Position numbers and translations under genes: made by a program | Notes under the pieces: generated by a model | What the model saw: the letters and a program-made list of their open reading frames with translations, nothing else | Database searches by the model: none | What the model was told of the DNA's origin: nothing | IMG/VR virus record: IMGVR_UViG_2617270950_000005 | Span: 1-13,143 of that record | Direction: 5' to 3' (one strand) | DNA length: 13,143 bases | Source: a virus | Lineage: Duplodnaviria; Heunggongvirae; Uroviricota; Caudoviricetes | Part shown: piece by piece, positions 1 through 13,143 of the stretch | How positions within the stretch are numbered: the stretch's first letter is position 1 | Layout: each line of letters opens with the position of its first letter

Positions 1-1
1 A

Positions 2-667
2 CTTCTTAACATGCTGGATATTAAAGGAAAAATCATCACAACTGATGCGATGGGTTGCCAGAAAGATATTGCAGAGAAGATACAAAAACAGGGAGGTGAT
101 TATTTATTCGCGGTAAAAGGAAACCAGGGGCGGCTAAATAAAGCCTTTGAGGAAAAATTTCCGCTGAAAGAATTAAATAATCCAGCGCATGACAGTTACG
201 CAATGAGTGAAAAGAGTCACGGCAGAGAAGAAATCCGTCTTCATATTGTTTGCGATGTCCCTGATGAACTTATTGATTTCACGTTTGAATGGAAAGGGCT
301 GAAGAAATTATGCGTGGCAGTCTCCTTTCGGTCCATAATAGCAGAACAAAAGAAAGAGCTCGAAATGACGGTCAGATATTATATCAGTTCTGCTGATTTA
401 ACCGCAGAGAAGTTCGCCACAGCAATCCGAAACCACTGGCATGTGGAGAATAAGCTGCACTGGCGTCTGGACGTGGTAATGAATGAAGACGACTGCAAAA
501 TAAGAAGAGGAAATGCAGCAGAATTATTTTCAGGGATACGGCACATTGCTATTAATATTTTGACGAATGATAAGGTATTCAAGGCAGGGTTAAGACGTAA
601 GATGCGAAAAGCAGCCATGGACAGAAACTACCTGGCGTCAGTCCTTACGGGGAGCGGGCTTTCGTAA
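2..667 (+). CDS. ydcC: ISAs1-family (H-repeat-associated) transposase, C-terminal part; the gene starts upstream of the window
   Basis: Open frame runs from the window edge to TAA at 665-667. Translation (…[30 protein letters not shown]…[20 protein letters not shown]…) resembles Rhs-associated H-repeat / ISAs1 transposases. Its position upstream of pptA-yddH-nhoA matches the K-12 gene order as I recall it. Confidence 0.75.
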
Positions 668-766
668 TCTTGCCCTGGGCATTATTGTCGTATAAACGCT
701 TTACCGGACACATGACATTCACAATGTGTGTTAATTTTACTGACATCTTTCAAAAGGAGCGTAATC

Positions 767-1000
767 ATGCCGCACATCGACATTAAATGTTTTCCGCGTG
801 AACTGGACGAACAACAAAAAGCAGCACTTGCTGCAGATATTACCGACGTTATTATTCGTCATCTGAACAGTAAAGACAGTTCGATAAGCATTGCTCTACA
901 GCAGATTCAACCAGAATCTTGGCAAGCTATCTGGGATGCCGAAATCGCGCCCCAAATGGAGGCTTTGATAAAGAAACCTGGTTATAGCATGAATGCTTAA
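767..1000 (+). CDS. pptA: Tautomerase PptA (4-oxalocrotonate tautomerase family), 77 aa
   Basis: ATG at 767 lies 7 nt after AAGGAG. The protein begins [13 protein letters not shown], with the N-terminal Pro typical of the tautomerase superfamily. The track ORF 728-1000 starts at an upstream GTG that is probably not used. Confidence 0.85.
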
Positions 1001-1566
1001 CCCGCCGTAACACGCTTGCCGCTGGTAACAAACGTCCCAGCACCTAAATGATGCAACGTATTGAGCTTATCATCATCAAACTGCCAGCGGCCTTCGACAA
1101 ATACCCGTGCGTCTGCCGCTGCTGATACTACTTCGCCAAACAGCGTGTCGTATTCTTCTTGCGCAGAAGTCGCAGGTAGCAATCGACACTCCATCCACGC
1201 CAGACATTTTTCCTCGACCAGAGGCAAACCAAATACCGGGCCTCTCACAACCGGAATGCCATAGCAATTAAATTTATCTTCATCACGCCCCGACACACTT
1301 CCCACCGCCCACGTCCAGTTAGTTGCTGCAACGCCCGGGATAACGATGCCAAATTTACCGTTATGTTCAATCAACTCCCTGGTCCATGTCGATTTATCTA
1401 CCACAATCGCCACGCGTGGAGGTTCAAACTCCACCGGCATTGACCAGGCTGCAGCCATAATGTTACGCCGCTGGGATTGCTCATCGAAACTGGTGATCAA
1501 GACCGTTGGGCCATGATTTAACAGACGGCTGGCATGGTGTAATTCTATGGGGATGAATCGGCTCAT
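997..1566 (-). CDS. yddH: Flavin reductase-like domain protein YddH, 189 aa
   Basis: Minus-strand ORF. The internal Met ([26 protein letters not shown]…) gives the expected length. Convergent with pptA, and the two stop codons overlap. Confidence 0.8.
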
Positions 1567-1738
1567 GGTATCGCCTCGCGAAGAAGGTTTTTTTAAGCGT
1601 AGTCCGTAACGCAATAAGTAACGAAATTAACGGGATTGGCGATTTGCGAACGTGATGCATGTCCGCGATCGCACAAAATAGCCGGTGCGGCGTCTATTCC
1701 AGGTTATAAGTTGAGAAAACCACTAAGGGAAACGCCTG

Positions 1739-2584
1739 ATGACGCCCATTCTGAATCACTATTTTGCCCGTATTAACTGGTCGGGAGCTGCTGCGGTCAA
1801 TATTGATACGCTTCGTGCATTGCACCTGAAACACAATTGCACCATTCCGTTTGAAAACCTCGACGTTTTGCTGCCGAGGGAAATACAGCTTGATAATCAA
1901 TCGCCGGAAGAGAAACTGGTGATAGCCCGTCGTGGCGGTTACTGTTTTGAGCAGAATGGCGTGTTTGAGCGGGTGTTACGCGAGCTGGGGTTTAACGTTC
2001 GCAGCTTGTTAGGGCGCGTAGTGTTATCAAATCCGCCAGCATTACCGCCGCGCACCCATCGTTTGCTGTTGGTGGAACTGGAAGAGGAAAAATGGATTGC
2101 TGATGTCGGTTTCGGTGGGCAGACGCTAACCGCGCCGATTCGTTTAGTTTCCGATCTCGTGCAGACCACGCCACACGGAGAGTATCGGTTGTTGCAGGAG
2201 GGGGATGATTGGGTGTTGCAGTTTAATCATCATCAGCATTGGCAGTCGATGTACCGTTTTGATCTCTGCGAGCAGCAACAAAGCGATTATGTGATGGGCA
2301 ATTTCTGGTCGGCGCACTGGCCGCAGTCGCATTTTCGCCATCATTTGCTGATGTGCCGCCATTTGCCGGACGGCGGCAAGCTGACACTGACCAATTTTCA
2401 TTTTACCCATTATGAAAATGGGCACGCGGTGGAGCAGCGAAATCTACCGGATGTGGCGTCATTATATGCTGTGATGCAAGAACAGTTTGGTCTGGGCGTG
2501 GATGATGCGAAACATGGCTTTACCGTGGATGAGTTAGCGCTGGTGATGGCGGCGTTTGATACGCACCCGGAGGCGGGAAAATAA
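1739..2584 (+). CDS. nhoA: Arylamine N-acetyltransferase (N-hydroxyarylamine O-acetyltransferase), 281 aa
   Basis: 281-aa ORF preceded by AAGGGA. It carries the NAT-family catalytic Cys context (RRGGYCFEQN) and matches the expected gene order after yddH. Confidence 0.9.
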   Translation: MTPILNHYFARINWSGAAAVNIDTLRALHLKHNCTIPFENLDVLLPREIQLDNQSPEEKLVIARRGGYCFEQNGVFERVLRELGFNVRSLLGRVVLSNPPALPPRTHRLLLVELEEEKWIADVGFGGQTLTAPIRLVSDLVQTTPHGEYRLLQEGDDWVLQFNHHQHWQSMYRFDLCEQQQSDYVMGNFWSAHWPQSHFRHHLLMCRHLPDGGKLTLTNFHFTHYENGHAVEQRNLPDVASLYAVMQEQFGLGVDDAKHGFTVDELALVMAAFDTHPEAGK

Positions 2585-2595
2585 TTTATGTCAGG

Positions 2596-2630
2596 TTGCC
2601 GGATGCGGCGTAAACGCCTTATCCGGCATA
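2596..2630. repeat. REP (repetitive extragenic palindromic) element in the nhoA-yddE intergenic region
   Basis: GCCGGATGCGGCGTAAACGCCTTATCCGGC is the classic enterobacterial REP consensus shape. It is flanked by the inverted pair TGTCAGG (2589-2595) and CCTGACA (2650-2656). Confidence 0.6.
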
Positions 2631-2679
2631 CATTAGCCCGGTTGTAGACCTGACAGGCGAAGCGCATCAGACAACGGTT

Positions 2680-2865
2680 TCAGAGTTCAATTGCCCATTC
2701 GGCATGAAACAAAATCACCGCTGTGCCTGAAATGGTGACTTTTTCCGGTTGGTTATCACGAATTGTCACCGTCACTTCAATCATACCGTCACGCCCCAAT
2801 GCGCGCCCCTGATGGCCTTTAACACGCAACACGTTGCCATCGTGGGGCAATTGTAACCAGGTGAA
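2680..2865 (-). pseudogene. yddE: 3' remnant (C-terminal ~62 codons) of PhzF-family isomerase gene yddE, truncated by the prophage insertion
   Basis: Minus-strand frame ending at stop (TCA on plus strand, 2680-2682) translates to …FTWLQLPHDGNVLRVKGHQGRALGRDGMIEVTVTIRDNQPEKVTISGTAVILFHAEWAIEL. This has the G-x-I-x-V-x-V … G-x-A-V pattern of PhzF/YddE C-termini. The frame hits a stop at 2866-2868 where prophage-like sequence begins, with no start codon or N-terminal part. Confidence 0.6.
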
Positions 2866-3101
2866 TCATTTGATACCAACGAGGGTTTTAGTGAAAGGAG
2901 GTGAAATCACCTGTAAGATACTGAAATAAAACAGGTGATGTCTGGATGAGCGCTTAAAGTCTATTTGATATCGATTGTGCAATAATTAATCGTTTATTCT
3001 AAAATCGGCAAAACTTTTGATACTGCGATCTCAACTTTTTAAAGCGTTTAAAACTTCATTAAATCTATATGGCAACTAACATACGGGCCAGCCTCGCCAA
3101 A
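2866..3101. repeat. Putative prophage left-end (attL-like) region with repeated candidate transposase-binding motifs
   Basis: TTTGATAYY occurs three times (2869-2877, 2964-2972, 3016-3024), spaced 95 and 52 bp, similar to the L1/L2/L3 layout of Mu attL. A perfect palindrome AGGTGAAATCACCT lies at 2899-2912 and CAGGTGA recurs at 2932-2938. Confidence 0.35.
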
Positions 3102-3632
3102 CTAACCCGCTTTAGATTCTACCGGATTTGATTGCCTACTTGTCTCGGTTTTTTCCAAAATCTCTCTGACGCAATCGTCTGGCATATCTACAATCATCAA
3201 CGCAGCCAGGCGCTTCCTGCCTTCTAGTTGTAATAAATCCTGGTTTTCTTTATTCAGCAGTGTCAGAACCGTCTCCACACCTTTGCGAGCAAGGAGATTG
3301 GTTAACTGTTCTCGTTCGTCTTTCGTAAGGAATGAAAGCATCTGTGTAAGCTGATCTCCCTTATCACCAGAACAACCAAAATTACCATAAATACCAATAT
3401 CGTTTGGTAATTCACCCTTGCCCTCTTTAAGCCACTCAAGACTAACGCCTTCACTTTCAGAAATTCGTATAAGGATACTTTCTCTGGGGGCTGGTTGTGT
3501 TTGTCCTCCCTTGAAATAGCTGTTTAATGTGTTGATATTGATTCCCCACGCTCTGGCAGCTGCACTTCTTGAAGGGTAGCGCTTTGTAAGCATTCCAATA
3601 CGTTCAATAACAGGTTCTTTTCCCTGCGACAT
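3102..3632 (-). CDS. c: Mu-type repressor (c-like), about 176 aa
   Basis: Leftward ORF divergent from ner, the same position as Mu c. Start taken at ATG (CAT 3630-3632) with AGAGGT 6 nt upstream; the longer track ORF reaching 3707 is an unsupported N-terminal extension. N-terminal region (RIGMLTKRYPSRSAAARAWGININTLNSYFKGG) looks like an HTH. Confidence 0.65.
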   Translation of the reverse strand: MSQGKEPVIERIGMLTKRYPSRSAAARAWGININTLNSYFKGGQTQPAPRESILIRISESEGVSLEWLKEGKGELPNDIGIYGNFGCSGDKGDQLTQMLSFLTKDEREQLTNLLARKGVETVLTLLNKENQDLLQLEGRKRLAALMIVDMPDDCVREILEKTETSRQSNPVESKAG

Positions 3633-3707
3633 AAAGATACCTCTTGGTGCTTTTCTAAGGAAAGGTTTCTTTCTATTTATCCAATTGAAAAATAAGGATA
3701 AAAGCAA

Positions 3708-3822
3708 AAATTAGCCAAAATACCAAAAATACCTTGATTTGGTATTTTTGGTGATGCATTATTTACCCGTACAGATATCCGCACGAATATCCGCGCGGGT
3801 AACTTTTTAGAATAGAGGAAGT
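3708..3822. promoter_or_regulatory. Divergent early promoter/operator region between repressor and ner
   Basis: CCAAAATACC at 3715-3724. Inverted repeat CCAAAAATACC (3723-3733) / GGTATTTTTGG (3741-3751). Tandem 12-bp direct repeats GATATCCGCACG (3774-3785) and AATATCCGCGCG (3786-3797) just upstream of ner. TTGATT at 3734-3739 is a possible -35. Confidence 0.55.
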
Positions 3823-4071
3823 ATGAGTAGAAGAGAAGTTTCAGATCACGATTGGCCGCCTGAAATCATCAAGGCGCGCTTACACATGGCTGGCTTATCA
3901 CTGCGCTCTTTATCTTTAAAGGCTGGTTACAGCAGGGATTCGCTGAAAAGCGTATTACGTACTCCTTGCCGACCGTATCAGCAAATAATTGCTGATGCTC
4001 TTGGGGTATCACCTGAAGAAATCTGGCCCAGTCGATACCAGGTTAAGAGCTATATGAGAAAGGCGTCATGA
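3823..4071 (+). CDS. ner: Ner-like DNA-binding transcriptional regulator, 82 aa
   Basis: Protein has Ner/Nlp family hallmarks (…QIIADALGVSPEEIWPSRYQ…). AGAGGAAG RBS. Sits immediately upstream of the transposase gene as in Mu. Confidence 0.85.
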   Translation: MSRREVSDHDWPPEIIKARLHMAGLSLRSLSLKAGYSRDSLKSVLRTPCRPYQQIIADALGVSPEEIWPSRYQVKSYMRKAS

Positions 4072-4072
4072 T

Positions 4073-6163
4073 ATGTATGTCATTGCAAAAGAACTGATTG
4101 GCGCGCCCGGAATGCCTGCTACAACAAAAGGTATTCGCCAGGCATTACAACGTTACGTACAAGGGAAAAGCTGTTGTTCCCGTCGTCGCTCAGGCTCTAA
4201 AGCAACTGAATACAGCATCGACTGTTTACCTGAAGTGACGCAGCAGGCATTACGTGAACGCTACGCCCTGCAACTGATGACGCAAAAAGCCGATGAATCA
4301 CCGGCTCCGGTGGTGACAAAGGCCAGACGCTCACCTGCCGTGGTTGATGCGGTGGAGGCATATCGCGGATCACCCCAACTGATGGTCGAACGCCTCAATG
4401 CCCTGACTGAAAACCAACGTAAAGTGGCAGAGGCACGAATAGCGATCGTCAGCGAGGTGCTGAAAATCGCGCAACAACCCGGCTTTAGTTGCGCTAAGGC
4501 TATCCGGTTCCTCGTTAACAGCCTGGCACGATCACAACTGGACGAGCGCATTGTGGCAATGGTTGAGACGGCGAACGCCAAAAAGGGAAACAGCCGCGCG
4601 TTGAGTGAAATCACGCTGAAACGCTGGATTGCGGCCTTTAACAAGGCACAGAACGCCGCTGAACGCCTGCTTTTACTGGCACCGGGTAAACGCCAGGAAA
4701 TAAAAGCCGAAGATATTAACTGGCTGCCCGAATTTCTGGCGCAGTATCGCCAGTCAAACGGCCGACCAATGACCGAGGCTTACGAGGATTTTGTTGCTGA
4801 ATGGCAGCACCGGCACGCTGATGAGCCTTATATGCTCGATATCATGCCCTCTTATGACACCATTCGCCGCGCAATGAAGAAACTGCCGGAAGTGGTGAAA
4901 CAAAAAGGCCGGGTAACTGGCAGTGAATACCGTCAGCTTGAGGGATTCACGCGCCGCGACTGGTCCAGAATGCCGGTGAATTATGTCTGGATTGGTGACG
5001 GTCACGGCATGAAGCTGAAATGCGCGCACCCGGTTCACGGGCGGCCATTCGCACCGGAAGTGACCTTTGTTATCGACGGTGGCACGCGCTTTGTGGTGGG
5101 CTGGAGTCTTGACCTGGCTGAAAATGTTTTCGCCGTAGCCGGTGCCATACAGCACGGTATTCGCCATCATGGCAAACCGTTTCTGTATTACTCGGATAAT
5201 GGCTCCGGGGAAACCGCCGACGTCCTGGATAAGGAGATTGTGGGGATACTGCCACGACTGGGGATTAATCACCCGACAGGGATTGCCGGTAATCCGCAGG
5301 GACGGGGCATTATCGAACGGCTTAACCGCACATTACCGATGCGCATAGCCCGTAAATACCGCACCTATTTCGGGAAAGGAGCAGATCGCGAGACGTTACG
5401 TAAAACCAACCGCGATTTACGCTCGGCATTCAGTGCCCTGCAACAGGGCAAACGGCTGAACGCCCGGCAGCAGTCAGCGATGCGTGATTTACCGTCCTGG
5501 TCTGAACTGATTGATGCCATTCGTGACGGTGTTGAGTGGTACAACAACCGGCCGCACGATGAATTACCCATGAAGCCGAACGGTAAACATTACAGCCCGG
5601 CGGAGTTCAGAAAAAAACGCCTGGCGGAAGAGGACACGGAAATTGAATGGCTGTCCGATGTTGAACTGCGGGATATGTTCCGGCCGATGGTGGAGCGCCC
5701 TGTAAGACGCTGTGAAATACGCTGGCTGAATAATATTTACTACGCGCCCGAGCTGCGTGACGAGCATGGCCGTAAGGTACTTATCAGCTATGACATTCAT
5801 GATGCCGAACGAATTACCGTGCGCCGCCCGGATGGCAGCGTGATTTGCGAGGCGGTATGGGACGGCAATAAACGCGAAGCCTTCCCTGTCAGCGCGGAAT
5901 ACTACAAACAGCAGCAGCGCCTTAAAGGCATGCGTAAACGCGCAGAGGAAAAAATCCGTGATGCCGAGGATGAGGTTGTCAACGTGCTGGAGCACAAGCC
6001 GCAGGAGCCCTGGCTGGAAAACATATACCGCCCTGTGGGTAATACGGTGACCGTTCAGCAACCGGTCGCTGACGATGAACCTGATGAAGAATACGAGCGT
6101 AATTTCCAGCGGGGATTGCAACTGCTCGAAGCGAAATTAAAAGAAAGTGATCCGCTGGCCTGA
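4073..6163 (+). CDS. A: MuA-like DDE transposase, 696 aa
   Basis: Large ORF with candidate DDE residues in WIGDGHGMK, YYSDNGSG and GIIERLNRT contexts. Size and position match Mu transposase A. Confidence 0.9.
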   Translation: MYVIAKELIGAPGMPATTKGIRQALQRYVQGKSCCSRRRSGSKATEYSIDCLPEVTQQALRERYALQLMTQKADESPAPVVTKARRSPAVVDAVEAYRGSPQLMVERLNALTENQRKVAEARIAIVSEVLKIAQQPGFSCAKAIRFLVNSLARSQLDERIVAMVETANAKKGNSRALSEITLKRWIAAFNKAQNAAERLLLLAPGKRQEIKAEDINWLPEFLAQYRQSNGRPMTEAYEDFVAEWQHRHADEPYMLDIMPSYDTIRRAMKKLPEVVKQKGRVTGSEYRQLEGFTRRDWSRMPVNYVWIGDGHGMKLKCAHPVHGRPFAPEVTFVIDGGTRFVVGWSLDLAENVFAVAGAIQHGIRHHGKPFLYYSDNGSGETADVLDKEIVGILPRLGINHPTGIAGNPQGRGIIERLNRTLPMRIARKYRTYFGKGADRETLRKTNRDLRSAFSALQQGKRLNARQQSAMRDLPSWSELIDAIRDGVEWYNNRPHDELPMKPNGKHYSPAEFRKKRLAEEDTEIEWLSDVELRDMFRPMVERPVRRCEIRWLNNIYYAPELRDEHGRKVLISYDIHDAERITVRRPDGSVICEAVWDGNKREAFPVSAEYYKQQQRLKGMRKRAEEKIRDAEDEVVNVLEHKPQEPWLENIYRPVGNTVTVQQPVADDEPDEEYERNFQRGLQLLEAKLKESDPLA

Positions 6164-6171
6164 AATAAAAA

Positions 6172-6199
6172 AATAACCCGAGGGGTGACTCAGGTTATT
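6172..6199 (+). other. Stem-loop in the A-B intergenic region
   Basis: AATAACCCGAG (6172-6182) pairs with CTCAGGTTATT (6189-6199) at 10 of 11 positions across a 6-nt loop, 9 nt after the A stop codon. Confidence 0.25.
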
Positions 6200-6245
6200 T
6201 GAGGTTTCAGTCTCGGAGAATGCTGTCTCAAGCGAGGTGAATAAT

Positions 6246-7178
6246 ATGACCGATATTAACGATGTAATCAAGACCATTGATGAACTTATTGATGGCGGCG
6301 TACTGACGCAGTATGCCATCGCCAGAGAGGCGGGAATTTCCGACGGCACATTATCGGCTTTCCGTAAGGGAAAATATAAAGGCGATAACGCTGCTGTGGC
6401 TGCTTCCCTGCGCTCCTGGTATGAGAACTGGAATAAACAAAGCGCACTGCCGGAACCGCCGCAGTTTGTGGAAACTCAGACAGTCCAGGAGCTGCGCGCA
6501 CTGTTTCAGGCGGTTCGCCTGATGGGCTGTATTAACGTTATTGTGGGCGTACCGGGTGTGGGTAAAACGGCCACTGCCCGTAATTACTGCCAGGAGCAAC
6601 CAAACACCTGGATGATCACCCTGTCACCCGCGCACTCCAGCGTCACGGAGTGTCTGCTGGAGCTGGCCGATGCGCTGGGGATTGATTACACCCGCGCGAA
6701 CAAAGGGGCATTATCCCGCGCCATCCGCCGTCGCCTGATGGGAACGCGTGGACTGGTGATTGTGGATGAGGCGGATCATCTTGGTATTGACGGTCTGGAG
6801 CAACTCCGGGCAATTCAGGACGCCACGGGGATCGGGATGGTGCTTATTGGTAACCCGCGCGGATTGTTTAAAGGTGGACGCCGCGCCTTTGATGATTTAT
6901 CGCGCCTGTTCAGCCGTCTTGCCCGTACAAAACAACTTCGCAAGGCCAAAAAGGCGGATGTGCTGGCCATTGCCATGGCGTGGGGGATCAGTGGTGAGGC
7001 CGAGCTGGCCGTCATGCAGGCTATCGCTGAAAAGCCGGGAGCGTTACGCGTTCTGACACATACGCTTAACCAGGCGTGGCTCACCGCCAGCGGTGAAGGC
7101 GCGGCGCTGACAGAAAAACATATTAATGCGGCCTTTAAAGAGGTTTATACCAACCCTGAATTACTCTCACAGGTGTGA
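6246..7178 (+). CDS. B: MuB-like AAA+ ATPase (transposition target-DNA activator), about 310 aa
   Basis: Walker A GVPGVGKT and Walker B-like LVIVDEAD. N-terminal HTH-like region. Start moved to ATG 6246 just after GAGGTGA; the track start at 6237 is a GTG inside the RBS. Confidence 0.9.
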   Translation: MTDINDVIKTIDELIDGGVLTQYAIAREAGISDGTLSAFRKGKYKGDNAAVAASLRSWYENWNKQSALPEPPQFVETQTVQELRALFQAVRLMGCINVIVGVPGVGKTATARNYCQEQPNTWMITLSPAHSSVTECLLELADALGIDYTRANKGALSRAIRRRLMGTRGLVIVDEADHLGIDGLEQLRAIQDATGIGMVLIGNPRGLFKGGRRAFDDLSRLFSRLARTKQLRKAKKADVLAIAMAWGISGEAELAVMQAIAEKPGALRVLTHTLNQAWLTASGEGAALTEKHINAAFKEVYTNPELLSQV

Positions 7179-7180
7179 TT

Positions 7181-7402
7181 ATGGCGGTATTTAATATTCC
7201 TGATATTTACGGACGCTTTTACCTGGTTAATTTCGATAACGTGAAGGTGATTTCACTGGCCGAAAATAAAGAATGTGGCGATTTACTTTTTGAATTTAAT
7301 GACCGCACACGAATGGTGATATCTGCCGGACTTGATCGCGAAGGTGCGACAGAAGTTTACAGCGGAATATGCCGTTCTGTTGGTGCGAAACAAGTCAGCT
7401 AA
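7181..7402 (+). CDS. Hypothetical small protein (73 aa) in the position of Mu kil
   Basis: ORF starts right after the B stop and shares the early operon orientation. No recognisable motif. Confidence 0.5.
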   Translation: MAVFNIPDIYGRFYLVNFDNVKVISLAENKECGDLLFEFNDRTRMVISAGLDREGATEVYSGICRSVGAKQVS

Positions 7403-7414
7403 ATGAGGTGTTAT

Positions 7415-7669
7415 ATGAATATGCAATCCTGCGGTAACAAAATGAATTTATTCGACTCCCTGAACAGCGCGCGCCGTCTGACCGAACTTGCCGGTGCGGT
7501 ACTGGAACGCAGTAAGCGCTATCCGCAACGTTTTGCACTGAAAACCACGCCGCCGGTAGGCAACGTGCAGGGAACCGGTGAAATTGAAATCACCATACAG
7601 ACCAACGGCCTGCGCCGCCGTGTGAAGGCCACCCGCATCAGCGGCTGCACGGTTTACTGGGAGGTGTGA
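7415..7669 (+). CDS. Hypothetical protein, 84 aa
   Basis: ATG 7415 preceded by GAGGTG at 7406-7411; the track start at 7403 overlaps that RBS. Packed head to tail with its neighbours. Confidence 0.5.
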   Translation: MNMQSCGNKMNLFDSLNSARRLTELAGAVLERSKRYPQRFALKTTPPVGNVQGTGEIEITIQTNGLRRRVKATRISGCTVYWEV

Positions 7670-7670
7670 G

Positions 7671-7952
7671 GTGAAAAAAAATCTCATTGCATGGGCGTGG
7701 TCGAGTGGTCTTATTGAGTTTGGTTACGTCCTGCCGGAAGGTGCATTGCCGATAGTTGCCGGAAAGCCTGCCACGGTACGGCATGTGATTGAGGTTATGG
7801 CGCGTCATGGACGTGATGAACAGGAGCAGTTACTGGTTCCGGGGATACCGGAAGCGGTGACGGAGGAAGAAGCCTTTAATGCCATGATTCGGTTCTGCCG
7901 TGAGGTCAGACGCCGGGTCAGTTATCCAAACAGAACGAGGACCAGAGGATGA
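7671..7952 (+). CDS. Hypothetical protein, 93 aa (GTG start)
   Basis: GTG 7671 follows GGGAGGTGTGAGG, 2 nt after the previous stop. No recognisable motif. Confidence 0.5.
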   Translation: MKKNLIAWAWSSGLIEFGYVLPEGALPIVAGKPATVRHVIEVMARHGRDEQEQLLVPGIPEAVTEEEAFNAMIRFCREVRRRVSYPNRTRTRG

Positions 7953-8221
7953 GTAAAGTCGTACACATTATTTTCGAATATAAGGAGCACGTTATCCATA
8001 AAAACGCTGATGGAACAGTGCGCATGGGGGTAAGTCTGGACATACGTTCAACCGGGATAAAGCAGAAAGGTGATGGACCCGCCATGATTTTTGGGGTGGT
8101 TATGCTCGCGGAAAGCAGAAACTTCGCAGAGCTTGTGGCAATGAAAGCCAGTGCATTCATGAAAGACAGGGGCATGGCTTCCGGGGTTATTAACGGTAAT
8201 GAATTTAATCAGCAGGGGTAA
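7949..8221 (+). CDS. Hypothetical protein, 90 aa; first of two tandem paralogs
   Basis: ATGA overlap with the upstream ORF. N-terminus MSKVVHIIFEYKEHVIH resembles the next ORF's N-terminus. Confidence 0.55.
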   Translation: MSKVVHIIFEYKEHVIHKNADGTVRMGVSLDIRSTGIKQKGDGPAMIFGVVMLAESRNFAELVAMKASAFMKDRGMASGVINGNEFNQQG

Positions 8222-8225
8222 TTCC

Positions 8226-8519
8226 ATGAGCAAAGTACGCGTTATTTTTGAATTTAACCACGTAATGCATGAAGTAAAGCCAGCCGGTAATGATAGTCAG
8301 GAAATCACGGAGGGGGTTACTGCCACTGTAAAAATCGAACGTGATACGGAGAACAGACCGACAGGCCCATGTGATGTTTATGCGCAAATTCTTAAATATC
8401 ACAGCCCCACAATTATTCAGTTTCTGACAGATGAACTTCAGGGTTCCATGCAGGCTCTGGGGGTGAAAAGCAGCATTGAGCGCCGCTCCTTGCAGAACGC
8501 ACCAGATACATTGCAATAA
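8226..8519 (+). CDS. Hypothetical protein, 97 aa; second tandem paralog
   Basis: Start at ATG 8226 (MSKVRVIFEFNHVMH…); the track's upstream start at 8199 overlaps the preceding ORF. Shares the N-terminal motif of the previous ORF. Confidence 0.55.
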   Translation: MSKVRVIFEFNHVMHEVKPAGNDSQEITEGVTATVKIERDTENRPTGPCDVYAQILKYHSPTIIQFLTDELQGSMQALGVKSSIERRSLQNAPDTLQ

Positions 8520-8530
8520 GGAAAAACAAA

Positions 8531-9061
8531 ATGGCAAAACGCGTTACAAAATTAAAGGCTGTAGCCGAGGCCGCACCGCAGACCCGCGAAGAAGTCAGCC
8601 GCGATATCCGCACCCTGGGCGATATTCAGCGAGAGGCGCTGCGCCTGGAAACGGCGATGAATGATGAAGTGGCAGAAATCACCGCCCGTTATACGCCGCA
8701 GATTGAAAATCTTAAAAAGCAAATCAAAGTGCTTTTTAAAGGGATTCAGGACTGGTGTAAAACCAACCGTGATGAGCTGACGAACGGCGGCAAAACCAAA
8801 ACTGCCAATCTGACCACCGGAACGGTGTCATGGCGGCTGGGAACGCCATCATGCAGCGTCAGCCGTGATGTGGAAGGTGTGATTGACACGCTGCGCCGTA
8901 TGGGGCTTGAGCGATTCATCCGCACGAAAGAGGAAGTGAACAAGGAAGCCGTCCTGGCGGAGCCGGATGCGGTGAAAGGCATTGCCGGTATAAAGGTGAA
9001 TAAAGGCGCTGAAAGTTTTTATGTCGAGCCTTTTGAACAGGATGCCGGACTGAATAAATAA
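8531..9061 (+). CDS. gam: Gam-like host-nuclease inhibitor (Ku-like DNA-end-binding protein), 176 aa
   Basis: Strong resemblance along its length to Mu Gam as recalled (…RLETAMNDEVAEI…NRDELTNGGKTKTANLTTGTVSWRL…RFIRTKEEVNKEAVL…EPFEQDAGL). Confidence 0.9.
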   Translation: MAKRVTKLKAVAEAAPQTREEVSRDIRTLGDIQREALRLETAMNDEVAEITARYTPQIENLKKQIKVLFKGIQDWCKTNRDELTNGGKTKTANLTTGTVSWRLGTPSCSVSRDVEGVIDTLRRMGLERFIRTKEEVNKEAVLAEPDAVKGIAGIKVNKGAESFYVEPFEQDAGLNK

Positions 9062-9158
9062 CACCGCATTAATTATTTAAATATCACTTCATTTTAATTA
9101 TGGCGCTCGCGTCAGGGGACTGCTTGCGCCTGAAAGCTGAAAATAAGGAATCGGAAAT

Positions 9159-9701
9159 ATGGCATATTTTTATTTCAAATTAGACCGTGTGCAGACAAAT
9201 AAATATTTCACCAAATATCAACAGGCTGTTTTACCGCTACGCAACAGTATTCTTCGGACATTACTGAAAAATACAGGCGCTGCCGGATTGCGCTTAAAGC
9301 CGTTCGCCATGGACAGAATCAGTGAGTTTTATTTTGCCGGTGCTCTGCCTGCGGGCTGGCGTAAGCGCGATGATGTGGCTTTTATCGGTGGCGGACAGTG
9401 CTTTATAGCCAGACCTGATGAGTCATGCCCTGAAGGACCGGCGATTGCCGCAATGATTGAAGCCGCTGAACGCGAGTTAAGAAAGCGTCCTGATTTCCTT
9501 GTCTGGCTCTGTGAAAAGCTGGGGGTAATGAGAATCCCCTCCATGTTTAACACGGACTCCTGGTGGACCCCTTCGTTCTCCCGTGATGCCCTGTGCGTGG
9601 TGTTTAAAGTGGGCGCTTATGGCAGGGGAATAAAAGGATGTATTCCTGAAGAATGCCAGGAAATTAAACATTCTGAATATGTGGCGCTGACGGAGGAATA
9701 A
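9159..9701 (+). CDS. Hypothetical protein, 180 aa (accessory ORF A)
   Basis: ORF follows AAGGA and the only sizeable intergenic gap (97 bp) in the early operon. AT-rich 5' end. No recognisable motif. Confidence 0.55.
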   Translation: MAYFYFKLDRVQTNKYFTKYQQAVLPLRNSILRTLLKNTGAAGLRLKPFAMDRISEFYFAGALPAGWRKRDDVAFIGGGQCFIARPDESCPEGPAIAAMIEAAERELRKRPDFLVWLCEKLGVMRIPSMFNTDSWWTPSFSRDALCVVFKVGAYGRGIKGCIPEECQEIKHSEYVALTEE

Positions 9702-9704
9702 TTC

Positions 9705-10238
9705 ATGATTGATGCAAAAGTGCTTGAAGGGGTTAAAAACTGGCTGAGTATTTACGGGCGTCTGACCTGCGGCGTACTGGCTGAAAAAATGAATATGCCG
9801 CCATCCTCCATGGTTTATTTTCTGCGTGATGCGGTTGATGCCGGGGTGCTGACGGAATGTAACGGTTTTTATGATATTCCGCGTTCCCGCCCGGTGCAGC
9901 CGATTCGTCGCAAATGCAGACAGGAATCTGCGGCTGATGATGTTCAGTGGTGCAGCTTCAGAAAATCCCTGCCATGGATTGAGGGGCATGATATTCCGTC
10001 GATGGCGTGGGAATTTGCTCAGGGCGTTCTGACCTGTGAAACCGTTTATGTGGTGGCTGAAGTTGATGAGCAGGCCATGAAAGAAGGCGTGCCCCAGTTT
10101 GTGATGGCGTATATCGACATTCGCCTGGGTGTCATCATCTGCGGTTTAAGCGGCTGGAATATCACCGCGCGTGTTCTGCGCTACCTGATTGTTGACCGGA
10201 CAGCAGCGCCTGCCGGGATATCTGCGGAGGTGGCGTAA
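9705..10238 (+). CDS. Hypothetical protein, 177 aa, with possible N-terminal winged-helix DNA-binding domain (accessory ORF B)
   Basis: 3-nt gap from ORF A. N-terminal 60 aa (…GVKNWLSIYGRLTCGVLAEKMNMPPSSMVYFLRDAVDAGVLTE) has a wHTH-like pattern. C-terminal half has no known motif. Confidence 0.55.
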   Translation: MIDAKVLEGVKNWLSIYGRLTCGVLAEKMNMPPSSMVYFLRDAVDAGVLTECNGFYDIPRSRPVQPIRRKCRQESAADDVQWCSFRKSLPWIEGHDIPSMAWEFAQGVLTCETVYVVAEVDEQAMKEGVPQFVMAYIDIRLGVIICGLSGWNITARVLRYLIVDRTAAPAGISAEVA

Positions 10239-10753
10239 TGTTCTTTAAAACATCAAACCCTTCCGCGCTGGCTGCGTGGCAAAAATACCAGCAGGACTGC
10301 CAGACGGTAAAAGATGAGGCGAAACGCCTTGAGGCCGTGCTGAATGTTGCGTGCCGGTCGGTATTTGAATTCAGTATCAGTGGTTTTTGTTTTAAGGGAC
10401 TGCGTTTTACGGAGGACAAATATCCTTTTCATCGCGACTTATGGCGAAAACCGACTGCGTCGAATGGCTGGAGCTGCACACCGCGCACATCACGTATCCC
10501 TAAAGCCCTGCGTGTTGCCTCTGATGAACTGAACAGTCTGTGGCGTGAATATTCGCCCGTCACGTATGCCAGAACCGATGCCCTGTTGTTCTGGCTGGGT
10601 ATTGACTTCTCAGCAATATTGTATGGTCCCGTGAACTGGTTCTGCGTTGACAATGTGATTTATCTTCAGTGCGAAGATGATTCCGCAAAACGGAAAATGA
10701 CCGAAATTCTGTCTGATGAGTTTTATGCTGCCGAAAAGCGAGTCAGGGGGTGA
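10238..10753 (+). CDS. Hypothetical protein, 171 aa (accessory ORF C)
   Basis: TAATG stop/start overlap with ORF B indicates translational coupling. No recognisable motif. Confidence 0.55.
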   Translation: MFFKTSNPSALAAWQKYQQDCQTVKDEAKRLEAVLNVACRSVFEFSISGFCFKGLRFTEDKYPFHRDLWRKPTASNGWSCTPRTSRIPKALRVASDELNSLWREYSPVTYARTDALLFWLGIDFSAILYGPVNWFCVDNVIYLQCEDDSAKRKMTEILSDEFYAAEKRVRG

Positions 10754-10756
10754 TGT

Positions 10757-11308
10757 ATGATGATTTTACAACACATGGGGCGAAAAGGTCGTACACCCGC
10801 TCATGTCCGCGCGTGGACACCTGAAGAAGATGCGCTACTGATTGCGCTTTATTCATCCACCCCGGTTAAGGATATTGCTGCCAGAATAAAAAGAACTGTC
10901 TGGGCTGTATATAACCGGACTGGTGTATTGCGCAGTTCATACCCGGAGTTACTGAAATATAAACACCCAAGATTTACACCTGATGAAGATAAGTTTATTC
11001 GAAAAAATGCCAGAACAATGACCTGCCAGCAAATGGGAGAATATCTCGGACGTAATAAAGATTCTGTCAGATGTCGGGCAGGAATGATTGGTGCTGGATT
11101 AACAAAGTGCGGAGAGTTACGCCCCGGCACGCGCATATCTGATGATGATGTACGTCTTATACGTGCGCTGCGTGATTCCGATTACCCACGCCGTCTGTCA
11201 TTCCGGGAAATTGGCGAAAAGTTTGGAATATCTGAACATTCTGCTCACGCAGTTTATTACCGTCGCCGGACTGCCGAGGACGCTGTATTACGGGAGTTAA
11301 CGCCATGA
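10757..11308 (+). CDS. Hypothetical DNA-binding protein with three HTH-like repeats (Myb/SANT-like W-TPEED motifs), 183 aa (accessory ORF D)
   Basis: Internal repeats RAWTPEEDALLIALY…, PRFTPDEDKFIRKN…, and ISDDDVRLIRALRD…LSFREIGEKFGIS…. RBS AGGGGG before ATG 10757. Confidence 0.55.
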   Translation: MMILQHMGRKGRTPAHVRAWTPEEDALLIALYSSTPVKDIAARIKRTVWAVYNRTGVLRSSYPELLKYKHPRFTPDEDKFIRKNARTMTCQQMGEYLGRNKDSVRCRAGMIGAGLTKCGELRPGTRISDDDVRLIRALRDSDYPRRLSFREIGEKFGISEHSAHAVYYRRRTAEDAVLRELTP

Positions 11309-11634
11309 TAACGACCTTATTTGTTGAATCAGATGAACCTCTTGTGTGTGCCGCCGGAATGCCGCTCTGTGGCGGAACGCTGACCGGTGTTTATTTCGGG
11401 GATTTACGCGGTTATCCCTGGCATTCACTGAATGATGCTTTCCCACCTGATATGGAGGCTGTCGTGCTGATTGTTCAGTATGGTCACCGTCAGGAGCTGC
11501 GCATCGGCCATATGGGGTATGAAGGCTTTTTTGTTGATGAAGAAACCGGAGCCTGCCTTGAAGATGAAGACGGACAGGTGACGCACTGGTGTCATATTTC
11601 GGCTTTACCGGAATTACGGGAGGTGAATGCGTGA
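11305..11634 (+). CDS. DUF551-like phage protein, 109 aa (accessory ORF E)
   Basis: ATGA overlap with ORF D. C-terminal …DGQVTHWCHISALPE resembles the DUF551 signature (…THW.PLPEPP) common in enterobacterial prophage accessory proteins. Confidence 0.5.
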   Translation: MITTLFVESDEPLVCAAGMPLCGGTLTGVYFGDLRGYPWHSLNDAFPPDMEAVVLIVQYGHRQELRIGHMGYEGFFVDEETGACLEDEDGQVTHWCHISALPELREVNA

Positions 11635-11981
11635 GAAGTTATATTGATAATGAAAAGCTGGAGACAATAAGCGACTGTCTTAGCTTGCTGGCAAAAATCA
11701 AAGAAACTATTGAAGAGATTAAATTTCAGCTTGAATACGCACCATGTGGCGATGATGCATGGCGTAATGCTGCCAGAAAAGCACTGGCTGTCTTTCAGAA
11801 ACAACGCCGGGCTGTTGAATACCGCCTTGCTGTATTGCGCCAGGAGGAAAAGGAAAGAAATATAAGACGTCATGAACGCGTTAATGATTTCCTTGTTCGT
11901 GAATTAAAAGAGCGCGTGCCGGAGTCGGTATTTTTTGAATGTGAGGCTATAGCCCGTAGCAAAGCACTGGAAACAGATTAA
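11631..11981 (+). CDS. Hypothetical coiled-coil protein, about 116 aa (accessory ORF F)
   Basis: GTG 11631 lies 5 nt after GGGAGGTG and overlaps the ORF E stop (GTGA). The alternative ATG 11589 would overlap ORF E by 45 bp. Charged heptad-like sequence (…LAVLRQEEKERNIRRHERVNDFLVRELKER…). Confidence 0.45.
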   Translation: MRSYIDNEKLETISDCLSLLAKIKETIEEIKFQLEYAPCGDDAWRNAARKALAVFQKQRRAVEYRLAVLRQEEKERNIRRHERVNDFLVRELKERVPESVFFECEAIARSKALETD

Positions 11982-11996
11982 GCAGGCAGGTGAATA

Positions 11997-12305
11997 ATGA
12001 GTATTGAATTAAGATCGTCTTATGAATATCGCAAAATCCTTATCGCCGGAGGCATGAAACCGGAAGATGCAGAGAAATTCGTTTCTTTTATGGATAAAGA
12101 ATGTGACAAGCGGGATATGCCAGAAATTATTATGGATGACATGATTCTGGATTCAGCCGTGGCGTTAAGTCCGTTATGGATTGTGCATACTCTTGCGGAA
12201 ATAGCTAAAAGAAGTGACAAGCAGGCGGCTGTCGCCGCCCTGCGATTACTGGCTGAATTAAGTTGTTCAGTCAATCCCAATACGTTCTTTGACGAACCTG
12301 GTTAA
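11997..12305 (+). CDS. Hypothetical acidic protein, 102 aa (accessory ORF G)
   Basis: ATG preceded by AGGTGA. AT-rich. Its 3' end overlaps the convergent minus-strand ORF by 39 bp. Confidence 0.5.
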   Translation: MSIELRSSYEYRKILIAGGMKPEDAEKFVSFMDKECDKRDMPEIIMDDMILDSAVALSPLWIVHTLAEIAKRSDKQAAVAALRLLAELSCSVNPNTFFDEPG

Positions 12306-12677
12306 CATTGATTTGGTAACTTCTTTAATTAGATCAAATGGTGCGTCTGTAAACTCCTTTTTGATTCTTTCAAGGATTGGTTTTTTTCTCAGGGCGTTAG
12401 CTAAATCATGCCCCTGCTGGGTAAGCATAATGGGCGTGTTTCTGAAACCAACGCCCAGAGAATGGAAAAAGAAACCAATATATTTGGGTGTTTCTGACTG
12501 CATATCACCATTAACAATTGAGCCATTATCAGCGAGAAGCATAAGATGAAAAACTTTTTTATCCTTTTCCTCTCCTTCTGCCTCAGCCATGCCCAGATCC
12601 TGTAGTGTAAGGAAAGGTGTTTCAGCATCCTGAAAAGTTGTGAGAATACTTAATACTTCATCGTAATCTATTTTCAT
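12267..12677 (-). CDS. Hypothetical protein, 136 aa; lone minus-strand, AT-rich moron inside the rightward early operon
   Basis: Clean 136-codon ORF antisense to the early operon, with AAAGGT about 7 nt upstream of its ATG. Visibly more AT-rich than flanking prophage DNA. No recognisable motif. Confidence 0.55.
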   Translation of the reverse strand: MKIDYDEVLSILTTFQDAETPFLTLQDLGMAEAEGEEKDKKVFHLMLLADNGSIVNGDMQSETPKYIGFFFHSLGVGFRNTPIMLTQQGHDLANALRKKPILERIKKEFTDAPFDLIKEVTKSMLTRFVKERIGID

Positions 12678-12698
12678 ATCGATACCTTTAGTTTTATC

Positions 12699-12728
12699 CG
12701 GGCGGCGTTGCCATGCCGCCTGTTGTTA
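12699..12728 (+). terminator. Possible GC-rich stem-loop followed by a U-rich tract
   Basis: GGCGGC (12701-12706) pairs with GCCGCC (12715-12720) across an 8-nt loop, followed by TGTTGTTA. It lies between the minus-strand moron start and the gemA-like ORF. Confidence 0.25.
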
Positions 12729-12741
12729 CGGAGACACGATA

Positions 12742-12945
12742 ATGAATCGCGCTTCCCTGATTACCTTAATACATGTCGCAAAACGCGATCTACAGCTTGA
12801 CCATGAGACCTACACATCCGTACTACTGGCAGCCACCGGCAAACCCAGTTGCCGGGATATGTCACCGGATGAGTTATCCCGCGTGCTGGATGTTTTCAAA
12901 AAACGCGGTTTTAAAGTGCGTCAGAAGCCGGTTACCGGAATATGA
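12742..12945 (+). CDS. gemA: GemA-like (Mu gp16 / DUF1018 family) protein, short form of 67 aa
   Basis: MNRASLITLIHVAKRDLQLDHETYTSVLLAATGKPSCRDMSPDELSRVLDVFKKRGF matches the conserved N-terminal GemA/DUF1018 pattern as recalled. The ORF then stops. Confidence 0.55.
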   Translation: MNRASLITLIHVAKRDLQLDHETYTSVLLAATGKPSCRDMSPDELSRVLDVFKKRGFKVRQKPVTGI

Positions 12946-13082
12946 ATGTGCTGGATGATATTCTCACGCCGCTGCGTATTTATGAAGGCGGTGCGCTGGA
13001 ATGTATTCTGAACCGTTATAAGCCTGCATGGCAGACGTTTATTTACGTTTATGCAAACAGCCATGAAGAGGAGACTATTTAA
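12942..13082 (+). CDS. Small ORF (46 aa) coupled to the gemA-like ORF by an ATGA overlap; possibly the frameshifted continuation of gemA
   Basis: ATG 12942 overlaps the TGA of the gemA-like ORF; ends at TAA 13080-13082. Below the 60-aa cutoff of the ORF track. No motif. Confidence 0.3.
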   Translation: MNVLDDILTPLRIYEGGALECILNRYKPAWQTFIYVYANSHEEETI

Positions 13083-13143
13083 TGTTTCATGTTGATAATA
13101 ATTCCGGCGTGGCGAATATGCCTGCGCTGGCACCGGCGCAGAG
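13082..13143 (+). CDS. 5' end of a further early-operon ORF that runs off the window
   Basis: TAATG overlap with the previous ORF. Begins MFHVDNNSGVANMPALAPAQ with no stop before the window end. Confidence 0.3.
   Translation, partial: MFHVDNNSGVANMPALAPAQ

Follow-up and report, generated by a model that had tools for sequence, protein, structure and literature searches.

The question raised by this locus is what interrupted yddE, by what route, and what became of the rest of the gene. yddE is a non-essential E. coli gene of unknown function, and its product is a PhzF-family isomerase of unknown substrate, with structures under PDB entries 1QY9, 1QYA and 1SDJ. The stretch of DNA analyzed here (“the window”) is 13,143 nucleotides long and is the complete contig JONB01000034.1 (13,143 bp) of GCA_000711515.1, a draft assembly for which a literature search found no paper. 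An initial annotation of the window had proposed that yddE was cut by a Mu-like element that arrived by transposition.

Window positions 1–2851 correspond to the ydcC-pptA-yddH-nhoA-yddE region of E. coli K-12, with a single mismatch to K-12 MG1655 in 2851 bases, at position 2203; the nhoA-yddE region itself (2560–2851) is 100% identical to K-12. yddE can be regarded as near-core because this 2560–2851 segment is covered over at least 80% of its length in 5187 of 5426 complete E. coli genomes, with 100% identity in many. The convergent neighbor of yddE, nhoA, is intact. BLAST queries that included the spacer between the two genes matched at 23 sites in each E. coli genome (median), owing to the REP-type repeat located there.

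The place where yddE ends can be given to the base. When the window is aligned with both K-12 and Sakai Sp18, the breakpoint between host and phage falls between positions 2851 and 2852. The window reads ...GGGGCAAT followed by TGTAACCAGG, K-12 reads ...GGGGCAAT followed by ACGTTG, and Sakai Sp18 reads ...TTAAA followed by TGTAACCAGG. Identity to K-12 runs up to base 2851, where the last host bases are ...CATCGTGGGGCAAT and K-12 continues with ACGTTG, and divergence beyond that base is complete. The phage match begins at 2852 with TGTAACCAGGTG, such that the left end of the element (5'-TGTAACC...) is joined directly to host base 2851. The initial annotation had called for an alignment to an uninterrupted nhoA-yddE locus, and it is this alignment that fixes the breakpoint.

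The intact yddE gene of K-12 has 297 codons. What remains in the window is the stop codon, 56 codons (L242–L297) and the third base of V241. The earlier reading of a C-terminal PhzF-family remnant of YddE was right in kind and slightly too generous in extent: of the 62 codons it counted (2680–2865), 56 belong to yddE, and another five (FTWLQ) are phage-end or chimeric sequence in the same open frame. The interval 2680–3101 that it had marked divides into yddE sequence (2680–2851) and the non-coding left end of the prophage (2852–3101). The translation of 2680–2865 does align to YddE and PhzF, as had been anticipated. The match to the Pfam family PF02567 (PhzC-PhzF) has an E-value of 1.2e-8 and covers profile positions 235–280 of 281, at 35.2 bits relative to a cut-off of 27, and the 56 residues encoded at 2683–2850 align over their full length to residues 242–297 of the crystallized YddE protein, 1QY9 (E=1.5e-32). 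In contrast to full YddE, the fragment cannot function, because only 19% of the protein is left and the N-terminal 241 residues are gone; moreover, the 56-codon fragment has neither a promoter nor a start codon of its own.

The DNA to the right of the breakpoint was identified by comparison with known prophages. Dozens of genomes have an annotated Mu-like prophage, Sakai Sp18 among them, with 99.0–99.8% identity to positions 2852–4100, and positions 12001–12938 are 99.8–99.9% identical to the prophages of JKHS016 and JE86-ST05. Over 2852–13143, the part of it in the window, the element matches a Mu-like phage inserted in an Stx2c phage at 93.9% identity over 93% of the sequence. The nearest relatives are Sp18 of O157:H7 Sakai, Phi804-3 of FRIK804, and the Mu-like phages of STEC CC119, O26, O103, O111 and O145. 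With this group the window element shares 99.0–99.8% nucleotide identity in the left end and early region, the same termini, the same six transposase-site repeats, the gene order c, ner, A, B, kil, gam onwards, and strain-specific insertion that disrupts genes, sorM in Sakai being one example. It differs from the group in its insertion at yddE codon 241, found in none of 5426 complete genomes, and in a deletion of ~22 kb from gemA to ymfQ. Sp18 has been described as predicted to be intact and as packaged but not circularized (PMC2669165). The features of the window are listed in the table.

Table. Features of the 13,143-nucleotide window, with the evidence for each
Feature	Position	Strand	Evidence
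ydcC (ISAs1-family transposase)	11–667		Start of window; K-12 gene order, with pptA and yddH, then nhoA
nhoA (N-hydroxyarylamine O-acetyltransferase), intact	1739–2584	+	Pfam Acetyltransf_2, E=2e-88; same synteny in K-12
nhoA-yddE intergenic spacer with REP-like palindromic repeat (GCCGGATGCGGCGTAAACGCCTTATCCGGC)	2585–2679		Sequence reading
yddE 3' fragment (PhzF-family isomerase)	2680–2851	-	100% identity to K-12
CAAT, host bases predicted as 4-bp target duplication	2848–2851		Analogy with relatives
Prophage left end (attL), 5'-TG start, non-coding	2852–3101	+	Matches in 231 genomes
TTTGATAY repeats, same orientation (candidate transposase-binding sites)	L1 2869–2876; L2 2964–2971; L3 3016–3023		
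Repressor (c-like), 176 aa	3102–3632	-	PHROG 3037 transcriptional repressor, E=7e-61; 176 aa in relatives' annotation
Inverted repeat in divergent c-ner control region (predicted operator)	3722–3752 (31 bp)		12-pair stem, terminator scan
ner-like early regulator, 82 aa	3823–4071	+	Pfam HTH_35, E=2.5e-19; PHROG 769
Transposase A, 696 aa	4073–6163	+	Mu-transpos_C, E=2e-17; HTH_Tnp_Mu_1, E=2e-6; PHROG 310, E=3e-211
MuB-type AAA+ transposition ATPase (B)	6237–7178	+	Phage-MuB_C (PF09077), E=8e-25, 87 bits; AAA_22, 66 bits; PHROG 296
Early-region genes	7403–9061	+	kil 7403–7669 (PHROG 2679, E=8e-46); gam 8531–9061 (PHROG 491, E=5e-69)
Truncated gemA/gp16, 67 aa (170 aa in relatives), ending just past the junction	12742–12945	+	Pfam GemA
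Internal deletion junction, ...GAAGCCGGT joined to TACCGGAATATG...	12932–12933		Alignment to intact relatives
YmfQ/gp48-like baseplate gene, 3' end	12933–13143	+	98–99% identical to FRIK804 32419–32638

The gene content is that of a transposable phage. The pair of DDE transposase and AAA+ ATPase reported by the initial annotation is borne out by profile matches to the Mu-transpos_C family (ORF 4073–6163) and, for the gene directly downstream, to Phage-MuB_C and AAA_22 (ORF 6237–7178), and the two transposase A matches score 63 bits for PF09299 (cut-off 21.7) and 28.5 bits for PF02316 (cut-off 23.3). The mechanically called ORF of the repressor runs to 3707, from a TTG codon; the window copy belongs to the immunity type with the 176-aa repressor. 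The 31-bp inverted repeat between c and ner reads ACCAAAAATACC...GGTATTTTTGGT, and its position suggests that it is probably an operator. Downstream of kil and gam lie conserved early genes. Between these and gemA is a variable accessory slot (11997–12677), containing a DUF2513-type gene (12267–12677; PHROG 585) on the opposite strand and an overlapping 102-aa ORF. The DUF2513-type gene is kept in JKHS016 and JE86-ST05 and is absent from FRIK804, which has other genes in the slot. PADLOC gave no match to the accessory ORFs, and a search of the window against Rfam found no family at gathering score.

Evidence that the element arrived by transposition came from the distribution of its left end. 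The 250-bp sequence at 2852–3101 occurs at 282 places in 231 of the 5426 complete E. coli genomes, and the listed matches start at window base 2852, except for two, with 91–93% identity, that start at base 3 of the query. The genes flanking the left end are unrelated from genome to genome and include citF, rhsD, dcuC, tauA, motA, torZ and genes of other prophages; in three aligned examples, the base preceding the TG of the left end is T, G or A. Sp18-like phages have likewise been reported at strain-specific sites (PMC7430833, PMC10132054). Because the same left end lies beside many different genes and ARAGORN found no tRNA in the whole window, transposition is the right explanation, and arrival of an Sp18-type Mu-like prophage in yddE by this route rather than by site-specific integration is supported. 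The core of the initial annotation therefore holds, given the exact breakpoint, the 99–99.8% identity to Sp18-type prophages, the many loci, the lack of a tRNA and the presence of c, ner, A, B, kil and gam. The interruption of yddE is a routine example of a type of event that is already known.

Parallels with Mu extend to the organization of the ends. The three TTTGATAY repeats of the window lie at offsets of +18, +113 and +165 from the left end, and those at the right end of relatives lie at +18, +40 and +75, with all six pointing inward. They are candidate transposase-binding sites, with the uneven spacing seen in Mu: L1...L2-L3 on the left and R1-R2-R3 on the right. Sp18 has been credited with six transposase sites (PMC2628397), and the six repeats described here fit that number. 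Also as in Mu, c and ner are divergent and are followed by A, B, kil and gam. Relatives of the window element carry mor, a lysis cassette, Mu-type head and tail genes, an invertible tail-fiber segment with a Gin-like invertase, and com and mom; as in Mu, transposition serves both replication and integration, at random sites.

The transposase A sequence fits a lineage separate from MuA. Among the phages listed, its best relatives outside the Sp18 group are two Yersinia phages (80–90%), followed by Pseudomonas VW-6B (47%), Klebsiella Kp4852-3 (41%) and the D3112/DMS3 group (~30%). A tblastn search with the transposase had no Escherichia phage among the ten best-represented genera listed, and a phmmer search of PDB yielded only retroviral integrase cores, with no MuA chain at E<=1e-3.

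Insertion by transposition is expected to leave a target duplication, and the initial annotation had suggested one of 5 bp. The flanks of relatives (loci L002/L014, L013, L015–L027 and L038) indicate a shorter one. For ten independent insertions in complete genomes, both flanks were compared. The base following ...GCGCTAT is A in all ten; the next four bases repeat the last four of the left flank, again in 10/10; and a fifth base agrees in four of the ten, only where the left flank has an A. All 10 complete-genome relatives thus have the right terminus ...CTATA. An exact 4-bp duplication is found in 11 of 12 relatives, comprising the 10/10 complete-genome insertions and locus L038, which has TATA at both termini and a duplication of CTAA. 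Because A is invariant and is followed by four repeated flank bases in every case, the element ends ...GCGCTATA, and the family duplicates 4 bp, not the 5 bp of Mu. With the terminal A counted, the first TTTGATAY repeat lies at +18 from both termini. Two alternative ways of drawing the ends were rejected: a right end at ...CTAT with a 5-bp duplication fails in 6/10 relatives, and a left end starting from GTAACC, again with 5 bp duplicated, is contradicted by the fifth base in 5 of 7 manually checked cases.

These features set the family apart from Mu, where the target duplication is 5 bp (PMC3325207), as is also established knowledge. Mu in the strict sense combines 5'-TG...CA-3' termini with that 5-bp duplication, whereas the elements described here have TG in the window, ...CTATA at the right end of relatives, and 4 bp. 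At the right terminus, TA thus takes the place of CA, and in some relatives both ends are TA. No description of a 4-bp duplication or of TA termini in this phage family was found in the literature searched. This departure from the Mu paradigm may interest those who work on transposable phages, if it is confirmed.

The behavior of the relatives allows a prediction of the far end of the window prophage, which lies outside the data because the window is the whole 13,143-bp contig. Since 11/12 relatives duplicate 4 bp, CAAT would be expected to recur there. By analogy, the far junction would read ...GCGCTATA, then CAAT, then ACGTTGTG, the start of the rest of yddE. The phage sequence at that end would be ...ATCGCCGCGCTATA, also given as GGTATCAAAAAAATCGCCGCGCTATA, and the yddE letters expected after CAAT are ACGTTGTGATG... 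or ACGTTGTGATGTACC.... Such a junction should create a chimeric ORF consisting of YddE 1–242 and a read-through into the phage end, which was modeled with duplications of 0, 3, 4, 5 and 6 bp, a right end of CTAT or CTATA, and both right-end variants. None of nine predicted chimeric proteins with a YddE N terminus was present in an exact look-up of a 15-billion-protein collection, and a homologue search with the predicted chimera gave no cluster representative with the chimeric tail. DNA patterns for the right and left junctions had 0 matches in genome, metagenome and viral contigs. Mom was also used as a point of entry from the right end; its cluster representative, P0121, belongs to another variant, with 96% identity, and a partial Mom, P0165, led only to contigs that end inside mom.

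The left junction recurs. At least 24 further public assemblies, which are separate NCBI assemblies, share it, as does a Logan run, and 29 blocks of the contig collection contain the 56-aa ORF that the junction makes. Ten junction contigs that were fetched are 99.7–99.99% identical to the window across the junction. Because it recurs at this level of identity in other contigs, the yddE junction is genuine and serves to mark a lineage. A second, independent dataset (locus L028, Logan SRR29071107) has it together with the gemA deletion. Among the 5426 complete E. coli genomes, yddE is never the site of the element. The contigs found with the junction all fall below 20 kb and end at various places within the prophage, a pattern suggesting that junction-bearing genomes hold further related prophage copies or repeats.

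The best explanation overall is a simple insertion, with the other half of yddE located at the far end of the prophage beyond an expected duplication; we assign it a probability of roughly 0.85. The most serious competitor is that the yddE junction represents one side of a Mu-mediated rearrangement, arising by replicative intramolecular transposition or when two Mu-like prophages recombined. In that case the 5' portion of yddE would have been lost or relocated, and there would be no flanking duplication. The failure of every look-up for the chimeric 5' ORF would fit such a rearrangement, given that the 56-aa ORF at the 3' side is on record in 29 blocks, although a single amino acid difference or a contig break inside the ORF would be enough to explain that failure. 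The uniformly short junction contigs, broken inside the prophage, also lean that way, as they would fit the presence of more prophage copies of this kind in the same genomes. A precedent comes from locus L036 (GCA_000249675.2, AIFZ01000020.1, 5400–18600), where the left end of the element lies beside a truncated fimbrial usher gene and the right end lies in narV, with no duplication (ATAG versus AGTG). The flanks of L036 are non-contiguous, its context is rearranged by, or around, the phage, and the locus indicates that Sp18-type phages do occur in rearranged contexts. Set against this precedent are the 11 of 12 examined relatives that are simple insertions with exact 4-bp duplications, and the visible host flank of the window, which is undisturbed and K-12-like. 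A rearrangement is thus an unlikely origin for the yddE junction.

As an observation in its own right, the prophage at L036 is a related element with a different deletion, and its right end in narV lies beside an intact yddE-nhoA pair, narV being one gene away from yddE.

Two other explanations carry almost no weight. The window is a short contig from a draft assembly, and unrelated reads could in principle have been fused during assembly; this is hardly credible, since no fewer than 24 contigs, from separate NCBI assemblies, and the Logan run share the identical junction, and the point at which host sequence stops is precisely the phage terminus established from 231 complete genomes. Use by a site-specific integrase of an attachment site within yddE is refuted by the spread of the same element over many unrelated loci and is just as improbable given that, as the initial annotation had noted, neither a tRNA (ARAGORN, whole window) nor an integrase (Pfam and PHROG, ORFs scanned) was found, and that 0/5426 complete genomes carry the element in yddE.

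Simple insertion being the preferred reading, the next question is the state of the prophage that was inserted. Relative to FRIK804 and JE86-ST05, 22.1–22.3 kb are absent from the window copy, including mor, the lysis genes, all of the head genes and most of the tail genes. In the last ~210 bases of the window, gemA is not continued but is joined to the YmfQ-like gene, and the segment 12933–13143 comprises a 46-aa residual ORF (12942–13082) and the first 62 bases of a tail-fiber gene, at which point the contig ends. The junction at 12932/12933 is in no complete E. coli genome, and 33 blocks of the contig collection, including gut metagenomes, list the 67-aa ORF that runs across it. Locus L033, which extends further, retains the right part of the phage with the tail-fiber genes, a Gin-like invertase and a DUF6645 gene; in other deletion types (L036–L038), com and mom come next. 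These comparisons show that the window prophage is an internally deleted, defective remnant and not an intact inducible prophage, with a predicted size of ~16.4–17.1 kb. For annotation, 2680–2851 is best labeled as a yddE pseudogene fragment, and the element as a defective Mu-like prophage.

A course of events can be proposed from what was observed: where the breakpoint lies, which two partners meet there, which genes are present, where the deletion junction falls and how the family behaves. An Sp18-type phage would have entered yddE by splitting codon 241 after its second base, with the phage-encoded DDE transposase (A) and AAA+ target-capture ATPase (B) doing the work. Only yddE should be inactivated, because it is the last gene on its strand, after narZYWV, and converges on nhoA. 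Either before or after the insertion, a deletion of ~22 kb removed the DNA from gemA to the end of the baseplate gene. The window copy retains c, ner, A, B, kil and gam and is unable to make particles; by analogy with longer contigs, the module of tail-fiber genes, gin, com and mom was probably kept too. The yddE insertion in itself matters little, Sp18-type phages being known to insert randomly and disrupt genes and the allele being already present in dozens of public draft assemblies. Its practical value lies in two clean lineage markers, namely ...GGGGCAAT joined to TGTAACCAGG... at the yddE junction and the deletion junction between gemA and ymfQ.

The right breakpoint of the deletion is shared with other elements. 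A look-up of the 46-aa residual ORF returned prophages with other deletions (loci L036–L055). There are five independent deletion types with different left partners, located after B, in A, after the tail tube gene, in the DNA-circularization gene and in gemA, and all five have their right breakpoint at TACCGGAATATG to the base (window 12933; FRIK804 L017 32428). Each type is found in at least two datasets, and microhomology at the shared breakpoint is limited to 1–3 bases. A second recurrent breakpoint is located 49 bases upstream, at ACCGGATT (FRIK804 L017 32379), and accounts for two further junction sequences. The sequence to the right of the shared breakpoint begins with TA, like the termini of the family; around it, window-like phages read CCGG-CTA-CCGG, and similar CCGG-N4-CCGG palindromes hold two of the left partners.

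These data raise the possibility, which we regard as tentative and on balance doubtful, that the 3' end of the Sp18-type gp48/YmfQ-like gene holds a hot spot for recombination, one that repeatedly yields deletion derivatives lacking the head and tail genes. Such derivatives would retain the left end, more or less of the early region (including the transposition genes in some types) and the tail-fiber/gin/mom module. The fixed end may be a pseudo-end recognized by the transposase, consistent with its TA start, but it is not accompanied by a good transposase-binding repeat, as no repeat with 2 or fewer mismatches lies at the right offset. Were the fixed end such a pseudo-end, the phage would have a built-in route to a “mini-Mu.” A more mundane alternative is illegitimate recombination at a quasi-palindrome, in keeping with the position of the breakpoints within CCGG-rich quasi-palindromes. 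Two other candidates were rejected: the true gix-like sites for Gin crossover lie at ~33107 and ~34482 in FRIK804, and a stable hairpin at the hot spot is contradicted by a fold z-score of 0.14. Reuse of one breakpoint to the base may be of interest to those studying transposable phages, if confirmed. In the 229 complete genomes that match the hot-spot region, every genome has a copy covering at least 80% of it.

Damage of other kinds was seen among the closest relatives in complete genomes. The prophage of JKHS016 (L013) has an inverted and deleted late region, and that of JMF1 (L016) has an IS903B insertion with an adjacent deletion. With both of these copies damaged, decayed copies seem to be common among the non-O157 relatives examined.

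Follow-up and report, generated by a model that had tools for sequence, protein, structure and literature searches.

The left end of a Mu-like prophage, carried in the 13,143-bp stretch of DNA analysed here (the window), raises the question of which proteins read the short repeats that are concentrated there. In the original prediction, three TTTGATAYY motifs beginning at 2869, 2964 and 3016 were proposed as transposase-binding sites of the L1/L2/L3 kind, and a palindrome and a CAGGTGA word located between the first two of them were considered to attract a second DNA-binding factor.

Window positions 1-2851 represent E. coli chromosome that is 99.9% identical to K-12-type strains (the nhoA-yddE flank), and from position 2852 on there follows the leftmost 10.3 kb of an Sp18-type, Mu-like prophage, Sp18 being an element known since the genome of E. 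coli O157:H7 Sakai was reported. Among 5,426 complete E. coli genomes none carries a prophage in yddE or this junction, while the prophage family itself is present in approximately 230 of them, including many Shiga-toxin-producing strains. The source may be a laboratory lysogen or one that has otherwise escaped sampling. At many other chromosomal sites, matches to the prophage start without exception at window 2845-2852, and the seven independent insertions that were read agree fully in their left end (TGTAACCAGG) and in their right end (GCCGCGCTATA). The Mu-like region of GenBank LC727895 is annotated from the same T (window 2852), and the 4-bp duplication of Sp18 is likewise already annotated in GenBank. 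The position of the breakpoint, on which the original prediction depended, is at 2851/2852 and leaves every motif in phage DNA, at least 17 bp from the terminus. The only Rfam match came from the REP region of the host flank and was partial and sub-threshold (naRNA4, 34 bits, the gathering score being 59.5); it is unconnected with the end motifs.

The Sp18-type element is a live transposable phage, since insertions flanked by target duplications occur at many independent sites and since packaging of Sp18 DNA is efficient and Mu-like particles have been observed (PMC2669165). The prophages nearest to that of the window, in JKHS016 (L001 15957-25468) and DLI.5a (L006 30396-40727), are internally rearranged or deleted, one of them to approximately 10 kb; both retain intact ends with target duplications.

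The features of the window are collected in the table. The repressor-like protein is 40-53% identical to the proteins in the same position in Yersinia phage vB_YpM_5 (hereafter YpM_5) and Tongde, it matched no Pfam family, and no similarity between it and the N-terminus of the transposase was found. The inverted repeat located between the repressor-like and ner-like genes is probably an operator/enhancer region; it has ATACC in common with the end motif, an observation that stands apart from the end sites.

Table. Coordinates of host and prophage features in the 13,143-bp window; designations of end sites and of the spacer are predicted.
Feature	Position	Strand	Remarks
nhoA	1739-2584		Host gene
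REP element	2598-2640		Downstream of nhoA, host DNA
yddE 3' remnant (PhzF-family isomerase)	2680-2851	-	Interrupted by the prophage insertion; Pfam PhzC-PhzF, C-terminal part only
Left terminus (5'-TG, TGTAACC...) and outer part of putative L1, TGTAACCAGGTGAATCA	2852-2868	+	Seven other insertions and the GenBank annotation begin at the same T
Putative L1 core, ATTTGATACC	2868-2877	+	TTGATA from element nt 19; R1 and Kp4866-3 equally far from the terminus
TTTGATAYY copy 1	2869-2877	+	TTTGATACC
L1-L2 spacer with AGGTGA cluster	2878-2962		Candidate pac site
Putative L2 core, ATTTGATATC	2963-2972	+	Sakai Sp18 has TTTGATACC here
TTTGATAYY copy 2	2964-2972	+	TTTGATATC
Putative L3 core, TTTTGATACT	3015-3024	+	L1-L3 = 147 bp
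TTTGATAYY copy 3	3016-3024	+	TTTGATACT
Repressor-like gene (c position)	3102-3707	-	ORF of 201 aa; annotated in relatives as a 176-aa hypothetical/regulatory protein
Inverted repeat, 12-bp arms ACCAAAAATACC...GGTATTTTTGGT	3722-3752		Between the repressor-like and ner-like genes
ner-like gene, winged HTH	3823-4071	+	Pfam HTH_35, E = 2.5e-19
Transposase A, 696 aa	4073-6163	+	Pfam Mu-transpos_C (2e-17), Mu DNA-binding domain (2e-6), weak rve core matches
MuB-like AAA+ transposition protein	6237-7178	+	Pfam Phage-MuB_C (8e-25), AAA_22

Exact pattern matching located TTTGATAYY three times in the window, all on the plus strand and spaced 95 and 52 bp apart, precisely as had been described. Shuffles of the window gave 0.53 matches on average, and three matches were attained in 2 of 200 shuffles. 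The motifs are situated 17, 112 and 164 bp inside the element (their TTGATA begins at nt 19, 114 and 166 from the terminus), and the sole base of the motif that varies among prophage copies is the Y at position 2971. Comparison with the 96.8%-identical copy LC727895 gave no signal of constraint, attL having two differences and neighbouring 250-bp bins two to four.

The right end of the prophage is outside the window and was consequently taken from Sakai Sp18 and from JKHS016, the latter being 99.7-99.8% identical to the left part in the window. Both carry three further copies of the motif, inverted (minus strand) and all pointing inward, as the original prediction anticipated for the opposite end; read inward, the sequence is TATAGCGCGGCGATTTTTTTGATACCGATTTGCATTTCATTTGATACCGCTG...CTTATTTGATACT, with TTGATA beginning at nt 19, 41 and 76 and with R1 and R2 22 bp apart. 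In Sakai Sp18 there are three copies at each end in opposite orientation, and these six sites have little in common outside a core of 8-10 bp. A seventh TTTGATACC is present in Sakai Sp18, on the minus strand of the A-B intergenic region (L002 3929-3937), and is absent from the window; the A-B interval is also the stretch of the window most divergent from LC727895 (32 differences per 250 bp).

The same core recurs in relatives, at both ends of related phages and prophages. YpM_5, Tongde and Klebsiella phage Kp4866-3, whose transposases are respectively 80%, 56% and 57% identical to that of the window, carry TTTGATAC three times at each end, the right-end copies being at positions 19, 41 and 75-76. 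Eight of ten prophages of other Enterobacterales species have the same triplet approximately 1.2 kb upstream of a transposase gene whose product is 55-58% identical to that of the window. Across the 24 sites compared, only (A)TTTGATAC(Y) is conserved, the TTGATAC core being invariant. In SuMu no comparable motif was found in the stretches examined. As regards the extent of these comparisons, the record of ST405-OXA48phi1.1 begins inside the repressor gene and the left end of Pseudomonas phage VW-6B is trimmed.

The TTTGATA repeats might instead be sites for IHF, as their reverse complement contains TATCAA, which resembles the IHF consensus WATCAANNNNTTR; indeed, L1 and L3 fit this consensus on the minus strand with one mismatch. 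However, matches of that quality occur in the window at chance level (15 found against 14.3 expected), for which reason this reading of TATCAA was rejected. In addition, the invariant part of the core includes GATAC and so reaches beyond the IHF core, two sites 22 bp apart cannot both be occupied by IHF, and the core changes with the transposase (to CAAGATAAC or TTYTGGAC) in hosts that have the same IHF consensus, all of which renders an IHF origin of the repeats extremely improbable.

The dependence of the motif on the transposase is apparent from three comparisons. Firstly, prophages of Shigella flexneri and E. coli represented by loci L022 and L023 carry TTCAAGATAA three times at the left end (L022 8735-8920) in place of TTTGATAC, and their transposases are 85-97% identical to that of the window from residue 201 on but only 42-45% identical in residues 121-200, so that these prophages look like a natural specificity swap. 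All phages with TTTGATAC, in contrast, even those at 55% overall identity, keep R-x-LSEI(T/S)LKRW(I/V)A within transposase residues ~121-200. Secondly, VW-6B, with a transposase 47% identical to that of the window, has TTYTGGAC three times, the first two copies being 22 bp apart, and its right terminus TGTAGCGCGGCG is homologous to that of the Sp18 type with TG at the homologous position. Thirdly, YpM_5 (L003) and Tongde (L005) are 'Muvirus' mosaics in which the small and large terminases (gp27 and gp28) are 97.6-100% identical to those of Mu (gp27 itself 99.5-100%) and the packaging and late genes are Mu's own, while the early region, comprising repressor, transposase and ends, is of the Sp18 kind, with a transposase only 22-28% identical to MuA; their ends carry TTTGATAC and not the Mu motif. 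Because of these three comparisons, the motif is considered to co-vary with the transposase, namely with its residues ~121-200, thereby bearing out the suggestion of a divergent end-recognition specificity.

Considering the position, number, orientation, spacing and conservation of the cores, together with this co-variation, a case about as firm as sequences can make, we conclude that the stretch from window 2852 to approximately 3030 is very probably attL in a transposable, Mu-like prophage of the Sp18 type, with the transposase sites L1, L2 and L3 represented by the cores at 2869, 2964 and 3016. In the proposed mechanism, monomers of the DDE transposase would use an N-terminal DNA-binding region (residues ~120-200) to bind L1-L3 and, on the right, the inverted R1-R3. 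A transpososome would then form from the paired ends, cleave them at the termini (5'-TG on the left, ...TA-3' on the right) and join them to a target whose strands are cut 4 bp apart.

The terminal bases and the length of the target duplication were read from the insertions. The right terminus reads ...CGCTATA, and hence ends in TA, at all seven junctions (e.g. L002 39319-39325 and L001 32453-32459), while the right termini of Mu and VW-6B end in CA, which reads TG in the inward direction; on the left, the Sp18 type has the usual TG. YpM_5, Tongde and the prophages of loci L022 and L029 may begin with TA at the left end too. The target duplication is 4 bp in each of the seven insertions (TAAG, TAAA, ACTG, GATA, GAAT, TTCT and ACAT), a fifth target base agreeing in only three of the seven on the left side and in two of the seven on the right. 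The positions concerned are window 2848-2852 and loci L001, L002, L006, L007-L014 and L032.

As regards the protein, the transposase profile matches domain I-alpha of MuA (1TNS), retroviral integrase cores and the MuA structure 4FCY, its I-alpha and C-terminal parts being MuA-like. Sequence searches gave no match to the I-beta/I-gamma domains in the transposase. Modelling of residues 70-300 from the single sequence reached a pLDDT of 51.8, and a full-length model based on 121 close homologues, a shallow set of proteins 77-97% identical, one of 49.6, with confident prediction only at residues 1-70 and ~100-190; a Foldseek comparison of this poor-quality model with the PDB returned no match with E <= 0.001.

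The second group of repeats is found in the spacer between L1 and L2. The sequence AGGTGAAATCACCT at 2899-2912 had been described as a perfect palindrome, which holds for its 6-bp arms (AGGTGA/TCACCT, fully complementary) but not for the central AA, which is not self-complementary, so that the reverse strand fits the 14-mer with two mismatches. The CAGGTGA at 2932-2938 is present as described, and two elements had been overlooked: CAGGTGA occurs again at 2858-2864, and GAAATCACCTGT (2903-2914) and ACAGGTGATGTC (2931-2942) form a longer inverted repeat, complementary at 11 of 12 positions. Repeats of GTGAA/TGAAA occur in the spacer at 2891, 2901 and 2921. Counting both strands, four copies of AGGTGA fall within 100 bp (span 2858-2942), a density that none of 2000 block shuffles of the window attained. 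The first CAGGTGA may belong to the transposase site L1 and not to the cluster, since it is located in the outer part of L1, where relatives keep an AGG(G/T)RAATCA-like stretch.

The suggestion that a second DNA-binding factor acts here is the less secure part of the original prediction; the cluster is non-random, but its palindrome is imperfect at the centre. An accessory transposition factor, be it HU, IHF, the phage repressor or a second domain of the transposase, could be envisaged, as the first copy is located inside L1 and the cluster occupies the L1-L2 spacer, the segment that in Mu must bend for transpososome assembly. The AGGTGA repeats are, however, missing at the right end, and no relative with TTTGATAC sites and a transposase 55-80% identical has them; this transposase family can evidently do without the repeats. 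HU, moreover, has no sequence specificity, and the repressor-ner intergenic region contains no CAGGTGA, the nearest copies being inside the ner-like and transposase genes. An accessory role in transposition is accordingly decidedly unlikely, and a small terminase appears the more likely factor to bind the AGGTGA repeats.

Two further explanations of the cluster were weighed. The inverted repeat at 2903-2942, of which the palindrome is a part, might act as RNA, the leftward transcript of the repressor gene ending in a hairpin that serves as terminator or stabiliser. The minus strand folds into a 9-bp stem with 2 bp more (-13.4 kcal/mol, z = -3.9, no shuffle being as good), which comes after the stop codon of the repressor gene and precedes a U-rich stretch. 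Its loop is 16 nt long, though, and its tail UUUCACCUCCUUUC is interrupted and provides no clean U-run; the terminator scan made no call, the 259-nt region as a whole shows no unusual degree of structure (z = -1.1), and the hairpin matched no Rfam family and would not account for the further direct copies at 2858 and 2899, making a role as RNA very unlikely. Alternatively, the cluster might be functionless, having arisen by chance or through internal duplication of the terminal ~26 bp and decay of the copy (2852-2877 compared with 2892-2923). In favour of this, TGTAACCAGGTGAATCATTTGATAC aligns with TGAAAGGAGGTGAAATCACCTGTAAGATAC, and AGGTGA is a common Shine-Dalgarno-like word with 15 copies in the window. 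The alignment is, however, marginal (99 of 2000 shuffles score equally) and TRF called no tandem repeat, on which grounds a decayed tandem copy of the terminus was rejected; furthermore, the four-copy cluster was never reproduced by shuffling, and the efficiently packaged Sp18 needs a pac site yet is devoid of the Mu-type block. We therefore regard the absence of any function as unlikely.

This last point leads to the packaging site. Sp18 must possess a pac site because its DNA is efficiently packaged. The pac site of Mu has reportedly been mapped to approximately nt 32-54, and we take the L1-L2 spacer of the window to correspond in position to that block (CGGGAGGACATTGGATTATTCGG). Mu and every relative carry CCGGGA(G/A)..(T)GGA(T/A)..CGGGA..GGGAT just inside L1 (nt 31-66 in Mu), and a block of the CGGGAGGACATTGGATTATTCGG type is present in YpM_5, Tongde, Kp4866-3 and loci L022-L031 and absent from the window. 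This difference is accompanied by a difference in gp27: phages with the Mu-type block keep KLSR(S/T)GLNR(Y/L)A at residues ~55-66 even where gp27 is only 45% identical overall to that of Mu, whereas Sp18-type gp27, although 57% identical overall, has QLSPAAISREA at that segment, together with AGGTGA repeats in the spacer. The co-variation of gp27 and spacer amounts to one evolutionary switch, with the gp27 helix assumed to be the reader of the DNA, and no phage in the collection provided the reciprocal swap, that is, an Sp18-type gp27 combined with an early region of another kind. From these sequence relationships we tentatively suggest, as the most probable of the roles considered and with confidence a little short of even, that the inverted and direct AGGTGA repeats of the spacer may be a pac site read by a small terminase of the gp27 family, and not transposition sites.

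Taken together, the two groups of repeats would be consistent with Sp18-type phages having re-targeted both recognition steps at the Mu left end, that of the transposase (TTTGATAC, with a TA right terminus and a 4-bp stagger) and that of the small terminase (an AGGTGA-repeat pac site in place of CCGGGA/GGGAT). Such a double change is possible, although we would lean somewhat against it; if it is true, the hybrids (YpM_5 and Tongde on the one hand, and the L022-type replacement of residues 121-200 on the other) would map which protein segment reads which DNA word.

A literature search did not locate a paper describing the end sites of Sp18-type phages. These sites are apparently undescribed for this phage group; elements of this kind are known, and sites of this sort are ordinary in them. 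Knowing precisely where the left end of this prophage family lies, and which cis-acting sites it is likely to use, aids prophage annotation and mini-element design, and the natural swaps of domains and sites constitute material for understanding the choice of DNA by Mu-family transposases and small terminases. In mechanism, the TA terminus and the duplication of 4 bp depart from Mu in small ways, and the established picture of transposable phages is not overturned.

The closest parallel to the end sites is found in attL and attR of Mu. In both systems the sites lie at the extreme ends, three per end, in an element in which c, ner, A and B follow the same order, and the conserved inner half of the first site is approximately 19-26 nt from the terminus (CGAAA at 22-26 in Mu). 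R1 and R2 abut at 22 bp, L1 and L2 are separated by a long spacer, the left terminus is 5'-TG, and the L1-L3 distance of 147 bp compares with 145 bp in Mu, all in agreement with the Mu attL-like layout that had been proposed. The sites differ from those of Mu in their core, TTTGATAC replacing the MuA consensus: the 22-bp MuA consensus finds four Mu sites as a control (L1 at 6-27, L3 at 151-172, R2 and R3) but has no match in the window within three mismatches, in keeping with the original view that the motif is unlike MuA sites. Further differences are that the three right-end sites face in the same direction whereas R3 of Mu is inverted, that the right terminus is TA and not CA, that the target duplication is 4 bp and not the 5 bp of Mu, that transposase and MuA share only 22% identity, and that the repressor is without similarity to the transposase N-terminus, while in Mu the repressor and MuA have a common N-terminal DNA-binding domain.

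Among nearer relatives, YpM_5, Tongde, Kp4866-3 and the related Enterobacterales prophages (transposases 55-80% identical) resemble the window in the core TTTGATAC and in the count, orientation and right-end spacing of the sites; they differ in having a Mu-like CCGGGA..CGGGA..GGGAT block without AGGTGA repeats in the L1-L2 spacer, and the L1-L2 distance ranges from 70 to 106 bp among them. The L022/L023 prophages and VW-6B share the three-site layout, and their termini are homologous, but their cores differ (TTCAAGATAA and TTYTGGAC, respectively), each matching divergence in transposase residues ~121-200. The candidate pac site, finally, is like that of Mu, as reportedly mapped, in its location relative to L1 and L2, in its repeated short words that are partly ~10 bp apart (2891, 2901 and 2921), and in that a small terminase of the gp27 family is encoded by the same phage type; it is unlike it in bearing no sequence similarity to the Mu block and in including inverted repeats.

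Follow-up and report, generated by a model that had tools for sequence, protein, structure and literature searches.

Two short genes lie side by side between MuB and gam in a Mu-like prophage, and their products, here called orfA and orfB, begin with almost the same residues and then part. An earlier note on this DNA read the near-identical N-termini as the mark of a local duplication followed by diversification, of the kind seen in small phage proteins under host-driven selection such as inhibitors of host enzymes. The locus raises the questions of whether the two proteins are related beyond their first residues, where the second copy came from, and what such a pair may do for the phage.

Gene order and the two products

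The window (the whole stretch of DNA that was analysed, 13,143 nucleotides) is the left, or early, end of a Mu-like transposable prophage of Escherichia coli. Its genes follow the order MuB, p73, kil-like, p93, orfA, orfB, gam, and the presence of two adjacent ORFs on the same strand between MuB and gam, with the N-termini quoted in the earlier note, was confirmed. The features are as follows.

4073-6163, Mu-type transposase ORF
6237-7178, MuB (Pfam Phage-MuB_C, 7.8e-25)
downstream of MuB, p73, a gene of 73-75 aa (phrog_3375)
between p73 and p93, Kil-like gene (phrog_2679)
7671..7952, + strand, p93, 93 aa (phrog_1518 at 3.8e-43)
7937..7952, + strand, translation start region of orfA, GAGGA 7 nt upstream of the ATG at 7949
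7949..8221, + strand, orfA, 90 aa, starts MSKVVHIIFEYKEHVIH
8214..8228, + strand, translation start region of orfB, AGGGG 7 nt upstream of the ATG at 8226
8226..8519, + strand, orfB, 97 aa, starts MSKVRVIFEFNHVMH
8531..9061, + strand, gam, the downstream anchor (Pfam Phage_Mu_Gam, 7e-42)

The mechanical ORF list opened orfB at 8199 (106 aa). The ATG at 8226 (97 aa) is adopted here, because the AGGGG upstream of it resembles a Shine-Dalgarno sequence and RefSeq homologues are annotated from the equivalent ATG, also with 97 aa. The GAGGA ahead of orfA is likewise Shine-Dalgarno-like. The start codon of orfA and the TGA that ends p93 overlap as ATGA, which suggests translational coupling of orfA to that gene. 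Only 4 nt separate the stop codon of orfA from the start of orfB. Since neither promoter-like sites nor terminator-like sites on the + strand were found in 7000-9300, and since little space separates the pair from the genes on either side, orfA and orfB are very probably read from a long early transcript.

The upstream neighbour p93 is a frequent companion of genes of the gp7 family, described below, in other Mu-like phages; its homologues adjoin the family gene at four of the loci compared (L050, L056, L057 and L059). Within the lineage of the window its presence is variable: among 37 orfB-anchored IMG/VR loci with upstream flank it is present in 25 and absent from 12. PHROGs labels the p93 family 'host nuclease inhibitor'.

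The orfA product is a basic protein of 9.8 kDa (pI 9.2) and the orfB product an acidic one of 10.9 kDa (pI 5.5); a membrane segment is absent from both. In PHROGs, orfA falls into phrog_4107 (8e-59) and orfB into phrog_2230 (4e-37), the PHROG that also holds gp7 of phage D108 (4.5e-40). The orfB of the window belongs to the rarer of two allele classes, B1.

Relationship between orfA and orfB

Compared directly, the two proteins are weakly similar, though more so than by chance. Pairwise BLASTP returned no alignment at E<=100. A Smith-Waterman comparison (BLOSUM62, local) scored 54 against 23.4±4.2 for shuffled sequences, a value reached by none of 2000 shuffles, and the first ~15 residues supply most of this signal. 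Without the first 15-17 residues the score is 30 against 21.3±3.8 and is marginal, as 67 of 2000 shuffles reach it. When profiles of close homologues only were aligned with hhalign, the probability was 69-79% over the full length, which is suggestive, not decisive. The lack of a BLASTP alignment, the marginal score without the N-terminus and the placing of orfA and orfB in separate PHROGs would fit unrelated ORFs whose N-termini match by chance or through a shared nucleotide-level signal around the start codons. Because the pairwise signal is marginal without the N-terminus, family profiles were needed to show homology along the full length.

Such a family could be assembled from the slot that the genes occupy. 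Flanked by the same genes, the gp7 (formerly called E6) of phages Mu, D108 and Mu_3F6 comes in three very different versions, and a tblastn search of orfB against phage genomes gave a weak match in the gp7 slot of Mu_3F6 and PhiR68_1. The direct comparison of orfB with gp7 of Mu_3F6 was clearly significant (Smith-Waterman 80, z=13.7). A search of 1.84 billion representative proteins with a profile built from all four types then gave 34 matches at E<=0.001, with about 25 diverse full-length relatives of 79-100 aa. One match of 710 aa (P0085) is a repetitive sequence in which 13 short stretches were hit, and it was set aside as spurious. The relatives were divided into subgroups A (orfA type), B (orfB type), N (a type starting MSNK), F (D108 and Mu_3F6 type), T, M (Mu gp7 type) and Q.

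All subgroups other than A form a connected network, each reaching an hhalign probability of 90-99% with two or more others; the pairs B-M, N-M, M-Q and B-T are weak or undetectable directly. The orfA family matched the pooled non-orfA members at 95.9% (P 5.8e-9) over 74 columns, covering orfA residues 5-79, with a score of 46.1, whereas 100 column-shuffled orfA alignments gave 11.0±2.3 and at most 17.8. Against the family without orfA- and orfB-type sequences it still gave 94.7-95.6%. For orfB the same reduced family gave 99.0%. Similarity past the first few residues, on which the earlier note had made its claim depend, was found as well: with the N-terminal strand cut from both sides, hhalign gave 85.9% and a score of 30.7 (null 10.3±1.9), with 58 columns in register. 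HMM searches pointed the same way in both directions. Run on 3562 ORFs of 60 loci, a model built without orfA-type sequences gave E 1.6e-6 to 1.1e-5 for the full-length ORFs of the orfA type and 0.007 for the divergent copy of locus L049, and no unrelated ORF came below E=1; the best non-self matches of an orfA-only model were members of T, N, Q and B. Profile matches over 58-74 columns, with and without the N-terminus and far above the column-shuffle nulls, argue strongly against unrelated ORFs, and that explanation is largely refuted and now highly improbable.

The link to Mu itself is more remote. Mu gp7 matched the pooled rest of the family at 97.1% (P 5.5e-11) over 78 columns, where the null maximum was 15.9. 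Compared directly, orfB and Mu gp7 gave an hhalign probability below 1%, and orfA against Mu gp7 was likewise not significant; because of this, membership in the Mu gp7 family rests on intermediate subfamilies and pooled profiles. The group T protein P0097 matched three PHROGs, namely phrog_2230 (1.7e-14), phrog_10252, which holds Mu gp7 (0.011), and phrog_4107, which holds the orfA type (0.036), and these matches in an independent library support a single family. Gene location is also consistent. Both genes belong to the early (semi-essential) region of a Mu-like transposable phage, after B and kil and before gam, and a family gene occupies the same region in Mu, D108, Mu_3F6 and 10 other contexts. 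We hold it highly probable that orfA and orfB are paralogues and that both belong to the Mu gp7/E6 (Gnarl2) family. By profile comparison orfB is a clear member and orfA the most divergent branch, and phrog_4107, phrog_2230 and phrog_10252, three PHROGs of unknown function, form one family.

The shared N-terminus also finds its place here. Across the family as a whole, the single-copy genes of Mu, D108 and Salmonella-type phages included, conservation is highest in the motif M[AS]KV(I/V)IFEF, and the near-identical N-termini of orfA and orfB are the signature first beta-strand of this family. Of the seven aligned N-terminal codons in which the two genes specify the same residue, three differ at synonymous sites. 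Since the motif is conserved family-wide and its codons differ synonymously, the likeness reflects constraint on the protein and not recent duplication or gene conversion, and the synonymous differences also argue against a nucleotide-level signal around the start codons. The N-termini thus lose the meaning that was first given to them as a mark of local duplication. Another match, HVIH/HVMH, is confined to some orfA alleles; the orfA consensus at this place is EDVI(R/C).

In the alignment, the family pattern consists of the N-terminal strand, a second strand, a G(P) turn and amphipathic helices. An AlphaFold2 model of orfB, made with the B and F alignment (mean pLDDT 74.6), has a beta-hairpin (4-16/27-39) and helices at 48-58 and 60-77. 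The model of orfA, made with its own shallow alignment (pLDDT 59), has strands at 6-18 and 24-35 and a helix at 57-73; its residues 49-54 form a low-confidence strand where orfB has a helix. The orfB model agrees with the family pattern, and in the orfA model the first helix was not reproduced. The two predictions share the same outline, a beta-hairpin and then helices, although the orfA model is of low confidence and too weak to serve as a test. Fold searches found no significant structural neighbour, and a profile search of PDB sequences gave no match at E<0.01.

Scans of orfA, orfB and the family members with Pfam, NCBIfam and PADLOC found no covering family. RraB (PF06877), a regulator of RNase E activity, was considered, as D108 gp7 scored 16.9 bits (E 0.0098), but this lies below the gathering threshold of 23.3 bits; only two of 36 members match, orfA and orfB not among them. 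A toxin-antitoxin pair or a component of defence or anti-defence was also rejected, given the lack of Pfam, NCBIfam and PADLOC matches, the homology of orfA and orfB to each other, and the occurrence of orfB-type genes alone.

The Mu-like phages in which members were found belong to Escherichia, Yersinia, Salmonella and Cronobacter. When 42 distant Mu-like loci (Gilliamella, Haemophilus, Pseudomonas and others) were surveyed with Gam as the anchor, none held a member, and in the data examined the family is limited to phages of enteric bacteria.

Copy number, allele exchange and the origin of the pair

The earlier note had proposed a survey of copy number in related prophages. The 571 bases of the orfA-orfB region were found in 232 of 5426 complete E. 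coli genomes, including O157:H7, and both genes are covered in 226 of these 232. The order orfA-orfB-gam is kept in 39 of 40 orfB-type IMG/VR loci, and it was also seen at L002, L006, L049 and L052-54. This E. coli prophage lineage alone has two copies; the other Mu-like phages examined have one: Mu, D108, Mu_3F6, strain M1, loci L050/51, L055-L059 and L062, and the contexts of P0092, P0097, P0098, P0099 and P0102. In strain M1 and L062 the single copy is orfB without orfA. In most contexts the family gene directly precedes gam or, where gam is replaced, a DUF3164 gene; the exceptions are the Muvirus group (Mu, D108, Mu_3F6), with gp8 and gp9 in between, and L056, with a p93 homologue in between. 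Mu thus has one copy with gp8 and gp9 before gam, whereas the prophage of the window has two and its orfB abuts gam.

In prophages whose MuB, p73 and kil are near-identical (dS<=0.04), orfA shows a dS of 0.13-0.45, and orfB occurs inside such near-identical prophages as two classes, B1 and B2, which are ~60% identical with a dS of 0.7-1.2. The orfA alleles are mosaics, variable in the hairpin loop (~12-27), at residues 38-43 and in the C-terminal part, and orfB varies in the equivalent regions. One protein (P0041) is a chimera of the two orfB classes, and two loci (L054 and L002) share an identical orfA protein with different orfB classes. Whole-gene dN/dS lies at 0.24-0.40 in orfA and orfB, save for a value of 0.83 in one near-identical orfB pair that differs at a handful of sites, and at 0.03-0.13 in gam and MuB. 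The locus is a recombination hotspot that holds old mosaic alleles under purifying but relaxed selection. Because the divergence between alleles comes with very high dS, it points to exchange of old alleles by recombination and is no demonstration of positive selection. With dN/dS at this level no positive selection is shown for the genes as wholes, and at individual sites it is neither shown nor excluded. Host-driven selection on the pair, as first suggested, is thus not demonstrated.

What, then, is the source of the second copy? One account would be a fairly recent duplication of orfB on the spot, after which one copy diversified rapidly under host-driven positive selection until only the N-terminus remained alike. 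In its favour, the genes adjoin on one strand and are similar in length, both products start with MSKV where other subfamilies have MAKV or MSNK, and the two-copy state is limited to one prophage lineage. However, orfA and orfB share only 16% identity, the same as orfA shares with any other subgroup, whereas orfB and the single-copy N group share 28%. In 200 neighbour-joining bootstraps orfA was sister to B alone in only 5; it joined B+N in 49, M in 45, M+T in 37 and Q in 36, so that its long branch has a split placement. On these two grounds a recent local duplication is not supported, and the family-wide N-terminal strand with its synonymous codon differences and the low dN/dS also speak against it; we consider it improbable. 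Of the duplication with later diversification that was first proposed, the paralogy along most of the length stands (95.9% over 74 columns), and the recent and local character of the event is not supported.

Alternatively, orfA may be the former single gp7-slot gene of another Mu-like phage, inserted beside orfB by recombination. Such an event would suit a slot that is a recombination hotspot, where Mu, D108 and Mu_3F6 hold three unrelated-looking versions in otherwise similar genomes, where orfB classes and orfA segments reassort, and where neighbour genes (p93 and a gp8-like gene) come and go. In addition, orfA matches the M+T clade (hhalign 90.5%) at least as well as it matches orfB (46-75%). 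However, an orfA-type gene was never seen as the sole copy in a phage, orfB being downstream in all but three low-quality or truncated loci, and the long branch and split placement of orfA tell against this origin as they do against the first. Capture in this specific form is rather unlikely. Stated more broadly, both an ancient tandem duplication and the capture of a foreign allele are possible sources of the second copy.

Possible role of the pair

The one member of the family with an experimental phenotype is Mu gp7. It is the gnarl2 product (NP_050611.1, Mup07/E6), listed as orf63 in the accessory-gene screens of Silas and co-workers (Nat Commun 2025, PMC12373910). Expression of gnarl2 shifted the O-antigen bands downwards and raised T5 infection 10^5-6-fold in strains ECOR1 and ECOR22, and transposon hits in O-antigen genes gave the same phenotype (PMC12373910). 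The effect was strain-specific, and affinity purification with mass spectrometry of Gnarl2 revealed no clear binding partner; its authors proposed that Gnarl2 is a small non-enzymatic modulator of O-antigen biosynthesis (PMC12373910). The idea of a small host-directed inhibitor, raised when the pair was first noticed, fits this phenotype.

How far the phenotype carries over depends on the resemblance. orfA and orfB are like Mu gp7 in size (87-97 aa), in the N-terminal strand motif, in the predicted hairpin followed by helices, and in occupying a hypervariable slot between kil and gam in the early region of a transposable phage. They are unlike it in sequence, with 15-16% identity and no direct match between orfB and Mu gp7 at either the pairwise or the subfamily level, and the phenotype is reported for Mu gp7 itself. 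Nearer to orfB are the gp7 proteins of D108 and of Mu_3F6/PhiR68_1, which are hypothetical proteins of phrog_2230. They match orfB at 96.5-97.6% (hhalign) and share with it the motifs MxKVIFEF, TGP.D..A.I....P.II and LG, although their identity to orfB is 25-36% and those phages have a single copy.

Our preferred description, which we hold to be somewhat probable, is that orfA and orfB are two divergent small soluble proteins of the Mu gp7/E6 (gnarl2) family, whose members have ~85-100 aa. Like Gnarl2 they would be non-enzymes, which probably bind a host protein soon after induction or infection. By remote homology, the outcome would most likely be a changed O-antigen or LPS assembly, and the altered cell surface might, for example, impede superinfection or keep progeny from re-adsorbing. 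With two such dissimilar versions, and several alleles of each, the phage would most plausibly target a wider or a different range of host variants. Because the link to Mu gp7 is remote, at the identity given above and by way of intermediates, the function of orfA and orfB may have diverged from that of Gnarl2. For this role as early-expressed host-protein binders, most likely acting on O-antigen or LPS assembly, our support is tentative and falls short of an even chance.

A target outside LPS and O-antigen is also conceivable, for instance a host nuclease, a defence system or DNA transactions, as for the neighbours Gam and the phrog_1518 protein. In most loci the family gene directly precedes gam or the DUF3164 gene that replaces it, which would suit such a target, and so would its frequent company with the p93 family and the nuclease-inhibitor label of the latter. 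The legend of Fig. 2 in the bioRxiv preprint of Silas and co-workers includes gnarl2 among the labelled genes in a heatmap limited to accessory genes whose lethality is seen in only part of the hosts (10.1101/2023.04.06.535777), a grouping with conditionally lethal genes that leans the same way as far as that legend goes, and a change of target is plausible at such low identity. On the other side, the O-antigen downshift with T5 sensitisation is the sole experimental phenotype in the family (PMC12373910), and neither sequence nor fold searches matched the proteins to known nuclease inhibitors, anti-defence proteins or defence components. We regard a non-LPS target as unlikely, and the modulator of surface assembly is kept as the working description.

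A bolder version of it would make a heterodimer of the basic orfA and the acidic orfB, two diverged Gnarl2 folds whose alleles match particular host machineries for surface polysaccharide, for example variants of Wzy, Wzz or WaaL, or would give the second copy alone a non-LPS target. Either form is quite improbable at present. If true, a heterodimer with interchangeable alleles would be a modular, serotype-matching device for host takeover.

Gnarl2 (Mu E6) is one of the few early accessory genes of Mu with a recently described phenotype, and this gives the pair some practical interest. A two-copy lineage with several allele classes is a natural panel of variants for mapping the binding partner of the family, and the spread of these classes across E. 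coli genomes permits a test of allele type against host O-antigen type. What is added here is modest: a tandem pair in place of one copy, and three PHROGs joined into one family, extend what was known and do not make a new kind of system.

Two other groups of phage functions invite comparison. Gnarl1 and Gnarl3, from lytic phages, resemble Gnarl2 in being small and non-enzymatic, in shifting O-antigen bands and in sensitising cells to T5, and Gnarl3 binds GalU. They come from other phages under other accessions, however, and orfA and orfB resemble them by functional analogy, through Gnarl2. Classical seroconverting prophages likewise change the O-antigen and with it phage adsorption, an analogy drawn in PMC12373910. 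There the agents are large enzymes, glycosyltransferases and acetyltransferases, whereas orfA and orfB, at ~10 kDa, are soluble and lack any enzyme signature. Iap of Pseudomonas phage D3 is described as a small gene (PMC12373910), yet seroconversion by that phage needs two phage enzymes.

Allele classes and fusion of the tandem genes

The second of the two gp7-family genes (relatives of phage Mu gp7/E6) between MuB and gam, orfB, exists in two allele classes, B1 and B2, which are about 60% identical. The window carries B1, found in 8 of 38 IMG/VR loci, and B2 occupies 30 of the 38. dS between the classes is 0.7-1.2, yet the neighbouring genes of the carrier prophages are nearly identical. One family protein, P0041, is a B1/B2 chimera. 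A different rearrangement is P0059, a natural in-frame fusion of residues 1-49 of the upstream gene orfA with residues 79-97 of orfB, which arose when 367 bp were deleted at a microhomology of 8 bp (TTTTGGGG). Its junction unites positions that are non-equivalent in the family alignment.

Loci of the orfB allele classes and of the fusion
Window 8226-8519; equivalents in L052, L053, L002, L004 and L006
L146 1501-1704, orfA-orfB fusion (P0059), E. coli GCA_049182865.1

The automatic ORF call starts orfB at ATG 8199, within orfA (8199-8519, + strand, 106 aa). The start that is conserved and has a ribosome-binding site lies at 8226 (97 aa); RefSeq homologues are annotated from the equivalent start. 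orfA is frameshifted in L142, L099 and L145, the latter two being one IMG/VR contig where orfB and gam are frameshifted too. These frameshifts reflect either pseudogenisation in decaying prophages or poor assembly.

Neighbours of gp7-family genes

Homologues of p93, the 93-aa protein encoded directly upstream of orfA, adjoin gp7-family genes in several distant Mu-like phages, on either the upstream or the downstream side. In the window's lineage, p93 is present in 25 and missing from 12 of the 37 orfB-anchored IMG/VR loci covering the upstream flank. It has no Pfam family, and it may work together with the gp7 family as a partner.

p93 and homologues
Window 7671-7952, + strand, p93, phrog_1518 (PHROGs label 'host nuclease inhibitor')
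L050 3732-4004
L056 452-706
L057 2732-3004
L059 2119-2373

The place of gam is taken in some Mu-like phages by a gene for a DUF3164 protein (PF11363), directly downstream of the gp7-family gene except in L056, where a p93 homologue lies in between.

DUF3164 genes
L050/L051 4303-4941
L055 484-1110
L056 719-1336

Between the 73-aa gene and kil, some loci carry an inserted gene of 136-140 aa, which the window lacks. This variable gene is added evidence that the entire B-gam interval is an accessory-gene mosaic. The L006 copy looks similar to Mu gp8 at its N-terminus when the two are compared by eye.

Inserted genes of 136-140 aa
L006 2010-2432
L049 3290-3709
L050 3095-3508
L057 2098-2508
L146 790-1209

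A motif-like stretch downstream of MuB

Genes for the 73-75 aa protein (phrog_3375)
Window 7175-7402, + strand, downstream of MuB
L004 2438-2659

This protein contains LLFEFNDRT, similar to the gp7-family N-terminal motif. Since gp7-family HMMs miss it, the likeness is probably due to chance; Smith-Waterman alignment of orfB with the strain M1 copy scored 40 (z=4.9, 1/500 shuffles).

Follow-up and report, generated by a model that had tools for sequence, protein, structure and literature searches.

The four tightly packed genes (ORFs A to D) that follow gam in the window, as we call the whole 13,143-nucleotide stretch of DNA analysed here, very likely represent an ordinary, mix-and-match part of a Mu-like prophage's early accessory region rather than a fixed four-protein machine. 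The prophage is hosted by E. coli and its gene order runs c repressor, ner, MuA, MuB, small ORFs, gam, A-D, E-G and gemA (Table 1), with the early region found in 188 of 5426 complete E. coli genomes (~3.5%), where it is annotated as hypothetical proteins. The original prediction saw no likeness between the four products and Mu proteins, a view that has to be revised: ORFs B and C correspond to the gp11/gp12 pair of phage Mu, conserved 1-nt overlap included, and the block is best recorded as the Mu gp11/gp12 segment of the semi-essential early region joined by two optional cassettes, ORFs A and D.

Table 1. Features of the prophage early region from gam to gemA, in order of position.
Feature	Position	Strand	Supporting data
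gam (Mu Gam/Ku-like DNA-end-binding protein; upstream anchor)	8531..9061	+	Pfam PF07352 7e-42; 57% identity to Mu Gam
gam-A intergenic spacer, 97 nt, with Shine-Dalgarno-like AAGGA for ORF A	9062..9158	+	
ORF A, 180 aa, DUF5420-like optional cassette (PHROG 2260)	9159..9701	+	
ORF B, 177 aa, orthologue of phage Mu gp11	9705..10238	+	67% identity, full length; PHROG 1949 3.7e-104
B residues 1-59, winged helix-turn-helix domain	9705..9881	+	
B residues 90-167, Gp11_C, small alpha/beta domain	9972..10205	+	Pfam PF25754 4.5e-40; pLDDT 93-98
ORF C, 171 aa, orthologue of phage Mu gp12 (PHROG 2314)	10238..10753	+	52% identity; PHROG 1.5e-80
ORF D, 183 aa, SANT/Myb- or homeodomain-like tandem HTH protein (PHROG 323)	10757..11308	+	
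D HTH-like unit 1, residues 19-57	10811..10927	+	Pfam Myb families, residues 19-53; aligned to c-Myb repeat
D HTH-like unit 2, residues 73-112	10973..11092	+	PHROG 14101 6e-9 at 73-108; aligned to next c-Myb repeat
D HTH-like unit 3, residues 127-170	11135..11266	+	HTH_AsnC-type 7e-4, HTH_10 1.5e-3, both sub-threshold
Downstream early ORF E	11305-11634	+	PHROG 6925; PGAP coordinates in JKHS016
Downstream early ORF F	11631-11981	+	PHROG 6158; PGAP coordinates in JKHS016
Downstream early ORF G	11997-12305	+	PHROG 1988; PGAP coordinates in JKHS016
ORF H, DUF2513-like	12267..12677	-	Pfam DUF2513 6.6e-5, sub-threshold; PGAP: DUF2513 domain-containing protein
Truncated gemA, 67 codons; downstream anchor	12742..12945	+	Pfam GemA 7e-11, profile positions 1-45 of 119

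To place the block among its relatives, we collected loci with ORF B as query, without dereplication, and counted gene combinations over 68 of them. Eight patterns of presence and absence occur for ORFs A, C and D: B stands alone in 14 of the 68 loci, the Mu-type B-C pair occupies another 12, and the complete A-B-C-D arrangement, counting both A allele types, is found in 21 rather than in every Mu-like prophage. The spacing reflects the same variation, with a bimodal gam-B gap of either 100-148 bp (loci without A) or 646-669 bp and a B-to-gemA distance that ranges from 98 to 3369 bp. The description of the gam-to-gemA interval as a variable accessory region is thus borne out. Fast turnover at a fixed locus between close relatives is seen for A and D only, a behaviour that is not specific to anti-defence genes. 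A neighbouring gene in three of the loci (L056, L111 and L112) appeared MazG-like by eye and gave no Pfam match.

ORF B is the conserved core of the block and the one constant gene of the gam-gemA interval in this B-anchored sample, being present in 80 of 80 IMG/VR loci, all of them retrieved with B itself. Because B served as the query, its constancy follows in part from the sampling, and any Mu-like phage that lacks gp11 would have escaped it. The protein is collinear with Mu gp11 over residues 1-177, N-terminal domain included (tblastn, 67% identity), and in its predicted model the N-terminus follows the order H1-(b1)-H2-H3-b2-b3 and matches known winged helix-turn-helix domains in structure. 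The winged-helix N-terminus proposed earlier therefore stands; the C-terminal part, taken at the time for an unknown domain, matches the Pfam family Gp11_C along the entire profile (136.3 bits against a cut-off of 27, positions 1-78 of 78). Gp11_C behaves as a module in its own right: in other Mu-like prophages it is fused to other N-termini, and in distant ones the proteins that carry it are encoded between gam (or DUF3164) and gemA, next to unrelated neighbours. A scan of genome contigs with the gp11 alignment returned one locus, in Citrobacter braakii, a pattern-based and narrow search that says little on distribution, and a concatenated B+C query for homologous proteins returned no match.

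In phage Mu, gp11 (Mup11, formerly E10-E12) and gp12 (Mup12, formerly E13) belong to a stretch called semi-essential early (SEE), the genes of which are described as largely of unknown function (PMC3820752, PMC8705779, PMC4553209). The Mu records give neither of them a function, and on their assigned functions, as on the map positions of arm and cim, we found only general statements in the literature. Since the listing of the SEE region comprises arm (amplified replication of Mu) and cim (control of immunity) alongside kil, gam, sot and gemA/B (PMC4553209), ORF B, alone or together with gp12, might correspond to one of the SEE functions that are defined genetically yet unassigned, such as arm or cim, and bind DNA as an accessory factor in replication or regulation. 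Such a role would suit the conservation of B between gam and gemA, its winged helix and its dN/dS of 0.17, which makes it the most constrained of the four proteins. However, it is position only that ties gp11 to arm or cim, and neither the sequence searches nor the fold search with the B model, in which the winged helix masked the C-terminal domain, revealed a Gp11_C relative of known function; we consider the assignment a tentative one, with the balance tipped well against it.

ORF C and Mu gp12 share 52% identity over residues 1-168, and both genes directly follow gp11 with overlapping stop and start codons (dN/dS 0.22 for ORF C). Indeed, the order of genes directly after gam and the 1-nt gp11/gp12 overlap are the same in Mu as for B-C here, and the position and opposite-strand orientation of ORF H match those of Mu gp15. 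Mu differs in that it lacks both ORF A, with a gam-gp11 gap of 98 nt, and ORF D, and carries gp13 and gp14 after gp12. Of the four proteins, B and C thus correspond to Mu proteins, themselves uncharacterised, and A and D do not.

For ORF A, which belongs to PHROG 2260 (7.7e-73), the closest counterparts lie in other Mu-like phages. It is 41% identical, over its full length, to SfMu YP_009152197, annotated as a 'DUF5420 family protein', and 38% identical to a Salmonella DUF5420 protein (P0014). ORF A itself gives no match to Pfam DUF5420 (PF17457; gathering threshold 26 bits) at an E-value of 0.1 or better, and with 15.0 and 15.6 bits its relatives P0014 and P0004 stay below that threshold, collinear with profile positions 86-181. 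Furthermore, the SfMu protein (gp11 in that phage) and its homologues in the Yersinia Mu-like phages vB_YpM_3, vB_YpM_23 and Tongde resemble ORF A in full-length identity (36-41%), in size (184 and 182 aa), in the C-terminal IKHSE..TEE signature, which is invariant in the family as IKHSE[FY][VI]A[LI]TEE, and in the position of their genes between gam and a gp11 homologue, from which they are separated by a 3-nt gap. In contrast to the intact ORF C here, gp12 is absent from the Yersinia phage and only truncated in SfMu. Structure prediction from a 9-sequence alignment yielded a confident alpha/beta fold for ORF A; a search of the PDB with this model returned no match, and the fold was met only in uncharacterised phage proteins, so that the DUF5420-like family has a predicted fold without a solved relative.

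Among prophages that share gam and B at 92-98% identity, the A slot holds either a 91-100% identical allele, a 22-24% identical allele of the same family, or nothing, and at one locus two ORF A paralogues lie in tandem. ORF A is thus an optional cassette with quick turnover, and the allele replacement, loss and duplication seen at the DUF5420-like slot make it a candidate for host-interaction screens. A comparison of the A and C profiles gave an hhalign score of 22.6 over 153 columns, which was reached by one of 200 block shuffles, a control that took the place of a 30-replicate column shuffle that proved too coarse; jackhmmer searches that started from A and covered every ORF of the retrieved loci stopped short of the C family. 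On the strength of this one profile-profile comparison, the DUF5420-like protein and gp12, which flank gp11, are probably distant paralogues.

The allelic turnover of ORF A is the sole pointer, and no more than a hint, to a host-takeover or counter-defence role in this region. A, and perhaps C as well, could be an arms-race effector that binds a host or phage protein in anti-defence or superinfection, with B and D as unrelated DNA-binding early proteins. Beyond the changing occupancy of a slot between nearly constant neighbours, the tandem paralogues and the phage-restricted fold, such a role would agree with the dN/dS of ORF A (0.34, the highest among A-D) and with its invariant acidic C-terminal tail, which could serve as a docking motif. 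That dN/dS value nevertheless reflects purifying selection, the tie between A and C comes from a single profile comparison, and turnover of cassettes typifies phage accessory genes in general, irrespective of function. ORF A, the Gp11_C domain of B and ORF C show no homology to characterised proteins in Pfam, NCBIfam, PADLOC and PDB sequences or, for A and B, in fold searches; we hold the reading to be a minority possibility. The presence/absence and allele replacement of A and D at a fixed early-operon position in near-identical prophages likewise recall the anti-defence 'hot-spot' loci of temperate phages, from which A-D differ in that these searches revealed no homologue among described anti-defence proteins. 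It is also conceivable, if decidedly improbable, that the DUF5420-like proteins upstream of gp11 and the gp12-like proteins downstream of it form one fast-evolving, phage-only superfamily, the members of which act with gp11 as exchangeable subunits. Were this so, the flanking proteins would be specificity or effector subunits that, for example, counter a defence of the host or take control of one of its DNA transactions, and gam-A-gp11-gp12 would constitute a counter-defence locus of Mu-like phages not recognised before.

ORF D is an independently mobile cassette: a P2-like Citrobacter phage carries a 35% identical homologue in its early region in the absence of A, B and C, and the gene falls into two allele classes of ~97% and ~72% identity. 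Within our sample it is always accompanied by C (25 of 25 loci), and a functional link between C and D is therefore possible. The protein matches PHROG 323, 'transcriptional regulator, D5-like' (5.8e-52), and, marginally, Pfam Myb_DNA-binding (PF00249; 25.2 bits versus 24.4), with no single stretch passing on its own. At the profile level, two consecutive units align to c-Myb R2R3 (E 4.7e-5) and to the tandem-HTH chain 2lvs_A (7.5e-5), with E-values of 4.7e-5 to 2.7e-3 across c-Myb chains, and the self-similarity of the first two units reaches a z score of 3.3. The third unit shows a weak homeodomain match to 2da1_A (0.087). The three HTH-like stretches, candidates for tandem three-helix repeats, each have their own support from sequence and profiles, with weak internal similarity. 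ORF D differs from Myb/SANT R2R3 proteins in that it is encoded by a bacterial virus and has three putative units, of which the last looks nearer to AsnC- or homeodomain-type HTHs, and the regular spacing of tryptophans that marks Myb repeats is not evident in it. Both B and D are predicted from fold and profile to bind DNA. We propose that, on induction or infection, they would do so through their HTH domains and serve the early phase as accessory regulators or as factors that handle DNA, and that the small alpha/beta proteins A and C would act on host or phage partners.

The junctions within the block are tight, with a 3-nt gap at A/B, a 1-nt stop/start overlap at B/C and a similarly close C/D boundary, and both the A/B and the B/C arrangement recur across SfMu, the Yersinia phages and Mu, which would be consistent with A, B and C being genuinely coupled in translation. 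Taken together with the recurrence of A-B-C-D in 21 loci and the known accessory character of the region, this packing could suggest a single host-takeover or counter-defence module that acts as a unit. However, equal packing runs through the whole early operon, with ATGA overlaps at D/E and E/F, and the short gaps, overlaps and individual Shine-Dalgarno motifs would reflect the compactness of that operon rather than a special stoichiometric coupling of A-D. No internal promoter or terminator was detected, and the four genes are most likely transcribed within a long early operon with its start at ner. An obligate, co-inherited module is at odds with the eight combinations described above, with the solo occurrence of B, with Mu having only B-C, with the residence of D alone in a P2-like phage and with the clean presence/absence of A. 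PADLOC and NCBIfam gave no match to A-D, and Pfam, PHROG annotations and PDB sequences likewise revealed no likeness to characterised anti-defence or defence proteins. The earlier proposal of one functional unit is hence not supported, and we regard a module acting as a whole as very unlikely.

The mix-and-match block is here carried by a prophage with an internal deletion at gemA. Homology to the intact prophage stops at position 12938 and positions 12930-13143 match the tail region of related prophages, so that the deletion, which runs from within gemA to the tail region, has removed mor and the lysis and head genes. This loss could mean that A-D are inert cargo of a defective prophage, doing nothing in this particular genome, a reading that we consider improbable. 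All early ORFs are intact, the repressor, MuA and MuB included, and purifying selection acts on each of the A-D families, as judged by dN/dS. The deletion is recent, given that A-D are 99-100% identical to their counterparts in the apparently complete prophage of strain JKHS016. In addition, early transcription has been reported to proceed at a low level from the repressed Mu prophage (PMC3820752).

The finding is real but ordinary: located 3′ of gam, ORFs A–D comprise the gp11/gp12 part of a semi-essential early (SEE) region of Mu type together with two optional cassettes. All four ORFs fall in existing uncharacterised families and are common in E. coli. The coordinates and lengths of the four ORFs are exactly as originally predicted, as are the 3-nt gaps at A/B and C/D and the TAATG common to B and C. 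A Shine-Dalgarno-like motif lies 5-9 nt 5′ of each. A–D are real genes: comparison with 11-23 distinct natural alleles gives median dN/dS values of 0.34, 0.17, 0.22 and 0.29 for A, B, C and D, respectively. No promoter-like or terminator-like sites were found on the + strand within the block. Close packing is not peculiar to A–D, as from ner through G, one of the small early ORFs E, F and G 3′ of D, all junctions (PGAP starts) overlap or leave gaps of at most 15 nt, except for the 82 nt between MuA and MuB and the 97 nt between gam and A; ATGA overlaps lie at D/E and E/F.

Features of the window and of retrieved comparison loci (L-numbers; L003 is SfMu)
Feature	Position	Strand	Remark
E. coli chromosome	1-~2851		ydcC/ISEc5, pptA, yddH, nhoA, part of yddE
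Repressor	3102-3707	minus	
ner			after repressor in gene order
MuA	4073-6163		
MuB, then five small ORFs			5′ of gam
gam	8531-9061		
A	9159-9701		180 aa
B	9705-10238		177 aa
C	10238-10753		171 aa
D	10757-11308		183 aa
E, F, G			small ORFs downstream of D; F at 11589-11981
DUF2513-like ORF	12267-12677	minus	downstream of D
gemA start			downstream of D
DUF3164 protein in gam position	L006 4697-5335; L085 4135-4773; L111 3543-4163		Citrobacter-type and other distant Mu-like prophages
EEAADVEIM-motif protein	L056 4538-5116; L111 4520-5011; L112 4083-4580		
Tandem A-family paralogues	L085 4862-5991		182 aa and ~192 aa
Unannotated gap in SfMu	L003 7442-7970		3′ of gp11 homologue
SfMu gp12 homologue, N-terminally truncated	L003 7602-7970		122-aa ORF

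The claim that none of the four matches a Mu protein holds for A, for which no counterpart was found in Mu or D108, and fails for B and C. B is 67% identical to phage Mu gp11 across all 177 residues and matches PHROG 1949 (3.7e-104) and the Pfam ‘Phage Mu Gp11 C-terminal domain’ (Gp11_C, PF25754; 4.5e-40), while C is 52% identical to Mu gp12 over residues 1-168 and matches PHROG 2314 (1.5e-80); the 1-nt gp11/gp12 overlap of Mu recurs at B/C. These similarities identify B and C as the orthologues of gp11 and gp12, respectively, to neither of which the Mu records assign a function. In SfMu, the gap 3′ of the gp11 homologue holds an N-terminally truncated gp12 homologue, and the phage thus has a gp12 remnant that its record leaves unannotated.

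Across 1.84 billion representatives, an exhaustive HMMER search for Gp11_C yielded only 43 clusters, and no sequence relative was found in the PDB. In some clusters it is fused to two winged helices and in others to an N-terminus whose similarity to Ead/Ea22 is weak and below threshold; the domain thus behaves as a portable module. In Mu-like prophages, more distant Gp11_C proteins (domain identity 41-46%) are likewise encoded downstream of gam (or a DUF3164 gene) and upstream of gemA, next to neighbours unrelated to A or C. In Citrobacter-type and other distant Mu-like prophages, a DUF3164 protein (Pfam 5.2e-77) takes the place of Gam 5′ of the A/gp11 genes. Several of the distant relatives also encode a conserved protein of 163-192 aa, with the motif EEAADVEIM, from a gene lying downstream of gam (or DUF3164) and upstream of gp11; it resembled MazG by eye and returned no Pfam match at E 0.01 or better.

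The best lead in the region is the A-family slot. A belongs to PHROG 2260 (7.7e-73) and falls short of the Pfam threshold for DUF5420; SfMu and three Yersinia Mu-like phages encode, in the interval from gam to their gp11 homologue, a protein 36-41% identical to A over the full length, which is annotated in SfMu as DUF5420 family. Distances from gam to B are bimodal, at 100-148 bp without A and 646-669 bp with an A-family gene. Among prophages matching the window at 92-98% identity in gam and B, the slot shows three states: a window-type allele (91-100% identity), a 196-aa allele only 22-24% identical to A and clearly of the same family (N-terminal YFK, C-terminal IKHSEFIAITEE), or nothing. One Citrobacter-type IMG/VR prophage carries tandem A-family paralogues upstream of its gp11 homologue. 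The extreme C-terminus, IKHSE[FY][VI]A[LI]TEE, is invariant in alignment A3 across all A-family proteins, even 22%-identical alleles, and could serve as a docking or interaction motif.

C is probably a distant paralogue of A. Their family alignments are collinear end to end in hhalign (A 5-177 / C 2-165, 153 columns; score 22.6, P 0.0094), against 13.4 +/- 2.3 for 200 block-shuffled C alignments, one of which reached the observed score and none of which aligned over more than 110 columns. Both families share an N-terminal [FY]FK and a similar C-terminal helix (IKHSEYVALTEE versus ILSDEFYAAEKR); HMM-to-sequence searches returned no A–C connection.

Helix-turn-helix domains are present in B and D, as had been proposed. 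D falls in PHROG 323 (‘transcriptional regulator, D5-like’; 5.8e-52) and marginally passes Pfam Myb_DNA-binding, and its family profile hits both c-Myb R2R3 at E 4.7e-5 and 2lvs_A, a tandem-HTH chain, at 7.5e-5. A P2-like Citrobacter phage encodes a 35% identical homologue in its early region, between an ead/Ea22-like gene and a replication gene. Across loci L009-L043, D forms two allele classes (~95-100% and ~70-75% aa identity to the window); since prophages with differing D alleles have neighbouring C genes that are 86-95% identical, the classes indicate cassette replacement by recombination.

The neighbours of gp11 homologues were typed at 80 loci from IMG/VR and at one from a Citrobacter genome; B was the query, its constancy is therefore partly built into the sample, and counts are without dereplication. 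The expected variability of the gam-gemA interval was borne out: B-to-gemA distances range from 98 to 3369 bp, and the 68 loci with complete context fall into eight A/C/D combinations, namely B alone (14), A-B-C-D with window-type A (13), the Mu-type B-C (12), A-B (8), A′-B-C-D (8; A′ being the second A allele type), A′-B-C (5), A-B-C (4) and B-C-D (4). Within this sample, D is always accompanied by C (25/25 loci). These combinations show that A, C and D are gained and lost independently, which argues against an obligate four-protein system; the single functional unit of the original prediction is not supported.

No functionally informative match to A, C or Gp11_C was found in Pfam, NCBIfam, PADLOC or PDB sequences, and published accounts treat most Mu SEE genes as being of unknown function (PMC3820752, PMC8705779, PMC4553209); our literature search did not find map positions of the genetically defined SEE functions arm and cim relative to gp11/gp12. 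In a working model, B and D would be DNA-binding early proteins and A and C small effector-like proteins, with the conserved B a reasonable candidate for an SEE function still without a gene. A host-interaction or anti-defence gene would be expected to show the allele replacement, loss and duplication seen for A, a pattern equally typical of phage accessory genes generally.

The host flank (1-2851) is 100% identical to K-12 MG1655, and the left end of the transposable prophage begins just past ~2851, which places the insertion in or adjoining yddE. A prophage of E. coli JKHS016 shares the early region at 99.9% identity, and the region is found at >=80% coverage in 188 of the 5426 complete genomes of E. 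coli. PGAP labels A–C in them ‘hypothetical protein’; D in JKHS016 is a ‘SANT/Myb-like DNA-binding domain-containing protein’. Homology with the intact prophage of JKHS016 ends at 12938 within gemA, whose ORF stops after 67 codons (GemA profile positions 1-45/119), and 12930-13143 matches, in 222 genomes, the YmfQ-family/tail-protein region of related prophages; the element is therefore a deletion derivative, with a junction at ~12930-12938 (window 12742-13143) where gemA runs straight into that region. It lacks mor, the lysis and head genes and most of the tail genes, and its early region is intact. The DUF2513-like ORF and the 3′ end of ORF G overlap by 39 nt; the former shares position and orientation, though no similarity, with Mu gp15. 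For ORF F, ATG 11631 is probably the start rather than GTG 11589, because PGAP starts there and the PHROG 6158 match opens at residue 15; this start creates the ATGA overlap with ORF E.

Follow-up and report, generated by a model that had tools for sequence, protein, structure and literature searches.

The open reading frame (ORF) at positions 10757 to 11308 of the window, meaning the whole 13,143-nucleotide stretch analyzed here, encodes a protein composed of three helix-turn-helix (HTH) modules. The modules are tri-helical HTH units of the Myb/SANT, GcrA DNA-binding domain (DBD), and homeodomain-like type, and they derive from an ancient internal triplication. Judging from the sequence and the predicted fold, we somewhat favor the reading that the protein is an accessory early-operon binder of duplex DNA. 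In itself the gene is ordinary, since phage HTH proteins of this type are catalogued and public records already annotate them as DNA binders. What is new is the pattern of variation, in which an island of divergence falls on the third helices of the modules.

Position of the gene in a Mu-like prophage

In the window, a stretch of Escherichia coli chromosome runs into the left portion of a prophage that is Mu-like and of the Sp18 type. After the repressor gene, the prophage carries a ner-like gene, MuA, MuB, small early ORFs (one of them Kil-like), and Gam. These are followed by a 180-amino-acid (aa) ORF, a gp11-like gene (Pfam Gp11_C), a gp12-like gene, the gene for the three-module protein, and three small ORFs, and the series closes with a minus-strand DUF2513 gene and a truncated GemA. 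Internal deletion has left this prophage inviable. The main features are as follows.

1 to ~2851: host flank, with an ISAs1-type transposase fragment, tautomerase, flavin reductase, and arylamine N-acetyltransferase
2852: prophage end
3102-3707, minus strand: repressor gene
8531-9061: Gam
10741-10746, plus strand: Shine-Dalgarno-like AGGGGG, 10 nt 5' of the ATG of the three-module gene (read from the sequence)
10757-11308, plus strand: coding sequence of the three-module HTH protein, stop included (ORF list; PHROG 323, E 5.8e-52)
11305-11634, plus strand: downstream 109-aa ORF, PHROG 6925 (unknown function) (ORF list, PHROG search)

The ORF list gives a frame of 183 aa that starts with the ATG at 10757 and ends with the TGA at 11306 to 11308, exactly where the first-pass annotation had placed it. 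Its nucleotide sequence is 100% identical to that of an annotated coding sequence in E. coli DETEC-S792 (protein WP_000973019.1). The stop codon overlaps the start of the 109-aa ORF as ATGA (11305 to 11308), and the two genes are therefore probably translationally coupled. The 109-aa ORF is not a conserved partner in other phage types, and Salmonella Mu-like, P2-like, and lambdoid loci have other neighbors. No promoter-like or terminator-like sites were found flanking the gene, and for this reason we read it as part of the early operon. Its GC content (47% versus 49%) is not atypical, and neither GC content nor the search for flanking promoters and terminators gave any sign of an independent moron cassette around it.

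Three HTH modules in one chain

The modules, designated R1 to R3, open with the motifs W20-T-P-E-E-D (from nt 10814), F73-T-P-D-E-D (from nt 10973), and a degenerate I127-S-D-D-D (from nt 11135), which are spaced 53 and 54 residues apart. Sub-profiles for each module were cut from a 48-sequence family alignment (A2) and compared with hhalign, with 40 column shuffles serving as the control. R1 matched R2 with a score of 71.7 and a probability of 98.7% (shuffle maximum, 14.4; n = 40), and R2 matched R3 with a score of 35.2 and a probability of 93.6% (shuffle maximum, 16.1). The match between R1 and R3 was marginal, at a score of 24.4 versus a shuffle maximum of 20.9. In the single sequence the repeat signal was weak, with an R1-R2 z of 3 that was reached by 5 of 500 shuffles. 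Neither direct nor inverted repeats were found at the DNA level within the gene, indicating that the triplication of the modules is ancient.

An AF2 model computed from the family alignment (pLDDT 87.1) contains three three-helix bundles and a C-terminal helix, with zero strands; its pTM of 0.58 means that the relative arrangement of the three modules is not defined by the model. Within each bundle, helices 2 and 3 make the HTH. The repeats had been called HTH-like from the sequence, and this description is borne out by the sub-profile matches together with the HTH-type fold that AF2 predicts for all three modules. The segments of the protein are as follows.

10757-10813, plus strand: N-terminal basic arm, residues 1-19, consensus M.L..MG.PG..P.H.R (conserved sequence, low-confidence model)
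10814-10942, plus strand: module R1, residues 20-62, with WTPEEDALL helix 1 (22-31), helix 2 (37-44), and helix 3 (48-61) (AF2, Pfam Myb_DNA-binding at residues 19-33, c-Myb R2 alignment)
10898-10939, plus strand: R1 helix 3, presumed recognition helix, hypervariable except A50, V51, R54, and L58 (entropy, 2.23 bits; fast sites V48, G56, and S61)
10973-11092, plus strand: module R2, residues 73-112, with FTPDEDKFI helix 1 (75-84), helix 2 (90-97), and helix 3 (101-110) (hhalign of R1 versus R2, AF2, c-Myb R3 alignment)
11057-11086, plus strand: R2 helix 3, hypervariable (entropy, 2.47 bits; fast sites K101, R105, C106, and M110)
11093-11134, plus strand: R2-R3 linker, residues 113-126, with a conserved K-C-G motif (K117 and G119 invariant in the 48 sequences of A2)
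11135-11266, plus strand: module R3, residues 127-170, with ISDDDVRLI helix 1 (129-140), helix 2 (149-156), and helix 3 (160-169) (hhalign of R2 versus R3, AF2, weak Pfam matches)
11234-11263, plus strand: R3 helix 3, hypervariable except Y167 (entropy, 2.44 bits; fast sites H161, H164, and A165)
11267-11305, plus strand: conserved C-terminal helix, residues 171-183, consensus TA.DA..RELLP (model helix 173-181; entropy, 1.16 bits)

The N-terminal arm was modeled with low confidence (mean pLDDT of 56 and 71 for the first two ten-residue blocks), and residues 1 to 21 have the lowest mean column entropy of any segment (0.91 bits). The other most conserved parts are helices 1 and 2 of R3 (~1.0), the K117/G119 linker motif, and the C-terminal helix. 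The protein is basic, with a pI of 10.0, 35 K+R versus 22 D+E, and a net positive charge in each module.

Module R3 carries a 5-residue insertion between helices 1 and 2 and gives weak Pfam matches to HTH_AsnC-type (7e-4), HTH_10 (1.5e-3), and Sigma70_r4 (PF04545, 0.14). The first-pass annotation had likened this third segment to sigma-70 region 4, a resemblance that proved to be generic: at 12 bits versus a cut-off of 24.1, the match is below threshold, and R3 matches R2 instead. On its profile matches, R3 is more aptly regarded as a third, diverged repeat of the module seen in R1 and R2.

Relation to other HTH families

The Pfam Myb_DNA-binding profile (PF00249) gave a marginal and partial match, with 25.2 bits versus a cut-off of 24.4 and only residues 19 to 33 aligned (profile positions 3 to 17 of 46). 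The family profile matched c-Myb R2R3 with an E value of 2e-8, and this match spanned both Myb repeats. Like tandem Myb/SANT proteins such as c-Myb R2R3, the protein has three-helix modules, a period of ~52 residues, and a W/F-T-x-E-E-D opening of helix 1. In Myb/SANT domains, however, three regularly spaced tryptophans or other aromatics form the core, and here only the first is kept (W20, invariant; F73 in R2), while the second and third positions are aliphatic. The protein also differs from c-Myb in its shorter loop between helices 1 and 2, its far more diverged third module, and its origin in a bacterial virus.

The top structural match was the DNA-binding domain of GcrA from Caulobacter (PDB 5yiu), and the modules have the fold of a GcrA-type N-terminal DBD. 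GcrA reportedly works with sigma-70. It has one DNA-binding domain and a sigma-70-interacting domain, whereas the protein described here has three DNA-binding-type modules and no such domain. Membership in the GcrA family (PF07750) was rejected, as there was no Pfam match at an E value of ≤1 and the chain is filled by the three HTH modules.

SANT-type modules can bind proteins instead of DNA, which counts against the DNA-binding reading. On an alternative that we consider quite unlikely, the SANT- or GcrA-like modules would engage a host protein (sigma-70, a nucleoid protein, or a defense sensor) or would themselves be sensed by host defense, and helix 3 would have been diversified by an arms race. 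The structural match to GcrA as a sigma-70 partner speaks for such an adaptor or conflict protein, as does the location of the gene among the accessory, "semi-essential" genes of the early operon, where it has moron-like neighbors. Against it stand the missing counterpart to the sigma-interacting domain of GcrA and the strong positive charge, which suits nucleic-acid binding. In addition, a search with the PADLOC defense models returned no match for the protein or for six neighboring ORFs.

Two other assignments were considered and rejected. The likeness to AsnC/Lrp proteins is confined to the weak R3 match to the AsnC-type HTH (19.8 bits versus a cut-off of 27); no match to AsnC_trans_reg (PF01037) was found at an E value of ≤1, there is no RAM domain, and the model is all-helical without strands. 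Because the protein lacks a RAM domain and has an all-helical fold, the "AsnC family" name that RefSeq gives to many homologues is a misnomer. Membership in the Mor/C family (PF08765) was likewise rejected, given that there was no Mor match and that a separate Mor-family gene is present downstream in all Mu-like relatives with sufficient contig reach. A single-sequence phmmer search of PDB sequences gave only a weak homeodomain match (E 0.087), a whole-chain Foldseek search of the PDB gave nothing below an E value of 0.03, and an NCBIfam search with the protein found no family.

A family shared with T5 D5 and Mu gp9

The protein belongs to PHROG 323 ("transcriptional regulator, D5-like"), which it matched at 178 bits, with residues 5 to 182 aligned to profile positions 82 to 256. 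The same PHROG contains the dsDNA-binding protein T5 D5 (T5.118; 1.2e-71) and Mu gp9 (E8, 99 aa; 5.2e-29). An hhalign comparison of the family with T5 D5 gave 97.1% over 144 columns and covered all three modules (residues 17 to 168 versus 71 to 232 of D5), and a plain family HMM matched D5 with an E value of 2.7e-13. Mu gp9 aligned to modules R2 and R3 (hhalign, 98%).

The note in the T5 RefSeq record describes D5 as a DNA-binding protein that is needed for DNA replication and late transcription and is involved in early shut-off. PMC12630848, citing McCorquodale 1979, likewise has D5 as DNA binding and as affecting replication and late expression. Both D5 and the protein described here are products of early genes that adjoin DNA replication functions. 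However, D5 comes from a virulent phage and has 255 aa, with ~70 extra N-terminal residues, whereas the 183-aa protein is encoded in a nonessential part of a temperate Mu-like early operon, and the two are remote, with ~28% identity over the hhalign-aligned columns. Given the remote identity and the extra 70-residue N terminus of D5, the transfer of function from D5 is weak. Mu gp9 is also the product of an early-operon gene of a transposable phage, but it has only two of the modules, without the conserved N-terminal arm, R1, or the K-C-G linker. The gp9 gene lies upstream of gam, whereas the three-module gene lies downstream of the gp12 homologue, and no gp9 homologue was found at the Mu position in the prophage of the window. 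On the favored reading, the protein would be the temperate-phage counterpart of T5 D5 and Mu gp9. Literature searches found no experiment on this protein or on Mu gp9, and those on the function of Mu gp9/E8, on phage Myb-like proteins, and on D5 biochemistry returned secondary citations only.

The gene had been considered unusual for a Mu early operon. This view does not hold, since Mu gp9 is itself of the same family and the three-module form occurs in ~232 of 5,426 complete E. coli genomes and in many Salmonella, Klebsiella, and Citrobacter prophages. RefSeq, moreover, already names WP_000973019.1 a "SANT/Myb-like DNA-binding domain-containing protein"; the names for the other allele are "AsnC family protein" or "DNA-binding protein."

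Distribution and genomic context

The family profile retrieved 225 relatives in a word-indexed search, and those with a named source were almost all from Salmonella, E. coli, Klebsiella, and Citrobacter. Salmonella alone contained more than 100 clusters at 90% identity. An exhaustive search found 8,061 proteins at an E value of ≤1e-3, many of them long and with module arrays and one fused to a helicase, and BFVD contained many uncharacterized phage proteins of similar build.

A scan of IMG/VR yielded 77 loci, whose phage types were assigned by marker searches. About 44 were Mu-like, with the homologue upstream of GemA/Mor, and GemA and one Mor/C-family gene were found downstream in every Mu-like locus with sufficient contig reach. 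The question raised earlier, whether the protein accompanies or replaces Mor-type regulators, is thereby answered in favor of accompaniment. About 27 of the 77 loci were P2-like, with an integrase and a Dam methyltransferase upstream and gpA 0 to 2 kb downstream on the same strand; in several of these, the stop of the homologue overlaps the gpA start. Four loci were of another type, and the one examined (L075) was lambdoid, with the homologue two genes after O/P in the order cI-like, YdaT, O, P, DUF1627, homologue, nin-type genes, and C5 methylase. In T5, D5 lies between the ligase and the helicase/primase/polymerase genes. The gene is always in the early operon in Mu-like, P2-like, and lambdoid phages and in T5, with exactly one copy per phage, while its immediate neighbors vary across phage types and no obligate partner gene is apparent. 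The adjoining replication genes in T5, P2-like, and lambdoid phages are suggestive of a role link, but this evidence is weak because temperate early operons consist largely of replication and accessory genes.

These contexts bear on a second alternative, in which the protein is a sequence-specific transcription factor. Its three modules would read a long asymmetric site of ~15 to 20 bp in phage or host promoters, with repression or activation of genes (host genes in lytic growth, or the early-to-middle switch), and the alleles would differ in the site. We regard this as possible but rather unlikely. Myb R2R3-like tandem modules are classic sequence-specific readers, the PHROG label of the family is "transcription regulation," and intact related prophages have only one Mor/C-family gene, versus two in Mu, which leaves room for a further regulator. 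In contrast, the family occurs in four unrelated phage types with unrelated promoters, and its characterized relative T5 D5 is described as a general DNA-binding protein.

Allele replacement and uneven constraint across the helices

When the window was compared with two E. coli prophages, the gene showed 79% nucleotide and 72% protein identity, versus 94 to 97% for the flanking genes. Synonymous divergence was 0.58 to 0.65 in the gene and 0.10 to 0.19 in the flanks, and this difference indicates that the gene was replaced through recombination with a more distant allele. Among 233 matching E. coli records, 29 had at least 90% identity to the allele of the window, 204 had 60 to 80% (77 to 80% among those listed), and none lay between. 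The E. coli alleles are therefore bimodal and fall into two classes.

The island of divergence is the coding sequence alone. No noncoding cis site that covaries with the allele was found next to the gene. A divergent patch at 10600 to 10700, in the 3' end of the gp12-like gene, was rejected as an allele-linked site, as it is private to the window and does not track the allele, and linkage to the immunity module was rejected because allele 1 was seen with two different repressor regions. This exchange of a bare coding sequence, also in combination with different immunity regions, argues against the transcription factor, since a phage-borne cognate site would be uncoupled from its reader.

The overall dN/dS of the gene (0.25 to 0.28) indicates purifying selection and is above that of gam, gp11, and gp12 (0.09 to 0.16). 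By part, dN/dS was lowest in helices 1 and 2 (0.05), intermediate in loops and tails (0.25), and highest in the third helices (0.8 to 0.9), never exceeding 1 in pairwise comparison. Residues that differ between the alleles numbered 21 of 34 in helix 3 versus 5 of 56 in helices 1 and 2 (Fisher P = 1e-7), although such pairwise site counts are dominated by the two allele classes. Family-wide column entropy was 2.36 bits in helix 3 versus 1.35 bits (P = 1e-5). In a set of 25 unique E. coli alleles, nonsynonymous diversity was above the gene-wide synonymous diversity at 14 sites. Helix 3 holds 10 of these fastest sites, and three more lie just after R2 helix 3. The conserved positions of helix 3 (A50, V51, R54, and L58; V104 and A108; Y167) are spaced as one helical face.

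These data bear on whether the ORF has a function at all. A decaying ORF in a defective prophage, with repeats that are a relic and variability that reflects relaxed constraint, would fit both the inviable state of this prophage and a dN/dS higher than that of its neighbors. Such decay is, however, very improbable. The 183-codon frame is intact in 25 of 25 unique E. coli alleles and in intact prophages, the family is conserved over four phage types down to T5, and the low dN/dS in helices 1 and 2 makes for a selection pattern that largely refutes it. By these measures the gene is functional, and purifying selection acts strongly on its scaffold (helices 1 and 2, N-terminal arm, and C-terminal helix).

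In any protein, the exposed helices are the more variable ones. Modules of the Myb, homeodomain, and GcrA types use helix 3 for recognition, and on that basis the diversifying part of the protein is its presumed reading surface. The most variable positions (W49, N53, and G56/V57, with their equivalents) align with K128, E132, and N136 of c-Myb R2 helix 3, which are reportedly base-contacting residues; this alignment is a further point for the transcription factor. A hypervariable recognition helix is nevertheless unexpected for the binder of a conserved cis site, and this, together with the lack of a covarying noncoding site beside the gene, counts against our preferred reading. Fast-evolving patches on a rigid scaffold, the bimodal E. 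coli alleles, and the many Salmonella clusters are what a protein-binding adaptor or conflict protein would show, but the ceiling of 1 on pairwise helix-3 dN/dS is not.

On a further reading, which we consider unlikely, the scaffold is frozen while the three recognition helices together make up a specificity surface that diversifies fast and can be swapped. Each prophage lineage would then have a "reading head" of its own, which might mark its own DNA or a methylation state, or which might be where the protein meets a host or rival-phage factor in an arms race. The idea of a methylation state arises because DNA methyltransferase neighbors recur and the fold is GcrA-like. In either case, this widespread gene would be a determinant of interphage competition or immunity evasion and not a housekeeping regulator.

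Proposed role of the protein

DNA binding had been proposed from the sequence, and it is still the most reasonable reading on the grounds of the predicted fold, the basic charge, and the homology to T5 D5. As an accessory binder of duplex DNA, the protein would be translated from the early transcript once the prophage is induced. The third helix of each module may sit in successive major-groove positions, as in c-Myb R2R3 and the Tc3/paired bipartite domains, and extra contacts may come from the K-C-G linker and from the N-terminal arm, which is basic and conserved. The protein would then modulate DNA transactions, for example replication or transposition, as well as the time at which genes are expressed, without being a Mor/C-type activator. 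The scaffold is conserved, whereas the exposed helix-3 faces diverge fast and pass between prophages as alleles of the whole gene; the specificity of binding would therefore be either lineage specific or loosely constrained.

In E. coli and Salmonella, O157-type strains among them, Mu-like, P2-like, and lambdoid prophages carry the gene as a single copy in the early operon, and the role of the family in temperate phages, Mu gp9 included, is worth knowing. The two alleles that occur naturally in E. coli are almost alike outside the presumed recognition helices and sit in prophages that are otherwise ~95% identical; they may amount to a natural specificity swap. This pair of alleles could reveal whether the proteins read particular DNA sequences and, hence, the mechanism of the "DNA-binding protein" class to which T5 D5 belongs.

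Extent of the prophage and an internal deletion

The prophage is preceded in the window by E. coli chromosomal sequence, and in relatives the same prophage lies at other chromosomal sites, as expected of a transposable phage.

1-2851, host flank: ISAs1-type transposase fragment, tautomerase, flavin reductase and arylamine N-acetyltransferase
2852, left prophage end (TGTAACC...)

On the right, positions 12742-13143 reveal an internal deletion in the prophage. The GemA-like ORF ends after 67 aa, and homology to intact relatives stops at position 12938. The remainder (12939-13143) matches a gene for YmfQ (Mu gp48-like) at its 3' end, together with the beginning of a tail-fibre gene. This prophage therefore lacks Mor, the lysis genes and most morphogenesis genes.

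Regulators and immunity

Whereas Mu encodes two such genes, Mor and C, the intact E. coli relatives contain a single Mor/C-family gene, located between GemA and the lysozyme gene, and queries with Mu C and with Mor match this one gene. The loci concerned were as follows.

L001, 15743-17320: relative's locus
L013, 12597-14176: prophage of E. coli DETEC-S792
L020-L055: IMG/VR loci

Outside the repressor region, the DETEC-S792 prophage is 95% identical to that of the window. Within the repressor region (window positions 3024-3663), no nucleotide homology between the two was detectable. The difference amounts to a swap of the immunity region.

Genes surrounding the three-module HTH gene

Two genes and one divergent patch near the gene for the three-module HTH protein were also characterized.

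9159-9701: 180-aa ORF of PHROG 2260 (unknown function), located after gam and before the gp11-like gene
10600-10700: 3' end of the gp12-like gene
12267-12677, minus strand (opposite to the early operon): DUF2513 gene

The dN/dS of the 180-aa ORF is 0.28-0.44, above the 0.09-0.16 of its neighbours. The gp12-like patch is only 80% identical to relatives, among them one that shares the target allele; the patch is private to the window or its lineage. The DUF2513 gene takes the position that gp15 occupies in Mu, overlaps the end of a 102-aa ORF and has a GC content of 38.7%, compared with 49% for the prophage. It looks like a moron.

The module and family members in other contexts

In the representative search, the approximately 50-residue module was found arrayed in other proteins (P0124, P0126, P0131 and P0161). 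Such module-array proteins are 300-1340 aa long with up to 10 matched stretches each, and in one of them the array is joined to a helicase (ResIII/Helicase_C). These arrays and the helicase fusion suggest that the module is a general DNA-tracking repeat.

DNA methyltransferases were repeatedly found close to family members, at the following loci.

L005-L007, 6649-7614: recurrent methyltransferase neighbours
L056-L086 (P2-like): Dam-type gene upstream of the family member
L075 (lambdoid), 12257-14307: C5-methylase 1.7 kb downstream of the family member
H4-H17 (mycobacteriophage matches): R1-R2-like modules under DNA methylase or HNH endonuclease gene annotations

The top structural match of the target protein is GcrA, which reads methylated promoters. 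The recurrence of methyltransferases may be coincidence, since methylases are frequent in phage early regions.

The major virion-associated proteins detected in phiR2-01, a T5-like Yersinia phage, include the D5 homologue, which sets this phage apart from T5 (PMC8624392). Virion association is unexpected for an early DNA-binding protein.

Follow-up and report, generated by a model that had tools for sequence, protein, structure and literature searches.

The window analysed here, a stretch of 13,143 nucleotides, carries the early operon of a Mu-like (Sp18-type) E. coli prophage. Its genes are arranged in the order repressor, ner, A, B, gam, a gp11-like gene, a gp12-like gene, a variable stretch, and gemA. 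An intact relative, JKHS016, has the same order and continues into Mor, lysozyme, and head genes. The copy in the window is defective. Its gemA is truncated to 67 codons (12742–12945, plus strand; positions 1–45 of the 119-position Pfam GemA profile), homology to intact relatives stops at 12938, and beyond ~12938 the prophage DNA is joined to tail-fibre DNA, of which 12948–13098 resembles the Mu gp48/S region. The DNA between gemA codon 67 and the tail-fibre region has been lost, including mor and all late genes, and this copy cannot produce particles. A scan of genome contigs with the gp11-like protein finds one locus only, in Citrobacter braakii. Sp18 itself comes up in a 2026 paper on EHEC sRNAs, solely as a Mu-like prophage lost from a mutant strain.

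The stretch from the Mu gp12-like gene to gemA varies among otherwise closely related prophages. Its left-hand member is a gene for a Myb/SANT-like DNA-binding protein (10757–11308, plus strand; 183 aa, pI 10), which matches Pfam Myb_DNA-binding with 25.2 bits and belongs to phrog_323, ‘transcriptional regulator’. This gene occurs as two alleles (~72% versus 95–100% identity) and is absent from Salmonella/Citrobacter-type relatives. Between it and gemA, downstream of the transposition genes and on the early strand, lie three ORFs, E (11305–11634), F (11631–11981), and G (11997–12305), at the limits given by a sequence-only reading of this DNA. The ORFs are coupled, as that reading had noticed: the stop codon of the Myb/SANT-like gene overlaps the start codon of E as ATGA, E and F overlap as GTGA, and G starts 15 nt past F behind AGGTGA. 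The block also ends where an antisense gene begins, the 3′ end of G overlapping the 3′ end of the antisense gene (12267–12677, minus strand; 136 aa) by 39 bp. The antisense gene is divergent from gemA, which anchors the variable slot on its right-hand side. A GC-rich hairpin (12699–12722, plus strand), with a 10-bp stem and a 4-nt loop, lies in the 64-bp spacer that separates the starts of these two genes. Its folding energy is −24.5 kcal/mol (z −2.6), a value reached by 0 of 200 shuffles, and Salmonella/Citrobacter-type relatives have a hairpin and a T6 run at the matching position. An Rfam search of 10700–13143 at E ≤ 1 gives no matches.

E, F, and G are all assigned to PHROG families (phrog_6925, phrog_6158, and phrog_1988, respectively), and the dN/dS values are 0.06–0.20 for E, 0.10–0.19 for F, 0.22–0.47 for G, and 0.13 for the antisense gene. 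The family assignments and the purifying selection indicate that E, F, and G are real genes, not chance ORFs. The loss of the DNA from gemA codon 67 through the tail-fibre region might suggest that the ORFs are decaying remnants in a dead prophage and no longer functional genes. That is very improbable, as all the ORFs are intact and match their counterparts in the intact JKHS016 prophage at 100% identity, and their families are under strong purifying selection. E, F, G, and the antisense gene have no above-threshold Pfam match. PADLOC and NCBIfam searches for the genes of the block return nothing, apart from a meaningless 10-bit match of G in PADLOC at E ≤ 0.1.

E (109 aa, pI 4.3) has an invariant N-terminus, MITTLFVES. 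Its family ranges over Escherichia and Salmonella, with few remote relatives besides; an exhaustive HMM search of 1.84 billion representatives retrieves 14 E relatives, one of which is spurious (a eukaryote-type fn3 repeat protein). Among distant relatives, E is the most conserved gene of the region (~83% identity, dN/dS ~0.06 at saturated dS), and this identity is kept in prophages whose flanking genes are only 46–68% identical. Of the three ORFs, E is the one with the longest history and the strongest constraint, and such conservation among distant relatives is the opposite of recent import.

E had been described as DUF551-like. Membership is not borne out, in that a Pfam search for DUF551 (PF04448) with E and 11 relatives gives no match even at E ≤ 10; what survives is a remote, sub-threshold resemblance of the C-terminal half. 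The hhalign comparison of the E family with YfdS, a single DUF551 target sequence, gives a probability of 65% and an E-value of 5.9e-5 over 55 columns. In the alignment, E residues 44–103 are paired with YfdS residues 54–117, with the common motifs PP..E.V.L and (V/I)THW...P.PE. The best transitive link, a remote E relative (P0051), scores 15.9 bits against PF04448 (E 0.025), below the gathering threshold of 22 bits, and the named DUF551 member YfdS itself reaches only 22.2 bits. A PDB sequence search with the E profile finds nothing meaningful and no DUF551-related sequence, and an AlphaFold2 model of E from a 12-sequence alignment (pLDDT 45) is too poor for use. It is defensible to see in the C-terminal half of E (~44–103) a remote relationship to DUF551. 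In the literature, DUF551 counts as a portable phage domain with an unknown mechanism; structure 8DSX, of Ea22, shows a different C-terminal domain, not DUF551 (PMC10834534). The DUF551 proteins of lambdoid prophages (YfdS of CPS-53 and the Ea22 V2 variants) are, like E, small early or accessory prophage proteins, to which E adds a distinct conserved N-terminal segment of 40 residues.

F (116 aa) is highly charged. Its GTG start codon, preceded by the Shine–Dalgarno sequence GGGAGG, is the RefSeq start in the JKHS016 relative, rather than the longer 11589 start. The conserved core of F is RLAVLRQEEKE..N....VNDFLV.EL, and it has homologues at 66% in Salmonella and at 50% in Serratia. A single Serratia genome was inspected, and its copy of F sits in a prophage where neither E nor any Mu-type gene is seen. 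F is probably helical and has a weak spectrin-repeat match (E 0.019). The earlier coiled-coil label is unconfirmed, since the heptad a/d enrichment of F in a crude test is matched by 9% of shuffles.

G (102 aa) carries the motifs LIAGGM and DKQAAVAAL. Its AlphaFold2 model is all-alpha, but with a pLDDT of 52 it is too poor for use. The description of G as the acidic protein of the block is accurate as far as its pI of 4.69 goes, but E is more acidic (pI 4.30).

The antisense protein matches DUF2513 (PF10711) over profile positions 1–96 of 100 with 23.6 bits and an E-value of 6.6e-5, short of the gathering score of 29.6. Six divergent relatives show the same weak match at 16.7–18.7 bits, also below the gathering score. 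The protein belongs to phrog_585, and RefSeq names it ‘DUF2513 domain-containing protein’. The consistent, near full-length weak matches, together with the RefSeq naming, make distant membership of DUF2513 likely. Compared with the rest of the family, the Mu-like subfamily has an extra conserved C-terminal segment, KPILERIKKEF.DAPF... A PDB sequence search with the DUF2513-like protein finds nothing meaningful, and a literature search for DUF2513 found no paper naming it.

The antisense gene had also been called a moron. In lambdoid phages, a moron is an autonomous transcription unit inserted between genes. The variable presence and deviant composition of such elements are seen here: the antisense gene occurs in 7 genomes as compared with 214 that carry G, it is affected by a 365-bp indel, and its GC content (0.387) is the lowest of any gene in the prophage. 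Like lambdoid morons, it is AT-rich, rare (7 genomes), oppositely oriented, and removable without disturbing its neighbours. In pairwise alignment, the 365-bp segment 12326–12690 is missing from a near-identical relative (L091), a clean deletion that removes the gene start and most of the gene and leaves its last 59 bp. The site in this relative is a deletion scar, not an empty site. Unlike lambdoid morons, the gene has no detected promoter or terminator of its own, as a crude consensus scan detects neither a sigma-70-like promoter on the minus strand upstream of 12677 nor a terminator past 12267. In relatives with a 30-bp spacer, any promoter of the antisense gene would fall inside the gemA coding region. 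Nor is the gene a recent insertion, given that it has long accompanied G at a fixed position across many Mu-like lineages.

The block had been read as an AT-rich accessory patch, more AT-rich than the transposition genes. The GC contents are 0.506 for E (GC3 0.464), 0.427 for F, 0.424 for G, and 0.387 for the antisense gene; those of the transposase genes A and B are 0.540 and 0.555, and the prophage mean is 0.489. F and G agree with the description, but E, above the prophage mean, does not belong to the patch. AT-richness just as high is found elsewhere among the early genes (e1, 0.419; repressor, 0.433). Over 11305–12305 (1001 bp), the GC content is 0.454, an unremarkable 13th percentile of prophage windows, and the k-mer distance is below average (z ~−0.5). 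A patch does exist, but it is shifted to 11631–12677 and comprises F, G, and the antisense gene. This segment has a GC content of 0.413 (1.7th percentile) and a k-mer z of 1.6–1.9, and as a compositional low it is second only to the repressor/operator end of the prophage. The k-mer deviation begins at ~11550.

Among 5,426 complete E. coli genomes, E is carried by 144, F by 127, G by 214, and the antisense gene by 7. At least six layouts can be told apart among 40 distinct slot sequences; their frequencies are not population estimates, the sampled loci being mostly from Enterobacterales and retrieved by sequence similarity. The genes combine in many ways: E or G may stand alone, E-F-G may come with the antisense gene or lack it, Salmonella has E-F without G, and in one Serratia prophage F is by itself. 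In some close relatives of the window prophage, Mu gp13/gp14/gp15-like genes replace F, G, and the DUF2513-like gene. The accessory reading of the block stands: composition is not uniform, the right-hand two thirds being deviant, and the block is variable among close relatives and absent from Mu.

The further proposal that E, F, G, and the minus-strand gene were acquired separately as one cassette, brought from an AT-rich source into a Mu-like early operon, does not fare as well. It could draw on the low GC content common to F, G, and the antisense gene, which jointly make up the prophage's second strongest compositional low, and on the 6–7 E. coli genomes with window-type alleles (≥99% identity) that carry all four genes. 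However, the genes do not co-occur or go missing together across related elements, as seen from the very different carrier counts (144, 127, 214, and 7) and the at least six combinations. A deviant composition is not shared across the whole block either, E having a GC content of 0.506, and E retains ~83% identity amid flanking genes of 46–68%, with saturated dS. The relative that lacks the antisense gene has a deletion scar instead of an empty site. Acquisition as a single cassette is thus hardly credible, and E, F, and G are independently shuffled modules. Of the linkage implied by a cassette, only that between G and the antisense gene persists, and it is stronger than had been supposed.

The two genes share 12267–12305, a 39-bp overlap that comprises the last 12 codons and the stop codon of both G (plus strand) and the DUF2513-like gene (minus strand). 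In diverse Mu-like loci found through the DUF2513 gene, a G-like convergent ORF is present in 17 of 17, with an overlap of 39 bp in 14 and 30 bp in 3. The identities across these loci are 45–100% for the DUF2513 protein, down to 34% for G, and 48–58% for MuB. The pair always adjoins gemA and is directly divergent from it, with a spacer of 30–72 bp. The Klebsiella Mu-like phage Kp4866-3 has the same arrangement with a 29-bp overlap, at identities of 31% for the DUF2513 protein and ~20% for G; its G-like ORF gives an hhalign probability of 88%. One locus with half of G beside the DUF2513 gene (L104) is an IS1 truncation and was rejected as a natural layout. The antisense DUF2513-like gene has G as its fixed convergent partner.

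Phage Mu has a pair with similar geometry at the same place. Its gp14 (7655–7957), like G a forward gene of ~100 aa, and antisense gp15 (7896–8162) overlap by 62 bp at their 3′ ends, and gp15 is divergent from gemA. Homology of G to gp14 and of the DUF2513-like gene to gp15 was considered and rejected, with hhalign probabilities of 0.7% and 0.5%, respectively; in BLASTP, the two genes likewise show no homology to Mu gp14/gp15 (E 0.14; no alignment). The conserved overlapping G/DUF2513 pair and the analogous but unrelated gp14/gp15 point to an undescribed, selected arrangement beside the gemA-mor regulatory genes.

G and the DUF2513-like gene could be a functional two-gene module instead of mere neighbours. 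In such a module, a lysogen-stage protein, which might regulate gemA-mor through DNA binding or act as an exclusion factor, could be paired with the early protein G, which would counteract it or cooperate with it, and convergent transcription could make their expression mutually exclusive. The conserved geometry in 17 of 17 Mu-like loci and in Kp4866-3 is consistent with a module, as is the invariable position directly divergent from gemA. The C-terminal tail of G co-varies with the partner, F-(D/N)-E-x-G being retained only when the DUF2513-like gene is present, and the occurrence of unrelated genes in the same geometry and position in Mu suggests that the arrangement itself is selected. However, G occurs without the DUF2513 gene in ~200 E. 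coli genomes, where it is still under purifying selection (dN/dS 0.05–0.16), indicating that G can do without its partner. The convergent neighbour of a DUF2513 protein in a lambdoid Klebsiella phage is unrelated and was rejected as G-like (probability 0.1%). In addition, the physical sharing of 39 bp means that linkage alone could hold the pair together. On balance, we consider a functional module possible but rather unlikely. More speculative still, and in our judgement unlikely, is the general form of the idea, that the slot before gemA houses a conserved ‘convergent-pair’ device of Mu-like phages, made up of a forward early gene (G, or gp14 in Mu) and a reverse gene (DUF2513-like, or gp15 in Mu) with overlapping 3′ ends. 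The reverse gene would be on only when the early operon is off, and the products would act on each other or on the gemA-mor control region, so that G/DUF2513 would be an undescribed two-component lysogeny/lysis module.

The reading that we prefer is that 11305–12305 is probably part of a variable, dispensable segment of the early operon of the Sp18-type prophage, equivalent to the Mu semi-essential early region, with E, F, and G as separate shuffled modules. E, F, and G would be co-transcribed with the transposition genes once the repressor is lifted; they are translated by coupling and have been shuffled independently among Mu-like prophages through recombination at gene boundaries. Their products may be small early proteins that, by binding factors of the host or the phage, modulate the lytic cycle in certain hosts, possibly through host takeover or counter-defence. 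A host-tuning role has been proposed for other accessory early genes of transposable phages, and the early accessory regions of temperate phages are a repeated source of host-takeover and counter-defence genes. The antisense gene, if we assume it to be expressed in the lysogen, would be silenced by convergent early transcription upon prophage induction. With mor and all late genes lost from this copy, the four genes may be without any phage role in this genome.

The region is an ordinary accessory region with one conserved gene pair as its sole unusual point. The small gene families that occupy the slot (E, F, G, DUF2513-like, and alternates) form a defined set, and hundreds of sequenced E. 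coli strains offer natural variants with or without them, which makes these genes easy to test genetically. If the pair is functional, it would be a small addition to how transposable phages separate lysogenic from lytic expression; if not, the finding is one of ordinary prophage mosaicism.

Among the closest known counterparts is the SEE region of Mu (gp13, gp14, and antisense gp15, between gp12 and gemA), which has the same operon position as the slot. Both consist of small, tightly packed ORFs of unknown function, and the SEE region has been described as variable and dispensable (PMC4553209). Unlike the slot, Mu has no counterparts of E, F, and the Myb/SANT-like gene. In Mu-like phages of Pseudomonas, fixed ‘regions of genomic plasticity’ (RGPs) have been described, with short low-GC ORFs in the left arm, some of which are anti-CRISPRs (Cazares et al. 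2014, PMC4378225). The RGPs of P. aeruginosa phages differ from the slot in belonging to another host group, in sharing no sequences with it, and in that a convergent overlapping pair has not been described in them; in addition, the anti-CRISPR loci of the Pseudomonas phages are found in the late region, whereas the slot precedes gemA. Like the slot, however, the RGPs occupy fixed positions, mainly in the left arm, and hold zero to several short accessory ORFs, which differ between collinear genomes, often form GC valleys, and mostly have no assigned function.

In the window, E. coli chromosomal DNA comes first, with nhoA-like and neighbouring genes, a fragment of an IS-type transposase, and a remnant of yddE. 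The left part of a Mu-like prophage follows, with its left boundary at about 2850–2852. A 218-residue ORF at the left window edge (11–667) appears to encode the C-terminal portion of an IS-type (DDE) transposase. Immediately outside the left prophage end (~2852, TGTAACCAGGTGAATCA...) lies a piece of yddE, the gene of a PhzF-family isomerase (window 2700–2860), indicating that the element inserted in yddE. Related prophages are found at different chromosomal locations, as transposition would predict. The prophage comprises a minus-strand repressor gene (3102–3632), ner (between the repressor and transposase A genes), transposase A (4073–6163), B (6246–7178), five small early ORFs, gam (8531–9061), a 180-residue ORF (9159–9701), Mu gp11-like (9705–10238) and gp12-like (10238–10753) genes, a Myb/SANT-like gene (10757–11308), the small forward ORFs E, F, and G, a minus-strand ORF (12267–12677), and gemA (from 12742), which is cut after codon 67. 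In E. coli JKHS016, a near-identical intact prophage goes on with full-length gp16/GemA, Mor, lysozyme, and head genes. This gene order identifies the region as the counterpart of the Mu semi-essential early (SEE) region, which has been described as dispensable and poorly conserved (PMC4553209).

The prophage in the window is internally deleted (12742–13143). Only 67 codons of gemA remain, homology to intact relatives extends up to 12938, and the sequence joined directly after the gemA remnant (12948–13098) is similar to the gp48/S tail-fibre region of Mu, indicating that this copy is defective. The copy lacks Mor, the lysis and head genes, and most of the tail genes. The identical junction is present in contig IMGVR_UViG_2609459799_000003, and IMGVR_UViG_2778261416_000003 is rearranged in another way close to the same position.

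E (11305–11634, + strand, 109 residues), F (11631–11981, + strand, 116 residues), and G (11997–12305, + strand, 102 residues) lie exactly where the sequence-only reading had placed them. The stop and start codons overlap as ATGA between the Myb/SANT-like gene and E and as GTGA between E and F. F starts with GTG behind GGGAGG, the same start as in the RefSeq annotation of the JKHS016 relative. G follows F after 15 nt with a good ribosome-binding site, and its final 39 bp are also the final 39 bp of the minus-strand ORF. Purifying selection acts on E (dN/dS 0.06–0.20, and 0.06 even at dS 1.3–1.8), F (0.10–0.19), G (0.22–0.47), and the antisense gene (0.13), indicating that all four are real genes. 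Each of E, F, and G matches a PHROG family without an assigned function (E-values 1e-38 to 1e-55), and searches for functional clues with PADLOC, NCBIfam, PDB sequences, and Rfam were negative. The structure model of G is all-helical with low confidence (pLDDT 52), and a crude heptad test gives no support to the proposal that F is a coiled-coil protein.

The description of 11305–12305 as an AT-rich patch is borne out for F (GC 0.427) and G (0.424), which are far below A (0.540) and B (0.555), but not for E (0.506), which exceeds the prophage mean of 0.489. As a whole, the 1001-bp segment has a GC of 0.454, the 13th percentile among prophage windows, and in tri- and tetranucleotide composition it is closer to the prophage average than the mean window (z about −0.5). 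The actual anomaly is displaced one gene rightward and comprises F, G, and the antisense gene (11631–12677; GC 0.413, lowest 1.7% among windows of the same size; k-mer z 1.6–1.9), ranking second behind only the repressor/operator end of the prophage. Several other early genes of the prophage are equally AT-rich.

The E family is narrow, being confined to Escherichia and Salmonella in an indexed search, and an exhaustive profile search of 1.84 billion representatives returns just 14 relatives. E had been labelled DUF551-like. No Pfam match is found for E and 11 relatives even at E≤10. Profile–profile alignment of the E family places E residues 44–103 on the DUF551 region of YfdS (probability 65%), with the motifs PP..E.V.L and THW...P.PE in common. 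YfdS, encoded by K-12 CPS-53, is named as a DUF551 carrier in the paper on Ea22 (PMC10834534), and its own DUF551 score is just 22.2 bits. P0051, a remote relative of E, has a sub-threshold DUF551 match (15.9 bits versus a cutoff of 22) in its C-terminal half. The label is a reasonable description of a remote resemblance of the C-terminal half of E, short of membership. P0051 is 37% identical to E, and its N-terminal 30–40 residues match phage proteins without the C-terminal half, encoded by P1-like and other phages of Salmonella and E. coli (SJ46, vB_EcoM-813R1, 66FD, and PAT1), suggesting that E-like proteins may consist of two separable domains. The AlphaFold model of E is unusable (pLDDT 45).

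Our comparison of the slot bounded by the gp12-like gene and gemA covered 81 loci (40 distinct sequences) from IMG/VR, E. coli genomes in RefSeq, two Stx phages that carry inserted Mu-like phages, Mu, and Citrobacter, retrieved through E, G, the conserved gp12-like anchor, or the gp11-like anchor. The window layout, Myb-E-F-G followed by the antisense DUF2513 gene, is one of several. Myb-E-F-G is also followed by two unrelated forward ORFs or by nothing; Myb is followed by a 61-residue hydrophobic ORF, G, and the two forward ORFs; and Myb-E is followed by Mu gp13-like and gp14-like ORFs and an antisense gp15-like ORF. In Salmonella-type prophages E is immediately 3' of gp12, with other genes after it; one Salmonella locus reads gp12-E-F, an unrelated 183-residue antisense gene, and gemA. 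Of 5,426 complete E. coli genomes searched by megablast, 144 contain E, 127 F, 214 G, and 7 the antisense gene. These unequal counts and patchwork layouts indicate that the modules assort independently, and the proposal of a single acquired cassette fails; each of E, F, and G is an independent module of the early operon. In the one Serratia genome looked up, an F homologue (51%) occurs without E in a prophage without visible Mu-type genes. It is the penultimate gene of that S. marcescens prophage (locus L096, 5001–5357), preceded with a 4-bp overlap by an unrelated 157-residue ORF and followed by a PrtN/pyocin-activator-like gene.

Nor is E a recent import: it is 81–85% identical in prophages whose neighbouring genes reach only 46–68%, most of them found by exact peptide matches to E itself and so biased to high E identity, and 83% identical in the sole unbiased case, the Citrobacter locus retrieved through the gp11-like anchor. 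The Myb/SANT-like gene (GC3 low, 0.37) is itself variable, with two alleles (about 72% versus 95–100% identity) and absence in Salmonella-type relatives; the accessory stretch therefore begins at 10757, not 11305. Mosaicism among close relatives extends to two other early ORFs, one of 97 residues (8226–8519; about 60% or 95–100% identical) and the 180-residue ORF (88–99%, only about 24%, or absent).

The sole result beyond routine mosaicism is the convergent pair of G and the antisense gene. The antisense product aligns with Pfam DUF2513 over nearly its full length with 23.6 bits, below the threshold of 29.6, and its RefSeq name follows DUF2513. A near-identical relative without the gene has a clean 365-bp deletion (window 12326–12690) beside which 59 bp from the ORF end are still present, indicating loss in the relative rather than gain in the window. 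Distant Salmonella/Citrobacter-type prophages retain both genes (G-like, 41% identity; DUF2513-like, 52%), with the 39-bp convergent overlap and the G tail F-(D/N)-E-x-G of the window; the tail differs in G alleles without a DUF2513 partner. In an IMG/VR search seeded with the DUF2513 protein, all 17 loci of sufficient sequence have a G-like ORF convergent and overlapping with the DUF2513 gene (39 bp in 14, 30 bp in 3), and in every one the DUF2513 gene diverges from gemA across a short spacer. These loci are diverse (identity: DUF2513 45–100%, GemA 45–67%, MuB 48–58%). The Klebsiella Mu-like phage Kp4866-3 (GenBank record flagged UNVERIFIED; MuA 58%) has the same arrangement with a 29-bp overlap, a DUF2513 protein of 31% identity, and a G-like partner of 102 residues (hhalign probability 88%; score 36.5 versus ≤14.2 in 30 shuffles). 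What speaks against an obligatory link in function is that about 200 E. coli genomes carry G without the partner, where it is still under purifying selection (dN/dS 0.05–0.16), and that the DUF2513 gene of a lambdoid Klebsiella phage has a convergent neighbour unrelated to G. In that phage (ST846-OXA48phi9.2; locus L126, 4001–4802), the DUF2513 gene is situated between the lysis cassette and the gene of the small terminase subunit, and the neighbour is a Cys-rich ORF of 111 residues.

The minus-strand position before gemA holds unrelated genes across Mu-like prophages: DUF2513-like genes, Mu gp15-like genes (79–121 residues), and the gene of the 183-residue protein, which has hydrophobic N-terminal segments and Cys-x-x-Cys motifs. 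Antisense ORFs occur there in L097 (5409–5960, Salmonella), L019, L035, L089, and L003 (7896–8162, Mu gp15), and the position behaves as a recurrent slot for antisense cargo. A scan for sigma-70-like promoters found none for the antisense gene of the window. The 64-bp spacer between its start and that of gemA (12678–12741) contains a stable GC-rich hairpin (12699–12722; 10-bp stem, z −2.6). In relatives of the Salmonella/Citrobacter type, a T6 run comes after the counterpart of this hairpin and gives it the look of an intrinsic terminator on the early strand, a short way ahead of the gemA ribosome-binding site. A third group of relatives has a spacer of just 30 bp with a different small inverted repeat.

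The sequence-only reading is thus upheld in part, in its observations as in its interpretation. The analysis shows directly that the genes are real and coupled, where they lie, how they are distributed as a mosaic, that they are under selection, and that the pair is conserved. From the operon position, the Mu SEE region, and accessory genes of other phages, we infer expression timing, dispensability, and biochemical roles. In the mechanism we prefer, E, F, and G would be co-transcribed from the early promoter upon derepression and translated by coupling, and their products would be small proteins that bind host or phage factors and thereby modulate lytic growth in certain hosts. Expression of the antisense gene would take place in the lysogen and be shut off by convergent early transcription.

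The conserved convergent G/DUF2513 pair adjoining gemA is apparently previously undescribed. Mu gp14 (+) and gp15 (−) share its geometry and position, with an overlap of 62 bp, but have no detectable homology to G or DUF2513, and we therefore reject them as homologues; in the layouts with E alone, the antisense ORF resembles Mu gp15 (probability 67%). The region belongs to an already known kind, the plastic accessory segment in the early arm of transposable phages, like the Mu SEE region, and comparable accessory segments are the regions of genomic plasticity of Pseudomonas Mu-like phages (PMC4378225).

Follow-up and report, generated by a model that had tools for sequence, protein, structure and literature searches.

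The window analysed here is the whole stretch of 13,143 nucleotides from IMG/VR virus record IMGVR_UViG_2617270950_000005, and it corresponds to the left portion of a Mu-like prophage of E. coli or Shigella. Near its right end, one open reading frame at 12267..12677 is read leftward, against the early genes on either side of it. An earlier note made from the letters alone took this frame for a moron, a single accessory gene expressed in the lysogen, and named superinfection exclusion, abortive infection or a toxin-like function as possible roles. The question is what a gene in that orientation is for, and it has several parts: whether the frame is a gene at all, whether it belongs to the Mu-like core or is cargo, how it could be transcribed, and what its protein may do.

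The locus and its prophage

The features of the window are as follows, with the family name and the predicted fold explained further below.

3102-3707, minus strand: c-type repressor gene
From 3823, plus strand: ner
4073-6163, plus strand: transposase A gene
6237-7178, plus strand: transposase B gene
8531-9061, plus strand: Gam gene
11997..12305, plus strand: ORF G, convergent early gene, phrog_1988 (E = 1 × 10−38)
About 12190..12760: exchanged module, comprising the ORF G 3′ end, the DUF2513 gene, a 64-bp spacer and a diverged gemA 5′ end
12267..12677, minus strand: DUF2513-family gene, 136 aa, predicted winged-helix domain over about residues 1-97, then three predicted C-terminal helices
12267..12305, both strands: tail-to-tail overlap of the DUF2513 gene and ORF G, 39 bp
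12685..12688, minus strand: Shine-Dalgarno-like AAGG, read from the sequence, 7 nt 5′ of the ATG
12699..12722 (region to 12730), plus strand: GC-rich hairpin with a 10-bp stem and a tetraloop, followed by TGTTGTTA, from RNA folding
12742..12945, plus strand: gemA (gp16) 5′ fragment, divergent from the DUF2513 gene, Pfam GemA (E = 7 × 10−11)

The frame starts with ATG on the minus strand, its translation is the one quoted in the earlier note, and the feature is confirmed as a real, conserved gene. The ribosome-binding site that had been assigned to it is the AAGG in the list above, and relatives have AAGGA or GAGAG at an equal distance from the start. The 39-bp overlap described for its 3′ end is exact when measured against ORF G. 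An overlap of 30 to 39 bp recurs in diverged Mu-like loci, at 39 bp in L011, L059, L066, L068, L072 and L073, and at 30 bp, again tail to tail with the ORF G homolog, in L054-L056. As for being the only minus-strand gene among more than 20 rightward ones, it is indeed the sole leftward gene from ner to gemA, but the number was too high, with about 17 rightward ORFs counted in the window. A series of small rightward early genes lies between Gam and the gemA fragment. RefSeq contains an essentially identical prophage with equal gene order in E. coli JKHS016, where the target ORF is named "DUF2513 domain-containing protein" and is the sole leftward CDS from ner to the point of rearrangement in the late region.

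The gene had also been called more AT-rich than its flanks. This is correct overall, with a GC content of 0.387 against 0.499 for the early operon, but the contrast on the left is only modest because the two genes on that side are AT-rich too (GC 0.424 and 0.433). Together with a GC3 of 0.343, the value for the DUF2513 gene is the lowest among 19 genes, and only 0.3% of 411-nt windows across the early operon are equally AT-rich. In all related loci measured, the GC of the DUF2513 gene is 2-11 points under that of its flanks.

Some further observations concern the prophage as a whole. It is a deletion derivative (12924-13143): gemA is cut after about codon 65, and what follows is the 3′ end of a YmfQ-family baseplate gene and then the beginning of a tail-fibre gene; homology to intact gemA stops at 12938. 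The prophage therefore lacks mor and the lysis genes, along with the head genes and most tail genes. Contigs with the identical DUF2513 gene show three breakpoints in gemA, at nt 112, 197 and 300, and all three deletions retain the gene with no less than 175 bp of its upstream sequence. Host DNA makes up the left flank, with a DDE transposase fragment at 11-667, a flavin reductase-like gene at 997-1614 (minus strand) and an arylamine N-acetyltransferase gene at 1739-2584, and an AT-rich stretch at about 2850-3750 covers the c-type repressor gene and its flanks.

A catalogued family

According to the earlier note, the protein matched nothing recognised. That does not hold, as it matches both DUF2513 (PF10711) and phrog_585. 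The phrog_585 match has E = 7 × 10−18 over residues 1-134, and the PF10711 match of the single sequence scores 23.6 bits (E = 6.6 × 10−5) over profile positions 1-96 of 100, which is below the 29.6-bit cut-off. A profile built from homologs collects 87 proteins at E ≤ 1 × 10−5, most of which have a precomputed PF10711 hit, and a RefSeq gene 99.9% identical at the nucleotide level is named DUF2513 domain-containing. An exhaustive phmmer search gives 114 cluster representatives, nearly all of them stand-alone proteins of 130-145 aa. Homologs are full length and gap-poor down to about 25% identity, with conservation at F15, H44 and G68 and in the motif R-L-T-x-x-G-H-D-F at 84-92. At the near end of the range, the gene shows 99.8-100% identity across six complete E. 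coli genomes as well as IMG/VR contigs, of which several are degraded.

DUF2513 is a catalogued but uncharacterised family, and since it has no known function, membership says nothing on mechanism. No mention of DUF2513 or PF10711 was found in the literature searched, where matches to YjcQ were unrelated, and neither the SfMu paper nor the Pseudomonas Mu-like phage paper describes such a gene. Domain fusions in longer family members were not informative (a 734-aa match is a repetitive, unrelated protein), and NCBIfam gave no meaningful match.

Presence and absence in Mu-like prophages

Whether the gene is core or cargo can be read from prophages of the same type. This prophage region occurs in 232 of 5426 complete E. 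coli genomes, and 6 of those 232 carry the DUF2513 gene, so that the absence from related prophages at the same position that the earlier note had made a check on its proposal is borne out. A seventh genome, E. coli S1-CAM-01-A (L183, 1453-2593), has a 93-bp stub next to an ISKpn26 (IS5-like) insertion; the insertion and an adjoining deletion took ORF G and the DUF2513 gene except for its initial 29 nt, whereas the spacer is still present, as is an intact gemA. In most related prophages among the matches listed, the slot between ORF G and gemA holds two forward ORFs of 65 and 98 aa, neither of which has a Pfam match. In L002 and L003 they lie at 3823-4306, equivalent to window positions 12250-12741, and the 98-aa ORF has, by eye, a hydrophobic N-terminal stretch. 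When the window is aligned to prophages without the DUF2513 gene, homology is lost at about 12190-12250 in the 3′ end of ORF G, of which the last 20 or so codons fall within the exchanged module, and comes back, diverged, in the 5′ end of gemA. The gene is dispensable for this prophage type. A standard core Mu gene was considered and rejected: the gene is absent from all deposited Mu-like phages as well as from most related prophages. Among 50,697 phage records, there is no homolog in a deposited Mu-like phage, and so isolated Mu-type phages lack the gene; the only matches are two Klebsiella phages at about 30% identity.

Citrobacter, Kluyvera and Pantoea have relatives at 30-54% identity in their Mu-like prophages, and many viral contigs carry them too. 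All 35 of the 35 loci with Mu markers (MuA, MuB, Gam, GemA or Mor by tblastn) have the DUF2513 gene on the opposite strand. It adjoins gemA in most loci, usually just 5′, and in a Kluyvera-type group it sits between gemA and mor. When viral loci are instead anchored on gemA, 22 of 80 have a match beside it, all antisense, one of these being a match of 19 residues only. Within diverged Mu-like prophages, the module is old and recurrent, and is neither a one-off nor a recent pick-up.

The same gemA-flanking slots elsewhere contain unrelated ORFs that are likewise on the opposite strand and AT-rich, so the flanks of gemA look like a hotspot for antisense cargo; no description of such a hotspot in enterobacterial Mu-like prophages was found in the literature searched. 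Upstream of gemA, one observes a 67-107-aa family with the pattern MSD..LAAF..AGN.MVTL..KGVI (L111 2191-2430, L127 2299-2502 and L147 2188-2511, all on the minus strand). Between gemA and mor, there are signal-peptide proteins of 102-143 aa (L114 3051-3482 and L118 3052-3372, both on the minus strand, and L133, L135 and L179). The antisense ORFs of these slots have no Pfam match.

Relatives in other prophages and in integrons

Outside Mu-like prophages, the family is found in several other places. In lambdoid prophages of Klebsiella, Citrobacter and Pantoea, a homolog is encoded between the lysis genes and terminase in the direction of the late operon, so lysogen-only expression is no family-wide rule. 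A homolog in a P2-like prophage adjoins portal and Dam methylase genes, and one in a Dickeya chromosomal island is beside an IS110-family element. Vibrio superintegrons have homologs as single-gene cassettes (L021, and also L019, L020, L022 and L017). L021 from Vibrio parahaemolyticus (1-10408) has 16 attC-like repeats spaced at 450-790 nt, an integron integrase IntI at the end of the array, and the DUF2513 gene at 5001-5408 bracketed by repeats at 4857-4983 and 5400-5529. These settings show that the gene can move as a single gene.

Defence genes are close to the homolog in 2 of the 5 lambdoid loci examined. In one (L078, 3082-7909), AbiU (PADLOC E = 4 × 10−199) lies 200 nt upstream of the homolog, and a PDC-S33 (RelA/SpoT-like) gene is 1.5 kb away from it. 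In the other (L077, 5001-8094), an OLD/GajA-like ATPase is encoded at a distance of 0.8 kb. A toxin-antitoxin module was rejected because no partner gene is found: both neighbors in the Mu-like slot are on the other strand, and the integron cassette is a single gene too.

With the term moron as defined in the wording quoted in PMC4378225, the proposal of the earlier note survives in part. Presence and absence, atypical GC, the shared slot and the spread of the family all favor it, while no convincing promoter and no terminator belonging to the gene was found. In the broad sense of the term, a moron or cargo gene is well supported.

Promoter, terminator and hairpin

As gemA diverges from the DUF2513 gene, a promoter for the latter, if there is one, would be in the spacer or on the opposite strand of gemA. 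A scan for consensus promoters upstream of the gene found none. Our own sigma-70 position weight matrix (PWM), applied to the 260 nt upstream in 15 Mu-like loci, gave nothing above background for the window or its close relatives; in the window, the best score reaches 5.3, whereas the background median per 260 nt is 6.6. A weak TAGATC-18-TAnnnT site in gemA is positionally conserved in a way that is not separable from coding constraint. In a codon test for a −10 element within gemA, the rare xTA Leu codon proved common, too, in gemA genes that lack a DUF2513 neighbor, and it follows the phylogeny. At the other end of the gene, which is inside ORF G, the minus strand past 12267 has no terminator-like site.

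Distant DUF2513 homologs, by contrast, carry their own promoter-like sites, with scores that reach or exceed the 90th percentile of background, and conserved palindromes overlap these sites. In L077, L080, L088 and L089, the palindrome GTGACATGTCAC follows the −10 element and precedes the ribosome-binding site, about 20-35 nt 5′ of the start. In L005, L009, L012 and L014, CAGGCA-N9-TGCCTG covers TTCACT-18-TAAATT about 45-75 nt 5′ of the start; this site is common to Klebsiella and Citrobacter and has a degenerate form in Dickeya. Palindromes placed over promoter-like sites are the usual anatomy of a self-repressing regulator. They are also indirect evidence that the protein may bind specific DNA sequences as a dimer, a possibility on which its acidic pI (see below) calls for caution.

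The spacer at 12678-12741 contains GGCGGC-N8-GCCGCC. Its hairpin at 12699..12722, which separates the start of the DUF2513 gene from the ribosome-binding site of gemA, resembles a terminator for the early-operon strand. When the spacer is folded as 68 nt, its energy is not clearly better than that of shuffles (z = −1.6). Two relatives, L023 and L051, have an equivalent hairpin with compensatory changes in its arms, followed by T6-T8 on the early strand. In L054-type relatives, the hairpin is absent and the spacer is 30 bp. Rfam finds no RNA family in 11500-13143.

Predicted fold and surface

The AlphaFold2 model on 70 sequences has a pLDDT of 94 and predicts a winged helix resembling PadR, MarR and TubR, with a C-terminal helical extension formed by three additional helices at residues 99-133, after the wing. 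The fold as modeled is of the winged-helix DNA-binding type, and is neither toxin-like nor membrane-protein-like. Sequence and structure searches are silent on nearer relatives: Pfam has no PadR, MarR or HxlR match at E ≤ 0.1, the PDB has no sequence relative by phmmer with the protein or by the 70-sequence profile, Foldseek against BFVD has no match at E ≤ 0.001, and PADLOC-DB v2 has no defence family at E ≤ 1.

Variation over the model is uneven. The most conserved segment, residues 83-97, belongs to the scaffold. Variability is highest in two segments, residues 28-42 (helix 2, the turn and the beginning of helix 3) and residues 71-80 at the tip of the wing, which are the usual DNA-contact surfaces. 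A fixed scaffold carrying a diversified contact surface would fit a variable target specificity. The family is also uniformly acidic, with a median pI of 5.2 and a net charge of about −5, and in the target protein the start of the presumed recognition helix is acidic as well (EGEEKDKK). The acidic pI and helix start are unusual for a DNA binder and fit a protein-binding role.

Proposed role and alternatives

The reading that we tentatively favor is that of a stand-alone accessory winged-helix regulator, expressed in the lysogen against the early operon and silenced on induction, with lineage-specific DNA binding and a possible benefit in something like immunity or in gene control. Its steps would be as follows. 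The DUF2513 gene faces against the Pe-driven early operon, and on that basis its transcription in the repressed prophage would come from its own promoter, probably a weak or non-consensus one in or beside the 5′ end of gemA. After induction, convergent transcription of the early operon would silence it, as the early transcript runs antisense to the gene over its entire length. The protein is probably a DNA-binding, stand-alone repressor of transcription that probably acts on its own promoter, and its specificity surface, formed where the recognition helix starts and at the tip of the wing, would have diversified between lineages. The most speculative step is the last one, in which the repressor-like protein might protect the lysogen against other phages or control host or prophage genes.

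The alternative that survives best, though rather unlikely, is anti-phage defence or superinfection exclusion without transcriptional repression, the winged helix sensing DNA or protein of an invader and the C-terminal helices blocking infection through protein contacts. An acidic protein with hypervariable surface patches would suit this, as would its places in prophage cargo hotspots, near AbiU, PDC-S33 and the OLD/GajA-like ATPase in some lambdoid prophages, and as single-gene cassettes in Vibrio superintegrons, which a preprint reports to be rich in defence genes (bioRxiv 10.1101/2024.07.02.601686). Exclusion genes expressed in the lysogen are known in a Pseudomonas transposable phage (PMC9936078). 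Against it, there is no PADLOC match and no enzymatic, membrane or toxin-like domain, a protein of 136 aa has no obvious effector, and defence neighbors turned up in just two of the five lambdoid loci examined.

A more sweeping form of immunity, which we consider unlikely, would make DUF2513 a new class of stand-alone single-protein immunity factors in prophages and integrons. Their hypervariable surface would target the DNA or protein of specific invaders and silence them, and the antisense wiring in Mu-like prophages would keep them on in lysogeny only.

Distinctly less probable is a regulator of the prophage's own development, in which the leftward gene, its transcription or both would gate early read-through into gemA and mor, tightening lysogeny or timing the early-to-middle switch, with the hairpin as part of the device. 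What speaks for such gating is the position, since in most Mu-like prophages examined the gene adjoins gemA, on its 5′ side or in the gemA-mor gap, and is antisense in all. The early-strand terminator-like hairpin, which the window shares with L023 and L051 and which just precedes the ribosome-binding site of gemA, is a further point for it, as are the three independent deletions that lack mor and late genes and keep the DUF2513 gene with its upstream region. However, the family is found without gemA or mor in lambdoid and P2-like prophages, integron cassettes and the Dickeya island; most related prophages do without the gene, and L054-type relatives do without the hairpin. Unrelated antisense cargo, including secreted proteins, occupies the same slots, so the position beside gemA looks instead like a permissive hotspot.

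An anti-defence (counter-immunity) protein for use during infection, binding and blocking a host defence protein as many small acidic phage inhibitors do, is very unlikely. A small acidic protein with a hypervariable surface in an accessory part of the early region would fit, and so would the late-operon direction in lambdoid prophages, but antisense to the Mu-like early operon is the wrong orientation for expression early in infection, and the gene is kept in degraded prophages and chromosomal integron cassettes where such a protein brings no obvious benefit. Last, an antisense ORF that arose by chance or is decaying would account for the lack of a detectable promoter or terminator and for rarity in E. 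coli, yet it is effectively refuted by conservation: full-length homologs, conserved motifs such as RLTxxGHDF, a confident structure prediction and 99.8-100% identity across six genomes.

The outcome is moderately interesting. The DUF2513 gene is prophage cargo of a catalogued, uncharacterised family, and the broader pattern is a testable lead. DUF2513 gains a clear ecological signature: it is single-gene cargo in three prophage architectures and in chromosomal integrons, frequently within defence hotspots, and the surface presumed to serve in recognition is diversifying. Those two properties make it a cheap, well-defined candidate for a phage-challenge or DNA-binding screen. Should it prove to be only a minor self-regulated regulator, the locus would be a case of ordinary prophage mosaicism.

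Comparison with known systems

Within DUF2513 (PF10711) and PHROG 585, the target protein shares the length class of 130-145 aa, the stand-alone architecture and the conserved motifs, and differs in belonging to a diverged subfamily of Mu-like prophages. A related family is YjcQ (PF09639), which is also matched by one DUF2513 family member.

Classical prophage morons include bor of lambda, on the opposite strand near the lysis-cos junction, together with lom and rexAB, and gp15 of HK97. The DUF2513 gene has in common with them that it is a single gene present or absent between equal neighbors, with atypical composition and an orientation suiting expression from a repressed prophage. Unlike them, it has no detectable promoter or terminator, and it replaces two forward genes and overlaps a neighbor by 39 bp, which is no clean insertion.

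In the Pseudomonas transposable phage Fc02, olg1 and gene 10 are expressed in the lysogen by strand-specific RNA-seq, and superinfecting phages are excluded (PMC9936078). The likeness is that of a transposable (Mu-type) temperate phage with small accessory genes on overlapping opposite strands. The differences are that the Fc02 genes are beside the repressor and ner and not beside gemA, and that the proteins are unrelated.

For the protein itself, the comparison is with the PadR, MarR and HxlR regulators and TubR, with which the model shares the predicted winged helix-turn-helix fold. The DUF2513 protein departs from them in its three C-terminal helices, a longer wing and an acidic charge, and in a recognition helix whose start is acidic and hypervariable.
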